This document shows, one piece after another, positions 1 through 35,407 of a stretch of DNA of 35,407 nucleotides. A program made the translations under genes and the position numbers. Numbering within the stretch: the first letter of the stretch is position 1; each line of letters opens with the position of its first letter. Source of the DNA: Candidatus Omnitrophota bacterium (GTDB taxonomy: Bacteria; Omnitrophota; Omnitrophia; Omnitrophales; Danuiimicrobiaceae). The stretch spans positions 1 to 35,407 of the forward strand of contig JACOVU010000029.1 of assembly GCA_016177155.1 (NCBI GenBank). The letters are read 5' to 3'. The notes below the pieces were generated by a model, which was not told the origin of the DNA, made no database searches, and saw nothing but the letters and a program-made list of their open reading frames with translations.

Positions 1-1603
1 CTTCCATGGTTCCAATCCGGTGGCCTGCCACATTGAGCACGTCATCCAATCGGCCTAAAAGCCAAAAATAACCTTCCGGGTCTAACTTTGCCCCATCACC
101 AGGAAAATAGATGTTCGGCCACTTGGACCAATATTGCTTCTCGTAGCGGTCAGAATCTCCATAAATACCGCGGAGCATCGCAGGCCAAGGCTTTGTAATC
201 GCCAGGTAACCGCCTCCTACTTCAACTCGCTCGCCTTGCTCATTTAAGATACAAGCTTCGATGCCTGGAAAAGGTTTGGTCGCAGAACCCGGTTTTAAGG
301 TCGTCACGCCGGGAAGTGGTGTAATGAGAATCATGCCGGTTTCGGTTTGCCACCAAGTGTCCACGACAGGACATCTGCCGCGACCAATGTGCTCGTGATA
401 CCACATCCAAGCTTCTGGATTAATCGGTTCGCCTACAGAACCCAAAAGCCTGAGACTTGAAAGGTCGCGCTTCGCGGGCCACTCCGTTCCCCATTTCATA
501 AAGGCGCGAATTGCAGTCGGGGCCGTATAAAAAATAGTAATCCCATACTTTTCAATGAGCTGCCAAAAACGGTCCTTGTCAGGCCAATCGGGTGCGCCTT
601 CATACATAAAAACGGTCGCGCCATTCGCAAGCGGGCCATACACGACATAACTGTGCCCGGTGACCCAACCGATATCGGCTGTGCACCAGTAGACGTCGCT
701 TGGCTTGAGATCAAATACCCACTTCGTCGTCGCGTAAACACCTGTGAGGTAGCCCCCTGTGGTATGGACAATTCCTTTAGGTTTTCCCGTTGTGCCTGAG
801 GTATGCAAAATATAAAGAAGATCTTCCGAATCCATGGGTTCTGGCTCACAATAGGAATCTGCTTCTTGCATAAGCCTGTGCCACCAGTGATCACGGCCTT
901 CTTTCACGCGAAGCGGAAAATCACCACGTTTGACGATCACCACATGCTCAACGGTGGGTGTGTCTTTGAGGGCGTAATCGGCATCATGTTTTAAGGGGAG
1001 AAGTCCGCCGCGACGGTAACCGCCGTCCGCCGTGATCAACACTTTCGCCTGCGCGTCATTAATACGGTCTACGAGTGCCTCTGCGCTGAATCCTCCGAAC
1101 ACCACACTGTGAACCGCTCCAATCCTCGCGCACGCAAGCATGGAGATCGCAATCTCGGGAATCATGGGAAGGTAAATCGCAACACGGTCGCCTTTTTTCA
1201 CGCCCAATTTTTTGAGCGCGTTGGCAAATTTATTCACCTCGCGGTAAAGATCCCAATACGTAAGCGTCCTCTGGTCTCCTGGTTCTCCTTCCCAAATGAT
1301 AGCAGCTCGATTTCGAAACTCAGATTTTGCCCATCGGTCGACGCAACTGGTAGTAACATTCAGTTTCCCACCAACAAACCATTTTGCATCAGGGGGATTC
1401 CATTCGAGGATTTTGTCCCACTTTTTCGTCCAGACCAATTCTTCAGCAAACCGAGCCCAAAAAAGCTCGGGGTTGCGTTTTGCTTCTTCATAAATTTTTT
1501 CATCCCGAACCCAGGCCGTTTTTCGAAATGATTCTGGAGGCGTGAATTGTCTTGTTTCACTGAGCAAAACATCGATCGCTTCGGTCTTTGTTTCGGCTTT
1601 CAT
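1..1603 (-). CDS. acs: Acetyl-CoA synthetase (acetate--CoA ligase), 3' end beyond the window
   Basis: Absent from the ORF track because it runs off the edge. Read by hand from ATG at 1603: [23 protein letters not shown]...; motifs [38 protein letters not shown] and YFPGDGA. Confidence 0.95.
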
Positions 1604-1608
1604 TAGGC

Positions 1609-1947
1609 TCACCAGTTAGAGTCGTCGTACTTCCAGCTTGCGTATAGGTAATAATTTTTAATTTCTTGGTCATAATCCTCGAGCGTAAACGCAAAAGAGG
1701 AAATTCCGCCCTGTGGCAAACCATTGGGATCTGGGATAGTGCTTCGATTCAAAACTGGAAGTTCTTGTTCATTGAAAATGATGAGAGAAACTTTCAGATC
1801 GCAAATGGGGTGTCCAACATTGTTAATGACAATCCCTCTTAATTCAGGTCGGCCTTTGGGATCAAAACCCGAGGCGCCGCCTTTGACAATGACTTTGCGT
1901 GGTAACTTTTGGAAGGTTTCGATTTCAGGAAATTGTTCAATGCCCAT
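1609..1947 (-). CDS. Hypothetical protein, about 112 aa, possibly FxLYD-like beta-sandwich
   Basis: ORF 1609..2073, but its N-terminal part is translated repeat element, so the ATG at 1947 (MGIEQFPE) is preferred. The pattern LRGIVINN...LKVSLIIFN...LPQGGISSF resembles FxLYD-type domains. The stop is 5 nt before the acs start. Confidence 0.6.
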
Positions 1948-1982
1948 AGGTTTTGGAAATTCCACTATTGCATGGTTGGGTA

Positions 1983-2090
1983 TTATCCCACCACCTGCTT
2001 GTTTGCCACCTGTTGGTGGCAAATCTCTTTCGAGATGTAAGAGTGCGCGCTTAAAAGTGTGCGCTCTTATCAAGCAGGTGGTGGGATTAT
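1983..2090 (-). repeat. CCACCAC-family inverted-repeat element, promoter type, three internal hairpins
   Basis: Perfect 17-bp inverted repeat atcccaccacctgcttg (1985-2001) / caagcaggtggtgggat (2071-2087). ATAA direct repeats on the minus strand. Same layout as 30009-30115. Confidence 0.9.
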
Positions 2091-2133
2091 AATCGAAGGG
2101 GAAGGAATTACCTACAAAAAATTTAAATGACGG

Positions 2134-3840
2134 CTATGCAGCAAACGCCCTTACGGTTTGTTCCAGTTTCCGCTGGTCATAGGCATCCGGTTTGATATCG
2201 CCGCCTTTAAGGAGAAGATGGACAAAATGAAGGACCACGAGAGGATCAAACTGCGTTCCCGCATGTTGAATCAGTTCCCGAACCGCTTCTTCGCAGTTAA
2301 GCGTTCTCTTGTATCTTCCGCCCGCAACCCGCATCGTATCGTAAGCATCCAGCACGGAGACGATCCGCGCTCCAAAAGGAATTTCTCTCCCTTTGAGACG
2401 GTGCGGGTAACCTTCTCCATTGAACCACTCGTGATGATGTAAAATAATCAACGCTTCGTCCGCCAAAAATTTGATGGGTTTTACAATTTGATATCCCATC
2501 ACGGGATGCGCTTTCATCTTTTCATATTCCTGGTGGGTGTAGGCGCCTGGCTTCAGTAAAATCTCGTCGGAAACGCAAATCTTTCCGATGTCGTGCAAAA
2601 GTCCAGCGTGTTCAATAATCCGCACATCATCTTCCCCCAAACCCATTTCACGCGCAGTCAAAGCGGAGTAATGTCCAACGCGTGCCGCATGACCCATGGT
2701 ATGAGGATCTTTGGCTTCGAGTGCATTGATGAGTGCTTTGGTCGCTTCAATGTAAGCCCGTTTAGACATTTCGGAAATATCAAAGAGGCGTTGTCGGAAT
2801 TGGTACACTTTTTCATCGCTGAATTTCAAATCGGGAATCTGATTGACATAATCCTTGATGATATTCTTATAAAGGACGACTTGATTCCGTCCGTTGCTCT
2901 TGGCTCGATAAAGCGCCTTATCCGCGTAAAAGAGCATGGTTTCTTTCCGATCAATCGGATCTTCGGGATAAGAGGCAATGCCGATGCTCACAGAAATTTG
3001 AACGGGTGTGCCAGATCCAAGGGAGAAGGATTGATCCAAGATTTTCTTCCTCAGCCTTTCTGCAAGAAGGTTCGCTCCTTCATATCCAATATGAGGAAGC
3101 GAGACCACAAACTCTTCGCCGCCATAACGAGCGACGGTATCGGTCTGCCTCAGATAGGAAGTAAAAAAGGAAGCTAAGTTCTTCAAAATTTCATCTCCCG
3201 AAACATGACCATGGGTGTCATTGATCGTTTTAAACTGATCAATATCAACCATGAGGCAAGAAAGCGGATAATGATATCGAGTAGCACGAGCAAATTCTTC
3301 TGCCATTTTTTCTTGAAAGAACCGGTGATTGTATAAACCAGTGAGCTCATCACGTACGGAACGTTCCGAAAGTTTCCTGCCCAAAGTTTCGAGCTGTGTG
3401 TTCTTATTGGCAAGTTCCGTTTCCAATTTTTTCTCACGAACCACCATTTGATGACGTTCGCAAGCAGTTTCAATCATGTGAGGGAGTTCGCGGAATGAAT
3501 TTTCAGATTTGACAAGATAGTCCGAAAAACCTGACTTCAAAACGTTAAGGGCTAAAAGTTCGTCGCCCGCATGGGTCATCAGCAAGATGGGAATATAATA
3601 GTTTTTGGCCTTAATTTGGGCCAGGAAGTCAACGCTGGTTTGATCAGAAAGTTGGTAATCGGTTAGAACCAGATCGAAATCGTCCGTGCTTAGCTTCTCA
3701 AGCGCTTCTTTGACGGTAGAAGCTTGTTCCATTTTTGCCTTATTCTCTTCGGCCCAGCGGGATAGAGCCTGAAATGCTGAACCTGTTTTGTTTGGCTCAC
3801 ATTCAACTACCAAAATCTTAATTGGATGTTTCCGTTCCAT
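2134..3840 (-). CDS. Response regulator with REC, GGDEF and HD-GYP domains
   Basis: N-terminal REC, then DELTGLYN and RQTD(I-site)...RYGGEEF, then HDIGK and HHEWFNGEGYP. Start is ATG 3840 (MERKH) or GTG 3867. Confidence 0.92.
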   Translation of the reverse strand: MERKHPIKILVVECEPNKTGSAFQALSRWAEENKAKMEQASTVKEALEKLSTDDFDLVLTDYQLSDQTSVDFLAQIKAKNYYIPILLMTHAGDELLALNVLKSGFSDYLVKSENSFRELPHMIETACERHQMVVREKKLETELANKNTQLETLGRKLSERSVRDELTGLYNHRFFQEKMAEEFARATRYHYPLSCLMVDIDQFKTINDTHGHVSGDEILKNLASFFTSYLRQTDTVARYGGEEFVVSLPHIGYEGANLLAERLRKKILDQSFSLGSGTPVQISVSIGIASYPEDPIDRKETMLFYADKALYRAKSNGRNQVVLYKNIIKDYVNQIPDLKFSDEKVYQFRQRLFDISEMSKRAYIEATKALINALEAKDPHTMGHAARVGHYSALTAREMGLGEDDVRIIEHAGLLHDIGKICVSDEILLKPGAYTHQEYEKMKAHPVMGYQIVKPIKFLADEALIILHHHEWFNGEGYPHRLKGREIPFGARIVSVLDAYDTMRVAGGRYKRTLNCEEAVRELIQHAGTQFDPLVVLHFVHLLLKGGDIKPDAYDQRKLEQTVRAFAA

Positions 3841-3863
3841 AAAATGTGACACACCCCCTTGTT

Positions 3864-4253
3864 TCAACCAATTAAATTTTTGACGGTCGCAAGCAACTCC
3901 TCGGACTGATAGGGTTTTTTCAAATAACCATTCACCTTTTGTTCCATGACTAACTCGCGGACGCGATCGCTTTCTATCCCTGTTGCAACCACCACTGGAA
4001 TATGGAGACCCGTGCGGTCACGCCGTGCGTTCAAACTGATCAACGTTGTTAAACCATTACGGTCGGGCATGTCGATATCCATAATGATCAAACTCGGGCA
4101 GTAATCTTGCTCAAGCAACTCAAGCGCCTCGAGTCCGTTAAAAACGGCTGAAACGTGATAGCCCGCTGACTCGAGACGAGTGCGCGTCACCTCCGAATAA
4201 TCAAGATCATCATCTACCAATAGAATTTCTTTAAGATTTCGACTTTCGGTCAT
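3864..4253 (-). CDS. Single-domain response regulator (REC)
   Basis: ILLVDDD...IIMDIDMPDRNG...VATG...YLKKPY. Confidence 0.92.
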   Translation of the reverse strand: MTESRNLKEILLVDDDLDYSEVTRTRLESAGYHVSAVFNGLEALELLEQDYCPSLIIMDIDMPDRNGLTTLISLNARRDRTGLHIPVVVATGIESDRVRELVMEQKVNGYLKKPYQSEELLATVKNLIG

Positions 4254-4653
4254 GTTCCGTCAGCTCCACAAGTTGGCAGATGCGCTTCACCAATTTTTCA
4301 ACATCTACAGGTTTTACAAAAAAATCAACCGCTCCTTCAATTCGGGTCATATTTTCAATCATGGGGGCTTTTCCCGTAATAACAATAATGGGAATATCCT
4401 TCGTCGACGAAGGCTTCCCGGTTTCAATATCAATGGGAGCTTTAAGCCGCTTCAGAATGGTCAGGCCGTCCGTATCGGGAAGAAAGACGTCCAGAATCAC
4501 CAGATCGGGTAATTTTTCTTGAATGAGATTAAACGCCTGATCGCCTTCGGTGGTCATCAAAACCCGATGTCCACTGGCTTCAATCCTTAGTTTTAAAAGT
4601 TGCGAAAATTCAATATCATCTTCAACAATGAATACCGTAGCTGGATGCGTCAT
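4231..4653 (-). CDS. Single-domain response regulator (REC)
   Basis: FIVEDD...PDLVILDVFLPDTDG...VITG...FFVKPVD. Confidence 0.92.
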   Translation of the reverse strand: MTHPATVFIVEDDIEFSQLLKLRIEASGHRVLMTTEGDQAFNLIQEKLPDLVILDVFLPDTDGLTILKRLKAPIDIETGKPSSTKDIPIIVITGKAPMIENMTRIEGAVDFFVKPVDVEKLVKRICQLVELTEHDRKSKS

Positions 4654-5867
4654 GTGGTTGCCCTTTCCGATGTAAACGAATTGGCTTCCCGTTGATTGGA
4701 ATGCGTGATTGGAATCGAAACGAGAAACCGACTCCCCTTCCCATATTCACTTTCAGCCCAAATATCGCCGCCATGCAGTTTGACGAGTTCTTTGCAAATG
4801 GAAAGGCCAAGACCTGTACCTCGATTTTCTTTTGTGCCTGCACCTTTCACCTGCTCAAAACGCTCGAACACCCGTTCCAAATCTTCTTTTTTAATCCCAA
4901 TGCCCGTATCGATCACACTGACTAAAACGCGGCCGTTTGGAGTTTGTTCCAGCTGGACCGTAATCGATCCGCCTTCGGGCGTAAACTTAATGGCATTGCC
5001 GACTAAATTCGCCAAGACTTGTACGATCCGTTCGGCATCGCATTCCACCTTGGGAAAAGGTTCGATCGGTTGAAACACAAGTTTGATCTGCTTTTTTCCT
5101 GCCAAGCTTCTCAGAGCTCCAAACACCTCGTCTACGAGGACTTGAACATCACACAATTCAAAATGAAGACGCATTTTTCCCGCCTCCAGTTTGGAGAAAT
5201 CAAGTAAATCATTAATCATGGCAGTCAGTCGTCTGAGACTCCGCTTTGCGATTTCGAGAACTTGCTTTCCTTTCTCTTTATGGGTATCCACAATCCCATC
5301 GAGAATGAGTGAGATACTTTCTTGTACGGCGTTTAGAGGCGTGCGGACATCGTGGCTGACAGAGGCAATAAAATCAGATTTCAATTGGTCCAGTTTTTTG
5401 AGTTCACGGTTTGCTTTCTCAAGCGCTGCATTCTTCTCGCGAATTTCACGTTCGTATCGCTCTTTCTCTTTGACCGCCAAGAACTTCAAAAAAGTTTCGC
5501 CGATGACGTGCGGCAATAAACTCAAATACAAATCGTCCTTGACGATGTAGTTGTACGCCCCTTCCTGCATGGCCTTAACTGCCGTTTTCTCATCCCCTCT
5601 CCCCGTCAGCATAATGAAGGGAATGTCAAGACGTTCTCCATTCATCCATTCGAGAAGCTCAAGTCCGCTTTTTCCGGGAAGGTTGTAGTCCGATATGACC
5701 ATGCTCACGTTACCGCCTTTCATTCTTTCGATCGCCTCTTCAACAGACCCAACTAATTCGACGCTATAGGCGTTTTCCTTGGAGGAGGTAATTGATTTCT
5801 GAGCCAGCAAAGCGTGATCGGGATTATCCTCCACCAGCAATAAATTGAGCATCAACCGATTAATCAT
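4650..5867 (-). CDS. Hybrid REC-histidine kinase (REC-HisKA-HATPase)
   Basis: N-terminal REC; H box SHDVRTPL, N box NLVGNAIKFT, G1 DTGIGI, G2 GTGLGLSI. Confidence 0.93.
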   Translation of the reverse strand: MINRLMLNLLLVEDNPDHALLAQKSITSSKENAYSVELVGSVEEAIERMKGGNVSMVISDYNLPGKSGLELLEWMNGERLDIPFIMLTGRGDEKTAVKAMQEGAYNYIVKDDLYLSLLPHVIGETFLKFLAVKEKERYEREIREKNAALEKANRELKKLDQLKSDFIASVSHDVRTPLNAVQESISLILDGIVDTHKEKGKQVLEIAKRSLRRLTAMINDLLDFSKLEAGKMRLHFELCDVQVLVDEVFGALRSLAGKKQIKLVFQPIEPFPKVECDAERIVQVLANLVGNAIKFTPEGGSITVQLEQTPNGRVLVSVIDTGIGIKKEDLERVFERFEQVKGAGTKENRGTGLGLSICKELVKLHGGDIWAESEYGKGSRFLVSIPITHSNQREANSFTSERATT

Positions 5868-6301
5868 TTTTTCTCCATGCGCGACGCCGCCTGAACATGA
5901 GGTGTCTCAACCGTGTGAAACCAATAATCTTTGACGCATTTCATCTTAGAAACCAAATCACCAAATTGTTCTGGTTTTACGACATAACCCGAAGCGCCAA
6001 GCTGGTATGCTTTTTCAATCTCTTGTGCCCGAGCAGAGGTCGTTAGAAAAACAACGGGAATTTGTTCAAAGCCTTTGATTTGGCGTAAATTCTTTAACAC
6101 TTCAAACCCATCCATCCCGGGCAATTGCAGATCTAACAGGATGAGCTCAGGTTTTCCTTCTTGATTCTGAATGTCTTGACAGGCTTTAAGCGCTTGAAGG
6201 CCGTCGCTGTAACGAACCACTATACAGTCACTATCTTCAACGCTCTTTTGAACGAGAAAAGCATGATCTTCATTGTCTTCAACCATCATAATTTTTCTCA
6301 T
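5864..6301 (-). CDS. Single-domain response regulator (Rcp1-like REC)
   Basis: MVEDNEDH...PELILLDLQLPGMDG...FLTTS...AYQLGASGYVVKP...DYW. Confidence 0.92.
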   Translation of the reverse strand: MRKIMMVEDNEDHAFLVQKSVEDSDCIVVRYSDGLQALKACQDIQNQEGKPELILLDLQLPGMDGFEVLKNLRQIKGFEQIPVVFLTTSARAQEIEKAYQLGASGYVVKPEQFGDLVSKMKCVKDYWFHTVETPHVQAASRMEKK

Positions 6302-7335
6302 GATGGACTCCCGCTGAGCATGGTTGATTTACTGTGGTTCTTAGCCAGCGCGCTTTTTTCTGCGTTTGGCCACTCAAAGAAAAACCGGCTGCCTTTTCCT
6401 TCTTCCGATTCAACCCAAACCTGCCCCCCATTGTGTTCAACAATCTTTTTGACAATACTTAAACCGATACCCGTACCTTCTACCTTTTGAGTATTGGGAG
6501 CGCGCTGAAAAATCTGAAAAATTTTCTCCTGGAATTCCTTCCTAATTCCGACGCCGTTGTCTTTCACGCAAATCCGACAGAACTGCTCTTCGCTTGCGCG
6601 AGAATGCTCAATCTCGATCGACGGTTGCTCGGGCACGCCAATATATTTAATCGCGTTGCCAATGAGATTGGCAAACACTTGTTCCAGCCGTTTGCGAGAA
6701 CCCCATAAGTTCGGAAAATACTCTCCTACTTTCACACGGATAGATTTTTTCTCAAGCTCGGGCGCGAACGGCGCAATAATTTCTTTGAGCAAGTCGTTAA
6801 TATCCACTACTTCCTTCTCATCTTCCACCCGACCGACGCGTGAGAGCTCAAGAAGGTCTAAAATGAGATCATTCATGTGTTGAACATTGGATTGAATGCG
6901 ATTGAAATAATCGAGATTGTTCCCCTGAAGCGTATCGCCTAACTCGGTTTTGAGAATGGAAGCGAAACCTTGAATGGAAACAATCGGCGCTTTTAGGTCG
7001 TGTGAGATAATGTGGATGAAGTTTTCGATTTCTTCGTTTTTATTCAGGAGTTCTTTGTTCTTGGCTTGAATGTCACGTGTTCGCCAATCCACTTCCTTCT
7101 CAAGAAATATTCTTCGAGTTTCGATGGACCAGCTAAAGAGACCTGCCGCAACCGAAAAAAGAGTGCCCATAATCAAGATGAGATAACTTGCAATTTCTCT
7201 ATCGAAAGGGCGAGATCCGTTGTAATAAGCATCCCAGAGGGTCACCGTGAAAAAGACACCTACGAAGAAAATGACGATGTGAAAACGGAAAGGCCTTTTG
7301 CCTTGTTTCTGATCGTCAGGCTCTTTCTGATCCAT
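6298..7335 (-). CDS. Membrane sensor histidine kinase (two TM segments, HisKA, HATPase)
   Basis: Two hydrophobic segments; SHDLKAP, NLIGNAIKY, DNGVGI, GTGIGLSI. Start placed at ATG 7335 (MDQKE) after a GAGGGGG SD-like site. Confidence 0.92.
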   Translation of the reverse strand: MDQKEPDDQKQGKRPFRFHIVIFFVGVFFTVTLWDAYYNGSRPFDREIASYLILIMGTLFSVAAGLFSWSIETRRIFLEKEVDWRTRDIQAKNKELLNKNEEIENFIHIISHDLKAPIVSIQGFASILKTELGDTLQGNNLDYFNRIQSNVQHMNDLILDLLELSRVGRVEDEKEVVDINDLLKEIIAPFAPELEKKSIRVKVGEYFPNLWGSRKRLEQVFANLIGNAIKYIGVPEQPSIEIEHSRASEEQFCRICVKDNGVGIRKEFQEKIFQIFQRAPNTQKVEGTGIGLSIVKKIVEHNGGQVWVESEEGKGSRFFFEWPNAEKSALAKNHSKSTMLSGSPS

Positions 7336-7485
7336 GACCCCCTCTGTGGTCTTGTGGTTGCGAAGTTGATGGTTAGGTGTAACAAACCGGTTACACCTAA
7401 AAGATAACACGCATTATCCTGTTTAAAGGATACCTGACCGTCTTCAGTTTTTCAAATAAGCTAGAGATATATAGTAAAAGGGAAG

Positions 7486-8496
7486 TTAAACTTTGTAACT
7501 CTTTACTAGAAAAGGGGTTCCAGCTTCTTTTGCCCACTGGGCAACTTCCTTGGCATGATAAGTCAAAATGACAGAAGCTCCAGCGCGAGCAAATGAGGTC
7601 AGGATTTCTTGTACTGCTTTTCGCTCATCCAGATATCCCATCGCGCATGCCGCCTTAACCATGGCATATTCACCGCTCACATTGTACGCCGCAATCGGAG
7701 TGTTAAACTTGACTTTGGCGGCACGAATGACATCGAGATAAGCAAGTGCTGGTTTCACCATCACAAGATCTGCGCCTTCTTCAATATCCATTTCAATTTC
7801 GCGGAGCGCTTCATTAACATTGGCATGATCCATTTGATAACTCTTTCGATCCCCAAACTGAGGGCGAGACTGAGCAGCGTCGCGAAAAGGACCGTAAAAG
7901 CTTGAGGCATACTTTGCGGCATAACTTAGAACTGGGGTGTGGGAAAAACCATTCGAGTCAAGTGCCTTTCGAACAGCCTGAATACGTCCGTCCATCATAT
8001 CGCTTGGAGCGACCATGTCCACACCAGCTTCGGCATGTGAAAGGGCGGTTTTTGCAAGCAAGGGAAGTGTGGCGTCATTCAACACATGACTTCCCTCCAC
8101 CACACCGCAATGTCCGTGACTCATATATTCACAAAGACACACATCTGTAATCACAGTAAGGTTGGGAAACCGTTTCTTGATTTCTTGGACTGATTTTTGA
8201 ATTACCCCATTTGCATCATACGCGCCGCTTGCGTGATCGTCTTTCCTGCTCGGAATTCCAAAAAGAAGGATATGTTCAATCCCCAATTCTTCAAGTTCCT
8301 CGAGCTCGCCCAGAAAACGATCGATCGAAAACCGAAACTGCCCCGGCATGGATTCTATTTCCGTTTTGATTTGCGTACCTTCTACCAAGAAATAGGGCAT
8401 GATGAGCTGATCGAGCGAAAGTACAGTTTCTCTCACCAATTTTCTCAAGCCTTCGGTTTGTCTCATCCGCCGAGATCTAAAAAAAGGAAATTTCAT
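7486..8496 (-). CDS. hemB: Porphobilinogen synthase (ALA dehydratase)
   Basis: DVCLCEYMSHGHCG, APSDMMDGR, SSFYGPFRDA, MVKPA, AYNVSGEY. Confidence 0.97.
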   Translation of the reverse strand: MKFPFFRSRRMRQTEGLRKLVRETVLSLDQLIMPYFLVEGTQIKTEIESMPGQFRFSIDRFLGELEELEELGIEHILLFGIPSRKDDHASGAYDANGVIQKSVQEIKKRFPNLTVITDVCLCEYMSHGHCGVVEGSHVLNDATLPLLAKTALSHAEAGVDMVAPSDMMDGRIQAVRKALDSNGFSHTPVLSYAAKYASSFYGPFRDAAQSRPQFGDRKSYQMDHANVNEALREIEMDIEEGADLVMVKPALAYLDVIRAAKVKFNTPIAAYNVSGEYAMVKAACAMGYLDERKAVQEILTSFARAGASVILTYHAKEVAQWAKEAGTPFLVKSYKV

Positions 8497-10061
8497 GACC
8501 TCGCCTCCTTTAAAACGGCTTCGATCAAACCTGGAATGGTAGACACTTTTGCTTCTCGATCCACTTTTGCTCCAAACGCCAGAATGGTCTTCGAAGTAAC
8601 AGGCCCGATTGAGATGACCTTTGCTTCAATATGGCGTCCGTTCTTAAGCGCCTCAAAAAAATGCTGCGCGGTAGACGAGCTTGTGAAGGTGACATAATCA
8701 ATCGGGTATTGACGCACCAATTCCGCCACTCGGTGTTCGAGACCTGCTGGTTTTTCCGTCCGATAAACTGAAATTTCGGTCACTTGAGCGCCTAATTTCT
8801 TGAGTGAACGATTTAGAAAATCGGGTGCAATATTGGTCCTTAAAAGTAAAAACTTCTTTCGAGCGATCTTTAGTCCTTGAAAAGCGCGCACGAGACCTTC
8901 TGTGGTAAATACTTTTGGCACAAGATCTGGCTCGATCGAGAATGCATTCAGCTTTGCTTTTGTTCCTGGTCCCACCGCGGCAATCTTTAAGGAACTCAAA
9001 GTTCGGGTATCTTTCCCAAGTTCGCGAAATCGCTTAAAGAAAGCTTCCACACCATTTTCACTGGTGAATACAAGCCAATAATATTTCCGAATATTTTTAA
9101 CGGCTCGGTCCAAAGAGTGAAAATCGCGAATGGGGCTGACTTCAATGGTAGGAAGTTCCAAGACGCGCGCACCCAGGTTTTCTAATTCATCAGCAAGCTC
9201 GGAAGCTTGTTTTCGTGAACGGGTGACTAAAATCGTTTTTCCAAAAAGAGGTTTTTCCTCTCCGCCAGAATTCGGACGGATCCGTCCTTCGGCGGAAAAC
9301 CAGGCGAGTTTTCGACGCAAACGGTTCACTTCTCCAATTACGGTAATGGCGGGCGCTTGAAGTTTGGCTTCTTCTACTTTTTGAACAATGGTTGCGAGCG
9401 TGCCCGTCACAGTTCTCTGTTCCCCCGTTGTTCCCCACCGAATGACTGAAACGGGAGTTTTCCGTTTTCTTCCGTAACGAATCAACAAATCCACCACTTG
9501 GGGAAGTGCCTTCACCCCCATATAAAGCACGAGTGTTCCCTTGAGTTTCGCAAGGGCGTTCCAATTTAAATCTGAACCTTTTTTCGAAGGATCTTCGTGG
9601 GCTGTAATCAAAGTGACTTCGGAAGCAAGTTTGCGATGCGTCACTGGAATCCCCGCATAAGCAGGTGCTGCGATCCCTGCCGTAATGCCGGGGGAAATTT
9701 CAAAAGGAACTCGGTGGCGGGCGAGCCAAAGCGCTTCTTCTCCTCCTCTGCCAAAGACAAAGGGATCTCCCCCTTTCAAGCGAACGACACGCTTGCCTTC
9801 ACGTGCTAGCTTAACGAGCAAGGATTCAATCGACTTTTGCGGAGTCGAATCGGGATCACCGCCTTTTTTTCCAACATAAATCTGCTCGGCGTGCTCTGCA
9901 TGTCTTAAAATTTTTGGATGAACGAGATAATCATAGACCACCGCATCTGCTTCTTCGAGCACCTCTTTGGCGCGAAGCGTAAGCAGTTTCGGATCACCAG
10001 GGCCTGCGCCCACGATCGAAACAAAACCCTTTTTTTTCTGCAATCTACCTTTTTTCGCCAT
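8493..10061 (-). CDS. cobA: Fused uroporphyrinogen-III C-methyltransferase / uroporphyrinogen-III synthase (CobA-HemD)
   Basis: VGAGPGDP, RLKGGDPFVFGRGGEE; C-terminal HemD with ILVTRS, FTSENGV, VGPGT, FTSSST. Confidence 0.95.
   Translation of the reverse strand: MAKKGRLQKKKGFVSIVGAGPGDPKLLTLRAKEVLEEADAVVYDYLVHPKILRHAEHAEQIYVGKKGGDPDSTPQKSIESLLVKLAREGKRVVRLKGGDPFVFGRGGEEALWLARHRVPFEISPGITAGIAAPAYAGIPVTHRKLASEVTLITAHEDPSKKGSDLNWNALAKLKGTLVLYMGVKALPQVVDLLIRYGRKRKTPVSVIRWGTTGEQRTVTGTLATIVQKVEEAKLQAPAITVIGEVNRLRRKLAWFSAEGRIRPNSGGEEKPLFGKTILVTRSRKQASELADELENLGARVLELPTIEVSPIRDFHSLDRAVKNIRKYYWLVFTSENGVEAFFKRFRELGKDTRTLSSLKIAAVGPGTKAKLNAFSIEPDLVPKVFTTEGLVRAFQGLKIARKKFLLLRTNIAPDFLNRSLKKLGAQVTEISVYRTEKPAGLEHRVAELVRQYPIDYVTFTSSSTAQHFFEALKNGRHIEAKVISIGPVTSKTILAFGAKVDREAKVSTIPGLIEAVLKEARS
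9261..9296. repeat. 36-bp palindromic insert in frame within cobA/hemD
   Basis: tccgcc-agaattc-ggacggatccgtcc-ttc-ggcgga; encodes SAEGRIRPNSGG between WF and EEKPLFGK. Confidence 0.75.
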
Positions 10062-10977
10062 TTCGAATCTCTTGTAAAATTCGAGCTCCGCCCTGTTCTA
10101 AAAGCTTCTCGGCAAGTTCTTTTCCAAGTGCTTCACCTGTTAAAAGAGCGCCTGAAACGGAGCTTCTCACTTCTTGAGTACCCCGCCACGAAAAAATCCC
10201 GCCTTTGACGGTGATCACATCACCAACAACGTTGGTAGCGACTCCCACAGGTAACTGACAACCGCCTTGAAGACGCCTCAAGAAACTTCTCTCGGCCAAA
10301 ATTCTCAAGTAAGAAAGTCTATGATTTAAAGGCGCTACCAGATTCTCGATCTCCGTATCTCCTTTTCGAATCTGGATCGCGAGCGCGCCTTGTCCTGCTT
10401 GGGGCAAACACCTATCTTCATCAAAAATCTCACTCACGTAATCTGAAAGACCGAGACGCTTGAGCCCTGCAAAAGCAAGGACCATTCCGTCCAATTCCCC
10501 GCCCTCGATTTTGCGAAGGCGCGTATCCACATTTCCGCGCATTTCGCACAAAACAAGGTCAGACCTCATCCGCTTCAGCTGTGCGATTCGACGAAGCGAG
10601 CTCGTTCCAATTTGAGCGCCTTGAGAAAGTTCGCTCAGCTTTTTCCTTCCGCGTGAAACAAGACAATCTCTCGGATCTTCACGCTCTAAAACTGCTCCCA
10701 ATTGCAAACCCTTCGGCAGTTCCGTTGCCAGATCCTTTGCGCTATGAACCGCTAAATCCACATCCCTTTGAAGAAGTGTCTGTTCAATCTCACGGGTAAA
10801 AATACCCGGCCCGAGTTCGCCAAAACGAGCGTGTTTTACTTGATCGCCCGTCGTCCGAATCTTCACCAATTCAAATTCAAGGGAGGGAAAGAGCAACTTA
10901 AGTTTCGCTTGGACCAACCCAGTTTGATAAAGTGCAAGCTTACTTCCGCGCGTTCCAATCCTAATGAGGGAGCGCAT
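10045..10977 (-). CDS. hemC: Hydroxymethylbilane synthase (porphobilinogen deaminase)
   Basis: IGTRGSKLAL, AVHSAKD, GTSSLRR, RGNVDTRL, LQGGCQLP. Confidence 0.97.
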   Translation of the reverse strand: MRSLIRIGTRGSKLALYQTGLVQAKLKLLFPSLEFELVKIRTTGDQVKHARFGELGPGIFTREIEQTLLQRDVDLAVHSAKDLATELPKGLQLGAVLEREDPRDCLVSRGRKKLSELSQGAQIGTSSLRRIAQLKRMRSDLVLCEMRGNVDTRLRKIEGGELDGMVLAFAGLKRLGLSDYVSEIFDEDRCLPQAGQGALAIQIRKGDTEIENLVAPLNHRLSYLRILAERSFLRRLQGGCQLPVGVATNVVGDVITVKGGIFSWRGTQEVRSSVSGALLTGEALGKELAEKLLEQGGARILQEIRNGEKR

Positions 10978-12265
10978 CCTGTGCCGAAGATTCCTTCTCT
11001 TTCGTCTGAGAGGGTTTTCGTTCCTCCAAACGAAAGAGTGAATGAAGGGTTTCTAAATAACGTTCCATACCGCCAACTTTTGCAGATTCTTTCAATTTCT
11101 CGACGGGCGTATGGAGGAGACTCGCTTTAATTTTTTGAACCAAGCTCTTCAGCTCTTTTTCCCTACCTTTGAATTTAGGGGCTACTTTGGTTACCTCGGT
11201 TTCAACAATTTCATCAAAGTAAGCCGTTAATCTTTGAATCACTGGCCCAGCCTCCAAAAATTCATACCATTGGTCGAAGGATTCAAGCTCTCTTTCAATC
11301 ATGACCTCGCATTTGGAGATTTCTTTCTTCCTGAGCCTCAAGTTGGATTCGGAAACCGTTTTCAGATCGTCGATATCGTAAAGGTAAACGTCGTCGATCT
11401 CACCCACGCGGGATTCAACATCTCTCGGAACAGCAATATCAATAAAGAAAAGTGGCTTGTGGCGGCGTTCATTCATGACTGCTTTCACATCTTCATACTT
11501 GACAATCGCGTGAGGTGCGGCTGTTGAGGAAATCACGATATCGCTCGTCCGAATGGCTCTCAGCCAAGCATCAAATCCAATCGGTTTTGCCCCGTACCTC
11601 TGAGAAAGTTCGAGGGCGCGTTCATAAGTGCGGCTTGCCACCGTAATCTCGCCCGCGCCTGCTTTCACCAAATGTTTCATGGTCAGCTCGCTCATCTTTC
11701 CTGTTCCAAGAATCAAGACGCGTTCGCCTGTCAATTTTCCAAAAATTTTTTCAGCTAGTTCGACCGCGATGGAAGAAACGCTCACCGCCCCCTTACTAAT
11801 CTTCGTTTCCGTGCGAACTTTTTTACCGACGCGGAGTGCTCGTTCCACCAACTGGTATAGAATGGAATCGAGTGACTTCAGTTCATTGGCCATTTTGAAT
11901 GCATTGCGCACTTGCCCATAAATTTCATTTTCACCCACCACCAGTGAATCAAGCCCGCTCGCCACACGGAATAAGTGTCGCGCCGCCTCCCGTCCATGCA
12001 ATTGATAAAGATACTGACGGTAGGTACAACCCTCCAAACCATGGAAATCACTTAGGAAATGAATGAGGCTTTCCTCTACGCCCGAAAAACCCCGCCCATA
12101 AAGTTCAACCCGGTTGCAAGTAGACAAAACAAACCACTCGCGAAGACCTTCGAGGTCGCCCATCTTGACCAAGGCATCCGACAGTGCAGATTCCGAAAAG
12201 GCAATTTTCTCACGTATCTCTACAGGACAACTTTTGTGATTAAGACCCACACACACTAAATCCAT
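10961..12265 (-). CDS. hemA: Glutamyl-tRNA reductase
   Basis: GLNHK, LSTCNRVE, VASGLDSLVVGENEIYGQ, DIAVPRD. Confidence 0.97.
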   Translation of the reverse strand: MDLVCVGLNHKSCPVEIREKIAFSESALSDALVKMGDLEGLREWFVLSTCNRVELYGRGFSGVEESLIHFLSDFHGLEGCTYRQYLYQLHGREAARHLFRVASGLDSLVVGENEIYGQVRNAFKMANELKSLDSILYQLVERALRVGKKVRTETKISKGAVSVSSIAVELAEKIFGKLTGERVLILGTGKMSELTMKHLVKAGAGEITVASRTYERALELSQRYGAKPIGFDAWLRAIRTSDIVISSTAAPHAIVKYEDVKAVMNERRHKPLFFIDIAVPRDVESRVGEIDDVYLYDIDDLKTVSESNLRLRKKEISKCEVMIERELESFDQWYEFLEAGPVIQRLTAYFDEIVETEVTKVAPKFKGREKELKSLVQKIKASLLHTPVEKLKESAKVGGMERYLETLHSLFRLEERKPSQTKEKESSAQDALPH

Positions 12266-12268
12266 AAA

Positions 12269-13114
12269 TCAGCGCACTCCCGCATGAAGACCCGTATGAA
12301 ATAAACTCGTACCCAAAAAGGTAAAAAGGACCAAAACAAAAGCACCCAGGGACATCAACACAATACGTTTTCCTTTGATTTGAAGAACCTCGTGCAAATA
12401 AATGATGACAAGATAAACTGCCCAGGTCAAGAAACTTGCAAAAGACTTGGGCTCTTTTAAGATAAAACTTCCGAAAGCCGTTTTAGCCCAAAGTGCTCCG
12501 CTCAAGATGGCAAATCCCAATAAAATGACACCCCATTGAATGGTTCGGAACGCAAGCCGCTCCAAATCTTCGAGTGGGGGAAGTCGATGATAAAAGGTGC
12601 TCGAAGTTTTCTCTTTCAACGCTCGATTCAACACCAAATAAAAGAGAGCGGCAATAAAGGAAAGCGCAAAACTTGCATATCCAAAAAAGGCGGAAAGAAT
12701 GTGGATCAAGAAATAGCCGTCGTGGAAATGCTTAAAAAGCTCTTCATTGGGATGAAAAGGAAAAAAGACGGGGATTAAAAACAGAATCAGGACAGGCGTT
12801 AAAATCACGCCGAAGGTTTCCGTGCGCATTTGCCTGAGAAGAATCAGATAAACGAACGCAAGCGACCAAGCAAAAAACCCGGACGCCTCTCCCAGGGTGG
12901 TGACGGGCAGGTGAAATTCATTTGTCACGGACCGCGAGACTGAGAACGTCTCAGCGAAAATCAGAAGCGTATGAATCAAAAATCCAAGCTCGACAAAGCG
13001 CGCTGCCCAAATCACTCGCTTCTCGATAACGTTCAAAAACTCACTGGCAAAAAGAATAAACGCAATCGCATACGCACCGATCGCAAACAAGAGTAACCAA
13101 TAAACAAGATTCAT
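12269..13114 (-). CDS. ccsA: Cytochrome c assembly family membrane protein (CcsA/HemX-like)
   Basis: Multiple hydrophobic segments, conserved His (LIHIL), SGALWA...EPK motif; directly upstream of hemA. Confidence 0.8.
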   Translation of the reverse strand: MNLVYWLLLFAIGAYAIAFILFASEFLNVIEKRVIWAARFVELGFLIHTLLIFAETFSVSRSVTNEFHLPVTTLGEASGFFAWSLAFVYLILLRQMRTETFGVILTPVLILFLIPVFFPFHPNEELFKHFHDGYFLIHILSAFFGYASFALSFIAALFYLVLNRALKEKTSSTFYHRLPPLEDLERLAFRTIQWGVILLGFAILSGALWAKTAFGSFILKEPKSFASFLTWAVYLVIIYLHEVLQIKGKRIVLMSLGAFVLVLFTFLGTSLFHTGLHAGVR

Positions 13115-13116
13115 TT

Positions 13117-13698
13117 CTATTTCCCCGTTTCAAGCAATTTAAATTCTGATGCCACTACTTTTTTAAAATGATTGCGGCGCGCCTCGGGAGCGTTTAAGGA
13201 TTGTTTGGTCTTCATGCGATCCTTGGACAATTTTTGTACCAAAGCAGAATATTTTGAACCAAATTCCTTTTCTAGTTTTTTCCGAAGCGTCTTGGCCAAA
13301 AGAGGACTTGCCCCTCCTGTTGAAATCGCGATTTGAAGTTTCCCGCGCTGAATGATCGACGGCACAATAAAAGTCGAATGCGTTGGATCATCTACCACAT
13401 TCACAAAAATCCCTTTTTTCTCGCACCATTCAAAAATAGTTCGGTTGAGCGCCTCATCTGAAGTTGCTGCCACCACAAGCTCAGGATTTTCTCCTTGCGG
13501 GATCTGAGATCCAAACCGAATATCGATTTTATTCGCCCGAGCAAACCGCTTAAAAGCCTTTGAACAATCATGGCTGATCACCAAAAGTTTTGCCCCTGCT
13601 TTGATCAGCGTCCGCGCCTTCCGAAGAGCCACGCCACCTCCTCCGAAAAGGAGCACTTTCTTTCCCTGAAGTTTAAGAAAAGCAGGATAGTATTTCAT
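13117..13698 (-). CDS. Precorrin-2 dehydrogenase / sirohydrochlorin ferrochelatase (SirC/Met8/CysG N-terminal family)
   Basis: MKYYPAFL, GGGGVALRK, VNVVDDP...FIVPS, AISTGGASP. True start is ATG 13698; the ORF extension to 13755 is repeat sequence. Confidence 0.93.
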   Translation of the reverse strand: MKYYPAFLKLQGKKVLLFGGGGVALRKARTLIKAGAKLLVISHDCSKAFKRFARANKIDIRFGSQIPQGENPELVVAATSDEALNRTIFEWCEKKGIFVNVVDDPTHSTFIVPSIIQRGKLQIAISTGGASPLLAKTLRKKLEKEFGSKYSALVQKLSKDRMKTKQSLNAPEARRNHFKKVVASEFKLLETGK

Positions 13699-13808
13699 CC
13701 CCCACCACTTTCCAAAAATAAATCTGACAGCAATGCCGTCGTTATTGATGGACAATAAACATTATATTCGTAGTTCAATGCGTAGTATAAAAAGTGGTGG
13801 GGGATCAT
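13695..13808 (-). repeat. CCACCAC-family stop-to-start inverted-repeat element, copy 1
   Basis: Minus strand: ATGA TCCCCCACCACTTT - 79 nt - AAAGTGGTGGGGG ATGA. Confidence 0.92.
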
Positions 13809-15226
13809 ATAAATTTAAGACGGTTCCTCTCTAAGAATTCCTCAAACTCATTTTCCAACGTGAACTTTGGAATCACCCGCAACCCGCTCAACTCTTCCGC
13901 CGCTTCGATCGTTTCCTGATCCACAGGATCAACCATGGCAAGCTCCAGTGCATCATCTTTGATCGTGATCGGAACAACCCGATGATCGCGCACAAACTCC
14001 TCAGTTAAAATGCGGGCGAGGTCTTCGGTTAAAATATGGTTCTTAAGGCTCACATAACCCACTGAGAATTTCGACTCAAGCAGCTTCCCGACTTCACTGC
14101 TCGAAACCGCATTCATCCGAATCAGAACTTGACCGATTCTCTCCCCGGTTTCGACATGACGTTTGACTGCTTGATTGAGTTCTATTTCCGTAATGAGCCC
14201 TGCATCAAGCAACAACTGCCCAAGCGGTTTTGAGGTATCGCGCTTCTCATCGCTGGGTGAAAGCACTTCCAGGGACTCTTGAAGCGAGCTCAAGGGCATT
14301 TCTCGTCGATCGCGAAGATAATGACTTCCAGGTTGCGTCTTAAGATAAGCTTTCACTTCTGCGGCGTCACGAGCAACCTCCGCCATGCTGCGGTACGGCC
14401 GGTACAGATTCGTTACCGCTGCGATCGAAAGACTCATCAAAGGAAAAGAAACAGGAACACCGCTCCTGTTTTTCACGAGGACGGATTTACGTTTTCGGTC
14501 TGCATCCTCATAATGCGTCGGAATAATTCGGTCAAACTCTTGAAGGCAAAGTTGGGCAAAACGAGTTTCGTGATCCGTATCCGTCACCACTACAAAATCA
14601 TCACCTCCAATGTGGCCGAAAAAACTATTCCGATCCGCTTCGCTCAATTCAAGACATCTTGCAATCAATTGAGCCGTATGCCGAATCACTTGATCTCCCC
14701 GTTCAAATCCATATCGATCATTAAAAGATTTAAAGTGGTTGATATCCATATAACAAACCGAGAAAAGTTCACTTCGATCAATGCGTTTTCGAATGTTTTC
14801 TTCAATCGCAATACTACCGGGCAGGTTGGTAAGCGGATTCGCCTGAAGCCGTTCGCGGGCGCGGGTGAGATTGAGTTCAATCCGGAGTTGGAGCGAAAAG
14901 GCATCAAAGGGTTTAATCAAAAAATCGTCAAACCCGCGGTCGCGGCTCAAAACGAGCTCTCTGACTTCATTCTCCTCGGCCAACAACATAATCGGAACGC
15001 CCAGGCCGGTAATGCTCTGCTTCATTTTTTTGGCGAGGTTCACCCCATCCACCTCTTCCATCGTCGTACCCATTAAGACGAGATCGAAGCGAACCTTTTG
15101 AACCAAGCGAATCGCCTCATCGCTATGGGTGGCAATAAATACATCATAATTTCGAGCCAGAAGTCTCGCCTCTAGAAGAGCGAGCGTATCTGAATCTTTC
15201 TCTGCAATTAAAATTTTGTAACTCAT
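13805..15226 (-). CDS. Atypical REC - GGDEF - MshEN/T2SSE_N fusion (putative diguanylate cyclase)
   Basis: REC-like N-terminus; NPLTNLPG, DINHFKSFNDRYG, GHIGGDDF; C-terminal PLGQLLLDAGLIT...ERIGQVLI and LAMVDP. Confidence 0.88.
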   Translation of the reverse strand: MSYKILIAEKDSDTLALLEARLLARNYDVFIATHSDEAIRLVQKVRFDLVLMGTTMEEVDGVNLAKKMKQSITGLGVPIMLLAEENEVRELVLSRDRGFDDFLIKPFDAFSLQLRIELNLTRARERLQANPLTNLPGSIAIEENIRKRIDRSELFSVCYMDINHFKSFNDRYGFERGDQVIRHTAQLIARCLELSEADRNSFFGHIGGDDFVVVTDTDHETRFAQLCLQEFDRIIPTHYEDADRKRKSVLVKNRSGVPVSFPLMSLSIAAVTNLYRPYRSMAEVARDAAEVKAYLKTQPGSHYLRDRREMPLSSLQESLEVLSPSDEKRDTSKPLGQLLLDAGLITEIELNQAVKRHVETGERIGQVLIRMNAVSSSEVGKLLESKFSVGYVSLKNHILTEDLARILTEEFVRDHRVVPITIKDDALELAMVDPVDQETIEAAEELSGLRVIPKFTLENEFEEFLERNRLKFI

Positions 15227-15307
15227 CCCCCACCACTTTTCCTGATTAACTTTTCCAATCTAATCTTAGATCCGCTCACCAAATTGCAAAAAGTGGTGGG
15301 GGATCAT
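15223..15307 (-). repeat. CCACCAC-family stop-to-start inverted-repeat element, copy 2
   Basis: Minus strand: ATGA TCCCCCACCACTTT - 50 nt - AAAGTGGTGGGGG ATGA. Confidence 0.92.
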
Positions 15308-16101
15308 CCCTTAAAACTCTCCTTCGATGAAGGAAAATGCTTTGAAAGTACATCTTTGCGATACTCGAGGACAGCTTTCCGAACAGCTTCACTCAAGTAA
15401 GCATATTGCCTGACAAACCGCGGTTTCACTTGAGATTCAAAACCAAGCATGTCATGAAGAACCAGGACTTGACCGTCTGTACTTGGCCCAGCTCCAATCC
15501 CGATCGTTGGAATCCTGAGTCCTTTCGTAATCCGCTTCGCCAGTGAATTTGGAACACATTCTAAGACAATCGAAAAAACACCCGCTCGCTCAAGCATCTT
15601 TGCGTCTTCGAAAATCCGCTCTGCTTCTTCTTCGGTCTTTCCCTGCACTTTATAGCCGCCGAGTTCGCGGACCGACTGTGGAAGCATGCCTAAATGCCCC
15701 ATCACGGGGACTCCAGCGCGAAGAATCGCCTGTACTTGCTTTAAAACTTTCTTGCCGCCTTCTAATTTCACTGCCTGAGCGCCCGCTTTTTTAAATTGCT
15801 TGGCGTTTGCCACTGCTACTTTCACATTGGAATAAGACCGGTACGGCATATCAACGACCAGAAAAGAACGGTGAACCGCACGGCGTGCTGCCTTCAAATG
15901 ATGGAGCATCTCTTCCATCGTAACGGGAAGTGTAGTCTCATAACCTAAAACTACCATCCCGAGCGAATCCCCAACGAGAACAATATCCACTCCCGCTTCG
16001 TCAACAATCTTGGCAAAGGGAAAATCATAGGCAGTTAAAACTGTGATTTTCCGCCGCTTTCTTTTCAAACCTATGATATTCCGAACGGTCATCCGATCCA
16101 T
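15304..16101 (-). CDS. panB: 3-methyl-2-oxobutanoate hydroxymethyltransferase
   Basis: LTAYD, LVGDSLGMV, AVKLEGG, MGHLG, TIGIGAG...DGQVLVLHDMLG. Confidence 0.97.
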   Translation of the reverse strand: MDRMTVRNIIGLKRKRRKITVLTAYDFPFAKIVDEAGVDIVLVGDSLGMVVLGYETTLPVTMEEMLHHLKAARRAVHRSFLVVDMPYRSYSNVKVAVANAKQFKKAGAQAVKLEGGKKVLKQVQAILRAGVPVMGHLGMLPQSVRELGGYKVQGKTEEEAERIFEDAKMLERAGVFSIVLECVPNSLAKRITKGLRIPTIGIGAGPSTDGQVLVLHDMLGFESQVKPRFVRQYAYLSEAVRKAVLEYRKDVLSKHFPSSKESFKG

Positions 16102-16136
16102 GACAGATTTCTGAAGAAACGCTTGAGGTCTCGATC

Positions 16137-17000
16137 CTACTTCTTGAGCTGGAGCGAAATGGCTTGAGCCAAATTTTCCATTAGGGTCATCGTTGTAAGC
16201 GGCCCAACGCCGCCGGGAACAGGGGTAATAAAAGCAGCCCGTTTTTTCGCCGTTTCAAAATCCACATCGCCCACCGTTTTTCCGCTCACCCGGTTAATGC
16301 CTACATCAATCACAATCGCCCCTTCTTTAATCCACGCTCCCGGAATCAGGGCAGGCTTCCCCGCCGATACCACAAGTACATCGGCGCGGCGCACATGGGA
16401 TTCGAGCATTCCTGATTTAAATGTTCCCGTGTGGCAAATGGTGCTCGTAATTTTCTTTCCGATCATGAGCAGGAATGCGGGAAGTCCCACAATTTTACTT
16501 GAACCGATGACAACCCCTTCTTTTCCAAAGAGATCAATTCCCGTTTCCTCAATAAGCCGAATGCACGAGCGAGCCGTGCACGGAGCGAGCCCTTCTTTGT
16601 GAATCACTAATTTCCCGAGGTTGCTCGTAGTCATCGCTTCCACATCTTTATCGGGATGAATCGCATCCAGCACTCGATCCACTTGAAAGGTCTTGGGAAG
16701 AGGCATTTGAACGATAATTCCATGAACTTTCGGATCGCGATTGGCGCGCTCAATTTCCCCAATGAGATCCGCCTCGCTTGCGGTCGAATCCAAGGTGGTG
16801 GTCTCGTGTTTAATCCCGACGGATTCTGCCGCGCGCCTTTGAGATTTTAAATAAAGTTCTGAGGCAGGATCTTCGCCTAACTCGATGGCGCGTAAGGTGG
16901 GCGGCATCATGAGTTGCTTTGCGTACTCCTTGATCTCACGCTCAACTTGAGTTCTGAGCTTTTCAGCGACTTTTTTACCTTCCAGGAGTTGTGCTTCCAT
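16137..17000 (-). CDS. folD: Bifunctional methylenetetrahydrofolate dehydrogenase/cyclohydrolase
   Basis: GIIVQMPLP, PDKDVE, PCT, VIDVGINR, ITPVPGGVGPLT. Start is ATG 17000 (after GGAG) or ATG 17012. Confidence 0.95.
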   Translation of the reverse strand: MEAQLLEGKKVAEKLRTQVEREIKEYAKQLMMPPTLRAIELGEDPASELYLKSQRRAAESVGIKHETTTLDSTASEADLIGEIERANRDPKVHGIIVQMPLPKTFQVDRVLDAIHPDKDVEAMTTSNLGKLVIHKEGLAPCTARSCIRLIEETGIDLFGKEGVVIGSSKIVGLPAFLLMIGKKITSTICHTGTFKSGMLESHVRRADVLVVSAGKPALIPGAWIKEGAIVIDVGINRVSGKTVGDVDFETAKKRAAFITPVPGGVGPLTTMTLMENLAQAISLQLKK

Positions 17001-17016
17001 TATCTGCTCCATCGCC

Positions 17017-17607
17017 TCATTCGAATTTAGCTTTCAAGTGCTTTTCTCTTAACTTAGCGAGCGCGCCTTCGCAATGCGCGCGTTCTTTTTCATCCTTCAT
17101 GTACATAACGTTAATATTGGCAGTCGCAAGAGCGCCTTGAAAGGCCCCGTCGAGAAGCCCGCTTGCTACAACCAGATCATTTCGAATAGAACCCTTGGTG
17201 TAGGAATTGATACTGCTCAAAAATTCTTTTGCCATGACAATGAGCATCGCAAGATCGGCTTGGAGACGAAACGAATTCTTAAGTGCCGTCTCTACCTTTT
17301 GCTGGGCCTTCGCAGGATCTGAAATCTTCTTCGCTTCCGAATAGGATGTCATGACTTCCTGATAAATTTTTGGGTCTAGATCAATGACGTCAGCGGCATT
17401 TTGCTGCATTCGCTCTAGGGTCTTGACAATTTTACTTAGGCTTTCCTTCTTTTCGCCTTCCTGTCTTTTTAAAGAGATTCGCGCAACCATTAACATCAAA
17501 CTGATTCCCAAGGCGGCTGCTAAAGCGGACGTTCCTCCCCCGCCCGGGACAGGTTCTGGACTTGAGAGCTTCTTGAGATACTCCTTGATGGAAGATTCCA
17601 GATACAT
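17017..17607 (-). CDS. Cyclodeaminase/cyclohydrolase family protein (FTCD_C, FchA-like)
   Basis: LSSPEPVPGGGGTSAL, D..VAS...GA...ANINV; adjacent to folD. Confidence 0.85.
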   Translation of the reverse strand: MYLESSIKEYLKKLSSPEPVPGGGGTSALAAALGISLMLMVARISLKRQEGEKKESLSKIVKTLERMQQNAADVIDLDPKIYQEVMTSYSEAKKISDPAKAQQKVETALKNSFRLQADLAMLIVMAKEFLSSINSYTKGSIRNDLVVASGLLDGAFQGALATANINVMYMKDEKERAHCEGALAKLREKHLKAKFE

Positions 17608-17661
17608 GGTTTAATCCTTCGGGGTGAGCCTTCACTCTAAACGCTTGATTTTAAAGAAGAT

Positions 17662-17690
17662 AGTCTAAAGGAGATGTGCACGAGTGTCAA
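17662..17690 (-). promoter_or_regulatory. Sigma70-type promoter upstream of the cyclohydrolase-folD-panB genes
   Basis: TTGACA - 17 nt - TAGACT on the minus strand. Confidence 0.7.
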
Positions 17691-17759
17691 GAAAACTGTC
17701 CGACAAAAAACGTACTCTTTTTCTTAACCCGAGGCAGAATCAAATGTTAAATCGTAAGT

Positions 17760-20700
17760 TTACGAACAACCAATTGAGTTGCCACAATTCAAACACTTAT
17801 AACAAGCGCCGCTCCTGACCGTGAGGTGGCCGCACTGGTTGCATATCGGAGCGTCACCCATCATGGTAGACAGATGCTCCGAAAGAACCGCTGAGGTTTT
17901 TCCCGCTCCAAGCACTTGCGCTCCTGCCATTACTAACTGCTCTTCGTGAACAAGTATTTGTTCAATCTGTTGCGTATTCTGAGCTTTCCCCCCATCGGAA
18001 GCTGGGGTTGCTTGTGTTGGACGAGGAGGTTCAAGTTTTTGCATCTTAGGCGTACGAGATTGCGCTGGAATGGGCTCGCTATCAATCGGTTTCTTGTGAA
18101 CAAAATCGGTCATGCCCAGATACTCCATTCCAAGAACGCGGAAGAGGTAATCCACCACCGAGGTTGCAAACTTAATGTTGGGATGATCCACAGCGCCCTG
18201 CGGTTCAAAGCGCGTGAACGTGAAGACATCCACAAATTCCTTAAGCGGAACACCATATTGAAGTCCCAGGGAAACGGCAATCGCAAAACAGTTCATCACG
18301 CTGCGGAACGCCGCACCTTCCTTATGCATATCGATAAAAATTTCACCAAGCTCCCCCTCTTCATACTCACCTGTTCTTAGGTAAATCTTATGCCCGCCCA
18401 CTGAACCTTCCTGGGTAAAGCCATGACGCTTCTTCGGTAGTCTGCGGCGTCTGAGAAGGGGCTGTTGGGACTCTTGGGACTTCTCACCCGTTTTCGCTTT
18501 GCTTTCGCCTTTAGAACTATCCGAGGAGGAGGTGTTAAGCGGCTGAGAAGCTTTGCACCCGTCACGATAGAGCGCAATTGCTTTCAGGCCCATCTTCCAA
18601 CCTTCAATATAAATATCTCGAATTTCTTCGACGGTTGCTTCGTTGGGTAAATTCACGGTTTTTGAAATCGCACCTGAAATAAACGGCTGGACCGCCACCA
18701 TCATACGGACGTGGGCCATGGGCCGGATAAAGCGTTCTCCATATTTGCCGCACTTATTGGCACAATCAAATACGGGAAGATGTTCGGACTTCAAATGAGG
18801 CGCACCTTCCACCGTCATGCTACCACAAACGACGCGATTGGCTTCTTCGATCTCGGCCGGCGAAAACCCAAACGCGGTCAGTAAATTGAAATTGGACGCT
18901 TTATACTCTTCAGGCTTAAATCCCAAGCGTTTCAAGGTATCTTCGCCGAGCACCCAAGCGGAAAAAGCATGGCTGAGCTCAAAAACCCCAGCAAGTTTCG
19001 ATTCGATCTGAGCTACGTCCTCATCGGTAAATCCCTTTGCTTTGAGTGCGTTTTCATTCACCCAAGGCGCGTGCTTAAGAGATGCCGTACCCAGCACGTA
19101 TTCGATGATGTCTTTGATTTCACCGTCGGAATATCCAAGTCTCCTAAGAGCAAGCGGAACGGATTGATTCACAATTTTGAAATAACCACCGCCTGCAAGC
19201 TTCTTAAATTTCACGAGCGCAAAATCAGGTTCGACCCCCGTCGTATCGCAATCCATCAGAAGCCCAATGGTCCCCGTCGGTGCGATCACCGTCGTTTGCG
19301 CATTCCGATAACCATAGCGCTTACCAAATGCAAGTGCCTCATCCCAATCTTCCTGAGCCGCTTTTAAAAGATAGGAAGGACATTTTTCCTTGTTGATCTT
19401 GTAAGCGGCATCTCGGTGTTTTCCAATCACGCGGAGCATGGGTTCTCGATTCTTCATATAACCTGGGAAAGGACTTTTCGAACGGGCCATTTCTGCCGAC
19501 ACGCGATAGGCATGGCCCGTCATAATGGCGGTAATCGCTCCACCAATCGCAATAGCTTCCTCGCTATCATAAGGAATTCCATTCACCATGAGCACCGTTC
19601 CAAGGTTGGCATATCCGAGCCCGAGTGTACGGTAATCATGACTGTTTTTTGCAATCATTTGGGTCGGATAAGAACCGAAATCCACGATGATTTCCTGCGC
19701 CATGATGAAGATCCGGCACGCGTGCCGAAATCCTTCCACATCGAAAGAACCGTCGGGATTCAAAAACTTCATCAAATTAACAGAAGCAAGGTTGCACGCC
19801 GTATTATTCAAAAACATATATTCGGAACAGGGGTTTGAAGCATAGATCCGGTCCGTGTTAGCGCAGGTATGCCAATCATTAATCGTCGTATCAAATTGAA
19901 CCCCGGGATCAGCACAGGCCCATGCCGCTTGGCAGATTCGATCCATCAGATCCTTCGCTTGGAACGTTTCCGAGTTCTCTCCCGTCGTTCGGAAACGGGT
20001 ATGCCACTCGCCTCCATTGAGGTAGGCATTCATAAATTCATCACTGATGCGGACAGAATTATTTGAATTTTGTCCAGAAACGGTACGGTAGGCTTCCCCA
20101 TTGAAATCTGCGGGAAAACCCGCCGCAATCAAAGCCCTTACCTTCCTTTCCTCGCGAAGCTTCCATTCAATGAAATCCACAATTTCAGGGTGATCCATGT
20201 CGAGCACTACCATTTTGGCTGCTCGGCGGGTTGTCCCCCCTGATTTCGTAGCCCCCGCTCCTCGGTCCAACACCTCCAAAAAAGACATTAAACCTGACGA
20301 AGTACCACCGCCGGAAAGTTTTTCCTGTTTGCCGCGAAGTTTTGAAAAATTAGTCCCCGTGCCAGAGCCATACTTGAACAAACGGGCTTCCGATTTAATG
20401 AGTTCGAAGATCGACATTAAATCATCTTCAACCGATTGAATGAAGCAAGCCGAGCATTGAGGTTGGGAATAGGAATCTTTAGTCTGTTCACAAACTCCAG
20501 TCTTCGGATTCCAAAACCAATTTCCGCCGCTTCCTGAAATTCCATATTCATGGTAAAGACCGCAATTGAACCAAACGGGCGAGTTGAACGCGACTTTTTG
20601 ATTGACTAAGAGATGAGTCAGTTCTGCCTCAAAATTCTCTGCATCTTCGGGTGTTGTAAAGTAACCACCAAATTCTTCGCCTGCCCGACGAATAGTGTGG

Positions 20701-21041
20701 GCAACTCGCCTCACCACTTGACGGACGCTTGTCTCTGAACCGGTCTTGGGAACTCCGGCCTTGCGGAAATATTTTGAAACGACAATGTCCGTAGCAAGCT
20801 GTGACCAAGAGGAGGGAATTTCAGCATCTTCCATTTTAAAAACAACTGAACCATCAGGATTCGTAATGACGGAGGTTCTCCTGCCCCACTCAAGCTCATC
20901 ATAGGAGTGTACTCCTGGTCTTGTAAAACGCCTGGGCACGTGCAAACCGCGCTTTGCGCCTTCTTTTGTCACAGTCGAATGGCCGTTTCCGGCTTCGGCT
21001 GTTTTAGCTTCCACTTTCGTTCTCTGCGTTTTCACTGACAT
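17760..21041 (-). CDS. nrdJ: Class II (adenosylcobalamin-dependent) ribonucleotide reductase
   Basis: FNSPVWFN, PQCSACFI, ASNPCSEY, IAPTGTI, SGAISKTVN, YRDG, TSCPD-like region and C-terminal CxxC...CxxC. Start at ATG 21041 (MSVKT) after a G-rich SD-like site. Confidence 0.96.
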   Translation of the reverse strand: MSVKTQRTKVEAKTAEAGNGHSTVTKEGAKRGLHVPRRFTRPGVHSYDELEWGRRTSVITNPDGSVVFKMEDAEIPSSWSQLATDIVVSKYFRKAGVPKTGSETSVRQVVRRVAHTIRRAGEEFGGYFTTPEDAENFEAELTHLLVNQKVAFNSPVWFNCGLYHEYGISGSGGNWFWNPKTGVCEQTKDSYSQPQCSACFIQSVEDDLMSIFELIKSEARLFKYGSGTGTNFSKLRGKQEKLSGGGTSSGLMSFLEVLDRGAGATKSGGTTRRAAKMVVLDMDHPEIVDFIEWKLREERKVRALIAAGFPADFNGEAYRTVSGQNSNNSVRISDEFMNAYLNGGEWHTRFRTTGENSETFQAKDLMDRICQAAWACADPGVQFDTTINDWHTCANTDRIYASNPCSEYMFLNNTACNLASVNLMKFLNPDGSFDVEGFRHACRIFIMAQEIIVDFGSYPTQMIAKNSHDYRTLGLGYANLGTVLMVNGIPYDSEEAIAIGGAITAIMTGHAYRVSAEMARSKSPFPGYMKNREPMLRVIGKHRDAAYKINKEKCPSYLLKAAQEDWDEALAFGKRYGYRNAQTTVIAPTGTIGLLMDCDTTGVEPDFALVKFKKLAGGGYFKIVNQSVPLALRRLGYSDGEIKDIIEYVLGTASLKHAPWVNENALKAKGFTDEDVAQIESKLAGVFELSHAFSAWVLGEDTLKRLGFKPEEYKASNFNLLTAFGFSPAEIEEANRVVCGSMTVEGAPHLKSEHLPVFDCANKCGKYGERFIRPMAHVRMMVAVQPFISGAISKTVNLPNEATVEEIRDIYIEGWKMGLKAIALYRDGCKASQPLNTSSSDSSKGESKAKTGEKSQESQQPLLRRRRLPKKRHGFTQEGSVGGHKIYLRTGEYEEGELGEIFIDMHKEGAAFRSVMNCFAIAVSLGLQYGVPLKEFVDVFTFTRFEPQGAVDHPNIKFATSVVDYLFRVLGMEYLGMTDFVHKKPIDSEPIPAQSRTPKMQKLEPPRPTQATPASDGGKAQNTQQIEQILVHEEQLVMAGAQVLGAGKTSAVLSEHLSTMMGDAPICNQCGHLTVRSGACYKCLNCGNSIGCS

Positions 21042-21068
21042 TGCTAGGCCCCCCGAACATTTAGAATT

Positions 21069-21116
21069 CTTCAATATATTGTACTCTTAAACCCTGATTT
21101 ATACAATATCTAGTGT
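21069..21116 (-). promoter_or_regulatory. Tandem NrdR boxes
   Basis: Minus-strand ACACTAGATATTGTAT (21101-21116) and GTACAATATATTGAAG (21069-21084) fit the acaCwAtATaTwGtgt consensus, are offset by 32 bp and lie just upstream of nrdJ. Confidence 0.85.
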
Positions 21117-21304
21117 CACCAAGCATAGAATCGGCATCCCTTAAAAAAGACTTTAATCTCAAAACCTTAATTTTTTTGGATTACGTTTTAACCTGAGACA
21201 GCACCTCACAATTCCAATCCAGCAAACGAACTGGACCATTTTTTCCCTTTTGCTCGATCAAGAACTGTGGTGCATTTTTGGAAGTAGACGGGAAATTTAG
21301 AGAC

Positions 21305-21335
21305 AAAAAAGGCGGCTCAACTGCGCCGCCTTTTT
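21305..21335. terminator. Rho-independent terminator, potentially bidirectional
   Basis: aaaaaa-ggcggc-tcaactgc-gccgcc-ttttt. Confidence 0.75.
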
Positions 21336-21395
21336 CACATTTACTTTTTCTCGAATGTTGGGATCATGAAATTAAAAAACCAACCGGCTTCCCCG

Positions 21396-21481
21396 TTTAC
21401 CCAGTTAGAAATTTTCCTTACAACGAAATAAAACTATCAGTGGTTTTACTTTTAAGTTTCCCCGATTTCTAACGGGGTTTA
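21396..21481. repeat. CCCCGTTAGAAA-family inverted-repeat (MITE-like) element, copy 1
   Basis: cccagttagaaat (from 21400) ... atttctaacgggg (to 21477), flanked by ttta direct repeats. Confidence 0.8.
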
Positions 21482-21573
21482 CTTTTAAAAACTTTTTTGC
21501 TTTTCTTCCCTACCACAACCGACTTTTTCTGAAAGAACCTTGTTCGTGAAAATGTAACAAACGAACAAATGGA

Positions 21574-21602
21574 ATTTTAATGAAGGACAAACCACGTGTC
21601 AA
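21574..21602 (-). promoter_or_regulatory. Near-consensus sigma70 promoter
   Basis: TTGACA - 17 nt - TAAAAT on the minus strand with a T-rich upstream tract. Confidence 0.7.
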
Positions 21603-21672
21603 TACAAAAAGTAAAAAAATTTTTCTTCTACCTTTTCCCATAGGGAAGGCTTTCAGAAAAATACTTGACAAA

Positions 21673-23067
21673 TCATTTTCCGATACAGAATTCTTTGAAG
21701 ATCATGTCGAGCAGATCTTCGCTGTAAATCTCACCTACGAACTCGCGAAGCCGATCGAGCGCTTGCTTTAAATCAAGTACAACAAATTCCAAAGATTCTT
21801 GCCTCGTAAAAGAATCAAAACTTTTACGAAGCGCTTCCAAGGATTCTTCAAGTGAGCGTTTGTGTCTTGCGCGTGTGATGAGCGTCGATTCTTCATTGAG
21901 TTCATGTTTCAGTATGAGATCTGTCATTTTTTTCTCAAGCGTTTCAATTCCTTCACCGGTCTTTGCGGAAAGAAAAATGGCAGCTTCATCGATGTCAAAT
22001 TTTTGGAAGCTTTCAAATCCGTTTCGACGGTTTGCGATATCGATTTTGTTCACCACAGGAATCACTTTTTTGCCCTGTTTTAGACCCTTTACGATTTCCT
22101 GATCTTCATCAGTTAACCCCGAGGTGGCATCCAAAACCCAGAGGAAAAGATCGCCTTCCCCTATAGAGCGCCTGGTGCGTTCCATGGCCGCCTGATCTAA
22201 AGGGTTTTGGCTTTGCCCAAGACCTGCCGTATCCAGCAGGCGAATCCATAAGCCATTTAAGCTGATGGACTCCTCCAAAATATCTCGGGTTGTGCCTGGA
22301 ATTTCAGAAACAATGGCCCGATCGCGGTCCAAAAACGCATTGAGAAGCGAAGATTTCCCGACGTTCGGCCTTCCGATAATCACAACAAGAGCGCCCTCTC
22401 TCAAGATAGAACCTTTTGAAAAAGTACCGATCAAACGTTCTAACTTTTGCATGACGGACTCAAAATGCGACTTAAATTCTCGGTTCGAATAAACCTCAAG
22501 GTGTTCGTCCGGAAAATCGAGGTAGGCTTCAAGATGGGCATAGATTTTCACAAGCTCATCTTTAATCGAATGAATTTCCTCGGAAAGCTTCCCTGCCAAC
22601 TGCCGAAGGGCAACTTCAAGAGAACGGTCGCTTCTCGATCGAATGAGATCAAGCACAGCCTCAGCCTGAGCGAGATCAATGCGGCCATTCAAAAATGCGC
22701 GTTTGGTAAATTCGCCTGGCTCAGCATGGCGCGCCCCATACGAAAGCGCTAGATTTAAAATCCTCTGAAGTACGCGCGAACCGCCGTGCGCGCTAATCTC
22801 CACCACATCTTCTGCCGTATAGGATTTGGGCTTACGAAAAACGGTGACGAGCACTTGATCAATAACGCGGCCTTCGCCATCACAAACTGTTCCAAAATGT
22901 ACGGTATGAGATTTCACTTCGGCTAAATTTGTCTCATTCAAACTTCGAAACATGCAGGCGGCAATCGCAATCGCATTCTTTCCGCTCAAACGAACAATTC
23001 CAATTCCACCTTCACCTGGTGGTGTGGAAATTGCGGCAATCGTATCTTCTAAATGAATTTCGGGCAT
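21673..23067 (-). CDS. mnmE: tRNA modification GTPase MnmE (TrmE)
   Basis: DTIAAISTPPGEGGIGIVRLSG, GRPNVGKSS, GTTRD, DTAG, NKID, terminal FCIGK. Start at ATG 23067. Confidence 0.97.
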   Translation of the reverse strand: MPEIHLEDTIAAISTPPGEGGIGIVRLSGKNAIAIAACMFRSLNETNLAEVKSHTVHFGTVCDGEGRVIDQVLVTVFRKPKSYTAEDVVEISAHGGSRVLQRILNLALSYGARHAEPGEFTKRAFLNGRIDLAQAEAVLDLIRSRSDRSLEVALRQLAGKLSEEIHSIKDELVKIYAHLEAYLDFPDEHLEVYSNREFKSHFESVMQKLERLIGTFSKGSILREGALVVIIGRPNVGKSSLLNAFLDRDRAIVSEIPGTTRDILEESISLNGLWIRLLDTAGLGQSQNPLDQAAMERTRRSIGEGDLFLWVLDATSGLTDEDQEIVKGLKQGKKVIPVVNKIDIANRRNGFESFQKFDIDEAAIFLSAKTGEGIETLEKKMTDLILKHELNEESTLITRARHKRSLEESLEALRKSFDSFTRQESLEFVVLDLKQALDRLREFVGEIYSEDLLDMIFKEFCIGK

Positions 23068-24389
23068 CCCAGAATTTCCCTCGCTTCTCCCGCTAGAAAA
23101 ATAGATCCTGCAATAAAAATAACAGAATTCCGAGAAGCTGCTTCTCGAGCTAACCGAAGAGCTTCTTTGAGATCGGAACTCCAAAAAGTGGGTTTTTTAT
23201 ACCCCATTTTTGAAAGCGTTTCCAGAATAACTTTAGGTTCTTGAGCTCTAACATTGTTACTTTTTGTCACAACAATTTTGGAAGCCTCTTCTAATACAGA
23301 AGTTAAGATTGGCAACAAAGCCTTCTCTCGAGATGTTCCTAATAAGATGATCTTTTCTTTCCCGGGAAACAGTGCTCTCAATGCATCGCTTGCTTCCTCC
23401 ATAGAAGCTCCATTATGAGCGGCGTCGATCACAAAAGTAAGCGCGCCCCGCTTAACAACTTCAAACCGCGCAGGCCAAAAGGCTTGCAAGAGACCTCGTC
23501 TCACCTTCCGCTCATCCAAGCTGAATCCAAATTGATTCTCAAGAAGGCTTACTGCTTGAAGGGCGCAAGCCGCGTTTTGGATTTGAAATCTGCCAAGCAT
23601 AGAAATCTTAAAATCCCCGCGTTTCTCAGAACCAATCTGAAAATCGAAACGTCCACCTTTAAGCGAAATGGATTCTTTTTGTGTTTTGAACGTTGAACCA
23701 AAGAAGTGACCTTTTGCCTTTTGCTTTTGAATTCGCTTGAGAATGACTTGACGCGCTTCCGGTTTTTGTTTTCCGACCACCACGTTGGCATTGGGTTTAA
23801 TAATTGCGGCTTTCTCCCGCGCGATTGAAGTGAGCGTGTGTCCCAAATGTTCTTCGTGATCGTAGCTAATCGGCGTAATGACCGAAACAAGAGGCTTGAG
23901 CACATTGGTCGCATCAAGCCTTCCTCCCATCCCCACCTCAAAAATTCCGAAGTCAACCTTGCGCTCTTTAAAATAAAGCGTGGCCACAAGTGTCAAAACT
24001 TCAAAAAAGGTGATCGGCTCAAGGGGTTTTATCCTTTTTCGTTTCCGCTCAAGAACAGGTTTTATTTTTGAAACCAGCTCAGCGAAATCATTTTGAGAAA
24101 TCGCGACGCCATTGATTCGGATCCGCTCACGAGGATCACTCAAATGGGGAGAAGTATAAAGCCCCACCCGATAGCTGTTAGCGGTAAGAATCGAGGCAAT
24201 GAAATTAGCAGTCGAACCTTTCCCTTTTGTTCCCGCTATATGAATGGAGGAAAAAGCATGCTCAGGATGGCTGAACCAGTCGAGCAGGCGCACCATGCGG
24301 GCCAAATTAAACTGGCGCTTATACTCAAACGGAAGCTGCTCAAAATCAAGGAAGGAATAGAGGTACTGAAGTGCCACAAAGTAGTGCAT
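23049..24389 (-). CDS. folC: Folylpolyglutamate synthase / dihydrofolate synthase
   Basis: HIAGTKGKGST, YTSPHL, EVGMGGRLDATN, IDAAHN. Confidence 0.96.
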   Translation of the reverse strand: MHYFVALQYLYSFLDFEQLPFEYKRQFNLARMVRLLDWFSHPEHAFSSIHIAGTKGKGSTANFIASILTANSYRVGLYTSPHLSDPRERIRINGVAISQNDFAELVSKIKPVLERKRKRIKPLEPITFFEVLTLVATLYFKERKVDFGIFEVGMGGRLDATNVLKPLVSVITPISYDHEEHLGHTLTSIAREKAAIIKPNANVVVGKQKPEARQVILKRIQKQKAKGHFFGSTFKTQKESISLKGGRFDFQIGSEKRGDFKISMLGRFQIQNAACALQAVSLLENQFGFSLDERKVRRGLLQAFWPARFEVVKRGALTFVIDAAHNGASMEEASDALRALFPGKEKIILLGTSREKALLPILTSVLEEASKIVVTKSNNVRAQEPKVILETLSKMGYKKPTFWSSDLKEALRLAREAASRNSVIFIAGSIFLAGEAREILGCPKFI

Positions 24390-24401
24390 GAAAGAAGGAG
24401 C

Positions 24402-25961
24402 TCAGTGCCTGAAATGGCGTTCGCCAGTGAAACACATGGCAATGCCGGTTTTGTTACAGGCATCGATCACGTCTTGATCTCGAATCGAGCCGCCTGGCTG
24501 GATAATCGCGCGGATTCCATATTCATGGGCGACTTCAATATTATCGGGCATGGGGAAAAAGGCGTCGCTTGCAAGAACAGAACCCCGTGTGAGGTCTCCC
24601 GCTTTCATGCAGGCGAGTTTGACGCTGTCAACCCTGGACATCTGACCGCAGCCAATTCCAACCGTTTTCTTCCCATGAGTCAGAACAATCGCGTTGGACC
24701 GAACCACTTTGGCACATTTCCAGGCAAAGATGAGGTCACTTGTTTCGCTCGGCTTTAATTGCTTCTCCGTTACCCACTTGAGATTCTTCTTAAGTTCTTT
24801 TTCCCGTTCACAAACGGGCCTGTCTCTATCTTGAAGGAGAAGTCCAGTTTTAATCACCCGGAAGTCATAAGGCTCAAGATCATCTAGGTGATGAACTTGA
24901 ATCACCCTTAAATTCTTTCTCGATTTCAAAATCTGGAGCGCGCCTTCCGTAAAATGAGGGGCAACCATCAGTTCAAAAAAGGAAAGCTTTTCGAAAACAA
25001 GTCTCGCCAGTCCCTCGTCGCACGTTTGATTGATTGCCACAATCCCGCCAAACGCAGAAAGCGGATCGCAATCAACGGCTTGACGGATGGCAACGGCGAT
25101 TTTGGGATCGGCTGAAATCCCAGAGGGATTATTGTGTTTCACCACACAAGCCGCCGGCTCTTTGAACTCTCTTAAAATATCAATGGAAGCCTCAAAATCG
25201 AGAATGTTATTGTAGGAAAGCTCTTTGCCGTGAAATTGTTCAAAGCTGAATTTCGATCTGCCGCCCACGCGTTGATAAAGCGCGGCTCTCTGATGGGGAT
25301 TTTCCCCATATCTTAAGGTTTGAGTTTTCTTAAATACTTCATCAAAAATGTTCGGGAGGCCATCTTCTTTTTCAAATTGTTTCGTCAAATATTTCGCAAT
25401 TTCACGGTCATAGGTAGACGTATGACGGAACACCTTTAGAGCAAGCTTTTGGCGAAGCTCATGCGAGATCGAACCCCGGCTTTTCTTAAGCTCTTCAATG
25501 ACCATGGGATAATCCTGGGGATCTGGGACAACCGCCACCGATTCAAAATTCTTAGCGGCAGACCGAAGCATCGTAGGTCCACCAATATCGATTTGTTCAA
25601 CGGCGGTTTCTAATTGAACGCCCGGTTTGGAAATCGTTTCTTGAAAGGGATAAAGATTGACAACCACCATGTCGATCGGAACAATTCCATATTTTTTTGC
25701 TTCGCGCGCTTGTTTTTTATTGGAACGGAGATAAAGAAGCCCTCCGTGCACTCTGGGATGAAGGGTTTTTAGGCGGCCTTCCAAAATCTCAGGAAAACCG
25801 GTCAGTTCAGAAATGGATTTGGCGCGAATTCTATGATTCTTAAGTAAAGTAAGTGTTCCGCCCGTGGAGTAAATTTCAACTTTGTGGCGCTGGAGTTCTT
25901 TGGCAAGAGGAATTAAACCTGTTTTATCCGAAACGCTGATAATGGCCCTTTTAACTTTCAT
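24402..25961 (-). CDS. purH: Bifunctional AICAR transformylase / IMP cyclohydrolase
   Basis: AIISVSDKTG, KTLHP, IDIGGPTM, LRYGENPHQ, ASDAFFP, IIQPGGSIRD, RHFRH. Confidence 0.97.
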   Translation of the reverse strand: MKVKRAIISVSDKTGLIPLAKELQRHKVEIYSTGGTLTLLKNHRIRAKSISELTGFPEILEGRLKTLHPRVHGGLLYLRSNKKQAREAKKYGIVPIDMVVVNLYPFQETISKPGVQLETAVEQIDIGGPTMLRSAAKNFESVAVVPDPQDYPMVIEELKKSRGSISHELRQKLALKVFRHTSTYDREIAKYLTKQFEKEDGLPNIFDEVFKKTQTLRYGENPHQRAALYQRVGGRSKFSFEQFHGKELSYNNILDFEASIDILREFKEPAACVVKHNNPSGISADPKIAVAIRQAVDCDPLSAFGGIVAINQTCDEGLARLVFEKLSFFELMVAPHFTEGALQILKSRKNLRVIQVHHLDDLEPYDFRVIKTGLLLQDRDRPVCEREKELKKNLKWVTEKQLKPSETSDLIFAWKCAKVVRSNAIVLTHGKKTVGIGCGQMSRVDSVKLACMKAGDLTRGSVLASDAFFPMPDNIEVAHEYGIRAIIQPGGSIRDQDVIDACNKTGIAMCFTGERHFRH

Positions 25962-26785
25962 CGGATTCCAAGCTCCTTTTTAAGCTCCGAATGAAAACGG
26001 TTCATTAATTTTTTCGTTATCTGCCCAGGAATTTCAACTCCGATTTCCCTTCCGTCCAGAGAACGAATCGGGGTAATTTCACCTGACGTGCTTGTCAGAA
26101 ATGCCTCATCCGCATTCCAAACATCATGACGGGTTAAATTCGTTTCAACCAAAGGGAGGCGTTCCTTTTGGGCACATTCTATCACAAACTGACGTGTAAC
26201 TCCATCCAAGATGCCAACCTCGGGCGTCAAAATTTGATCCTCTTTGACCATAAAAAAGTTCCAAACTGTGGCTTCTGTCACATAACCGTTGAGATCTAAA
26301 AAAATGACCTCGTAGGCATCCTGTTTTTCCATGGCAGCAAGGACATTATTGAAGAAGGCGCTGGTTTTTGCTTCGGGAGGAATAGAGCTCGTCAGATTCC
26401 TGCGCGTGACTGCAGTTTTTATATCAATGCCTTGCTCATAAATCCATTCGGGCCGCTTGCGTTCCAAAACGAGGATGTAGCTACTCTGCTTATCCACTCC
26501 AAGGCGAAGGAAAACCTCCTGCTTGCCGCTTTGAGCGAATGCGGTAAGCAATTCTTTCTTCAGCTCACTCAAAGTCTTTGGAAGTTTGAGACCGATCGTT
26601 TTAGCAGATCGCAAAAGACGTTCCAAGTGTTGGTCGATGCGGAACACTTTGCTTTGATAGCCTCTTAAACTTTCAAACGCGAAGATATCCCCTTCTGAAA
26701 AGGAAATATCGTGCACCCGTTCAGACAAAACTTTTTTACCATCGACAAAAAGTTGAAGCTGAGGCGAAAGGGAAGGTTTAGACAT
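25958..26785 (-). CDS. Class IV PLP-dependent aminotransferase (IlvE/PabC-like; 4-amino-4-deoxychorismate lyase by context)
   Basis: FESLR, HLERL, EAKT, GYVTEA...NFF, ILDGVTR, ADEAFLTST. Start at ATG 26785. Confidence 0.85.
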   Translation of the reverse strand: MSKPSLSPQLQLFVDGKKVLSERVHDISFSEGDIFAFESLRGYQSKVFRIDQHLERLLRSAKTIGLKLPKTLSELKKELLTAFAQSGKQEVFLRLGVDKQSSYILVLERKRPEWIYEQGIDIKTAVTRRNLTSSIPPEAKTSAFFNNVLAAMEKQDAYEVIFLDLNGYVTEATVWNFFMVKEDQILTPEVGILDGVTRQFVIECAQKERLPLVETNLTRHDVWNADEAFLTSTSGEITPIRSLDGREIGVEIPGQITKKLMNRFHSELKKELGIR

Positions 26786-28265
26786 TAAGACACAACGCAT
26801 CGATCAGTGCTTTTCCCTTATGAAGGGTTTCCCAATATTCGGCTTCGGGATCTGAATCGTAAACAATTCCAGCCCCTACCTGGAGATAACCCTTATTTTG
26901 ATACAAGATGAGACTGCGGATGACAATGTTCAGATCCATATCACCCTTAAAATCCAAGTATCCGATCGAACCGGTATACAAGTGACGCTTAAACGGTTCG
27001 AGTTCCTCAATAATTTCCATGGAGCGGATTTTGGGGCAACCCGTAATCGTTCCGCCCGGAAAAACGGCCCGCAGAAGATCGAACCGGTCATAACCTTTCT
27101 TAAGTTGGCCGACCACATTCGAAACAATATGAACCACGTGCGAATAAGGTTCAAGAGTCATGAGCTCACTCACCCGTACGCTGTGAGGTTTTGAAACGCG
27201 CCCCAGATCATTGCGTTCCAGATCCACCAGCATAATGTGTTCCGCCCGTTCCTTGGCACTCATGATTAAATCCCGACGCAACCTGCGCTCCATTTCAGGA
27301 TTTTCTCCGCGCGGTCTTGTCCCTGCAATGGGACGGGTCTCACATCGCTCGCCGTTGAGCTTGATCAAGCGTTCGGGTGAAACACTGGCAACCACAAGCG
27401 GACCAACTTTGAGGAAACTTGAAAAAGGAGAGGGATTAATGGTTCTCAGACGCTCATAAATGGCCTCTGGTTTGCCCTCATAATCGAAAGAAAACCGCTG
27501 GGATAGGTTCGCTTGGTAAATATCCCCTGCTTCAATATATTCCTTTGCCTTCAGGACCATTCGTTTGAAGGTTTGTTTCGAAGAGTCCGCTTTAAAATTG
27601 GAAATGTGGAAATTGTTAACAGTACCAGGTACGGCCGTGCCGGGTTCTACAGAAAAAGGGGACAGACTATAGTCTGTCCCCTTTTTCGCAACCGTACCTG
27701 GTACTGTCTGTTTTCCCATTTCTTCAACCGCGGCTTGTGCACGCTTGAAGGCTCGGTCAAATGAACCGTCTTTGGAGGGAATGAGATTGGCGACTAAGAA
27801 ATACTTCTTTTCCTTGTGGTCATAAACGAGGAGATCGCGCACGAAAAGAAGGGAAATCAAGTCTAACCGAAGGTCATCTTTCGCAAAATCAGGAAGGGCT
27901 TCAAACGCATGAGCAAGTTCATAACTCAAATATCCGACCGCCCCACCCGTAAAAAATGGCAGTTCATTCCATGTGTGACCTCGATAAGATGCAAACAGGG
28001 TTCTTAACTTTGAAACAATTCCTTCTACGTTTTTGGTTTTAAAAACGTGGAACGGTTTCCAACCGAAGTAAGAATACCGCGCTGTCTTTCCTTGATACCG
28101 AGTGCTATCCAGAAAAAAAGCGTTCTCAGAATGAATGAGTGCACCTTTCACCGTTGGCCATAGATCTTGTGCTGATCTGACCGTATGAACCAGTGGTACG
28201 GTAAATCCTTTTTCGTACCAGTGCTTCAACTTTTTGGGTGTGGTGGGCCAAGAAGAAACTGGCAT
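26778..28265 (-). CDS. pabB: Chorismate-binding enzyme (aminodeoxychorismate synthase component I / anthranilate synthase component I family)
   Basis: GGAVGYLSYE, GDIYQANLSQR, SPERL, PIAGTRPRG, AEHIMLVDLERNDLGR, FPGGTITGCPK. Folate context favours PabB. Start at ATG 28265. Confidence 0.8.
   Translation of the reverse strand: MPVSSWPTTPKKLKHWYEKGFTVPLVHTVRSAQDLWPTVKGALIHSENAFFLDSTRYQGKTARYSYFGWKPFHVFKTKNVEGIVSKLRTLFASYRGHTWNELPFFTGGAVGYLSYELAHAFEALPDFAKDDLRLDLISLLFVRDLLVYDHKEKKYFLVANLIPSKDGSFDRAFKRAQAAVEEMGKQTVPGTVAKKGTDYSLSPFSVEPGTAVPGTVNNFHISNFKADSSKQTFKRMVLKAKEYIEAGDIYQANLSQRFSFDYEGKPEAIYERLRTINPSPFSSFLKVGPLVVASVSPERLIKLNGERCETRPIAGTRPRGENPEMERRLRRDLIMSAKERAEHIMLVDLERNDLGRVSKPHSVRVSELMTLEPYSHVVHIVSNVVGQLKKGYDRFDLLRAVFPGGTITGCPKIRSMEIIEELEPFKRHLYTGSIGYLDFKGDMDLNIVIRSLILYQNKGYLQVGAGIVYDSDPEAEYWETLHKGKALIDALCLNV
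27619..27707. repeat. Nested palindromic insert within the pabB-like gene
   Basis: 16-bp perfect inverted repeat acagtaccaggtacgg / ccgtacctggtactgt enclosing a perfect 36-bp palindrome at 27652-27687. Confidence 0.88.
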
Positions 28266-28266
28266 C

Positions 28267-29553
28267 TCAATGATGATACATGAGAAGGCCGCTTGGAAAT
28301 TTAGGATAAAAATAGGTAGACTTTTGCGGCATAAGTTCGCCCGATTCACAAATGTCTTTGATCGTCTGACAATTCACGGGTCGAATGATAAAAGCACAGA
28401 GCGCTTCTTTGGACACCACCTTCTCAAACGCTTCGCCCACCGAAGGCGTATAAAACACGTTCCATTCAAGTTTTGACTCCGTAATTCCCAAAATAGGCTC
28501 GAGGATGAGATAAGAAACGAGAGTCATATCGAGCTCGTACCAAAGCGCGGGTTTCCCCGTGGGCATCGATTGGCGTGCAGTTGTATTGTCTTTCAACTCA
28601 AGTAAATAACATTCATGCTCGGAAAGTACAAGGCCGAAGCCTTCGGTAATCGCCCCCTCTGAGACTTTCTCCAAAACCGACCGTGAAACGGAATGTAAAA
28701 TGAAGTGTTTCTTGAGTGCTTCCAGGAAAATTTCCCGCTCAATCGGAACAGCATTGTACACCACCCGGTGAATCGGAAGGATGAGAAGCCCGGGATCGGT
28801 AAAGCGAACGAATGTCGTAAGCACATAATTCCAATTCGGGTCTTCCCCGCCTCCGCCTTTTCCATTCATTTCTTCAGCATACTGAAGGGCCGTTGAATAA
28901 CGGTGATGACCATCTGCGATGAAAATCCGTTTCCGATCAAAAACATCCTGAATTTGTTTCACCATATCCGACTCTTGAATGAACCACAACCGATGATGCG
29001 TCGTTTGCTCATCCGTAAAATCGAAAAGTGGCTTTCCCAATTCAAGCTTCACTTTAAGCTGATCCAATAGGTTTGAAGTGTCTTCATAAATGGTAAAAAC
29101 AGGTGAGAAATTCGTTTGAGTGGCTCTCAACAGTTTCCCGCGATCCACTTTGGGTGAAGCATGCGTCTTTTCATGAGGGAATACGACTTTACGTTCAAAA
29201 GGTTCTAGCTTCAAGAGTCCAAATAAAGCGAGACGCGATAGTTTCTTTGGCGAAAACGGATGATCATAAGACACTTCATAAAGGTAAAATCCTGGGTTTT
29301 GTTCCGTCACGAGGACATTTTTCCTGCGCCATTCATCCAAATATTTTCGGGCGTGAAGATAACGTTCCTTTTTTTCGATATCCGCTTTGCTGGCTTGTCC
29401 GAGTTCAAGACGGATCACATTATACGGATCGCGCTCGCGAAGCTCGGCCTCATCATCTTTTGAGATCACATCGTAAGGTGGCGCAACGACGCGTTCCATT
29501 GCAACTTGAGTGGGATCATACCGAAGAGCGCGGAAGGGTTTGACTGTGGCCAT
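28267..29553 (-). CDS. DUF1015 family protein
   Basis: KPFRALRY, APPYDVIS, PHEKT, IADGHHR, PIHR, MPQKSTYFYPK. Confidence 0.9.
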   Translation of the reverse strand: MATVKPFRALRYDPTQVAMERVVAPPYDVISKDDEAELRERDPYNVIRLELGQASKADIEKKERYLHARKYLDEWRRKNVLVTEQNPGFYLYEVSYDHPFSPKKLSRLALFGLLKLEPFERKVVFPHEKTHASPKVDRGKLLRATQTNFSPVFTIYEDTSNLLDQLKVKLELGKPLFDFTDEQTTHHRLWFIQESDMVKQIQDVFDRKRIFIADGHHRYSTALQYAEEMNGKGGGGEDPNWNYVLTTFVRFTDPGLLILPIHRVVYNAVPIEREIFLEALKKHFILHSVSRSVLEKVSEGAITEGFGLVLSEHECYLLELKDNTTARQSMPTGKPALWYELDMTLVSYLILEPILGITESKLEWNVFYTPSVGEAFEKVVSKEALCAFIIRPVNCQTIKDICESGELMPQKSTYFYPKFPSGLLMYHH

Positions 29554-29563
29554 AGAAAAAATG

Positions 29564-29884
29564 TTACCGTACTTGAGCGCCTGAAGGAACGTCGCGCTCA
29601 GGAATTATCAAAGTCAACATCGTATCATTACTGGCTGCAAGAAGCATTCCGTTAGACTCAACGCCACGGATGACGGCAGGCTCTAAATTGTTGACCACGA
29701 CGACTTTTTTACCGACTAATTGTTCCGGTTGATAATGTAGGCGAATACCCGCCACAATCTGCTTCTCTACCTCCCCTACCCGAATTTTGAGCACATAAAG
29801 CCGATCGGCATTGGGATGCGGGTTCACCTCTAAAATCTCAGCGACTCGAAAGTCTAAATTCTGAAAGTCCTTTATGGAAACCAT
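29564..29884 (-). CDS. Stand-alone tRNA-binding OB-fold protein (MetRS C-terminal / Trbp111 / CsaA family)
   Basis: DFQNLDFRVAEI, HPNADRL, QIVAGI, NLEP...GVESNGMLLAA. Start at ATG 29884. Confidence 0.9.
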   Translation of the reverse strand: MVSIKDFQNLDFRVAEILEVNPHPNADRLYVLKIRVGEVEKQIVAGIRLHYQPEQLVGKKVVVVNNLEPAVIRGVESNGMLLAASNDTMLTLIIPERDVPSGAQVR

Positions 29885-29985
29885 GCCACACCTCTTAAAT
29901 TTGCGCATTGTAACATAAATCCCCTCATAGGGGAAAATGAATCCAAGTGATTACTGGGAAGGAGGATACAGATATGGGATTTTGC

Positions 29986-30013
29986 TTGATCTTGGCTGGG
30001 AAACTGCTATAAT
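29986..30013 (+). promoter_or_regulatory. Promoter for ino1 (extended -10)
   Basis: TTGATC - 16 nt - TATAAT, with TG one base upstream of the -10 (TGcTATAAT). Confidence 0.65.
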
Positions 30014-30115
30014 CCCACCACTTGTTTGACAAGAACGCGATTTATGAACAAGCGCGTTCTTGTGTCTCTTCGAGATTTCACCCCGCACGGGATGAACAAA
30101 CAGGTGGTGGGATAA
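30009..30115 (+). repeat. CCACCAC-family inverted-repeat element, promoter type, three internal hairpins
   Basis: ATAA-TCCCACCACTTGTTTG ... CAAACAGGTGGTGGG-ATAA; same layout as 1983-2090. Confidence 0.9.
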
Positions 30116-30180
30116 TTCGGCTCTATTCGTTACCACACACTTCTAGAATCAATCTTCTGAAACAAAAAGGGAGTGCACTT

Positions 30181-31281
30181 TTGAGTAAGATTAAAATCGC
30201 CGTTGCTGGCGTCGGCAATTGCGCCGCCTCGCTCATTCAAGGAATCGAGTACTACAAAAAGAACGGAAAAGCAAAACAAGACACCCAAGGGTTAATGAAT
30301 TACGACTTGGGGGGTTACCTACCTGAAGATATCGAGGTCGTCGCCGCTTTCGATATCGATAAACGCAAAGTCGGCGAACGTTTTGATGTTGCGCTCAATG
30401 CAAAACCCAACTGCGTCATGGTCCTTTACAATCATCTGCCCAAAAGTAAGGTGATCGTGCAAATGGGCCACGTTTTAGACGGTGTTTCCGAACACATGGC
30501 TGAGTATCCAGATGACCGTACCTTCCTTGTCGCAAACAAGAAACCCTCTAATGTGGAACAAATCATCCGCGACAGCGGCGCTGAAATCCTTTTAAATTAT
30601 TTGCCTGTTGGCTCTGAAGAAGCGACGAAGTTTTACGCGGAAACTTGCCTCAAGACAGGAGTCAGCTTCATCAACTGTATGCCGGTTTTTATCGTCTCGA
30701 ACCCCCAGTGGGCCAAGCGTTTTGAAGACAAGCGAATCCCTTGTGTCGGAGATGACATTAAAGCGCAGATCGGTGCGACCATTACCCACCGAACGCTCGC
30801 TAAGTTGTTTATAGATCGGGGTGTCAAAATTGACAGAACTTATCAGCTCAACACGGGTGGCAATACGGATTTCCTGAATATGCTTAACCGCAACCGCCTA
30901 AAATCTAAAAAAATCTCAAAAACGGCAGCCGTACAAAGTCAACTCGACGTTCCCCTTGAGGAAGATAACATCCACATTGGCCCTTCGGATTACGTTCCGT
31001 GGCAAAATGACAATAAGGTCTGCTACTTAAGAATTGAAGGCCGAGGATTTGCAGGATTCCCCGTCACTTTGGAATGCAGGCTGTCTGTGGAAGACTCTCC
31101 GAATAGTGCCGGCGTCGCCATTGATGCCATCCGCTGCTGCAGGCTTGCGCGTGACCGTAAGATCGGTGGTCCGCTCATTTCCATTGCAGCTTACTCGATG
31201 AAACATCCTCCCAAACAAATCCATGACACGGAAGCCAAAGAACTCGTCCGGAAGTTTATTCAGGGCACTTGCCAGCGGTAA
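30181..31281 (+). CDS. ino1: Myo-inositol-1-phosphate synthase
   Basis: IAVAGVGNCAASL, NYLPVGSE, GDDIKAQIGAT, YQLNTGGNTDFLNM, DSPNSAG. TTG start at 30181 after GGGAG. Confidence 0.95.
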   Translation: MSKIKIAVAGVGNCAASLIQGIEYYKKNGKAKQDTQGLMNYDLGGYLPEDIEVVAAFDIDKRKVGERFDVALNAKPNCVMVLYNHLPKSKVIVQMGHVLDGVSEHMAEYPDDRTFLVANKKPSNVEQIIRDSGAEILLNYLPVGSEEATKFYAETCLKTGVSFINCMPVFIVSNPQWAKRFEDKRIPCVGDDIKAQIGATITHRTLAKLFIDRGVKIDRTYQLNTGGNTDFLNMLNRNRLKSKKISKTAAVQSQLDVPLEEDNIHIGPSDYVPWQNDNKVCYLRIEGRGFAGFPVTLECRLSVEDSPNSAGVAIDAIRCCRLARDRKIGGPLISIAAYSMKHPPKQIHDTEAKELVRKFIQGTCQR

Positions 31282-31390
31282 GCCCCGTTAGAAACACTTT
31301 CGTCGCAATAATAATAGAATATTCAAAGAGAGCACTGTGTCTAAATTGAGATCTTCGTGGAATTGCGCACCGGCTTTCTAACGGGGTAAG
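31279..31390. repeat. CCCCGTTAGAAA-family inverted-repeat (MITE-like) element, copy 2
   Basis: TAAG-ccccgttagaaa (31283-31294) ... tttctaacgggg (31375-31386)-TAAG. Confidence 0.88.
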
Positions 31391-31392
31391 AA

Positions 31393-31938
31393 TTAAACAA
31401 TAAAGATACAGGCTGCAACGACAGATGTCCAGCGGCCGTCTTTGTCCCCTTCGGCACTTTGCGTAATGGCAGTGGTACGAACGATCTCTCCTGAAATCTG
31501 CCACGTCTCGCGTTTGGCATCGTAGTCCGAATCAGGATCAAATTTCACTCCCGAAATCGTCGCTAACATTTCAGCCGCAAGATCTTCGGCGTAATCATTT
31601 GTCTTTCGTTCTGTCCACCCAAACGCATGATGCTCGGAAAGATAACCATGCTTGCTTGGATTCTTAGGCATCGCCACGCCGATCGAGGTGGAAATGAGAC
31701 GGTTAGGTTCATTGGTTGCATTGTCACTCATGACGCAATAAACAATTTGCCCGGGCGTCAGATACTTCAAGCCAACTTCTTTGGGAATCAGCTTGCAATA
31801 GGGCGGGAAAATACTCGAAACCTTCACCAAATTGTAATAAGCGATGTCGGCATTCCGAAGCGCAAGCTCAAAACTCGTCAGCTTTTCGCGGTGAACGCCA
31901 ACACCTTTCGTCATAAAGCATTTTTTAGGTAATATCAT
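31393..31938 (-). CDS. pdaD: Pyruvoyl-dependent arginine decarboxylase
   Basis: LTSFELALRNA, NLVKVSSIFP (Ser-Ser self-cleavage site), GYLSEHH, AEDLAAEML, WTSVVAA. Confidence 0.92.
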   Translation of the reverse strand: MILPKKCFMTKGVGVHREKLTSFELALRNADIAYYNLVKVSSIFPPYCKLIPKEVGLKYLTPGQIVYCVMSDNATNEPNRLISTSIGVAMPKNPSKHGYLSEHHAFGWTERKTNDYAEDLAAEMLATISGVKFDPDSDYDAKRETWQISGEIVRTTAITQSAEGDKDGRWTSVVAACIFIV

Positions 31939-31947
31939 GATTAAGAA

Positions 31948-31976
31948 ACTGTATCAAAAATTGGCAATGGCTTCAA
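31948..31976 (-). promoter_or_regulatory. Candidate promoter immediately upstream of pdaD
   Basis: TTGAAG - 17 nt - TACAGT with a TGn extension; the -10 ends 9 nt before the ATG. Confidence 0.45.
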
Positions 31977-32010
31977 CCCCTTAGGTTAATTGTCAGGATG
32001 ACACTTCGTG

Positions 32011-32727
32011 TCACATTCTCAAGATGTTCCTCGCGTTCCCGCTGAAAACAGGCTCGCGCTTGGAGGATGGAAGTAAATATTCAAACTTTTTGATCTCGAG
32101 CCCCAAGTGGGAATAGGGAATGTCAGAAGCAAATACCACTTTATGCGCTCCCACTTCCCGAAGGATTTGCCCGGTTCGGTAGTAAGAAAGTGTAGAGGTA
32201 TCTAAATAAACGTTTTTAAGCTCTTTCGCGATCTCGATCGCCTCTCGAAATAAATCTTTCCCCGAATGAGCCAGTACAAAAAAAGTCCTGGGATAAGCTT
32301 TAAAAATATGATGCCACTCGCTTGGGTGGCAATTGGGTTCGTGGCCCGTATGGAGTACTACCGCTAATCGCTTTTGGTCAATCGCTTCAAAAAGAGGTTT
32401 CGCTAGGTGGGCATTGAACCGATCCGAACGCGGATGAAGTTTGACCGCCCGAAAGCCTAAGCGGACGGCGTGGTCAATCTCTTCAAAAGAAGCTTTCTTC
32501 TCATTGGGATTAAGTCTGGCGCACCCGATCAAACTCCGCTCGCGTTCAATCACTCGGGCAATCTTCCGGTTCATCCGAGCATAAGCAGGACCGGGACTTG
32601 CTTCATCAATCGGAAATATAACGCTCTTTGCAACCCCAAAACGCCTCATCACGTTCAGCATATCAGAAAGCGTTTGGCGTGCGCCATCGCGTGAATGGCC
32701 CAAGTGGGTGTGGAAATCGATGATCAT
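32011..32727 (-). CDS. Metal-dependent amidohydrolase (Amidohydro_2-like TIM barrel)
   Basis: IDFHTH, AVKLHP, VLHTG, LAHSG, YLDTS, VFASDIPY, GNARNIL. Confidence 0.9.
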   Translation of the reverse strand: MIIDFHTHLGHSRDGARQTLSDMLNVMRRFGVAKSVIFPIDEASPGPAYARMNRKIARVIERERSLIGCARLNPNEKKASFEEIDHAVRLGFRAVKLHPRSDRFNAHLAKPLFEAIDQKRLAVVLHTGHEPNCHPSEWHHIFKAYPRTFFVLAHSGKDLFREAIEIAKELKNVYLDTSTLSYYRTGQILREVGAHKVVFASDIPYSHLGLEIKKFEYLLPSSKREPVFSGNARNILRM

Positions 32728-32777
32728 CCCCCACCACTTTTCAGGTTGATAGATTCAAGAAAGTGGTGGGGGATCAT
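32724..32777 (-). repeat. CCACCAC-family stop-to-start inverted-repeat element, copy 3
   Basis: Minus strand: ATGA TCCCCCACCACTTT - 19 nt - AAAGTGGTGGGGG ATGA. Confidence 0.92.
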
Positions 32778-34150
32778 CGATTGATTTCAGACTCGCAGGC
32801 AACAGTCGGCACGAGGCCGCCGCCGCGGGAAACATTCACCACAGTTTCATCACTTAAACGGGAAAGGCTCCCCGCGTAAGCTCCATTGAATACAAAACAG
32901 CCCGTATTTACCTTCTTAGCTACGAATTCGATTTTATGGTTCACAATGGTAGGAACAGTCATCACCGGGGGGCTCACAAATTCCTGAACGACCCAATTGG
33001 ATTTAATCGCTTTATCGATCGTGTGATTCCATTCATCATCCCGCGTCTCAGGACCGATCGTTACTTCTTTGCCGCCGTATCCTTCGGCCGGTTTGAGCAC
33101 GAGGGATTCTTTTTCATCTTTGAGAAAATCAACAAAATAAATCTTTTTGCCGCCATAAAAACGGTCGGCGTCAATCATCCGTCTTGTCCAAAGAACGTGT
33201 TGTTGTTTCGTTTCATTTTCCTTTGCCGAAAATAGGTGGTCATAACCAGGATTTGTGAGAATGGAAAGAATCGCTTTGGAAGCCGCCAGGCGCGAACGCA
33301 AGGGATTCACCACACAAACCGCACGATCTTTGTATGCACGAACCAAATCGTTCACCTCACGAAGCTTCTCCAAAAGCTCATTGAAAATCACCCGCCGATA
33401 AAGAAGGTCGATCCTGAAATTGCCGTGATAAAGCTTACCCGATTTATAACGAAGCTCGCGGGGATCTGCAATGGTGGTTTTGTATCCTTTGCTTTCAAAA
33501 AAGGATTTTAAAATATCAAATTCAGGTCTCGTGCGGACAGTTTTCCAATCCACAATGGCAATTTGAGGCGTTTCGACACCCCCAAAATCCTCATAAATAC
33601 TCAGAAGAGCGTCCAAAAGCTTTTGACTTCTCATCTCTCGCTGAACATGAATTTCATCAAAAAAATCGGTGAGTTCCTTCGACTCAAAAAAGAGTTGTTC
33701 CAGCGTATCCGTATATCCCATCCCCGCGGGGGAATCGCAATTGAGCTCCATAAATTTGAGCGTTTCGCCCTCAAGCGTACAATCAAACCGGGCGAGTACC
33801 ACAACACGGGCATAACCAGGATCGATTCGAACGAGTTCCTCGGCTTCTTGTGACAGCGAAAAACAATCTTTCAAAATGGGATCGTTGTGGAGATAAAGAT
33901 CAGCGAGACGATCGACCATACGGGCCAAATGATCTGAGGCAGCATGAATCAAACGCGTTTGCTTGGCCGTGATGAAATGAGGTTTGAAAAAAGTGGGAAT
34001 CGTAAAACGTCCAAACTTGACAAGACTATGGTGGAGCTGATCCTCAAAACGACGGATTGCTTCCGCCAGTACTTTTTCATTCGAAAGCACATACTGTTCG
34101 AACGCATGATCAGTATTTCGCGTATAATCAATGGATGTGCGCTGAACCAT
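32774..34150 (-). CDS. Circularly permuted ATP-grasp protein (glutathionylspermidine synthase-like fold)
   Basis: ARFD...[48 protein letters not shown]. Start is ATG 34150 (after GAGG) or TTG 34165. Confidence 0.82.
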
Positions 34151-35003
34151 ATACCGCCTCGCCAATCTCTGCTGGACTTTCTACCACGGTAACCCCCGCT
34201 GCTCTAAGTGCTTTCATTTTTTCTGGTGCTCGCCCCATGCCTCCCGAAATAATTGCACCCGCATGACCCATTCGTTTTCCCTTCGGAGCGGTCCGGCCTG
34301 CTATAAATGCAATCACCGGTTTTTTCATCTTTTTTTTAACAAATTCGGCCGCTTTCTCTTCAGCATTACCACCAATTTCACCAATGAGAACTACCGCTTC
34401 GGTTGCGGGATCTTCTTCAAAAAGCTCAAAACAATCTATGAAATTAGTTCCTAGGATCGGATCGCCGCCGATCCCAATCACCGTAGACTGCCCAATTCCG
34501 CGGGCCGTCATCTGCCAAACTGCCTCATACGTCAACGTTCCGCTTCTGGAAACCACACCGACCACGCCAGGCTTATGAATGTAACCTGGCATAATGCCGA
34601 CTTTCGCAGCTTCTGGTGTGATTATACCTGGGCAATTTGGACCGATCAAGCGAGCCCCTTTATTTTTGAGGTATTTTTTCACGCGTACCATATCCAAAAT
34701 GGGGATTCCCTCCGTAATGCAAACAATAATCCGAATTCCGCTGTCCGCAGCTTCCACCACTGCATCCTTAGCAAATTGAGCAGGGACATAGATGACGCTC
34801 GCGTTTGCGCCCGTAGCCTGAACGGCTTCGCGCATCGTATTAAAGACAGGAACTCCTTCGCACGTTTGCCCGCCCTTTCCAGGCGTTACACCCCCCACAA
34901 TCTTTGTGCCATACGCGAGCATCTGCTTGGCGTGAAACGAACCGTGCGAGCCCGTAATTCCCTGCACAATTACTTTCGTATTTCGATCTACTAATATCGC
35001 CAT
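34128..35003 (-). CDS. sucD: Succinyl-CoA synthetase alpha subunit
   Basis: [46 protein letters not shown]. Start at ATG 35003. Confidence 0.97.
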
Positions 35004-35029
35004 CTTATACCCTTCCTTCAAACGCTAAT

Positions 35030-35176
35030 GAAAAGTCAGACCCTTCTCTTCGCTTCCCTGCGCTTGCCGATTTTAGGCCGTTCGCCTAAGCGAAAATCGG
35101 CGTGCTCGGCCTACAAGAAAGAGATCGGTCCACGATCTCTTTCTTGTAAAGGCACTCCGAGAAGGTCTGCCCTTTC
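35030..35176. repeat. Multi-hairpin palindromic element in the sucC-sucD spacer
   Basis: Outer imperfect inverted repeat cagacccttctc / gagaaggtctg; inner gccgatttt / aaaatcggc and a perfect 16-bp stem 35112-35127 / 35133-35148. Confidence 0.7.
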
Positions 35177-35200
35177 CAACAAATCCAAATAAATACGGGT

Positions 35201-35366
35201 GACAAAAGCTTGACGGACATTCCGTGACCTCGAAGCAGATTAAAAGCGTTGCGTTTTCTATGGAATCGAAAACGCAGCTTTTATTCAGCGAAGGCCGCTC
35301 AACCCGACATCCATCACGTGGCCTGAGCGGTGCTGAGAGGTCAGCGGTATGGACGGCAAAATGCCT
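35201..35366. repeat. Second multi-hairpin element in the sucC-sucD spacer
   Basis: Outer stem tgacctc (35225-35231) / gaggtca (35337-35343) with an imperfect extension; inner tgcgttttc / gaaaacgca and ccgctca / tgagcgg. Confidence 0.6.
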
Positions 35367-35373
35367 TGGCTCA

Positions 35374-35407
35374 TCATATCTTCCCTCTAACTGCCTCAAC
35401 GGCTTTC
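35374..35407 (-). CDS. sucC: Probable 3' end of succinyl-CoA synthetase beta subunit
   Basis: Only KAVEAVRGKI* is visible; it resembles SucC C-termini and lies upstream of sucD. Confidence 0.55.
   Translation of the reverse strand, partial: KAVEAVRGKI

Follow-up and report, generated by a model that had tools for sequence, protein, structure and literature searches.

A structured mobile element that rebuilds a TATAAT box in an Omnitrophota genome, and its putative GIY-YIG nuclease-encoding parent

Bacterial MITEs, such as the Correia elements (CREE) of Neisseria, ERIC, and RUP, are described as sequences of about 50–200 bp with terminal inverted repeats, a target duplication, a strong fold, and both filled and empty sites, and Correia elements also contribute promoter sequence (PMC10969869, PMC3184786). 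The element described here has the same size range, type of ends, duplication, strong folding, and filled and empty sites. In contrast to these MITEs, however, its apparent parent encodes a GIY-YIG nuclease of about 110 aa rather than a transposase of a known IS family, its duplication is a 3-bp T-purine-A triplet, its terminal bases rebuild a −10 box or a start codon, and it is predicted to fold into a four-way junction. Hairpin ends, mirror-arranged sub-terminal hairpins, and likely single-strand recognition are also shared with REP/REPIN sequences and their RAYT proteins and with IS200/IS605, but those systems have an HUH/Y1 enzyme and GTAG or CGTC tags; for the CGTC repeats, the accessible text reports no dedicated transposase and does not use the term target site (PMC3733652).

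Two further systems involve GIY-YIG enzymes themselves. The Ssn nucleases with their NTS/SRM repeats resemble the present family in their single-domain GIY-YIG gene, abundant hairpin repeats, and proposed mobility (Chenal et al. 2025, PMC11893778), whereas here the gene is contained in a single element, with the first and last residues of the protein encoded by the element's ends, and the element has a target duplication and exact empty sites. The best sequence and fold matches of the element nuclease are the Slx1/UPF0213 nucleases (PDB 1zg2, 7cq2-4, 6seh). Slx1 is described as cutting branched DNA, and bacterial Slx1-like proteins as stand-alone, predicted repair enzymes (PMC1564403); the nuclease gene of this family is instead the sole cargo of an inserted element.

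The window, which is the whole analysed stretch of 35,407 nucleotides, contains at positions 1986–2086 a 101-bp copy of this mobile element, read on the minus strand and ending in T...A. The features of the locus are as follows.

1609–1947, minus strand: downstream host gene, 112 aa, no Pfam family, 74–84% identical in four same-genus genomes
1982–1990, minus strand: hybrid TG-n-GATAAT extended −10-like site formed with the right end of the element, with a −35-like hexamer starting at 2009 (consensus match)
1983–1985, minus strand: downstream TAA of the 3-bp target duplication, as read on the minus strand
1986–2086, no strand assigned: non-autonomous element with T...A ends and a predicted four-way junction (sequence, folding, and family comparison)
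1986–2001, minus strand: 3′ closing arm, 16-bp terminal inverted repeat
2003–2022, minus strand: hairpin 3
2023–2036, minus strand: hairpin 2
2038–2069, minus strand: hairpin 1, the loop of which holds the nuclease gene in autonomous copies
2071–2086, minus strand: 5′ closing arm, 16-bp terminal inverted repeat
2086–2091, minus strand: rebuilt TATAAT box, the final T of which is the first base of the element (sequence and empty orthologues)
2087–2089, minus strand: upstream TAA of the 3-bp target duplication, as read on the minus strand
2134–3867, minus strand: upstream host gene with receiver, GGDEF, and HD domains

All pieces of the three-hairpin element that had been read from the sequence alone are found on the minus strand, and the spacing of 100 bp between the ATAA repeats is confirmed. 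In the predicted fold, a 16-bp closing stem (2086–2071 with 2001–1986) surrounds the three hairpins to give a four-way junction. The folding energies are −74.7 (plus strand) and −62.8 (minus strand) kcal/mol as RNA, with z-scores of −14.0 and −12.2, and −41.8 and −38.4 kcal/mol as DNA, with z-scores of −12.7 and −11.5; none of 200 shuffles folded as well.

The sequence-only reading counted two copies, whereas 85 are present in the 1.38-Mb genome, five of them within the window. A strict end motif gave 65 paired elements genome-wide and a relaxed motif 86, and one contig-end copy and one false positive were excluded before the count of 85. An exact 3-bp duplication flanks 82 of the 85 copies (70 TGA, 11 TAA, and 1 TGG), and the flanks mismatch in the other three. 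The base preceding the triplet varies at the TGA sites (62 A, 6 G, and 2 T), and at the single TGG site the triplet is duplicated on both sides. This variable preceding base (GTGA and TTGA sites) and the TGG site set the duplication at 3 bp and place the element at 1986–2086, although at the focal locus alone a duplication of 3 bp cannot be told from one of 4 or 5 bp. A four- or five-base duplication is thus ruled out by the same sites; the ATAA repeat noted earlier at the element's ends does exist, but the actual target duplication within it is the 3-bp TAA. The other copies within the window are listed below.

13698–13804, minus strand: related five-C-end copy, stop/start junction, duplicated TGA
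15226–15303, minus strand: related five-C-end copy, stop/start junction, duplicated TGA
30013–30112, plus strand: second TATAAT-inserted copy, TAA duplication, preceding an inositol-1-phosphate synthase gene
32727–32773, minus strand: related five-C-end copy, stop/start junction, duplicated TGA

The suggested kinship of the focal element with stop-to-start elements is supported. A three-branch fold is predicted for 55 of the 62 short copies in a set from which five-C-end copies and copies longer than 200 bp were excluded. Activity of the family may not be current, since no two copies in this genome are identical. A strict end pattern is present in 7 of 31 related genomes, this one included; the element pattern has no match in viral contigs.

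Several side observations concern the repeats of this genome. In the five-C-end subtype (21 short copies), the interiors are AT-rich and differ between copies, and the subtype is seen at TGA sites only; no nuclease-carrying parent with five-C ends was found, and the G-U pairs of this subtype lean to the host strand (71 versus 44). Two longer copies (C69:10329–10519 and C123:19608–19795) hold other nested repeats, the C69 copy containing a CGTC-type repeat pair. A 167-bp copy (C132:14333–14499) consists of two similar halves that form an almost perfect palindrome; its flanks are inverted, with no direct duplication, and it is possibly a recombination product. Another inverted-repeat pair, with ends of the AACGGGG/CCCCGTT type, lies at 31286–31388 of the window between the inositol-phosphate synthase and arginine decarboxylase genes, and motifs resembling it also occur near 21400–21480.

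Insertion into a −10 box with rebuilding of that box, as first proposed from the sequence, is supported both by empty orthologous boxes and by the statistics of the sites. A TATAAT is restored at 6 of the 11 TAA sites, compared with 390 of 39,289 TAA triplets genome-wide (1%; p = 4e-10); in the intergenic-only background, the count is 158 of 6277. A TG extension precedes the box at four of the six TATAAT insertion sites versus 28 of the 390 background TATAAT sequences (p = 3.5e-4). TATAAT is enriched among the TAA sites; across the family such sites are a minority (6 of 85), and most copies rebuild start codons. The focal downstream gene is held by four of five same-genus genomes, and was not found in the fifth (G001) with the query used. 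In three of these four, the promoter is empty, with a plain TATAAT or TACAAT 24–25 nt before the ATG, and a contig about 90% identical from sequencing run X5 of another study joins 1948 to 2086 by 33 other letters, so that the focal element is absent, the box is kept, and the leader has diverged; the search for element-free orthologous promoters that had been proposed thus found them. At a second site, before a gene that we take to be glgB-like, an empty −10-like hexamer is present in all five relatives. At a third, this genome has the empty TATAAT and the relative G003 has two tandem elements. The comparison genes on contigs C134 and C105 lie in other contexts or at contig ends in the relatives, and the gene behind the TATAAT copy of G002 was not found in this genome. 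In 400 further genomes of the phylum, the TAA-class pattern gave five matches in three genomes, two at TATAAT, one at GATAAT, and two at other sequences. That the focal element is an inserted mobile copy with a TAA duplication is the main reading of the locus, to which we assign a probability of about 0.95.

In a tandem pair within one TATAAT box (L061:1511–1663), the second element is inserted into the hybrid GATAAT created by the first, and tandem copies sharing one triplet are also seen at contig C124 of this genome and at L025, L036, and L039. In the fourth gene-holding genome (G004; L016:529–751), the focal −10 box is occupied by an unrelated multi-hairpin insert of about 200 bp, which folds at about −104 kcal/mol and lies between the two copies of an 8-bp direct repeat that takes in most of the box; a second family, typified by this insert, may favour −10 boxes.

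The picture of the family drawn from the window alone was incomplete, since it missed both the predominance of start-codon sites and the nuclease-encoding parents. This genome also contains two long copies (320 and 329 bp) that share the ends of the short ones and have a GIY-YIG gene within the hairpin 1 loop; the whole long element is one open reading frame running from the host ATG to a TGA that overlaps the rebuilt ATG. Run X5 lacks one long copy by exactly 323 bp, which is 320 + 3, and in the relatives this junction is a plain ATGA in three of four and holds a short element in the fourth. Homologous loci come from records titled Candidatus Omnitrophota, Planctomycetia, and Elusimicrobia, and both ends, together with an agreeing 3-bp duplication, are present at 25 of 31 such loci (22 distinct without three duplicate pairs); the remaining six comprise two unrelated nucleases, two with mismatched flanks, and two without a recognisable end. 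The end types co-vary with the site across loci, T...A ends rebuilding ATG and C...G ends rebuilding GTG. In-frame internal deletions of the nuclease gene give elements of 167 and 185 bp (L034 and L055), which are intermediates between parent and short forms. On this sequence comparison, the short copies are derivatives that lost the gene from the loop of hairpin 1.

The translated left end of the element supplies the N-terminus of 42 of 64 homologues (MIPPP, MTPPP, MIPSP, or MIPPS), and the translated right end supplies a V-V-G type tail at the C-terminus of 50 of the 64. Y27, G29, R37, H41, and E73 are invariant across 36 aligned proteins, so that sequence and model together show a GIY-YIG fold with its conserved Tyr, Arg, and Glu, and the predicted structure (pLDDT 80) best matches the UPF0213 and Slx1 structures. 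Cleavage of branched DNA by the element nuclease is inferred from this modelled likeness. The only NCBIfam match was a sub-threshold one to a group I intron endonuclease model, and the nuclease has no match in the plasmid collection. A profile search of 1.84 billion representatives gave 20 clusters at E 1e-30 or better, so the nuclease family is small. In a tree of 57 rows chosen by similarity, from which 17 duplicate or fragment rows had been dropped and in which the bootstrap was unsettled, the 25 element nucleases group together (99/96), and three SRM-flanked nucleases fall on a separate branch (100/100). Five related Omnitrophota-order genomes (L088–L117) have 9–13 GIY-YIG matches each, mostly short genes of several clades, and further small repeat families may have their parents in these other clades.

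Most copies of the family lie at ATGA start/stop junctions, where the last base of the element together with TG remakes the ATG. By crude gene calls (1176 genes), 61 of the 71 left-TGA sites are at a called start and/or stop codon, six are at other intergenic places, and four are in called coding DNA, compared with a background, counting ATGA only, of 636 sites of the start/stop class and 1604 at other intergenic places. Selection clearly acts on the inserted copies: among 69 TGA-class copies, a set that excludes copies longer than 260 bp, 50 can be read through in the host frame without meeting an internal stop, compared with 28 when flipped, and 42 have a length with remainder 2 modulo 3 (p = 3e-6), a frame bias that is absent from the TAA-class copies (5/4/3 of 12). 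The gathering at −10 boxes and start codons is most likely the product of a short sequence preference and of selection for harmless sites, and access to DNA melted by RNA polymerase possibly aids the choice of site. The strongest competing explanation, which we hold tentatively and at well under even odds, is that the nuclease actively targets polymerase-melted DNA, namely open complexes at −10 boxes and pauses at start codons, and that the bias arises chiefly at the insertion step rather than through selection. It would account for the concentration at start and stop codons in the face of the ATGA background, for flanks that carry little signal beyond the −1 base in the 85 copies, and for the copy inserted into a hybrid GATAAT made by an earlier one; in E. 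coli and B. subtilis, a pause consensus is also described as enriched at sites of translation initiation (PMC5234074, citing Larson 2014). The evident selection on stops and lengths argues against it, however, and the intergenic sites of the background are perhaps not neutral.

With regard to the mobiliser, the Slx1-like GIY-YIG nuclease of the 320-bp parents is probably the enzyme that moves the element, judging from the sequences of the family. The host TATAAT box was entered with duplication of the TAA triplet and rebuilt. The family inserts at T-purine-A triplets with a 3-bp duplication, the first base restoring TATAAT and the last base restoring ATG, or GTG in the C...G variant. A route of nicking and repair is plausible, though we place it slightly short of an even chance: the element strands would fold into the four-way junction and be nicked there by the nuclease, nicks staggered by 3 nt would open the target, and the insertion would be completed by the polymerase and ligase of the host. 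As GIY-YIG enzymes hydrolyse DNA (PMC3664794), strand joining would need host factors. Searches of this genome, which is 86% complete, gave no match to DDE_Tnp_1, DDE_Tnp_4, or RVT_1; a helper may act in trans, the search having covered three transposase families and RVT_1. The contigs compared contain no joint that would indicate a circular form, and rare forms drop out of contigs.

Alternatively, a DDE transposase acting in trans could move the element as an ordinary MITE, with the GIY-YIG gene as a passenger. 3-bp TNA duplications are typical of IS5/IS1031-like elements, and a fixed 3-bp duplication suits the staggered cut of a transposase. Terminal inverted repeats with a short duplication are the signature of MITEs (PMC3184786), and the present copies have 16-bp terminal inverted repeats and exact duplications in 82 of 85 cases, and are short, multi-copy, devoid of a mobilising gene, and known from filled and empty sites. 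This explanation is nevertheless improbable: beside the missing DDE_Tnp_1 and DDE_Tnp_4 matches, no autonomous IS with a transposase of known type has matching ends within the families searched and the completeness of the genome, the long copies all carry the GIY-YIG gene or a deletion of it and no other cargo, and the nuclease clade tracks the element ends across three phyla. The single Y1_Tnp match in this genome (C16:1148–1411), which we presume to be RAYT-like, has its own GTAG-type hairpin repeats and not the ends of the family.

Membership in the Ssn nuclease/SRM system of CGTC-type REP sequences is highly unlikely, even though a small single-domain GIY-YIG gene lies within hairpin repeats in both and NTS-ssnA-NTS has been proposed as a mobile element by Chenal et al. 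(PMC11893778). The SRM pattern occurs in none of the 85 elements, the element nucleases form a clade separate from the SRM-flanked ones, which serve here as a proxy for Ssn (cd10448), and the available text on that system describes no target duplication (PMC11893778).

It is scarcely credible that the element is a regulatory RNA, either a structured 5′ leader or an antisense transcript, with the plus strand as the folding strand. The three mismatches of hairpin 1 are indeed G-U (G-T) pairs on the plus strand of the focal copy, as had been noted, and this copy has four G-T pairs on that strand, where its RNA fold is better by about 12 kcal/mol. The inference of a plus folding strand as antisense RNA or single-stranded DNA nevertheless fails for the family: G-T and A-C mismatches on the host strand number 17 versus 19 in the 62 short copies, and when the 38 orientable copies are instead read in element orientation the count is 10 versus 9, while copy 2 (30013–30112) has the opposite strand bias to the focal copy. 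The loops of the terminal hairpins are mirror-symmetric, being purine-rich in 22 of 24 5′ hairpins and pyrimidine-rich in 24 of 27 3′ hairpins, a pattern more in keeping with two equivalent DNA ends than with a single folding strand. Orthologous promoters do without the element, and the proposed comparison with Rfam gave 0 matches at gathering score in the whole window. Two other candidates fall away, an integron-like cassette because the flanking genes of the window are housekeeping and signalling genes and the sites are singly duplicated, and a Penelope-like retroelement because the genome has no RVT_1 match and a 320-bp element has no room for a reverse transcriptase.

For the downstream gene of the inserted focal copy, two boxes come into question. 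The left TATAAT is perfect and retains the native upstream DNA. Sigma-70 transcription starts about 7 nt past the −10 box, and a start about 7 nt after the left box would place most of the element in the mRNA, as the sequence-only reading of a 5′ leader proposed. The hybrid GATAAT at the right end lies at the original distance from the gene, and one consensus match was found where 0.6 was expected, a weak hint that the right-end site could be a promoter. Either or both boxes may be used for transcription. Among the sequencing runs listed as containing the sequence there is no RNA run, a result that has no bearing on expression.

Literature searches, the scope of which lay outside subscription journals and supplements, found no published description of the element family, and the main text of a preprint on Omnitrophota genomes (10.64898/2026.06.07.730766) contains 'MITE' and 'inverted repeat' 0 times. 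The short copy alone is MITE-like, and the novelty rests on the nuclease-encoding parent. We know of no insertion-sequence family whose only enzyme is a hydrolytic GIY-YIG nuclease of about 110 residues, and the GIY-YIG mini-transposon behind the focal copy is likely a new class. The more specific proposition remains doubtful, namely that the new class is an insertion sequence of about 320 bp whose sole enzyme is an Slx1-like GIY-YIG nuclease, which inserts into polymerase-melted DNA at −10 boxes and start-codon pause sites, borrows the host start codon for its expression, and rebuilds the box or codon.

If the nuclease is a passenger only, the family would be a new MITE family of moderate interest. 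If the nuclease moves the element, a new transposition chemistry and a very small autonomous unit would be at hand, and the idea of Chenal et al. of mobile GIY-YIG/hairpin pairs would become directly testable, because the ends, the duplication, and the empty sites are known to the base. For the organism, insertion with rebuilding of −10 boxes and start codons also offers a way for about 85 structured inserts to reshape leaders and gene junctions across a small genome.

What the first reader, a model, noticed from the sequence alone, without database searches (positions are those of the whole stretch)
13695..13808. Stop-to-start hairpin cassettes: ATGA-TCCCCCACCACTTT...AAAGTGGTGGGGG-ATGA joining adjacent genes (copy 1 of 3)
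Seen: three intergenic spacers (13699-13804, 15227-15303, 32728-32773) consist entirely of identical inverted arms around unrelated interiors of 79, 50 and 19 nt. Each time the upstream TGA stop abuts the left arm, the downstream ATG abuts the right arm, and both flanks read ATGA. Deleting the element and one repeat restores an ATGA stop/start overlap like the five plain ones in this window (4650, 5864, 6298, 8493, 25958). An equivalent parse is a TCCCCC...GGGGGA element with a duplicated TGA, whose last A rebuilds the start codon. Inference A: a non-autonomous mobile element that targets ATRA and inserts harmlessly by regenerating the stop, the start and a G-rich (GGTG) ribosome-binding site. 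Inference B: the stem hides the downstream RBS until a ribosome terminating at the TGA melts the left arm, making a portable translational-coupling device. Precise excision from DNA or RNA is a third possibility. I do not recognise this as a described element but could not search.
Basis: partly seen in the sequence, partly recalled or inferred. Interest (0 to 1): 0.92.

Follow-up and report, generated by a model that had tools for sequence, protein, structure and literature searches.

The report
Start-codon-inserting palindromic mini mobile elements
The three hairpin spacers are copies of a tiny mobile DNA family that lands exactly on gene start codons and rebuilds the stop codon, ribosome-binding site and start codon, and longer relatives of it carry a small nuclease gene.

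Summary
The window (an Omnitrophota groundwater MAG) holds three elements: 13698-13804, 15226-15303 and 32727-32773, genes on the minus strand. Each is TCCCCCACCACTTT...AAAGTGGTGGGGGA between two TGA copies.

The genome has 19 complete copies of this family. A pattern scan finds 46 such elements, counting a sister family whose right arm is a perfect Shine-Dalgarno sequence (GGAGGTGGTGGGA|TG).

Evidence for mobility:
- Orthologous junctions in congeners are empty, as plain ATGA, TGATG or TAATG.
- Interiors fall into multi-copy families found in both orientations.
- Distribution among relatives is patchy.

The target is the start codon, NTG+A. The base before the left TGA is A 39, G 5, T 2, C 0.

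In 26 of 46 elements (two of the three here), a mini-ORF starts at the old start codon, reads through the element, and stops at the TGA overlapping the rebuilt ATG. This is a translational relay like that described for mycobacterial MIRUs.

Two 320/329-nt sister elements encode a GIY-YIG nuclease from arm to arm. The finder's exact arms flank GIY-YIG genes in other Omnitrophota and in Patescibacteria.

Not shown: that the nuclease moves the elements, or any translational effect. I found no description in print.

The parts
13698..13804 (-). Element 1 (107 nt): 14-nt terminal inverted repeats TCCCCCACCACTTT / AAAGTGGTGGGGGA around a 79-nt interior of 'family 1', which here lies in reverse orientation relative to three other copies
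   Evidence: predicted RNA hairpin -42.4 kcal/mol, z -6.5
13805..13807 (-). Left TGA copy of element 1. It is the stop codon of the response-regulator/GGDEF gene (13805-15226). With base 13808 it forms the old start codon ATG.
13695..13697 (-). Right TGA copy of element 1. Its T and G, together with the element's last base (13698), form the rebuilt ATG (13696-13698) of the sirohaem-synthase-like gene (13117-13698).
13695..13808 (-). Relay mini-ORF of element 1: 37 codons (MIPHHF...ESGGG), running from the old ATG through the whole element to the TGA that overlaps the new ATG (-4 overlap)
15226..15303 (-). Element 2 (78 nt, 50-nt interior; sister copy on G000:C124). TGA copies lie at 15304-15306 (panB stop) and 15223-15225. 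The rebuilt ATG at 15224-15226 starts the response-regulator gene. The mini-ORF from the old ATG (15305-15307) stops after 13 codons, 39 nt before the new ATG, so there is no full relay here.
   Evidence: fold -37.8 kcal/mol, z -5.5
32727..32773 (-). Element 3 (47 nt, 19-nt interior). TGA copies lie at 32774-32776 (stop of the ATP-grasp gene 32774-34165) and 32724-32726. The rebuilt ATG at 32725-32727 starts the amidohydrolase gene (32011-32727).
   Evidence: fold -33.1 kcal/mol, z -7.2
32724..32777 (-). Relay mini-ORF of element 3: 17 codons ([17 protein letters not shown]) ending at the TGA that overlaps the new ATG

Best explanation
The three cassettes are non-autonomous copies of a family of very small palindromic mobile elements.

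SHOWN
- Each element is T-CCCCCACCACTTT...AAAGTGGTGGGGG-A between two copies of TGA.
- It sits exactly on a start codon NTG+A.
- The left TGA keeps the upstream stop, or the tail of the old start codon.
- The element's last A plus the right TG rebuild an ATG.
- The right arm supplies a GGTG-type Shine-Dalgarno 4 nt before that ATG.
- A sister family in the same genome has arms that are a perfect SD and its complement (GGAGGTGGTGGGA / TCCCACCACCTCC).
- Its 320- and 329-nt members encode a ~110-aa GIY-YIG nuclease. That reading frame begins at the host gene's old start codon, runs through both arms, and stops at the TGA overlapping the rebuilt ATG.
- 113-nt members are in-frame deletion derivatives of these long forms.

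INFERRED
(i) Ribosomes that terminate the upstream gene, or initiate at the old start codon with its intact native SD, translate into the element and open the stem that buries the new SD and AUG. In the 26 of 46 full-relay copies they terminate at ATGA and re-initiate on the host gene. The insertion is therefore nearly silent.
(ii) Start codons are hit because a native RBS followed by NTGA resembles the element's own right end.
(iii) The GIY-YIG protein is the enzyme that moves the long forms and, in trans, the ORF-less ones. The CCCCCACCACTTT family has no cognate nuclease in this 86%-complete assembly. The same arms flank GIY-YIG genes in other Omnitrophota and in Patescibacteria.
For: ANATOMY
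- 19 of 19 complete copies in the genome read TGA-T-arm...arm-A-TGA. This was not imposed by the search.
- Base before the left TGA: A 14, G 3, T 2 in these 19. It is A 39, G 5, T 2, C 0 in the 46 elements of the pattern scan. The genome background before TGA is T 37%, A 26%, C 19%, G 18%.
- The right ATG opens >=100 codons in 39 of 46, against 17.3% of all NTGA sites.
- The left TGA closes an ORF of >=70 codons in 14 of 19.

MOBILITY
- Sites 1 and 2 are empty in all four congeners that hold the locus: ATGA, TGATG, TAATG, TAA-ATG, a 5-nt spacer, or a 17-nt overlap.
- Site 3 is empty in G002. In G005 it is filled by a different element (TIR TCCCGTTAGAACTC) with the same ATGA...TGA flanks.
- The left end of the arm family occurs in only 3 of 41 relatives.
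- Interiors form 25 clusters, 10 of them multi-copy, some in both orientations.
- 4 of 46 elements sit directly behind an older right-arm-like end.
- The nrdR start codon is empty in G002, G004 and G005, holds a 113-nt element in G003, and holds the 320-nt GIY-YIG element in G000.

RELAY
- 27 of 46 element lengths are 2 mod 3 (binomial p 3.6e-4).
- 26 of these 27 are open. Shuffled interiors give a mean of 4.3 and a maximum of 10 in 2000 shuffles.
- For the finder's family alone, 10 of 10 are open (shuffle mean 1.6, maximum 6 of 5000), but the length bias is not significant there (10 of 21, p 0.12).
- Window ORFs are confirmed.

STEMS AND ARMS
- Folds of -33 to -42 kcal/mol; 0 of 200 shuffles fold as well.
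- The 16S 3' end in the same family is GGATCACCTCCTTT.
- Left flanks keep native AGGTGGT-type SDs.
- In the 5-member interior family, arms are 280 of 280 identical while interiors are 477 of 790.

NUCLEASE
- Pfam GIY-YIG E 8.5e-15 and 3.1e-14. The closest solved relative is UPF0213 BH0048, E 4e-10.
- In an alignment of 30 homologues, the arm-coded M1, P3, V106 and G108 are each >=90% conserved.
- The exact finder arms flank GIY-YIG ORFs in G119 and G161 (Omnitrophota) and in three Patescibacteria records. One of the three is frameshifted. The proteins are 52-57% identical while the arms are 13 of 13.
- No DDE_Tnp_1, rve or DDE_3 was found in the genome.
Against: - No experiment, and no read-level polymorphism. 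Only assembled contigs of four runs from one study were available, and none joins across an element.
- A TIR plus a short target duplication is the hallmark of DDE transposons. No GIY-YIG enzyme is known to me (recalled) to act as a prokaryotic transposase.
- The assembly is 86% complete and repeats often fail to assemble, so a classical transposase could be missing.
- The window's own family has no cognate nuclease in this genome.
- 20 of 46 elements lack the full relay, among them element 2 of the window.
- In the related genome G011 the same arms carry other flanks (CTAG, TTAG, CTAA, TCA). They abut stop codons (9 of 17 examined) rather than starts, and often have decayed arms. Target choice is therefore not uniform.
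- The 46-element set was found with a pattern that demands TGA on both sides and TCCC/GGGA ends. For the sister family the duplication is imposed, not observed.
- Copies are related by descent, so the shuffle statistics overstate independence.
Confidence: 0.68

Rival explanations
1. These are ordinary MITEs moved by a DDE-type transposase that is unassembled or encoded elsewhere. The GIY-YIG gene is a passenger, or a separate selfish gene that settled in the loop.
For: - Perfect TIRs and 3-4-bp target duplications are classical DDE features.
- The genome is 86% complete and contigs break at repeats.
- In G119 and G161 the GIY-YIG ORF has its own ATG inside the loop rather than reading through the arms.
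Against: - No DDE_Tnp_1, rve or DDE_3 hit in the genome.
- No long copy among about 60 elements of G011; the 'solo' arms pair with decayed arms.
- In the sister family the nuclease ORF is coded from arm to arm. This is conserved in an alignment of 30 homologues, where the arm-coded M1, P3, V106 and G108 are each >=90% conserved.
- The short forms are in-frame deletion derivatives of the nuclease-coding form.
Confidence: 0.2
2. The elements spread by homing rather than transposition. The GIY-YIG nuclease cuts empty SD+NTGA sites, and repair copies an element in from another locus or another cell. The 'TGA duplication' is then part of the copied unit or a product of micro-homology.
For: - GIY-YIG enzymes are known homing endonucleases (recalled); there is a weak NCBIfam hit to group I intron endonuclease.
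- Empty, short-filled and long-filled states occur at one site within a genus, as in a homing cycle.
- The G004 empty site GGAGGTGGCGGGATGA matches 15 of 16 bases of the right arm plus TGA.
- There are tandem insertions behind right-arm-like ends.
Against: - Spread to dozens of unrelated start codons has no long flanking homology to guide repair.
- Classical free-standing homing genes have no inverted arms.
- No cleavage data.
Confidence: 0.25
3. These are REP/REPIN- or IS200/IS605-like hairpin elements moved by a Y1 HUH transposase (RAYT/TnpA).
For: - Y1_Tnp genes occur in 30 of 41 relatives, including this genome.
- A conserved stem with a variable loop is what a hairpin-recognising enzyme would preserve.
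Against: - The Y1_Tnp loci of G000 and G011 have no arms nearby.
- G005 has elements but no Y1_Tnp hit.
- Single arms are not themselves palindromic.
- These families leave no target duplication (recalled), yet 19 of 19 copies have one.
Confidence: 0.04
4. These are host-evolved intercistronic regulatory hairpins (translational coupling or RNA-processing sites) that arose in place and are not mobile.
For: - Arms are 280 of 280 identical while interiors are 60% identical.
- Stable predicted RNA stems cover the SD and AUG.
Against: - Empty orthologous sites.
- Repeated interiors at unrelated loci and in both orientations.
- TGA repeats 19 of 19.
- Present in 3 of 41 relatives, yet also in other phyla and inside 23S rRNA genes.
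Confidence: 0.03

Closest known systems
MIRUs (mycobacterial interspersed repetitive units; Supply et al. 1997). I saw them only through section 9 of the review PMC3184786 and a passage of PMC12548453.
   Same: Both are small (40-100 bp) multi-copy units inside operons, with empty and filled sites and short direct repeats. The review says MIRUs insert at start codons so that an ORF within the unit is coupled to the host gene with -4 spacing. This is the arrangement seen in 26 of 46 elements here.
   Different: The host phylum differs. The elements here have perfect 14-17-nt inverted arms that are an SD and its complement, a constant TGA duplication, and long forms that encode a GIY-YIG nuclease. 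I saw no enzyme named for MIRUs in what I read. No sequence comparison with MIRUs was made.
Bacterial MITEs such as Correia/NEMIS, ERIC and Chunjie (review PMC3184786, passages)
   Same: Terminal inverted repeats, a target duplication, sizes under 350 nt, co-transcription with neighbouring genes, and stable RNA hairpins.
   Different: Known MITEs derive from IS elements with DDE transposases and land in intergenic DNA. These land on the start codon itself and rebuild the stop, RBS and start. The only long forms found encode a GIY-YIG protein.
Free-standing GIY-YIG homing endonuclease genes and the small UPF0213/YhbQ-type GIY-YIG proteins (PDB 1zg2, 1ywl; SLX1)
   Same: The long elements encode a single ~85-110-aa GIY-YIG domain. 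The best solved match is UPF0213 BH0048 (E 4e-10). Such genes are multi-copy and patchy: 169 of 201 Omnitrophota genomes have hits, with up to 10 per genome.
   Different: Classical homing genes lack inverted arms and target duplications and home to one cognate site (recalled). Here the ORF is bounded and partly coded by the arms, borrows the host start codon, and has ORF-less derivatives at many loci.
Neisseria REP2 and Borrelia IR repeats (review PMC3184786, passages)
   Same: [quoted passage not shown]
   Different: According to the review, REP2 has no terminal inverted repeats, carries its own promoter, and is not reported with target duplications or a relay ORF.
Translational coupling by RNA unfolding or termination-reinitiation, e.g. 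phage f1 genes VII/IX and ATGA overlaps (PMC12548453 passages; PMC6728339 seen in the search listing only)
   Same: A downstream RBS closed by a hairpin and opened by ribosomes translating upstream, and -4 ATGA overlaps.
   Different: In those cases it is a fixed feature of one operon. Here it is packaged in a portable element.

Membership tests
MITE (non-autonomous inverted-repeat element) | Terminal inverted repeats | tested here: met
   14-nt perfect arms in all three window copies. 37 of 38 arms of the 19 genome copies are exact.
MITE (non-autonomous inverted-repeat element) | Short direct duplication of the target | tested here: met
   TGA on both sides in 19 of 19, not imposed by the search. 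In G011 the repeats are 4-bp (CTAG, TTAG, GTAG, CTAA, CCAG) or 3-bp (TCA), with several mismatched pairs.
MITE (non-autonomous inverted-repeat element) | Empty sites in relatives and multiple copies | tested here: met
   empty sites; copies.
MITE (non-autonomous inverted-repeat element) | Autonomous partner with the same ends that encodes a transposase | tested here: inconclusive
   Partners with the same ends encode a GIY-YIG nuclease, not a known transposase. No DDE_Tnp_1, rve or DDE_3 in the 86%-complete genome.
MIRU-like start-codon insert | Inserted at start codons of genes within operons | tested here: met
   The right ATG opens >=100 codons in 39 of 46. All three window starts agree with orthologue N-termini.
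MIRU-like start-codon insert | ORF through the unit, coupled to the host gene by a -4 overlap | tested here: met
   26 of 46 in the genome and 2 of 3 in the window. Element 2 fails this test.
MIRU-like start-codon insert | Sequence relatedness to mycobacterial MIRUs | not tested
Free-standing GIY-YIG homing endonuclease gene | Encodes a GIY-YIG catalytic domain | tested here: not met
   The three window elements have no such ORF (mini-ORFs of 37, 13 and 17 codons). The feature is met only by the long sister elements G000:C78 and C70 and by exact-arm elements in other genomes.
Free-standing GIY-YIG homing endonuclease gene | Cleaves a long cognate site lacking the gene and is copied in by repair | not testable with these tools
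   Needs enzyme assays or crosses.
REP/REPIN with RAYT, or IS200/IS605-derived hairpin elements | Y1 HUH transposase gene flanked by the repeats; no target duplication | tested here: not met
   The Y1_Tnp loci L186-L188 have no arms nearby. The TGA duplication is present.
Any curated RNA family (Rfam 15) | Match at gathering score | tested here: not met
   No hit on the elements in the window, L075 or L112. Only rRNA and tRNA hits appeared elsewhere.

The most novel reading that the evidence does not exclude
The 320-330-bp arm-to-arm GIY-YIG units are a previously unrecognised class of autonomous mobile element, possibly the smallest known.
- They have no promoter, RBS or start codon of their own.
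- They insert at a host start codon and borrow its SD and NTG to express a GIY-YIG nuclease that acts as their transposase or homing enzyme.
- They pay the host back with a built-in SD, a rebuilt ATG and a -4 relay.
- They spawn ORF-less hairpin derivatives such as the three in this window.
- They cross phylum borders between Omnitrophota and Patescibacteria. There the same stem also lets them sit harmlessly at the tip of a 23S rRNA helix.
Probability: 0.4. Interest if true: 0.95.

Novelty: new variant of a known kind. Interest (0 to 1): 0.85.

Why it matters
The finding shows a way for selfish DNA to colonise a gene-dense, streamlined genome almost without cost. The element lands on the one place where it can rebuild everything it breaks, and it uses the host's own translation signals.

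About 59 left ends (22 + 37) in 1.38 Mb suggest that a few percent of this organism's genes are translated through such an insert. That matters for gene calling, for start-site annotation in uncultured phyla, and for operon expression.

If the GIY-YIG protein proves to be the mobilising enzyme, three things follow:
- It adds a new enzyme class to prokaryotic transposition.
- It gives a function to a large set of small GIY-YIG proteins (UPF0213-like) annotated only as 'GIY-YIG nuclease family protein'.
- The arms could serve as a compact portable translational-coupling part.

Tried and rejected
- Text search for the arm sequences in papers found only two unrelated primer hits.
- Searches on MITE + Shine-Dalgarno/start codon, GIY-YIG + TIR/MITE/homing, GIY-YIG + Omnitrophota, GIY-YIG + UPF0213/YhbQ/COG2827 and GIY-YIG + mobile element/inverted repeats gave no description of such an element. 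Subscription journals and supplements were not seen.
- Rfam at gathering score: nothing on the elements.
- Promoter-like and terminator-like sites in 13000-16200 are not above shuffles (4 vs 3.4; 5 vs 4.0). I therefore dropped the idea that the interior carries a promoter.
- Inversion-switch idea: interiors occur in both orientations, but the 19-26-nt interiors are too short, and no strand-changing joints were reported in the contigs. Not pursued.
- I considered the arms as two halves of a palindromic homing site. Arms with interiors of 24 nt or less were found only 3 times in all held DNA, and the empty orthologous sites lack the arms altogether.
- Long autonomous copy in G011: the candidate 3.9-kb pair on C80 dissolved into a 187-nt element plus an unrelated solo arm.
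- Y1_Tnp link rejected.
- Sequencing runs: 4 DNA contig sets from one groundwater study, two of them possibly the source. No RNA holder was listed. No joint removes a whole element. The 'skips' between the arms are other family members mapping by their arms.
- An anti-SD-like reading of the finder's own left arm is weak. It shares only parts with the 16S 3' end. The strong match is in the sister family.
Full report
**What is there**

The window is contig C115 of a 1.38-Mb, 147-contig, 46% G+C assembly, 86% complete. Named relatives show it belongs to Omnitrophota: G011, in the same family, is identical in contig lengths and element positions to the public 'Omnitrophica bacterium' MAG found. 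Runs that hold the DNA are groundwater metagenomes.

At the three reported places the sequence is as described. The 13-mer occurs six times, all exact, as three inverted pairs. Chance gives 0.63, and 0 of 100 shuffles reach six.

All neighbouring genes are on the minus strand and are ordinary chromosomal genes:
- panB
- a receiver-GGDEF-MshEN protein
- a sirohaem-synthase-like protein upstream of a cytochrome c assembly gene and hemA
- a circularly permuted ATP-grasp protein
- an amidohydrolase

In gene sense each site reads NNA-TGA-T-CCCCCACCACTTT-[interior]-AAAGTGGTGGGGG-A-TGA. The first TGA is the upstream stop. The A-TG is the downstream start.

**Genome-wide picture**

The genome holds 19 complete pairs plus four single arms at or near contig ends.
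- All 19 show TGA on both sides, although the search did not ask for it.
- The base before the left TGA is A 14, G 3, T 2.
- The right-hand ATG opens 78 or more codons in 18 of 19.
- The left TGA closes an ORF of 70 or more codons in 14 of 19. In the other five the upstream gene ends directly before the left TGA up to 131 nt before the arm.

The constant feature is therefore the start codon, not the stop/start overlap. The best parse is a 14-nt inverted repeat T...A with a TGA direct repeat. The element's last A converts ATG, GTG or TTG starts into ATG.

A generic scan for TGA[TCCC...GGGA]TGA with at least 9 nt of terminal inverted repeat gave 46 elements. Twenty-one belong to the finder's family. 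Twenty-five belong to a sister family with arms TCCCACCACCTCC, TCCCACCACCTGC, TCCCATCACCTCC or TCCCACTACCTCC. That pattern imposes the TGA flanks and the TCCC/GGGA ends.

The sister right arm, GGAGGTGGTGGGA or GGAGGTGATGGGA followed by TG, is a perfect Shine-Dalgarno 7 nt before the ATG. The 16S rRNA of two genomes of the same family ends in GGATCACCTCCTTT. The finder's right arm has GGTG 4 nt before the ATG.

Left ends counted by pattern are 22 for the finder's family and 37 for the sister family in this genome.

**Evidence that they move**

Orthologous junctions in the five congeners (about 70-75% nucleotide identity) are as follows.
- Site 1 is empty in all four congeners that hold it: ACATGATT in G004, TTTGATGG in G005, and 17-nt overlaps in G001 and G002.
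- Site 2 is empty in all four: TAATG, TGATG, TAA-ATG, and TAA + 5 nt + ATG.
- Site 3 is empty in G002.
- Site 3 in G003 carries an unrelated palindromic spacer.
- Site 3 in G005 carries a different element (arms TCCCGTTAGAACTC) at the same start codon, with ATGA on the left and TGA on the right, although the upstream gene ends 14 nt earlier.

The finder's left end is found in 3 of 41 relatives: G000 with 22, G005 with 3 and G011 with 10. The sister family is found in 11 of 41, including all five congeners.

Interiors fall into 25 clusters, 10 with more than one member, and some occur in both orientations.
- The window's 79-nt interior is one of five related copies, two of them inverted relative to the flanking genes.
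- Within this family the arms are 280 of 280 identical in pairwise comparison, while the interiors are 477 of 790.
- This means either selection on the arms in place or descent from several diverged but arm-competent lineages.

Four of 46 elements lie directly behind an older, decayed right-arm-like end (sequences).

Compared with a rough count of 4,851 TGA/TCA sites outside long ORFs, and with 17.3% of all NTGA sites opening 100 or more codons, 39 of 46 insertions at real gene starts is far from random.

**The relay ORF**

The old start codon and its native SD stay intact at the left flank. AGGTGGT-type motifs are seen 7-9 nt upstream in several copies. A reading frame therefore starts there and enters the element (MIPHHF... 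or MIPPPP...).

In 26 of 46 elements it runs through the whole element and ends at the right TGA, overlapping the rebuilt ATG by 4 nt.
- Lengths are 2 mod 3 in 27 of 46 (p 3.6e-4).
- Twenty-six of those 27 are open. Shuffled interiors give a mean of 4.3 and never more than 10 in 2000 trials.
- For the finder's family alone, 10 of 21 have the right length (p 0.12, not significant), but all 10 are open (shuffle mean 1.6, maximum 6 of 5000). For the sister family, 17 of 25 have the right length and 16 are open.
- Copies share ancestry, so these figures overstate independence. Even so, both orientations of one interior family are open.

In the window, element 1 has a 37-codon relay and element 3 a 17-codon relay. 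Element 2's frame stops after 13 codons, 39 nt before the ATG.

The transcripts are predicted to fold into stems of -42.4, -37.8 and -33.1 kcal/mol (z -6.5, -5.5, -7.2). These stems pair the SD and the A and U of the AUG.

My reading is inferred, not tested. Translation entering from the upstream gene or from the old start codon opens the stem. In the relay copies it then hands the ribosome to the host gene by termination-reinitiation.

**The nuclease link**

Two sister-family elements are long: G000:C78 9935-10254 (320 nt) and C70 13907-14235 (329 nt). Their relay ORFs, of 108 and 111 codons, are GIY-YIG catalytic domains (Pfam E 8.5e-15 and 3.1e-14). The closest solved relative is the UPF0213 protein BH0048, with weak SLX1 matches.

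The 113-nt elements cluster with them and keep the N- and C-terminal coding parts, so they are in-frame deletion derivatives.

In an alignment of 30 metagenome homologues, the arm-coded ends (MIPPP......QVVG) are conserved; M1, P3, V106 and G108 are each at least 90% conserved. Sources name these proteins only 'GIY-YIG nuclease family protein' or 'putative endonuclease'.

The nrdR start codon shows all states within one genus:
- empty with a glyA/nrdR ATGA overlap in G002, G004 and G005;
- a 113-nt element in G003;
- the 320-nt nuclease element in G000.

The G004 empty site, GGAGGTGGCGGGATGA, matches the right arm plus TGA at 15 of 16 bases. This fits the idea that native RBS+NTGA sequences are hit because they look like an element end. 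It could also be a footprint.

Small GIY-YIG genes are found in 169 of 201 Omnitrophota genomes sampled, with up to 10 per genome.

For the finder's own arms, this assembly has no cognate nuclease. Its third GIY-YIG gene, on C138, has other flanks. Elsewhere, however, the exact 13-nt arms enclose an 83-86-aa GIY-YIG ORF:
- in Omnitrophota G119 and G161;
- in Patescibacteria UBA6201 and H51-bin042_1;
- in frameshifted form in Patescibacteria UBA918.

These proteins are only 52-57% identical across the two phyla, while the arms are unchanged. One paper reports gene exchange between Omnitrophota and Patescibacteria in groundwater and lists GIY-YIG proteins among transferred genes (PMC12455944, passages only).

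No DDE_Tnp_1, rve or DDE_3 gene was found in the genome. Y1 HUH transposases are common in the order (30 of 41 genomes) but show no link to the arms.

**What does not fit neatly**

In G011 the same arms occur about 60 times (118 arms with at most one mismatch). Most are 52- or 68-nt units. Many arms are decayed. The flanks differ: CTAG, TTAG, GTAG, CTAA or CCAG as 4-bp direct repeats, TCA in others, and several mismatched pairs. Nine of 17 examined abut a real stop codon with a 1-nt spacer, while a start codon follows only some. Target choice and duplication length thus vary between lineages.

In other Omnitrophota the stem is the centre of a roughly 200-nt multi-hairpin repeat. It lies in spacers of ribosomal-protein operons.

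In Patescibacteria the stem replaces the tip of a 23S rRNA helix. It lies between the conserved GGAACTCGGCAAA and AAAAACACAG stretches. An Omnitrophota 23S of the same family as the window has an ordinary helix there.

**Comparison with what is known**

The closest described thing is the mycobacterial MIRU. [quoted passage not shown] A 2011 review notes empty and filled sites, tetranucleotide direct repeats and imperfect inverted repeats (PMC3184786, section 9). I did not see the original paper (Supply 1997).

The present elements work like MIRUs but differ in four ways:
- perfect SD/anti-SD-like arms;
- a constant TGA duplication;
- occurrence in both orientations with both frames open;
- long forms that encode a nuclease.

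They share ends and duplications with MITEs, but no transposase partner is known. They share the enzyme family with free-standing homing endonuclease genes, but not the anatomy. My searches of the held library found no description of such an element. Subscription journals and supplements were not covered.

**Verdict**

The mobile-element reading is well supported. The relay/coupling mechanism has strong sequence statistics but no functional test. The role of the GIY-YIG nuclease rests on association.

I rate the finding a new variant of a known kind (start-codon-inserting relay repeats), with a substantial chance that the long forms are a new class of autonomous element.

Noticed in passing
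G000:C46 6740-6790 (contig end), C91 1-45, C79 1-25, C98 ~11340-11375: A perfect palindrome, GGGGACAGATTATAATCTGTCCCC with AAAAT/ATTTT flanks, is nested inside several elements. It sits where contigs break, so it looks like another multi-copy repeat.
   Followed up: no
L024 (G005:C43) about 1375-1500, minus strand: A sister element with arms TCCCGTTAGAACTC / GAGTTCTAACGGGA and ATGA...TGA flanks lies at the orthologue of window site 3, although the upstream gene ends 14 nt earlier.
   Followed up: partly
L023 (G003:C118) 1975-2072: The orthologue of site 3 carries a 98-nt spacer built of GCGGAATG / CATTCCGAATTCCG-type inverted short repeats. This is a different palindromic insert.
   Followed up: no
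L069 2467-2534, L071 780-829, L065 7906-7967, L070 7034-7102 and 7345-7627, L159 81-500: In Patescibacteria the same 13-bp stem forms the tip of a 23S rRNA helix. In UBA918 and UBA6201 a second copy about 110-240 nt away carries a GIY-YIG ORF in its loop. Only L069 and L071 were confirmed as rRNA by Rfam.
   Followed up: partly
L075 3950-4110 and 5040-5215; L112 5475-5745 and 7005-7205: In other Omnitrophota the stem is the centre of a ~200-nt multi-hairpin repeat. It lies in spacers truA|rplM, rpsI|argC, rplV|rpsS and rplB|rplW. There is no Rfam match.
   Followed up: partly
L217, L225, L212, L214, L222, L227: Other small GIY-YIG ORFs in the phylum end inside, or are flanked by duplicated pieces of, tRNA genes. 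For example, the ORF's last codons plus its TAG are the first bases of a tRNA. This suggests a different insertion habit within the same protein family.
   Followed up: no
L235 (G004:C81), just upstream of nrdR: The empty glyA/nrdR junction reads GGAGGTGGCGGGATGA, which matches 15 of 16 bases of the sister-family right arm plus TGA. glyA ends ...EVAG like the element ORF (...EVVG). This is either target mimicry or a deletion footprint.
   Followed up: no
L216 (G191:C4), upstream of nrdR: In a distant family of the phylum, a GIY-YIG ORF also ends in a GTGA overlap with the nrdR start. The same gene start is occupied independently, or has been for a long time.
   Followed up: no
41 relatives: Y1_Tnp (HUH tyrosine transposase/RAYT-like) genes are present in 30 of 41 genomes of the order, often in several copies.
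   Followed up: partly
window 12001-13000: AT skew jumps to +0.31 over the cytochrome c assembly gene, against values within about +/-0.1 elsewhere in the window.
   Followed up: no
window 13726-13740, minus strand: A small terminator-like hairpin with a T-rich tail lies inside element 1. Such sites are not more frequent than in shuffles (5 vs 4.0).
   Followed up: no

Follow-up and report, generated by a model that had tools for sequence, protein, structure and literature searches.

The three genes considered here lie on the minus strand of the window, the whole 35,407-nucleotide stretch that was analyzed. They are, in reading order, panB (15304..16101, 265 aa), a REC-GGDEF-MshEN signalling gene (13805..15226, 473 aa) and a sirC-like gene for a siroheme synthase N-terminal domain (13117..13698, 193 aa). 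A repeat of 78 bp, copy 2 (15226..15303, minus strand), occupies the junction between panB and the signalling gene. Copy 1, of 107 bp (13698..13804, minus strand), starts directly after the TGA of the signalling gene and rebuilds the ATG at which the sirC-like gene starts. A preliminary description of this DNA had panB ending in GGA TGA, followed by a repeat and then by the ATG of the signalling gene, with copies 1 and 2 flanking that gene from start to stop; this arrangement was confirmed on the minus strand and the coordinates agree. The interiors of the two copies are unrelated, as had also been stated (no link at z ≥ 5). The repeats recognized there are real, but the genome-wide family to which they belong, the frame that runs through its members and the long copies that carry a nuclease had been missed. 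The signalling gene is a resident gene and not cargo. Its cyclase motif reads GGDDF and is followed by the MshEN domain; cyclase activity is putative.

The inverted arms of copy 2 are perfect over 15 bp and enclose an AT-rich interior. The upstream arm (15289..15303, minus strand) pairs with the downstream arm (15226..15240, minus strand) to form the stem of a predicted transcript fold of −37.8 kcal/mol (z −5.67), and the new start codon is buried in this stem. The triplet TGA is repeated on each side of 15226-15303. Its first occurrence belongs to the ATGA at 15304..15307 (minus strand), where the panB stop codon (15306-15304) overlaps the presumed original start codon of the signalling gene (15307-15305). 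The second (15225-15223) overlaps the rebuilt ATG (15226-15224) within 15223..15226 (minus strand). The ATG of the signalling gene thus consists of the last A of copy 2, which ends the downstream arm, followed by TG. The downstream arm is G-rich and SD-like, scoring −6.3 kcal/mol where the sequence originally upstream gives −3.8 kcal/mol; the assembly yielded no 16S 3′ end, so both values refer to a generic anti-SD motif. An Rfam search of the window gave no match.

Five copies of the family lie in the window, and the arm motif occurs there six times with at most two mismatches, against 0.36 expected. Copy 3 (47 bp, 32727..32773, minus strand) has the arm type of copy 2. It contains an intact relay ORF of 17 aa, a small frame leading from the old start codon to the new one; that of copy 1 (13808-13695) is also intact and encodes 37 aa. 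The two other members have a second arm type and are flanked by TAA, one at 1986..2086 (minus strand) and one at 30013..30112 (plus strand), ahead of an inositol-phosphate synthase gene.

The genome as a whole (G000; 1.38 Mb, 86% complete) contains at least 80 paired inverted-repeat copies of 47–329 bp, as well as unpaired arms, many at contig ends. The count is a minimum because pairing missed two near-identical copies with degenerate arms (C69 near 8965-9071 and C101 near 4590-4699). The arm type of copy 2 is found in 19/80 copies, whose interiors are AT-rich and mostly unrelated; the remaining copies have the second arm type and hairpin-rich interiors. The only relative of copy 2 is a sister on another contig (C124:3050-3128, 86% identity), not copy 1. 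Related copies occur in both orientations, with 81 links in the same and 35 in the opposite sense. Capture of interiors from host genes was considered and rejected; the interiors match other copies only. Both arms change together in 75/80 copies, which suggests that one arm is copied from the other in the hairpin state or that pairing is under selection.

The 3-nt flanks are identical in 77/80 copies (TGA/TCA in 65, TAA/TTA in 11, TGG in one), a pattern that fits a 3-nt target duplication. Its exact length is taken from the family flanks, because the panB junctions of relatives read TGATG, TAATG or have short spacers in place of ATGA. A 4-nt duplication of ATGA was rejected: the left flank is GTGA or TTGA in 8/66 copies, while the right is always ATG. 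The copies have the structural features of MITEs, being short and multicopy with terminal inverted repeats, identical flanks and both filled and empty orthologous sites. Across the phylum their distribution is patchy, with six or more arm matches in 11/401 genomes. Viral contigs gave nine single-arm matches and no paired ones.

Some copies depart from the simple layout. Tandem pairs were seen in which one copy sits right behind the downstream arm of another with a TGA between them (C124:3050-3257 and C69:10325-10519 of this genome; L028/L052). Several longer copies have inner CGTC-type palindromic repeats, which we take to be REP-like, with the relay mostly still open (C69:10329-10519, C123:19608-19795, C47:9748-9893 and C69:24019-24164 of this genome); L067 and L208 are likewise longer copies with inner palindromic repeats. 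Genome G011 has a uniform 54-bp subfamily with the arms of copy 2 (L069, L076, L080, L082, L084, L086), in which the flanks are often unrepeated and the lengths are in frame with the downstream ATG. Half of the TAA-flanked copies of this genome (6/12) lie within a TATAAT hexamer, and their relay frames are mostly absent.

The siting of the copies follows start codons closely. Reading from the host ATG leads into the element, whose last A together with the repeated TG forms a rebuilt ATG. The base ahead of the TGA in 66 TGA copies is A in 58, G in six and T in two, as expected of ATG, GTG and TTG. From the rebuilt ATG a frame runs for 80 codons or to the contig end in 57/66 TGA copies, compared with 20% of all TGAs. 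The TGA is also an in-frame stop in 41/66; long frame and in-frame stop occur together in 36/66, against 0.6% of all TGAs.

The lengths of the copies also suit this position. In 43/66 TGA copies the length phase ends the frame from the old start on the second TGA (p 1.3e-7), and an unbroken relay mini-ORF joins the old to the new start in 41/66, i.e., in 41/43 of those in phase. An insertion at a start codon with an internal ORF at −4 spacing, the arrangement described for mycobacterial interspersed repetitive units (MIRUs), is present in 41/66 copies and broken in copy 2. Compared with shuffled interiors, the frame was open in 29/31 copies against 5.6 and in 10/10 against 1.6, about one shuffle in six being open. 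When copies were flipped, it was open in 20/43. The TAA copies had an open relay frame in just 1/5. At most one frameshift would restore 22/23 of the out-of-phase copies compared with about 11.7 expected, and seven of these 22 are in-frame fusions. Metagenomic copies with the arm type of copy 2 gave a similar picture. TGA is repeated in 53 of the at least 64 distinct paired copies listed; 47 have the right length, and 44 of these are open, against 7.7 when shuffled. The metagenome set comprises at least 126 loci, with many matches from few samples; besides the 64 paired copies, from which loci labelled as host gut were left out, the arm matches listed include 52 with no partner and nine duplicates.

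Copy 2 is one of the out-of-phase members. Reading from the old ATG, its cut-down relay mini-ORF (15266..15307, minus strand; predicted translation) has 13 codons and stops 39 nt ahead of the rebuilt ATG. The frame that ends on the second TGA is free of stops for all 26 codons (15223..15303, minus strand) and is likely the remnant of a relay ORF, one frameshift off register. The break is no assembly slip, because the interior is identical in contigs of three runs.

Two long copies of the second arm type (320 and 329 bp, on contigs C78 and C70) encode proteins of 108 and 111 aa. Both proteins match the Pfam GIY-YIG family (E 1e-14), and profile, alignment and model searches describe them as single-domain GIY-YIG nucleases of about 100 aa. 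Their ORFs run from the host ATG to the second TGA, so that the arms supply the first and last codons. Arm-encoded ends were present on both sides in 43/64 nuclease homologs. In L055 and L057 the ends are C...G, and this variant restores a GTG start. Residues Y16, Y27, G29, R37, H41 and E61 are invariant in 35 aligned homologs. The best solved relatives are prokaryotic Slx1-like/UPF0213 proteins (PDB 1zg2 and 1ywl; E 3.9e-16, Foldseek rank 1), and the nearest homologs with a name carry Omnitrophota and Planctomycetia in their titles.

The nuclease gene and the arms occur together. All of the top eight nuclease matches in 401 phylum genomes lie between arms, and the gene is present in 5/11 genomes with six or more arm matches compared with 1/390 others, although kin among these genomes are not independent. 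Short copies of the second arm type share 26–69 bp at their ends with the long ones. A nuclease copy with the exact TGA-flanked ends of copy 2 was found neither among the 19 copies of this arm type in the genome nor in 99 genomes of the class. None occurred among the at least 64 paired metagenome copies listed, where short flanks could hide long copies at 46/126 loci. GIY-YIG remnants were sought in the short interiors of copy 2's arm type, and the scores were no better than those of shuffles. The nearest link to copy 2 is provided by GIY-YIG genes with near-identical arms in a different setting (L239, G224:C83; L242, G119:C1).

Taken together, these observations suggest that copy 2 probably arose by an insertion of its own, since then partly decayed, of a miniature mobile element with start codons as its landing sites. 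It would have duplicated the TGA of an NTGA site, with the last base of the element rebuilding the ATG, and the gene downstream is predicted to remain translated. In an intact copy, ribosomes coming from the old start would unfold the hairpin and pass to the new start, and such a hand-over would make the insertion cheap for the host. In copy 2, a ribosome that translates the 13-codon mini-ORF would sit over the upstream arm all the same and release its SD-like downstream partner, which could then act as a ribosome-binding site. The nuclease, made from the host's initiation signal, would nick the hairpin ends in single-stranded DNA and could mobilize short copies in trans, leaving host repair to finish the reaction. 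GIY-YIG enzymes hydrolyse DNA, however, and are not known to perform strand transfer. We infer current mobility, translational hand-over, active targeting and nuclease-driven movement alike from sequence. More tentatively, and at somewhat less than even confidence, the family could represent a new class of ultra-small transposon whose sole enzyme is a GIY-YIG protein of about 110 aa, which targets start codons, borrows the host's RBS and ATG and hands the ribosome on. Copy 2's arm type would then be a pared-down version that needs nothing but its 15-bp arms and an open frame, with almost any sequence tolerated in between.

The preliminary description had offered two explanations for the bracketed signalling gene, independent insertions or a composite cassette, and relatives that keep the gene order with no repeats support the former and not the latter. 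As a cassette, copies 1 and 2 would be recombination sites that add or remove REC-GGDEF-MshEN in the manner of attC sites. The exact bracketing of an ORF by both copies, seen for five ORFs in the genome, would suit such a unit, and direct repeats of 15–17 bp could recombine by accident. Nevertheless, the comparison of gene order that had been set beforehand showed panB, REC-GGDEF-MshEN and sirC in the same order, with neither repeat, in 4/4 same-genus genomes that have the locus (G001, G002, G004 and G005, with tight junctions; G003 gave no match). These are relatives at about 60–70% protein identity, and G004 has an ATGA overlap at the site of copy 1. More widely, a signalling gene follows panB in 12/19 panB loci of relatives, and the element follows the panB stop in 0/19. 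In favor of a cassette, panB directly meets sirC in 3/19, so gain or loss of the signalling gene has occurred at some depth; these three genomes are all more distant (L013, L019, L020) and their junctions have no such repeat. The four other genes of this genome bracketed alike are ordinary housekeeping genes, with family matches to Sua5, a KH-domain GTPase (presumably Era), a Kdo transferase and a hexapeptide-repeat protein. The attC cores RYYYAAC and GTTRRRY were found at the ends of 0/80 copies. No integron integrase was found in the 86%-complete genome, whose two tyrosine recombinases (PF00589 matches) score best as XerD and XerC (catalytic domains). Contigs, which drop rare variants, from four runs of one study, two of them perhaps the source of the genome, showed no same-species empty site and no joint that removes the element or the gene. 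One joint resembles an excision (13712 to 15287), but the interior found in it is that of another copy (C58:13413). In run X4, a low-depth contig (record 29) joins the 5′ end of the signalling gene to letters of the sister copy, as recombination might, but may be a mis-join through 38 nt common to the sisters. A cassette is accordingly hardly credible here. Because close relatives keep the gene order in their absence, copies 1 and 2 most likely inserted separately. The signalling gene would have a copy at either end because each of its two junctions offered a suitable NTGA site.

Other explanations concern the family as a whole. Its members might be ordinary MITEs moved in trans by an unseen DDE or HUH transposase, with the GIY-YIG gene as a passenger or a homing-type helper. 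Terminal inverted repeats and a short duplication are typical of MITEs in the part of the literature available (PMC2229807), the genome is 86% complete, and the sets searched yielded no nuclease copy with the ends of copy 2. On the other hand, PF01609 (DDE_Tnp_1) had no match in G000, G003 or G005. With PF01797, the other transposase family searched, G000 gave one partial Y1 match with no arm nearby; G011 had two Y1 matches, also with no arms near either. The GIY-YIG gene is the only one found between arms, which are its first and last codons, and an unseen transposase appears unlikely. The host might instead have evolved the hairpins as devices for translational coupling or attenuation and kept them for regulation, as the stable predicted stems over the start codon, the joint change of the arms in 75/80 copies and the open frames would allow. 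The hairpins are, however, absent from the same junctions in same-genus genomes and patchy over the 401 genomes, and copies precede unrelated genes in both orientations. A regulatory origin is very improbable, although single copies may have been co-opted later. A separate question is whether the element targets start codons or inserts at any TRA triplet, with selection alone leaving the copies at starts. Selection would remove insertions inside genes, 12 copies lie at TAA mostly away from gene ends, and relay frames kept open imply that selection acts once the element is in place. Against this, 57/66 TGA copies are at starts even though about 10,500 TGA/TCA triplets lie outside long ORFs; TGA stops number 344 and NTGA overlaps 115, compared with the same figure of about 10,500, which comes from a crude ORF caller that overcounts non-coding DNA. 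Selection with no targeting is considered rather unlikely.

The proposed element shares features with several known systems. MIRUs insert at start codons, where their ORF is coupled to the host gene at −4 nt and expression is little disturbed, according to the sections available of a 2025 review (PMC12548453). The present copies resemble them as short, seemingly mobile repeats at start codons with a coupled ORF. They differ in having inverted arms at their ends whose hairpin covers the new start, in occurring in both orientations and in having long copies with a GIY-YIG gene, none of which is named for MIRUs in those sections of the description (PMC12548453). Ssn is a single-domain GIY-YIG protein of about 100 aa whose gene has its own dispersed NTS/SRM repeats on either side, in a layout noted as IS-like; the portion of the study available demonstrates cleavage, not movement (PMC11893778). 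A single-domain GIY-YIG protein of this size with its own many-copy repeats is likewise found here. In contrast to Ssn as described there, the ORF includes the repeats as its end codons, the host start codon is used and the arms are unlike the NTS motif. The words 'start codon' and 'duplication' are absent from the Ssn paper (PMC11893778).

Bacterial MITEs (Correia/NEMIS, ERIC, RUP, RPE and YPAL) are described, in the text available, as elements of <200 bp with terminal inverted repeats, target duplication, stem-loop transcripts and, in some, ORFs (PMC2229807). All of these traits, including the small size, recur in the present family. It differs in repeating a TGA/TAA triplet instead of TA, in its strong start-codon bias, in the relay frame and in that no DDE transposase partner was found by the PF01609 search of G000, G003 and G005. 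The UPF0213/Slx1-like GIY-YIG proteins, as far as the account available describes them (PMC1564403), are the nuclease's best matches in sequence and fold; distinct from them are its arm-encoded N- and C-terminal tails and its residence in a dispersed element. Integron attC sites are palindromes of 57–141 bp with a variable center adjoining an ORF (PMC3053210, in part), and the copies share the palindrome with a variable center beside an ORF. Unlike attC, they lack RYYYAAC/GTTRRRY cores, no integrase was found and the genes they flank are resident housekeeping genes. By analogy, the family may work like MIRUs while having an Ssn-like gene layout. The literature covered, which comprised main texts with most subscription journals outside the coverage, yielded no account of a GIY-YIG element sited at start codons, and the family is apparently undescribed.

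If the nuclease does move the element, GIY-YIG would become one of the few transposase chemistries, here housed in about 320 bp, and a role would be suggested for many small orphan GIY-YIG genes. It would also be a candidate mobilizer for the MIRU-like habit of start-codon insertion. The 80 insertions offer a natural series for tests of translational coupling, and the short arms could be used for engineered insertions that leave the host gene intact. In annotation, gene callers can misplace starts at element sites, and a pair of copies may pass for a gene cassette, as happened around REC-GGDEF-MshEN.

A few further observations were made at related loci. Different hairpin repeats follow the panB stop at the same junction in two relatives (L005, L011), and the junction may therefore be an insertion hotspot. 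In L004 (G005:C31), the REC-GGDEF-MshEN ortholog aligns in two pieces (1-83 and 126-455), with a shortened receiver domain. Elsewhere, small GIY-YIG genes with their own ATG lie between inverted arms and are seemingly nested in a larger repeat (L234-L237, L239, L241-L243), which suggests a wider family of GIY-YIG mini-elements. At loci of other small GIY-YIG genes, tRNA genes are present in 9/14 (L031, L034, L036-L038, L043, L045, L048, L049), compared with 0/4 loci of the arm type. Several of these tRNA genes abut the stop codon of the nuclease.

Follow-up and report, generated by a model that had tools for sequence, protein, structure and literature searches.

The window analysed in this study is a 35,407-nucleotide stretch of a Candidatus Omnitrophota genome assembly (designated as G000), which comprises 1.38 Mb in 147 contigs and is 86% complete. 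It carries ino1, which codes for myo-inositol-1-phosphate synthase, together with a divergently oriented upstream gene, and the ino1 promoter is split at its −10 hexamer by a 100-nt element. A further copy of the element (copy 1) lies elsewhere in the window; the one at ino1 is referred to as copy 2. The features are as follows.

1986..2086, no strand assigned: copy 1, 101 nt, with TTA at 1983–1985 and 2087–2089 (TAA on the minus strand)
29564..29908, minus strand: divergent upstream gene for a tRNA-binding-domain protein (PF01588, E 2.4e-30)
29986..29991, plus strand: −35 hexamer TTGATC of the ino1 promoter, the sole sigma-70-like site in 29850–30250
30005..30013, plus strand: extended −10 element TGcTATAAT from the promoter scan; base 30013, its last T, is also base 1 of the element
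30010..30012, no strand assigned: left target duplication TAA, a direct repeat of 30113–30115
30013..30112, no strand assigned: the element, a gene-less class A copy, delimited by its fold, a repeat census and its absence from four of four orthologous loci
30013..30028, no strand assigned: left terminal inverted repeat, forming the outer stem's 5' arm and pairing with 30097–30112
30029..30063, no strand assigned: hairpin 1, the long hairpin, ACAAGAACGCG...CGCGTTCTTGT, 35 nt long; covariation is seen in each of the 10 pairs of helix 2
30064..30076, no strand assigned: hairpin 2, the small hairpin, TCTC-TTC-GAGA, from folding
30077..30096, no strand assigned: hairpin 3, TTCACCCC...GGGATGAA, with an imperfect stem, from folding
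30097..30112, no strand assigned: right terminal inverted repeat, forming the outer stem's 3' arm, from folding and an inverted-repeat search
30108..30116, plus strand: right junction TGgGATAAT, read from the sequence; a putative second extended −10
30113..30115, no strand assigned: right target duplication TAA, a direct repeat of 30010–30012
30169..30173, plus strand: Shine-Dalgarno sequence GGGAG of ino1, outside the element; AGGGAG is common to the orthologues
30181..31281, plus strand: ino1, TTG start, from the ORF table (PF01658, E 6.8e-37)

An earlier note on this DNA had described a three-hairpin stretch at 30008–30116, starting inside a TATAAT box, as a structured part of the ino1 leader. 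The sequence of the stretch is as given there, and the structure does start within the TATAAT, namely at its last T; the element proper, however, spans 30013–30112, has T as its first and A as its last base, and is flanked by TAA. It consists of a 16-bp outer stem that encloses three hairpins of 35, 13 and 20 nt. The perfect TATAAT that had been seen pointing to the downstream gene is real: at 30008–30013 the scan of 29850–30250 found a single promoter, TTGATC–16 nt–TATAAT, with TG two bases before TATAAT.

The history of this site was read from the congeners. The four in which the locus was found (G002–G005) all have CTTGAT(T)–16 nt–TGcTATAAT (TGaTATAAT in G005), followed by the leader, AGGGAG and the ino1 start; a fifth congener, whose assembly is 56% complete, gave no match to the locus. 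In these empty sites, TGCTATAAT runs straight into the leader. The site in G000 instead reads TGCTATAA, then T...100 nt...A followed by TAA, then TTCGGCTCTATTCG, with 103 extra bases between TAA/TAA, and excising the element and one TAA makes the sequence collinear with that of the four congeners. CTTG.T.T and TG.TATAAT are invariant in five of five orthologous promoters, four of which are without the element. Since the hexamer is conserved where the element is lacking, TATAAT is the −10 box of the host ino1 promoter and older than the element, which, on the same comparison, was inserted after the lineage had split from these congeners.

Contigs of four DNA runs were also compared with the locus. 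In two runs, which may be the source sample, single contigs span the whole stretch with one or two differences, and in a third a contig covering 29560–30677 bridges the filled site with zero differences. No contig joint omitting the 103 bases was found in the four runs, at the resolution of contigs, which hide rare variants. Contig joints at 30028/30029–30097 correspond to other copies of the family that have common ends.

Copy 1 has a similar setting. On the minus strand it splits a TATAAT (2091–2086) in the promoter of a gene starting near 1947, reading GATTATAA, then T...A followed by TAA, then TACCC; the empty form in G005 is GTTATAATAC, and this congener has a clean empty TATAAT site at the position, GTATTATAAC. 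The copy-1 element is absent from the orthologous position in four of four congeners, and G004 carries another, different insertion there. On the plus strand the two copies are in inverse orientation to each other (hairpins of 20, 14 and 34 nt in copy 1 as against 35, 13 and 20 in copy 2), so that the order of hairpins, said earlier to match, does so only when each copy is read towards its downstream gene. Hairpins 1 and 3 had been said to differ in sequence between the copies; this is true of the short GC hairpin, but the long hairpins are homologous. The compensatory change in the outer stem is genuine (C-G in copy 1 and T-A in copy 2, at alignment columns 14/111). Copy 2 has diverged, the most similar member of a 27-copy set being 62% identical to it, and its outer stem has one T.G (alignment columns 11/114); given these features and the imperfect hairpin 3, it may now be immobile. 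The end motif of the element occurs eight times in the window with up to three mismatches, as against 0.85 expected. A second class of element, with five C/G at its ends, is present in the window in three copies.

Both copies belong to a repeat family whose ends read TCCCACCAC...GTGGTGGGA and whose 3-bp target duplications are nearly always TGA or TAA. The termini, T-CCCACCAC...GTGGTGGG-A, pair as a 16-bp stem around three hairpins; there are also end variants in which both arms have changed together, CCCATCAC/GTGATGGG and CCCACTAC/GTAGTGGG, and a bulged form. Of the 45 strict copies in G000, 43 have 3-bp flanks that are identical; with one mismatch allowed in the ends, the number rises to about 70 copies, one of which (on contig C83) resembles an unrelated hairpin. 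The spread among relatives is patchy: the CCCACCAC end type was found in 10 of 41 and the CCCATCAC type in 11 of 41, and reversed-pattern controls for both types gave no match among the 41. For one end type, copy number ranges from 1 to 24 among congeners. Some copies are near-identical, with pairs of 90–94% identity in G000 and, in G003, clustered copies of 131 nt.

A scan of a genome collection with the end pattern and one 66–96-nt gap, which biases it to that length, gave at least 80 copies in other genomes. Among the matches listed, these are mostly from Candidatus Omnitrophota, with a few from Planctomycetia, Elusimicrobia, Auribacterota, Nitrospira and Bacteroides, a taxonomic spread that is a lower bound. 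The 3-bp flanks are identical in 72 of the 80 other-genome copies listed (TGA/TCA in 58, TAA/TTA in 11, and CGA, CAA and TGG in one each).

Start codons, stop codons and −10 hexamers account for nearly all positions of the copies, and most copies other than those at −10 hexamers are on start codons. In 33 of the 45 strict copies, an ATG composed of the last A of the element and the TG of the duplication opens an ORF of at least 100 codons, and in 21 of the 45 an ORF of the same minimum length has the other duplicate as its stop codon. The base preceding TGA in other genomes is A, G or T among the matches listed, corresponding to ATG, GTG and TTG starts; as this base varies, the targets fit gene starts rather than a fixed DNA word.

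The fold is strong at ino1 and throughout the family. The RNA fold of 30008–30120 has a long outer stem and three hairpins (minimum free energy −55.4 kcal/mol, z −9.3), and none of 200 shuffled sequences folded as well. As single-stranded DNA, the 100-nt element adopts the same fold (−32.7 kcal/mol, z −9.6). In the fold of 30020–30200, the element pairs with itself alone, with a 9-bp outer stem, and the ribosome-binding site of ino1 is not paired with it.

Covariation was evaluated on 27 class A copies from G000, which were picked for the long-small-short order of their hairpins and all oriented alike. Paired cells amounted to 95.8%, compared with 80.8% in shuffles, and 19 of the 26 pairs were changed on both sides. 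There were 108 doubly changed cells compared with 33 in shuffles, and 0 of 500 shuffles reached 108; slid controls brought pairing down to 38–50%. The outer helix 1 was 100% paired over the 27 copies, with 7 of its 14 pairs doubly changed, and 10 of 10 pairs covaried in helix 2. The covariation thus holds, and is significant, in an alignment larger than the pair of copies first noticed. Because hairpins 2 and 3 were poorly aligned by MAFFT, quantification was confined to the outer stem, hairpin 1 and, within hairpin 3, two pairs; the support for hairpins 2 and 3 comes from folds of individual copies against shuffles rather than from a column-wise test. Folded without its ends, the interior formed three hairpins in 49 of 53 copies from G000 and in 63 of the 80 other-genome copies listed (median z about −4). 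Covariation in terminal repeats is expected of any inverted-repeat element, so the short hairpins are the informative part.

Two observations bear on the level at which the fold is kept. G-U combinations occupy 11 of 693 cells, and the interior has the same orientation as the host gene in 14 cases and the opposite one in 11 (25 copies with clean flanks). With few G-U pairs and no orientation bias, pairing in DNA or symmetric binding sites fit better than a strand-specific RNA. The four-way-junction fold is a property of the family, and it is probably kept at the DNA level. The idea of selection on this fold stands insofar as structure is conserved over sequence across the family, but not as a device of the ino1 leader.

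This last point deserves separate treatment, as the locus has the look of an RNA devoted to the cis-regulation of ino1 and of the gene downstream of copy 1, in the form of a structured leader or a riboswitch-like four-way junction. Such an RNA would explain the very stable fold, the significant covariation, the location between a good promoter and a gene and the fact that both window copies read long-small-GC towards the downstream gene. It is nevertheless largely refuted, and we give it very little credence. The element is missing from all four orthologous ino1 leaders; about 70 copies occur in unrelated contexts, most of them exactly on start codons; their orientation is mixed and they are flanked by target duplications. 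There are hardly any G-U pairs, and the fold leaves the ribosome-binding site of ino1 untouched. A search of the whole window against Rfam gave no family at gathering score, and with relaxed settings two matches at chance level (E 0.32 and 0.37). Neither covariation nor a test of the TATAAT is able to reveal that an element is mobile.

The link of the element to TATAAT, first seen with the two copies in the window, recurs in the family. Among the 12 TAA-type copies of G000, one of which is known from its left end alone, seven are in TATAAT and one more is in GATAAT; TGn precedes four of these eight. TAA falls within TATAAT at a base rate of 1.0% genome-wide and 3.2% outside long ORFs, against which 7 of 12 gives a P of about 2e-8. 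A long ORF begins 12–68 nt downstream in six of seven −10 cases examined in G000. In other genomes, 8 of 11 TAA-type copies among the matches listed are in TATAAT, and several of these have TTGACG, TTGTCA or TTTACA 17 nt upstream; as two pairs of other-genome −10 cases look orthologous, the independent events number about six of nine. The remaining TAA-type copies lie on stop codons or TAATG overlaps. The orientation of −10-type copies relative to the gene (three the same, and one, the GATAAT case, opposite) comes from too few cases to be interpreted. The enrichment in TATAAT is compatible with a target preference and with the survival of harmless insertions alike. What is new is that the family has, in −10 hexamers, a second landing site that repairs itself. 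As a side observation, the GGAGGTG variant of the ends occurs in none of 15 −10-type copies, a weak difference (P about 0.04) on which we do not rely.

A candidate for the enzyme that moves the family is given by five full-length relatives of 320–330 nt from four genomes (two in G000, on contigs C78 and C70, and one each in G003, G001 and G012). The C78 relative (9935–10254, 320 nt) lies between glyA and nrdR and has a 108-codon ORF in the loop of the long hairpin, which begins with the ATG of the host at the left junction and ends with the TGA that belongs to the right duplication. Its product is a GIY-YIG protein (PF01541 only, E 8.5e-15), to which the closest solved structures by sequence are UPF0213 protein BH0048 (1zg2, E 4e-10) and then SLX1 (E 0.008). 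All five share one layout, in which the ends enclose an CAAGAGCGCGC arm, the ORF, an GCGCGCTCTTG arm, the small hairpin and the GC hairpin; hairpin 1 of the short copies corresponds to the inverted arms around the gene. The ORFs are intact, coding for 108–111 aa with a reading frame that crosses both ends, and the proteins are 59–67% identical to the first of them, with invariant motif residues. TGA stands on both sides of four of the five, and the G012 copy is without matching flanks. The end type of the full-length copy is that of the commoner short copies in both G003 (22 CCCATCAC and 10 CCCACCAC) and G001 (14 CCCACCAC and one CCCATCAC), and in G000 both full-length end types are present. 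Having the same ends and hairpins as these relatives, the short copies look like gene-less derivatives of them.

Inverted terminal repeats with a 3-bp T-N-A duplication are features of IS5-group and PIF/Harbinger elements and of their MITEs, and the family resembles them in both. It could accordingly be an ordinary MITE moved by an IS5/PIF-Harbinger-like DDE transposase that was not assembled, with the GIY-YIG gene as a passenger in hairpin 1 of some copies. The repeats and the duplication are what such transposases are expected to produce, and G000 is incomplete; as insertion sequences often fail to assemble and the assembly is in 147 contigs, a conventional transposase could be missing from it. 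In addition, the copy-rich genome G011 has 11 PF01609 matches. We regard this explanation as unlikely all the same. PF01609 had no match in G000 or in the four copy-bearing congeners G001, G002, G003 and G005, the last of which is 93% complete, and PF13359 and PF00665 had none in G000. End pairs 320–6000 nt apart in G000 were the two GIY-YIG copies and chance pairs, with none around a transposase, and at the three of the 11 G011 transposase loci that were checked the end motif was absent. Moreover, an intact GIY-YIG ORF occupies the same place in five of five full-length copies, with its frame running through both ends. The family is set apart from IS5 and PIF/Harbinger elements by the lack of a DDE match in G000 and four congeners. 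GIY-YIG enzymes, for their part, are not known to join DNA strands.

Two other kinds of bacterial repeat invite comparison. REP/BIME sequences with RAYT (Y1) proteins are, like the family, hairpin-forming intergenic repeats that are thought to be recognised as folded single strands. REPs, however, are not known to have a multi-hairpin body framed by terminal inverted repeats or to duplicate their target, and the 2.9-kb locus around the single Y1_Tnp match of G000, on contig C16, is free of the end motif. The other kind comprises the NTS/SRM hairpins of the Ssn nucleases. The latter are single-domain GIY-YIG proteins of about 94–110 aa, and the inverted-repeat DNA on either side of their gene is also present as many gene-less copies (PMC11893778). 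According to the same paper, these nucleases act on folded single-stranded DNA and cut beside their hairpins, and Chenal et al. (Nat Commun 2025; PMC11893778) likened the layout to an insertion sequence. The family is alike in that a small single-domain GIY-YIG protein, of 108–111 aa, is bracketed by its own repeats. It differs in having true terminal inverted repeats and 3-bp duplications, which are not described for SRM in the accessible text of PMC11893778, and the elements do not fit the published degenerate SRM motif. This motif was tried for the elements and set aside, as its seven matches in G000 equal the shuffled count (4–7) and none of the seven is inside an element.

These parallels raise the question of whether the repeat has been domesticated by the host, in the manner of REP/BIME or Ssn hairpins, and is retained because it serves the cell, for instance in stabilising mRNA, in coupling translation or in controlling recombination. 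Copies that are placed precisely at gene punctuation and rebuild it, and a structure that is upheld in diverged copies, would suit such a role, and domestication of a hairpin-ssnA-hairpin unit has been proposed by Chenal et al. (2025; PMC11893778). A kept repeat is hard to reconcile, however, with presence and absence that vary among congeners at both window sites, with the range of 1 to 24 in copy number of one end type and with the bursts of near-identical copies in G000 and G003. The mismatch to the published Ssn-related motif and the distance of the sole Y1-transposase match of G000 from element ends also speak against domestication, which we judge to be quite improbable.

The remaining close parallel is Neisseria's Correia repeat-enclosed element (CREE). 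Both are non-coding palindromic sequences of about 100–150 nt with terminal inverted repeats and short duplications, many of them near genes. The target duplication of CREE is TA, and the family differs in duplicating 3 bp (TGA or TAA) and in having a three-hairpin four-way junction as its interior. Where the family has coding relatives, these all carry a gene for a GIY-YIG nuclease instead of one for a transposase. According to PMC2649163, promoters can arise from CREE at one end or at both, and several MITEs with promoters are named in a review (PMC10969869); in contrast, the family splits an existing −10 or start codon, restores it and brings no new promoter. The same 2024 MITE review contains no occurrence of GIY, start codon or TATAAT in its accessible text, and at the level of titles and abstracts we found no paper on a prokaryotic GIY-YIG-linked inverted-repeat element with target duplication.

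Taken together, we consider it highly likely that 30013–30112 represents a MITE-like member, without a gene, of a family of small mobile elements in Omnitrophota-type bacteria. The family shows terminal inverted repeats, target duplication and filled and empty sites, and its members are small, non-coding and numerous; from these comparisons we infer that it is mobile. At ino1, the element landed inside the −10 hexamer at TA|TAA|T and duplicated TAA. Because its terminal bases are T and A, TATAAT is re-formed at the left junction behind an untouched −35 and TG, the first T of the element taking the place of the displaced one, and the right junction has the sequence TGgGATAAT at the native distance from ino1. 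Transcription of ino1 presumably persists from one or the other −10. By the left route, it would start near 30020 and add a self-contained folded leader of about 100 nt; the scan of the locus for promoters and terminators found no terminator-like site downstream on the plus strand. By the right route, it would start from TGgGATAAT, which has the form of an extended −10 and which the promoter scan did not call for want of a −35, and the native leader would be kept. The right route would be needed where copies sit 8–9 nt upstream of an ATG, as in leaderless-like genes.

As for mobilisation, by analogy with the nucleases discussed above we infer that the GIY-YIG protein acts on the folded element. 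It would recognise the element as folded DNA, the fold being kept for this purpose and not for ino1, and gene-less copies would be moved in trans.

A more far-reaching reading, which we put forward tentatively and with rather more doubt than confidence, is that the punctuation marks of genes may have in this family a self-repairing transposon of their own. The full element of 320–330 bp would have as its only gene one for a UPF0213/SLX1-like GIY-YIG nuclease that recognises its own four-way-junction DNA. The T...A termini together with a T-R-A duplication would rebuild NTG starts, TGA/TAA stops and TATAAT −10 hexamers, and the terminal repeat would double as a ribosome-binding site (GGAGGTG) and as the TGn of an extended −10 (TGgGATAAT). 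If this is true, leaderless genes would survive insertion into their promoters too.

In the literature accessible to us, we did not find the combination of GIY-YIG-only coding relatives, copies at punctuation sites and end bases that restore the split signal. A very stable, covarying four-way junction behind a perfect promoter mimics a riboswitch, but in this case it is a mobile insertion; screens for structured RNAs in Omnitrophota and similar genomes will be misled by elements of this sort. Through the −10 niche, nature supplies a set of promoters that either carry or lack an insertion of about 100 nt at a fixed position, and the niche yields a clear prediction for these promoters.

In two full-length family members from the assembly that holds the window (G000), the sole gene encodes a GIY-YIG nuclease of 108-111 aa, and its reading frame spans both terminal repeats, running from a host ATG to the duplicated TGA.

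Full-length family members in G000
C78:9935-10254 (936-1255 of extracted locus L027), GIY-YIG nuclease as sole gene
C70:13907-14235 (locus L180), GIY-YIG nuclease as sole gene

The congener G003 carries about a dozen 131-nt CCCATCAC copies, which are near-identical in sequence and spread over many contigs, and which look like a recent burst. One of them (C138:51-181) adjoins a full-length GIY-YIG copy (C138:185-517).

Hairpins outside the elements closely resemble the published Neisseria NTS/SRM consensus (TGTCATTCCCGCG...GCGGGAATCC); the resemblance also extends to sequence upstream of ino1 in the congener G005 (locus L014). In these genomes they may form a second type of GIY-YIG-associated repeat.

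NTS/SRM-like hairpins in G000
C37:333
C37:4710
C70:3948
C88:12427
C88:16936

The window also holds three copies of a sister class, with ends TCCCCCACCACTTT...AAAGTGGTGGGGGA and TCA duplications. Their interiors differ from the three-hairpin type, and each exactly occupies the gap between two successive minus-strand ORFs, with the stop of the first on one side and the ATG of the second on the other.

Sister-class copies in the window
13698-13804
15226-15303
32727-32773

A scaffold of Bacteroides sp. 51 (locus L134) matches the end pattern of the family, but its flanks are inverted rather than direct (TATTAATAGC / GCTATTTTAATA); the sequence is probably not a family member but an unrelated palindrome of greater length.

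At the orthologue of the copy-1 site in the congener G004 (contig C25, locus L021), a different insertion of ~250 nt that consists of four hairpins, flanked by the 8-bp direct repeat AGTATTAT, occupies the same -10 region as copy 1 in G000. In G003 (contig C118, locus L011), ~500 nt of additional hairpin-rich sequence separates the conserved ino1 promoter from the gene upstream of it; this sequence is absent from G002 and G004.

At start codons, the terminal repeat often has the GGAGGTG (CTCC) variant. Among the matches listed for G000 and for the copies from other genomes (L073-L152), all 15 TATAAT-sited copies have CTG, CTT or CTA variants and none has GGAGGTG, the latter count being weak evidence. 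Two -10-type copies in G000 have their downstream junction shortly before a start codon.

-10-type insertions in G000 close to an ATG
C105:937-1033, downstream junction 8-9 nt before the ATG of a long ORF
C134:204-304, downstream junction 8-9 nt before the ATG of a long ORF

The downstream genes look leaderless, and the TGgGATAAT at the right junction would be needed for their continued expression.

Follow-up and report, generated by a model that had tools for sequence, protein, structure and literature searches.

Between two genes on a contig of a Candidatus Omnitrophota bacterium, a short inverted repeat is fitted so exactly to the stop codon of one gene and the start codon of the next that the question arises whether it is a device kept by the host or a sequence that has moved in. 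The window (the whole stretch of DNA analysed, 35,407 nucleotides of contig JACOVU010000029.1) had been described in an initial annotation as containing three copies of a stop-to-start cassette, of which the copy considered here, with its 46-bp spacer, was called the minimal one. The sequence quoted lies on the minus strand, at 32724-32777, and the spacer lengths given for the three copies (106, 77 and 46 bp) are correct, the elements being 107, 78 and 47 bp when the terminal base pair is included. The stop-to-start sequence is real but is a mobile insert and not a host cassette, the interval first described corresponding exactly to a 54-nt ORF, and the 47-bp unit at 32727-32773 is very probably a MITE-like insert.

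Table 1. Coordinates of the 47-bp element, its parts and neighbours, and related features of the window.
Feature	Position	Strand	Remarks
Subfamily A element (terminal T to terminal A)	32727-32773	-	47 bp; boundaries from 64 TGA-type copies
Left terminal inverted repeat TCCCCCACCACTTT	32760-32773	-	Encodes IPHHF at the mini-ORF start
Interior, 19 bp	32741-32759	-	Unique in the genome; BLAST returns itself alone
Right terminal inverted repeat AAAGTGGTGGGGGA	32727-32740	-	Purine-rich; gives the A of the downstream ATG; weak SD-like stretch
Left TGA copy	32774-32776	-	Stop codon of the ATP-grasp gene
Right TGA copy	32724-32726	-	Mini-ORF stop; part of the amidohydrolase ATG-A
Mini-ORF, 17 codons	32724-32777	-	Predicted; ATGA overlap with upstream stop and with downstream start
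Host bases TCATCGATT	32715-32723	-	Pair with AATCGATGA (32774-32782), adding 9 bp to the stem; this copy alone
ATP-grasp gene, circularly permuted, 463 aa	32774-34165	-	Upstream host gene
Amidohydro_2 family gene, 238 aa	32011-32727	-	Downstream host gene; ATG at 32725-32727
Subfamily A copy 1, 107 bp	13698-13804	-	Open 37-codon mini-ORF; between response-regulator/GGDEF gene and sirohaem synthesis gene
Subfamily A copy 2, 78 bp	15226-15303	-	After panB; frame open to right TGA is the upstream gene's frame
Subfamily B copy	1986-2086	-	TAA duplication within TATAAT hexamer
Subfamily B copy	30013-30112	+	TAA duplication within TGCTATAAT, upstream of inositol-phosphate synthase gene
Empty ATGA target, arginine decarboxylase start	31935-31938	-	Orthologous start in G005 holds an 89-bp A element

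The element has perfect 14-bp inverted ends and a duplicated TGA on both flanks. Its left end TCCCCCACCACTTT has six perfect matches in the window, forming three inverted pairs (13698-13804, 15226-15303 and 32727-32773), and 11 matches when up to three mismatches are allowed, compared with a shuffle mean of 3.06; in the genome containing the window (G000; 1.38 Mb, 86% complete) there are 75 arm matches against one for the reversed control. The window is found in runs of groundwater metagenomes, and contigs from two more such runs of one study bridge the site without differences (X2 32569-33196, X3 32656-33512), which argues against an assembly artefact. With these control counts, and with identical sequence in separate assemblies, the probability that the element is a chance arrangement or an artefact is vanishingly small. 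Rfam at gathering thresholds gave no matches within the window, and no promoter or terminator signal at the 47-bp site rose above shuffles.

A fuzzy arm search of G000 returned 82 pairs, and 80 remained once C68:208, a nested duplicate, and C70:6257, a pair attributed to chance, had been removed. Of the 80, 76 lie between exact direct repeats of 3 bp (TGA in 64, TAA in 11 and TGG in one), the four elements without an exact duplication being kept outside the 76, and an independent search for perfect 11-bp inverted repeats between identical stop triplets found 58, of which 56 are these families. Across the 64 TGA copies the terminal T and A do not change, the base following the right TGA is variable, and the base preceding the left TGA is A in 56, G in six, T in two and never C; because the termini are fixed and the outer flanking bases vary, the element extends from T to A and the duplication is TGA. 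Duplications of 4 or 5 bp (ATGA, ATGAT) were rejected, since the right side reads ATGA even where the left reads GTGA or TTGA, and the next base beyond the right TGA is not constant. The host's NTG-A is kept on the left and the element's terminal A restores ATG on the right, so that the stop/start register results from the 3-bp duplication together with that terminal A. The structural features of MITEs are present: arms of at least 10 bp, a duplication within 2-10 bp, short multicopy units without a transposase gene, and both filled and empty junctions.

Subfamily A, to which the 47-bp copy belongs, has TCCCCCACCAC ends and AT-rich interiors and numbers 21 copies with a duplication in G000; subfamily B has TCCCACCACC ends and internal hairpins. 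The 47-bp copy is the shortest A copy listed in G000 (the next is 49 bp), and to that extent the description as the minimal and simplest copy holds, but 40-bp copies occur in G003, G005 and G011. At the TAA copies the empty site is TATAAT in six of 11, the hexamer being restored by the terminal T. Asymmetric B elements occur in both orientations (10 versus 8), with flanks that follow the host gene; nested or tandem copies occupy ATGA rebuilt by an earlier copy (C124:3050-3257), and hybrid and tandem A/B arrangements are present in G000. One B-type copy with a C/G terminal pair lies in frame inside a gene at ATG-ACC (G000:C116:4143) and adds approximately 29 residues.

Several further arrangements were seen in G000. 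Thirteen B copies have arm variants (CCCATCACC, CCCACTACC) that always match across both arms, which suggests that one arm serves as the template for copying or correcting the other. The element at G000:C132:14333-14499 is a near-perfect 167-bp palindrome whose flanks are mirror images of each other (TCA...TGA), perhaps generated by recombination between two copies. A separate family of 36-38-bp perfect palindromes with a GGGGACAGATTATAATCTGTCCCC core is found at many contig ends (e.g. C42, C73, C79 and C103) and nested in some elements.

The A interiors are mostly AT-rich and are unrelated to one another or to the rest of the genome, as would be expected if the arms surrounded captured foreign or local DNA, as in spacer acquisition, and were not part of one ancestral unit. 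The interiors travel with their arms, however: those of C69 and C101 are one base apart, those of C115 and C124 are 88-90% alike, a diverged core is common to four copies, and in G005 seven 89-bp A copies at unrelated genes, 3-16 differences apart, have one common interior and are all in the open orientation. The interior of copy 1, as the sole query of a phage search, gave no match, and it differs from the relatives' spacer. Capture is, in our assessment, very improbable. Viral contigs at loci from two scans had no paired arms, and a phage carrier was not seen.

The ATP-grasp and amidohydrolase genes, previously described as unrelated, are a conserved pair in all five relatives that have the amidohydrolase, and the 47-bp element is in none of the five. 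A base-exact empty allele of the 47-bp site was seen neither in the relatives, whose proteins are 50-73% identical, nor in four groundwater runs of one study, whose contigs, from which rare variants drop out, have no joint that bypasses one of the three A copies. The initial annotation had proposed comparing the locus among relatives and took a lack of empty alleles, together with a lack of any effect of arm pairing on downstream expression, as counting against it; orthologous junctions without the element exist, for copy 1 in G001, G002 and G005, and for copy 2 in G001 and G002. In the other direction, an element in G005 or G011 corresponds to a plain ATGA/GTGA overlap in G000 at no fewer than three junctions (L068, L073 and L110), and four other starts hold different elements in the two genomes compared (G005 or G011 against G000). 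At the same amidohydrolase start ATGA, G005 has a 106-bp element with different ends (TCCCGTTAGA), located 12 nt past a separate TAA stop. An upstream stop codon is dispensable, as seen both in this related element and in the 25 of 64 TGA copies in which no ORF of at least 80 codons ends at the left TGA.

Arms are enriched in G000, G001, G002, G003, G005 and G011, with 0-9 short-pattern matches in the remaining 90 genomes of the order, and in a scan of public genomes the paired-arm matches are mostly in Omnitrophota. A metagenome scan with the amidohydrolase yielded one close locus (L144, 62% identity), which has a different repeat and from which the element is absent; the other 79 loci, 22-32% identical, were left out. 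The ATP-grasp/amidohydrolase junctions of L001 and L144 have unrelated repeats (TTCCGAA tandem type; SRM-like hairpin). At five G011 loci (L044, L048, L052, L061 and L079) the A-type flanks are a 4-bp CTAA/TTAG repeat or TAA...TTA, outside the 3-bp rule.

Occupancy was counted in an element-free reconstruction with crude ORF calls, by which the start-like class is inflated: the 64 TGA copies fill 33 of 166 stop/start overlaps, 18 of 2118 start-like sites, five of 363 plain stops, three of 2075 other intergenic DTGA sites and five of 38767 intra-ORF sites. Overlaps are thus enriched ~140-fold relative to other intergenic sites, and the observation that the arms are invariant, the interiors variable and the stop/start register not due to chance is borne out. 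No flanking motif beyond DTGA was found within 15 bp of the target. Survival at harmless sites alone is inadequate to account for the overlap bias, given how few of the other intergenic sites are filled. Either active targeting or longer retention at overlaps could explain it, and with one fifth of the overlaps filled without a motif, the choice between translation-context targeting and selective retention becomes a testable question.

Hairpin-shaped targets were also considered and rejected, the mean arm being 2.7 at the empty sites and 2.8 at unoccupied overlaps (n = 64 and 96). The palindrome of host bases around the 47-bp copy is the longest among the 64 sites, the runner-up being 5, and an empty version of the site (32715-32723 joined to 32774-32782) would form a perfect 18-bp palindrome. 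The last codons of the ATP-grasp gene differ from those of relatives where pairing improves, and template-switch correction may be responsible.

The reading frame had been excluded from the conserved properties of the three copies, but all three are open in the frame that ends at the right TGA, as are 17 of the 21 A copies in G000, against 3.0 expected (other sense frames, 1 and 2). Removal of three near-duplicates leaves 15 of 18 (2.7 expected); the counts are 13 of 18 in relatives (5.3 expected), 10 of 10 among A copies of compatible length (1.5 predicted from shuffled interiors) and 29 of 31 among B copies (5.1 expected), and the TAA-type control, which is not on starts, is open in four of 11 (3.2 expected). 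The equivalent antisense frame is also enriched (11 against 4.0), which could be partly codon-phase composition; a simple ATG-to-TGA relay is present in only 10 of the 21 A copies, and four of the 21 are without an open frame to the right TGA. Given that the peptide interiors are unrelated, it appears to be openness and not sequence that is kept. For the 47-bp copy the chance of an open frame is 0.48, so the frame evidence applies at the level of the family.

RNA folding places the downstream start region under the hairpin (-40.2 kcal/mol, z -5.8); with the start buried in this way an effect on coupling is plausible, and the ribosome would have a reason to traverse the element. Pairing to the anti-SD averages -8.2 kcal/mol for subfamily A and -6.6 kcal/mol for empty sites. 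A stable hairpin over a start, open frames, arms that are perfect despite diverged interiors, and the enrichment at overlaps without an extra motif would all suit a coupling valve kept by the host, in which the hairpin prevents ribosomes from initiating independently and makes the amidohydrolase dependent on translation of the gene upstream. Selection for harmlessness explains the open frames equally well, however, and a host-kept function is hard to reconcile with orthologous junctions that are without the element, with the same starts holding different subfamilies in different genomes, and with copies that lie in -10 boxes and within a gene; we consider it distinctly unlikely.

The candidate mover is a small GIY-YIG nuclease. 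Long B copies contain a single nuclease ORF of ~110 aa and no other gene, and the two gene-bearing B copies of G000 (320 and 329 bp) each have one ORF with a PF01541 match, running from the left ATGA to the right TGA, so that the start is taken from the host ATGA and the stop is the right TGA. Gene-bearing B copies are also present in G001, G003 and G012, and one in G011 is cut by a contig end. The peptides encoded by the arms recur at the protein termini, with 38 of 64 homologues starting MIPP/MTPP and 50 of the 64 ending VVG/VMG. Residues Y27, G29, R37, H41 and E73, which we take to be the GIY-YIG catalytic set, are invariant in 39 of 39 aligned sequences.

Family C has CCCGTTAGA ends around a GIY-YIG gene, its gene-bearing copies being 277-281 bp with TGA or TAA duplications; 91 of the best 120 C-type homologues end SLTG, and the C-type search gave 2482 matches at E 0.001 or better. 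Loci of this family include L230, L238 and L002, the last being in G005 at the amidohydrolase start shared with the 47-bp copy. The closest solved structures to the nuclease are UPF0213 (1zg2, E 8e-17; 1ywl) and Slx1, which are also the best fold matches of the model, and a search of NCBIfam did not find a model for it.

A cognate autonomous element with the same ends was found for subfamilies B and C, and not for A. Among 401 genomes of the phylum (270-330-bp spans, exact 10-bp arms) there was no gene-bearing A-ended element and one gene-less composite, and A-type termini are absent among 329 retrieved proteins. G005 (93% complete) has had a recent burst of A copies and has the C-type nuclease; a B-type nuclease was not found there, the best match (E 3.8e-24) being a gene beside a tRNA-like sequence. 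Because no gene-bearing copy with A ends was found, we infer the mover of A indirectly, and mobilization of the 47-bp copy by a GIY-YIG nuclease is suggested by the shared terminal bases, the same duplication, the A/B hybrids and tandems, and the lack of another candidate in the families scanned. We know of no strand-transfer activity among GIY-YIG enzymes.

The 47-bp copy could instead be a MITE moved by a conventional transposase (DDE, IS110 or HUH/RAYT), with the GIY-YIG gene as cargo or as a homing-like helper. A DDE element is usually recognized by its terminal inverted repeats and short duplication, as passages in PMC11602168 describe, G000 is no more than 86% complete, and G011, which has 72 A-type arm matches, has 11 matches to PF01609 and one to PF02371. 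Scans of five genomes with PF01609, PF13359 and PF02371 nevertheless returned no match in G000, G001, G003 or G005, and duplication-flanked arms are at none of eight DDE loci (of the 11 PF01609 matches in G011), nor at the single IS110 locus, nor alongside the Y1 transposase genes at five loci in G000, G003 and G011. The nuclease is the sole gene seen within such ends, and its termini are encoded by them. A conventional mover is an unlikely one. To our knowledge, neither terminal inverted repeats nor comparable target duplications are found in IS110-family elements.

The elements can be compared with several known systems. Correia/NEMIS, ERIC, RUP and YPAL MITEs are similarly short, non-autonomous and multicopy, with terminal repeats, target duplication and a stable hairpin, and in some bacterial MITEs there are open frames and in-frame fusions with genes, according to passages of PMC2229807 and PMC10969869. 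TA is tabulated at the termini of Correia, ERIC and RUP in these sources, whereas TGA or TAA is duplicated here. The elements here also differ from known MITEs in concentrating on stop/start overlaps and forming a stop-to-start mini-ORF, and in having long relatives with a GIY-YIG nuclease, a term that does not appear in the main text of either PMC10969869 or PMC11602168.

Ssn nucleases (cd10448) are small single-domain GIY-YIG proteins with flanking hairpin NTS/SRM repeats that are also solitary in many copies, and NTS-ssnA-NTS has been likened to an insertion sequence by its authors (Chenal et al. 2025, PMC11893778); the main text of that paper contains neither 'duplication' nor 'start codon', and passages of it show cleavage and not transposition. 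The ends here are without the CGTCATTCCCGCG motif, and the arms mismatch the NTS/SRM consensus given in PMC11893778. In a quick tree of 113 columns, the 13 B rows cluster together (support 87), and B and C together lie across a branch with support of 99 from eight of ten SRM-flanked proteins, which served as a proxy for the cd10448 clade. UPF0213 and Slx1 nucleases, although the best structural matches, are not described as element-encoded in the database entries shown, and Slx1 cuts branched DNA in repair according to structure entry titles. REPINs/RAYT and IS200/IS605 resemble the elements in their paired inverted repeats, variable spacers and a GTGG/GTAG tetramer in the arm, but the arms here are not palindromes themselves. 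The tetramer is a feature of REP sequences.

The hed ORF of IS900 (IS110 family) spans the whole element without an RBS or start of its own, as here, and IS900 targets translation initiation signals according to a 1997 title cited in PMC8141618; it has its own transposase gene, whereas here the ORF with the borrowed start is the sole gene. Among the matches listed in the literature, with few subscription papers and with ISfinder outside the search, there was no GIY-YIG-only element with a target duplication and no element preferring ATGA overlaps.

Our full model, which we consider somewhat probable, is that the 47-bp insert is a non-autonomous mini-transposon, moved in trans by a GIY-YIG nuclease, whose 17-codon relay keeps the amidohydrolase translated. 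Insertion at N-TGA with duplication of TGA leaves the host ATGA and stop on the left and the terminal A remakes ATG on the right, as read directly from the junctions. A ribosome finishing the ATP-grasp gene would restart on the mini-ORF, open the hairpin in traversing it, stop at the second ATGA and restart on the amidohydrolase; with such a relay the insert would cost little, and copies whose interior closes the relay frame would be selected against. The least certain step is the joining reaction, in which the nuclease may cut at the base of the extruded hairpin and make a cut staggered by 3 bases in the target, host repair then completing the joint.

More broadly, and as a tentative proposal to which we give a little less than an even chance, these elements would represent a new class of bacterial transposon of ~280-330 bp, with a GIY-YIG nuclease of 90-110 aa as sole gene and transposase, which would choose overlaps by a cue other than sequence, borrow the host start and join operons as a coupled cistron; the 47-bp copy would be near the minimal substrate, namely two 14-bp ends and a relay peptide. 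If the nuclease is the mover, it would constitute a new catalytic class in bacterial transposition with a protein of ~100 residues, and many genes annotated as 'putative endonuclease' would acquire a function (2482 matches for the C type alone). It would also support the idea of gene-plus-hairpin units as insertion sequences put forward in the Ssn paper (PMC11893778), and the 47-bp copy, being so short, lends itself to use as a minimal substrate in studies of transposition and coupling.

Other small GIY-YIG genes were encountered in the course of the analysis. At L384 (G005:C9:19900-20900) such a gene has inverted ends of the ACCCCGCACCC type, with a TAA flanking each, over a span of 264 bp, and is possibly a fourth family. 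At L228, L234, L235, L236, L381 and L383, small GIY-YIG genes are located beside or between tRNA-like sequences, the tRNA identity having been assigned by eye.
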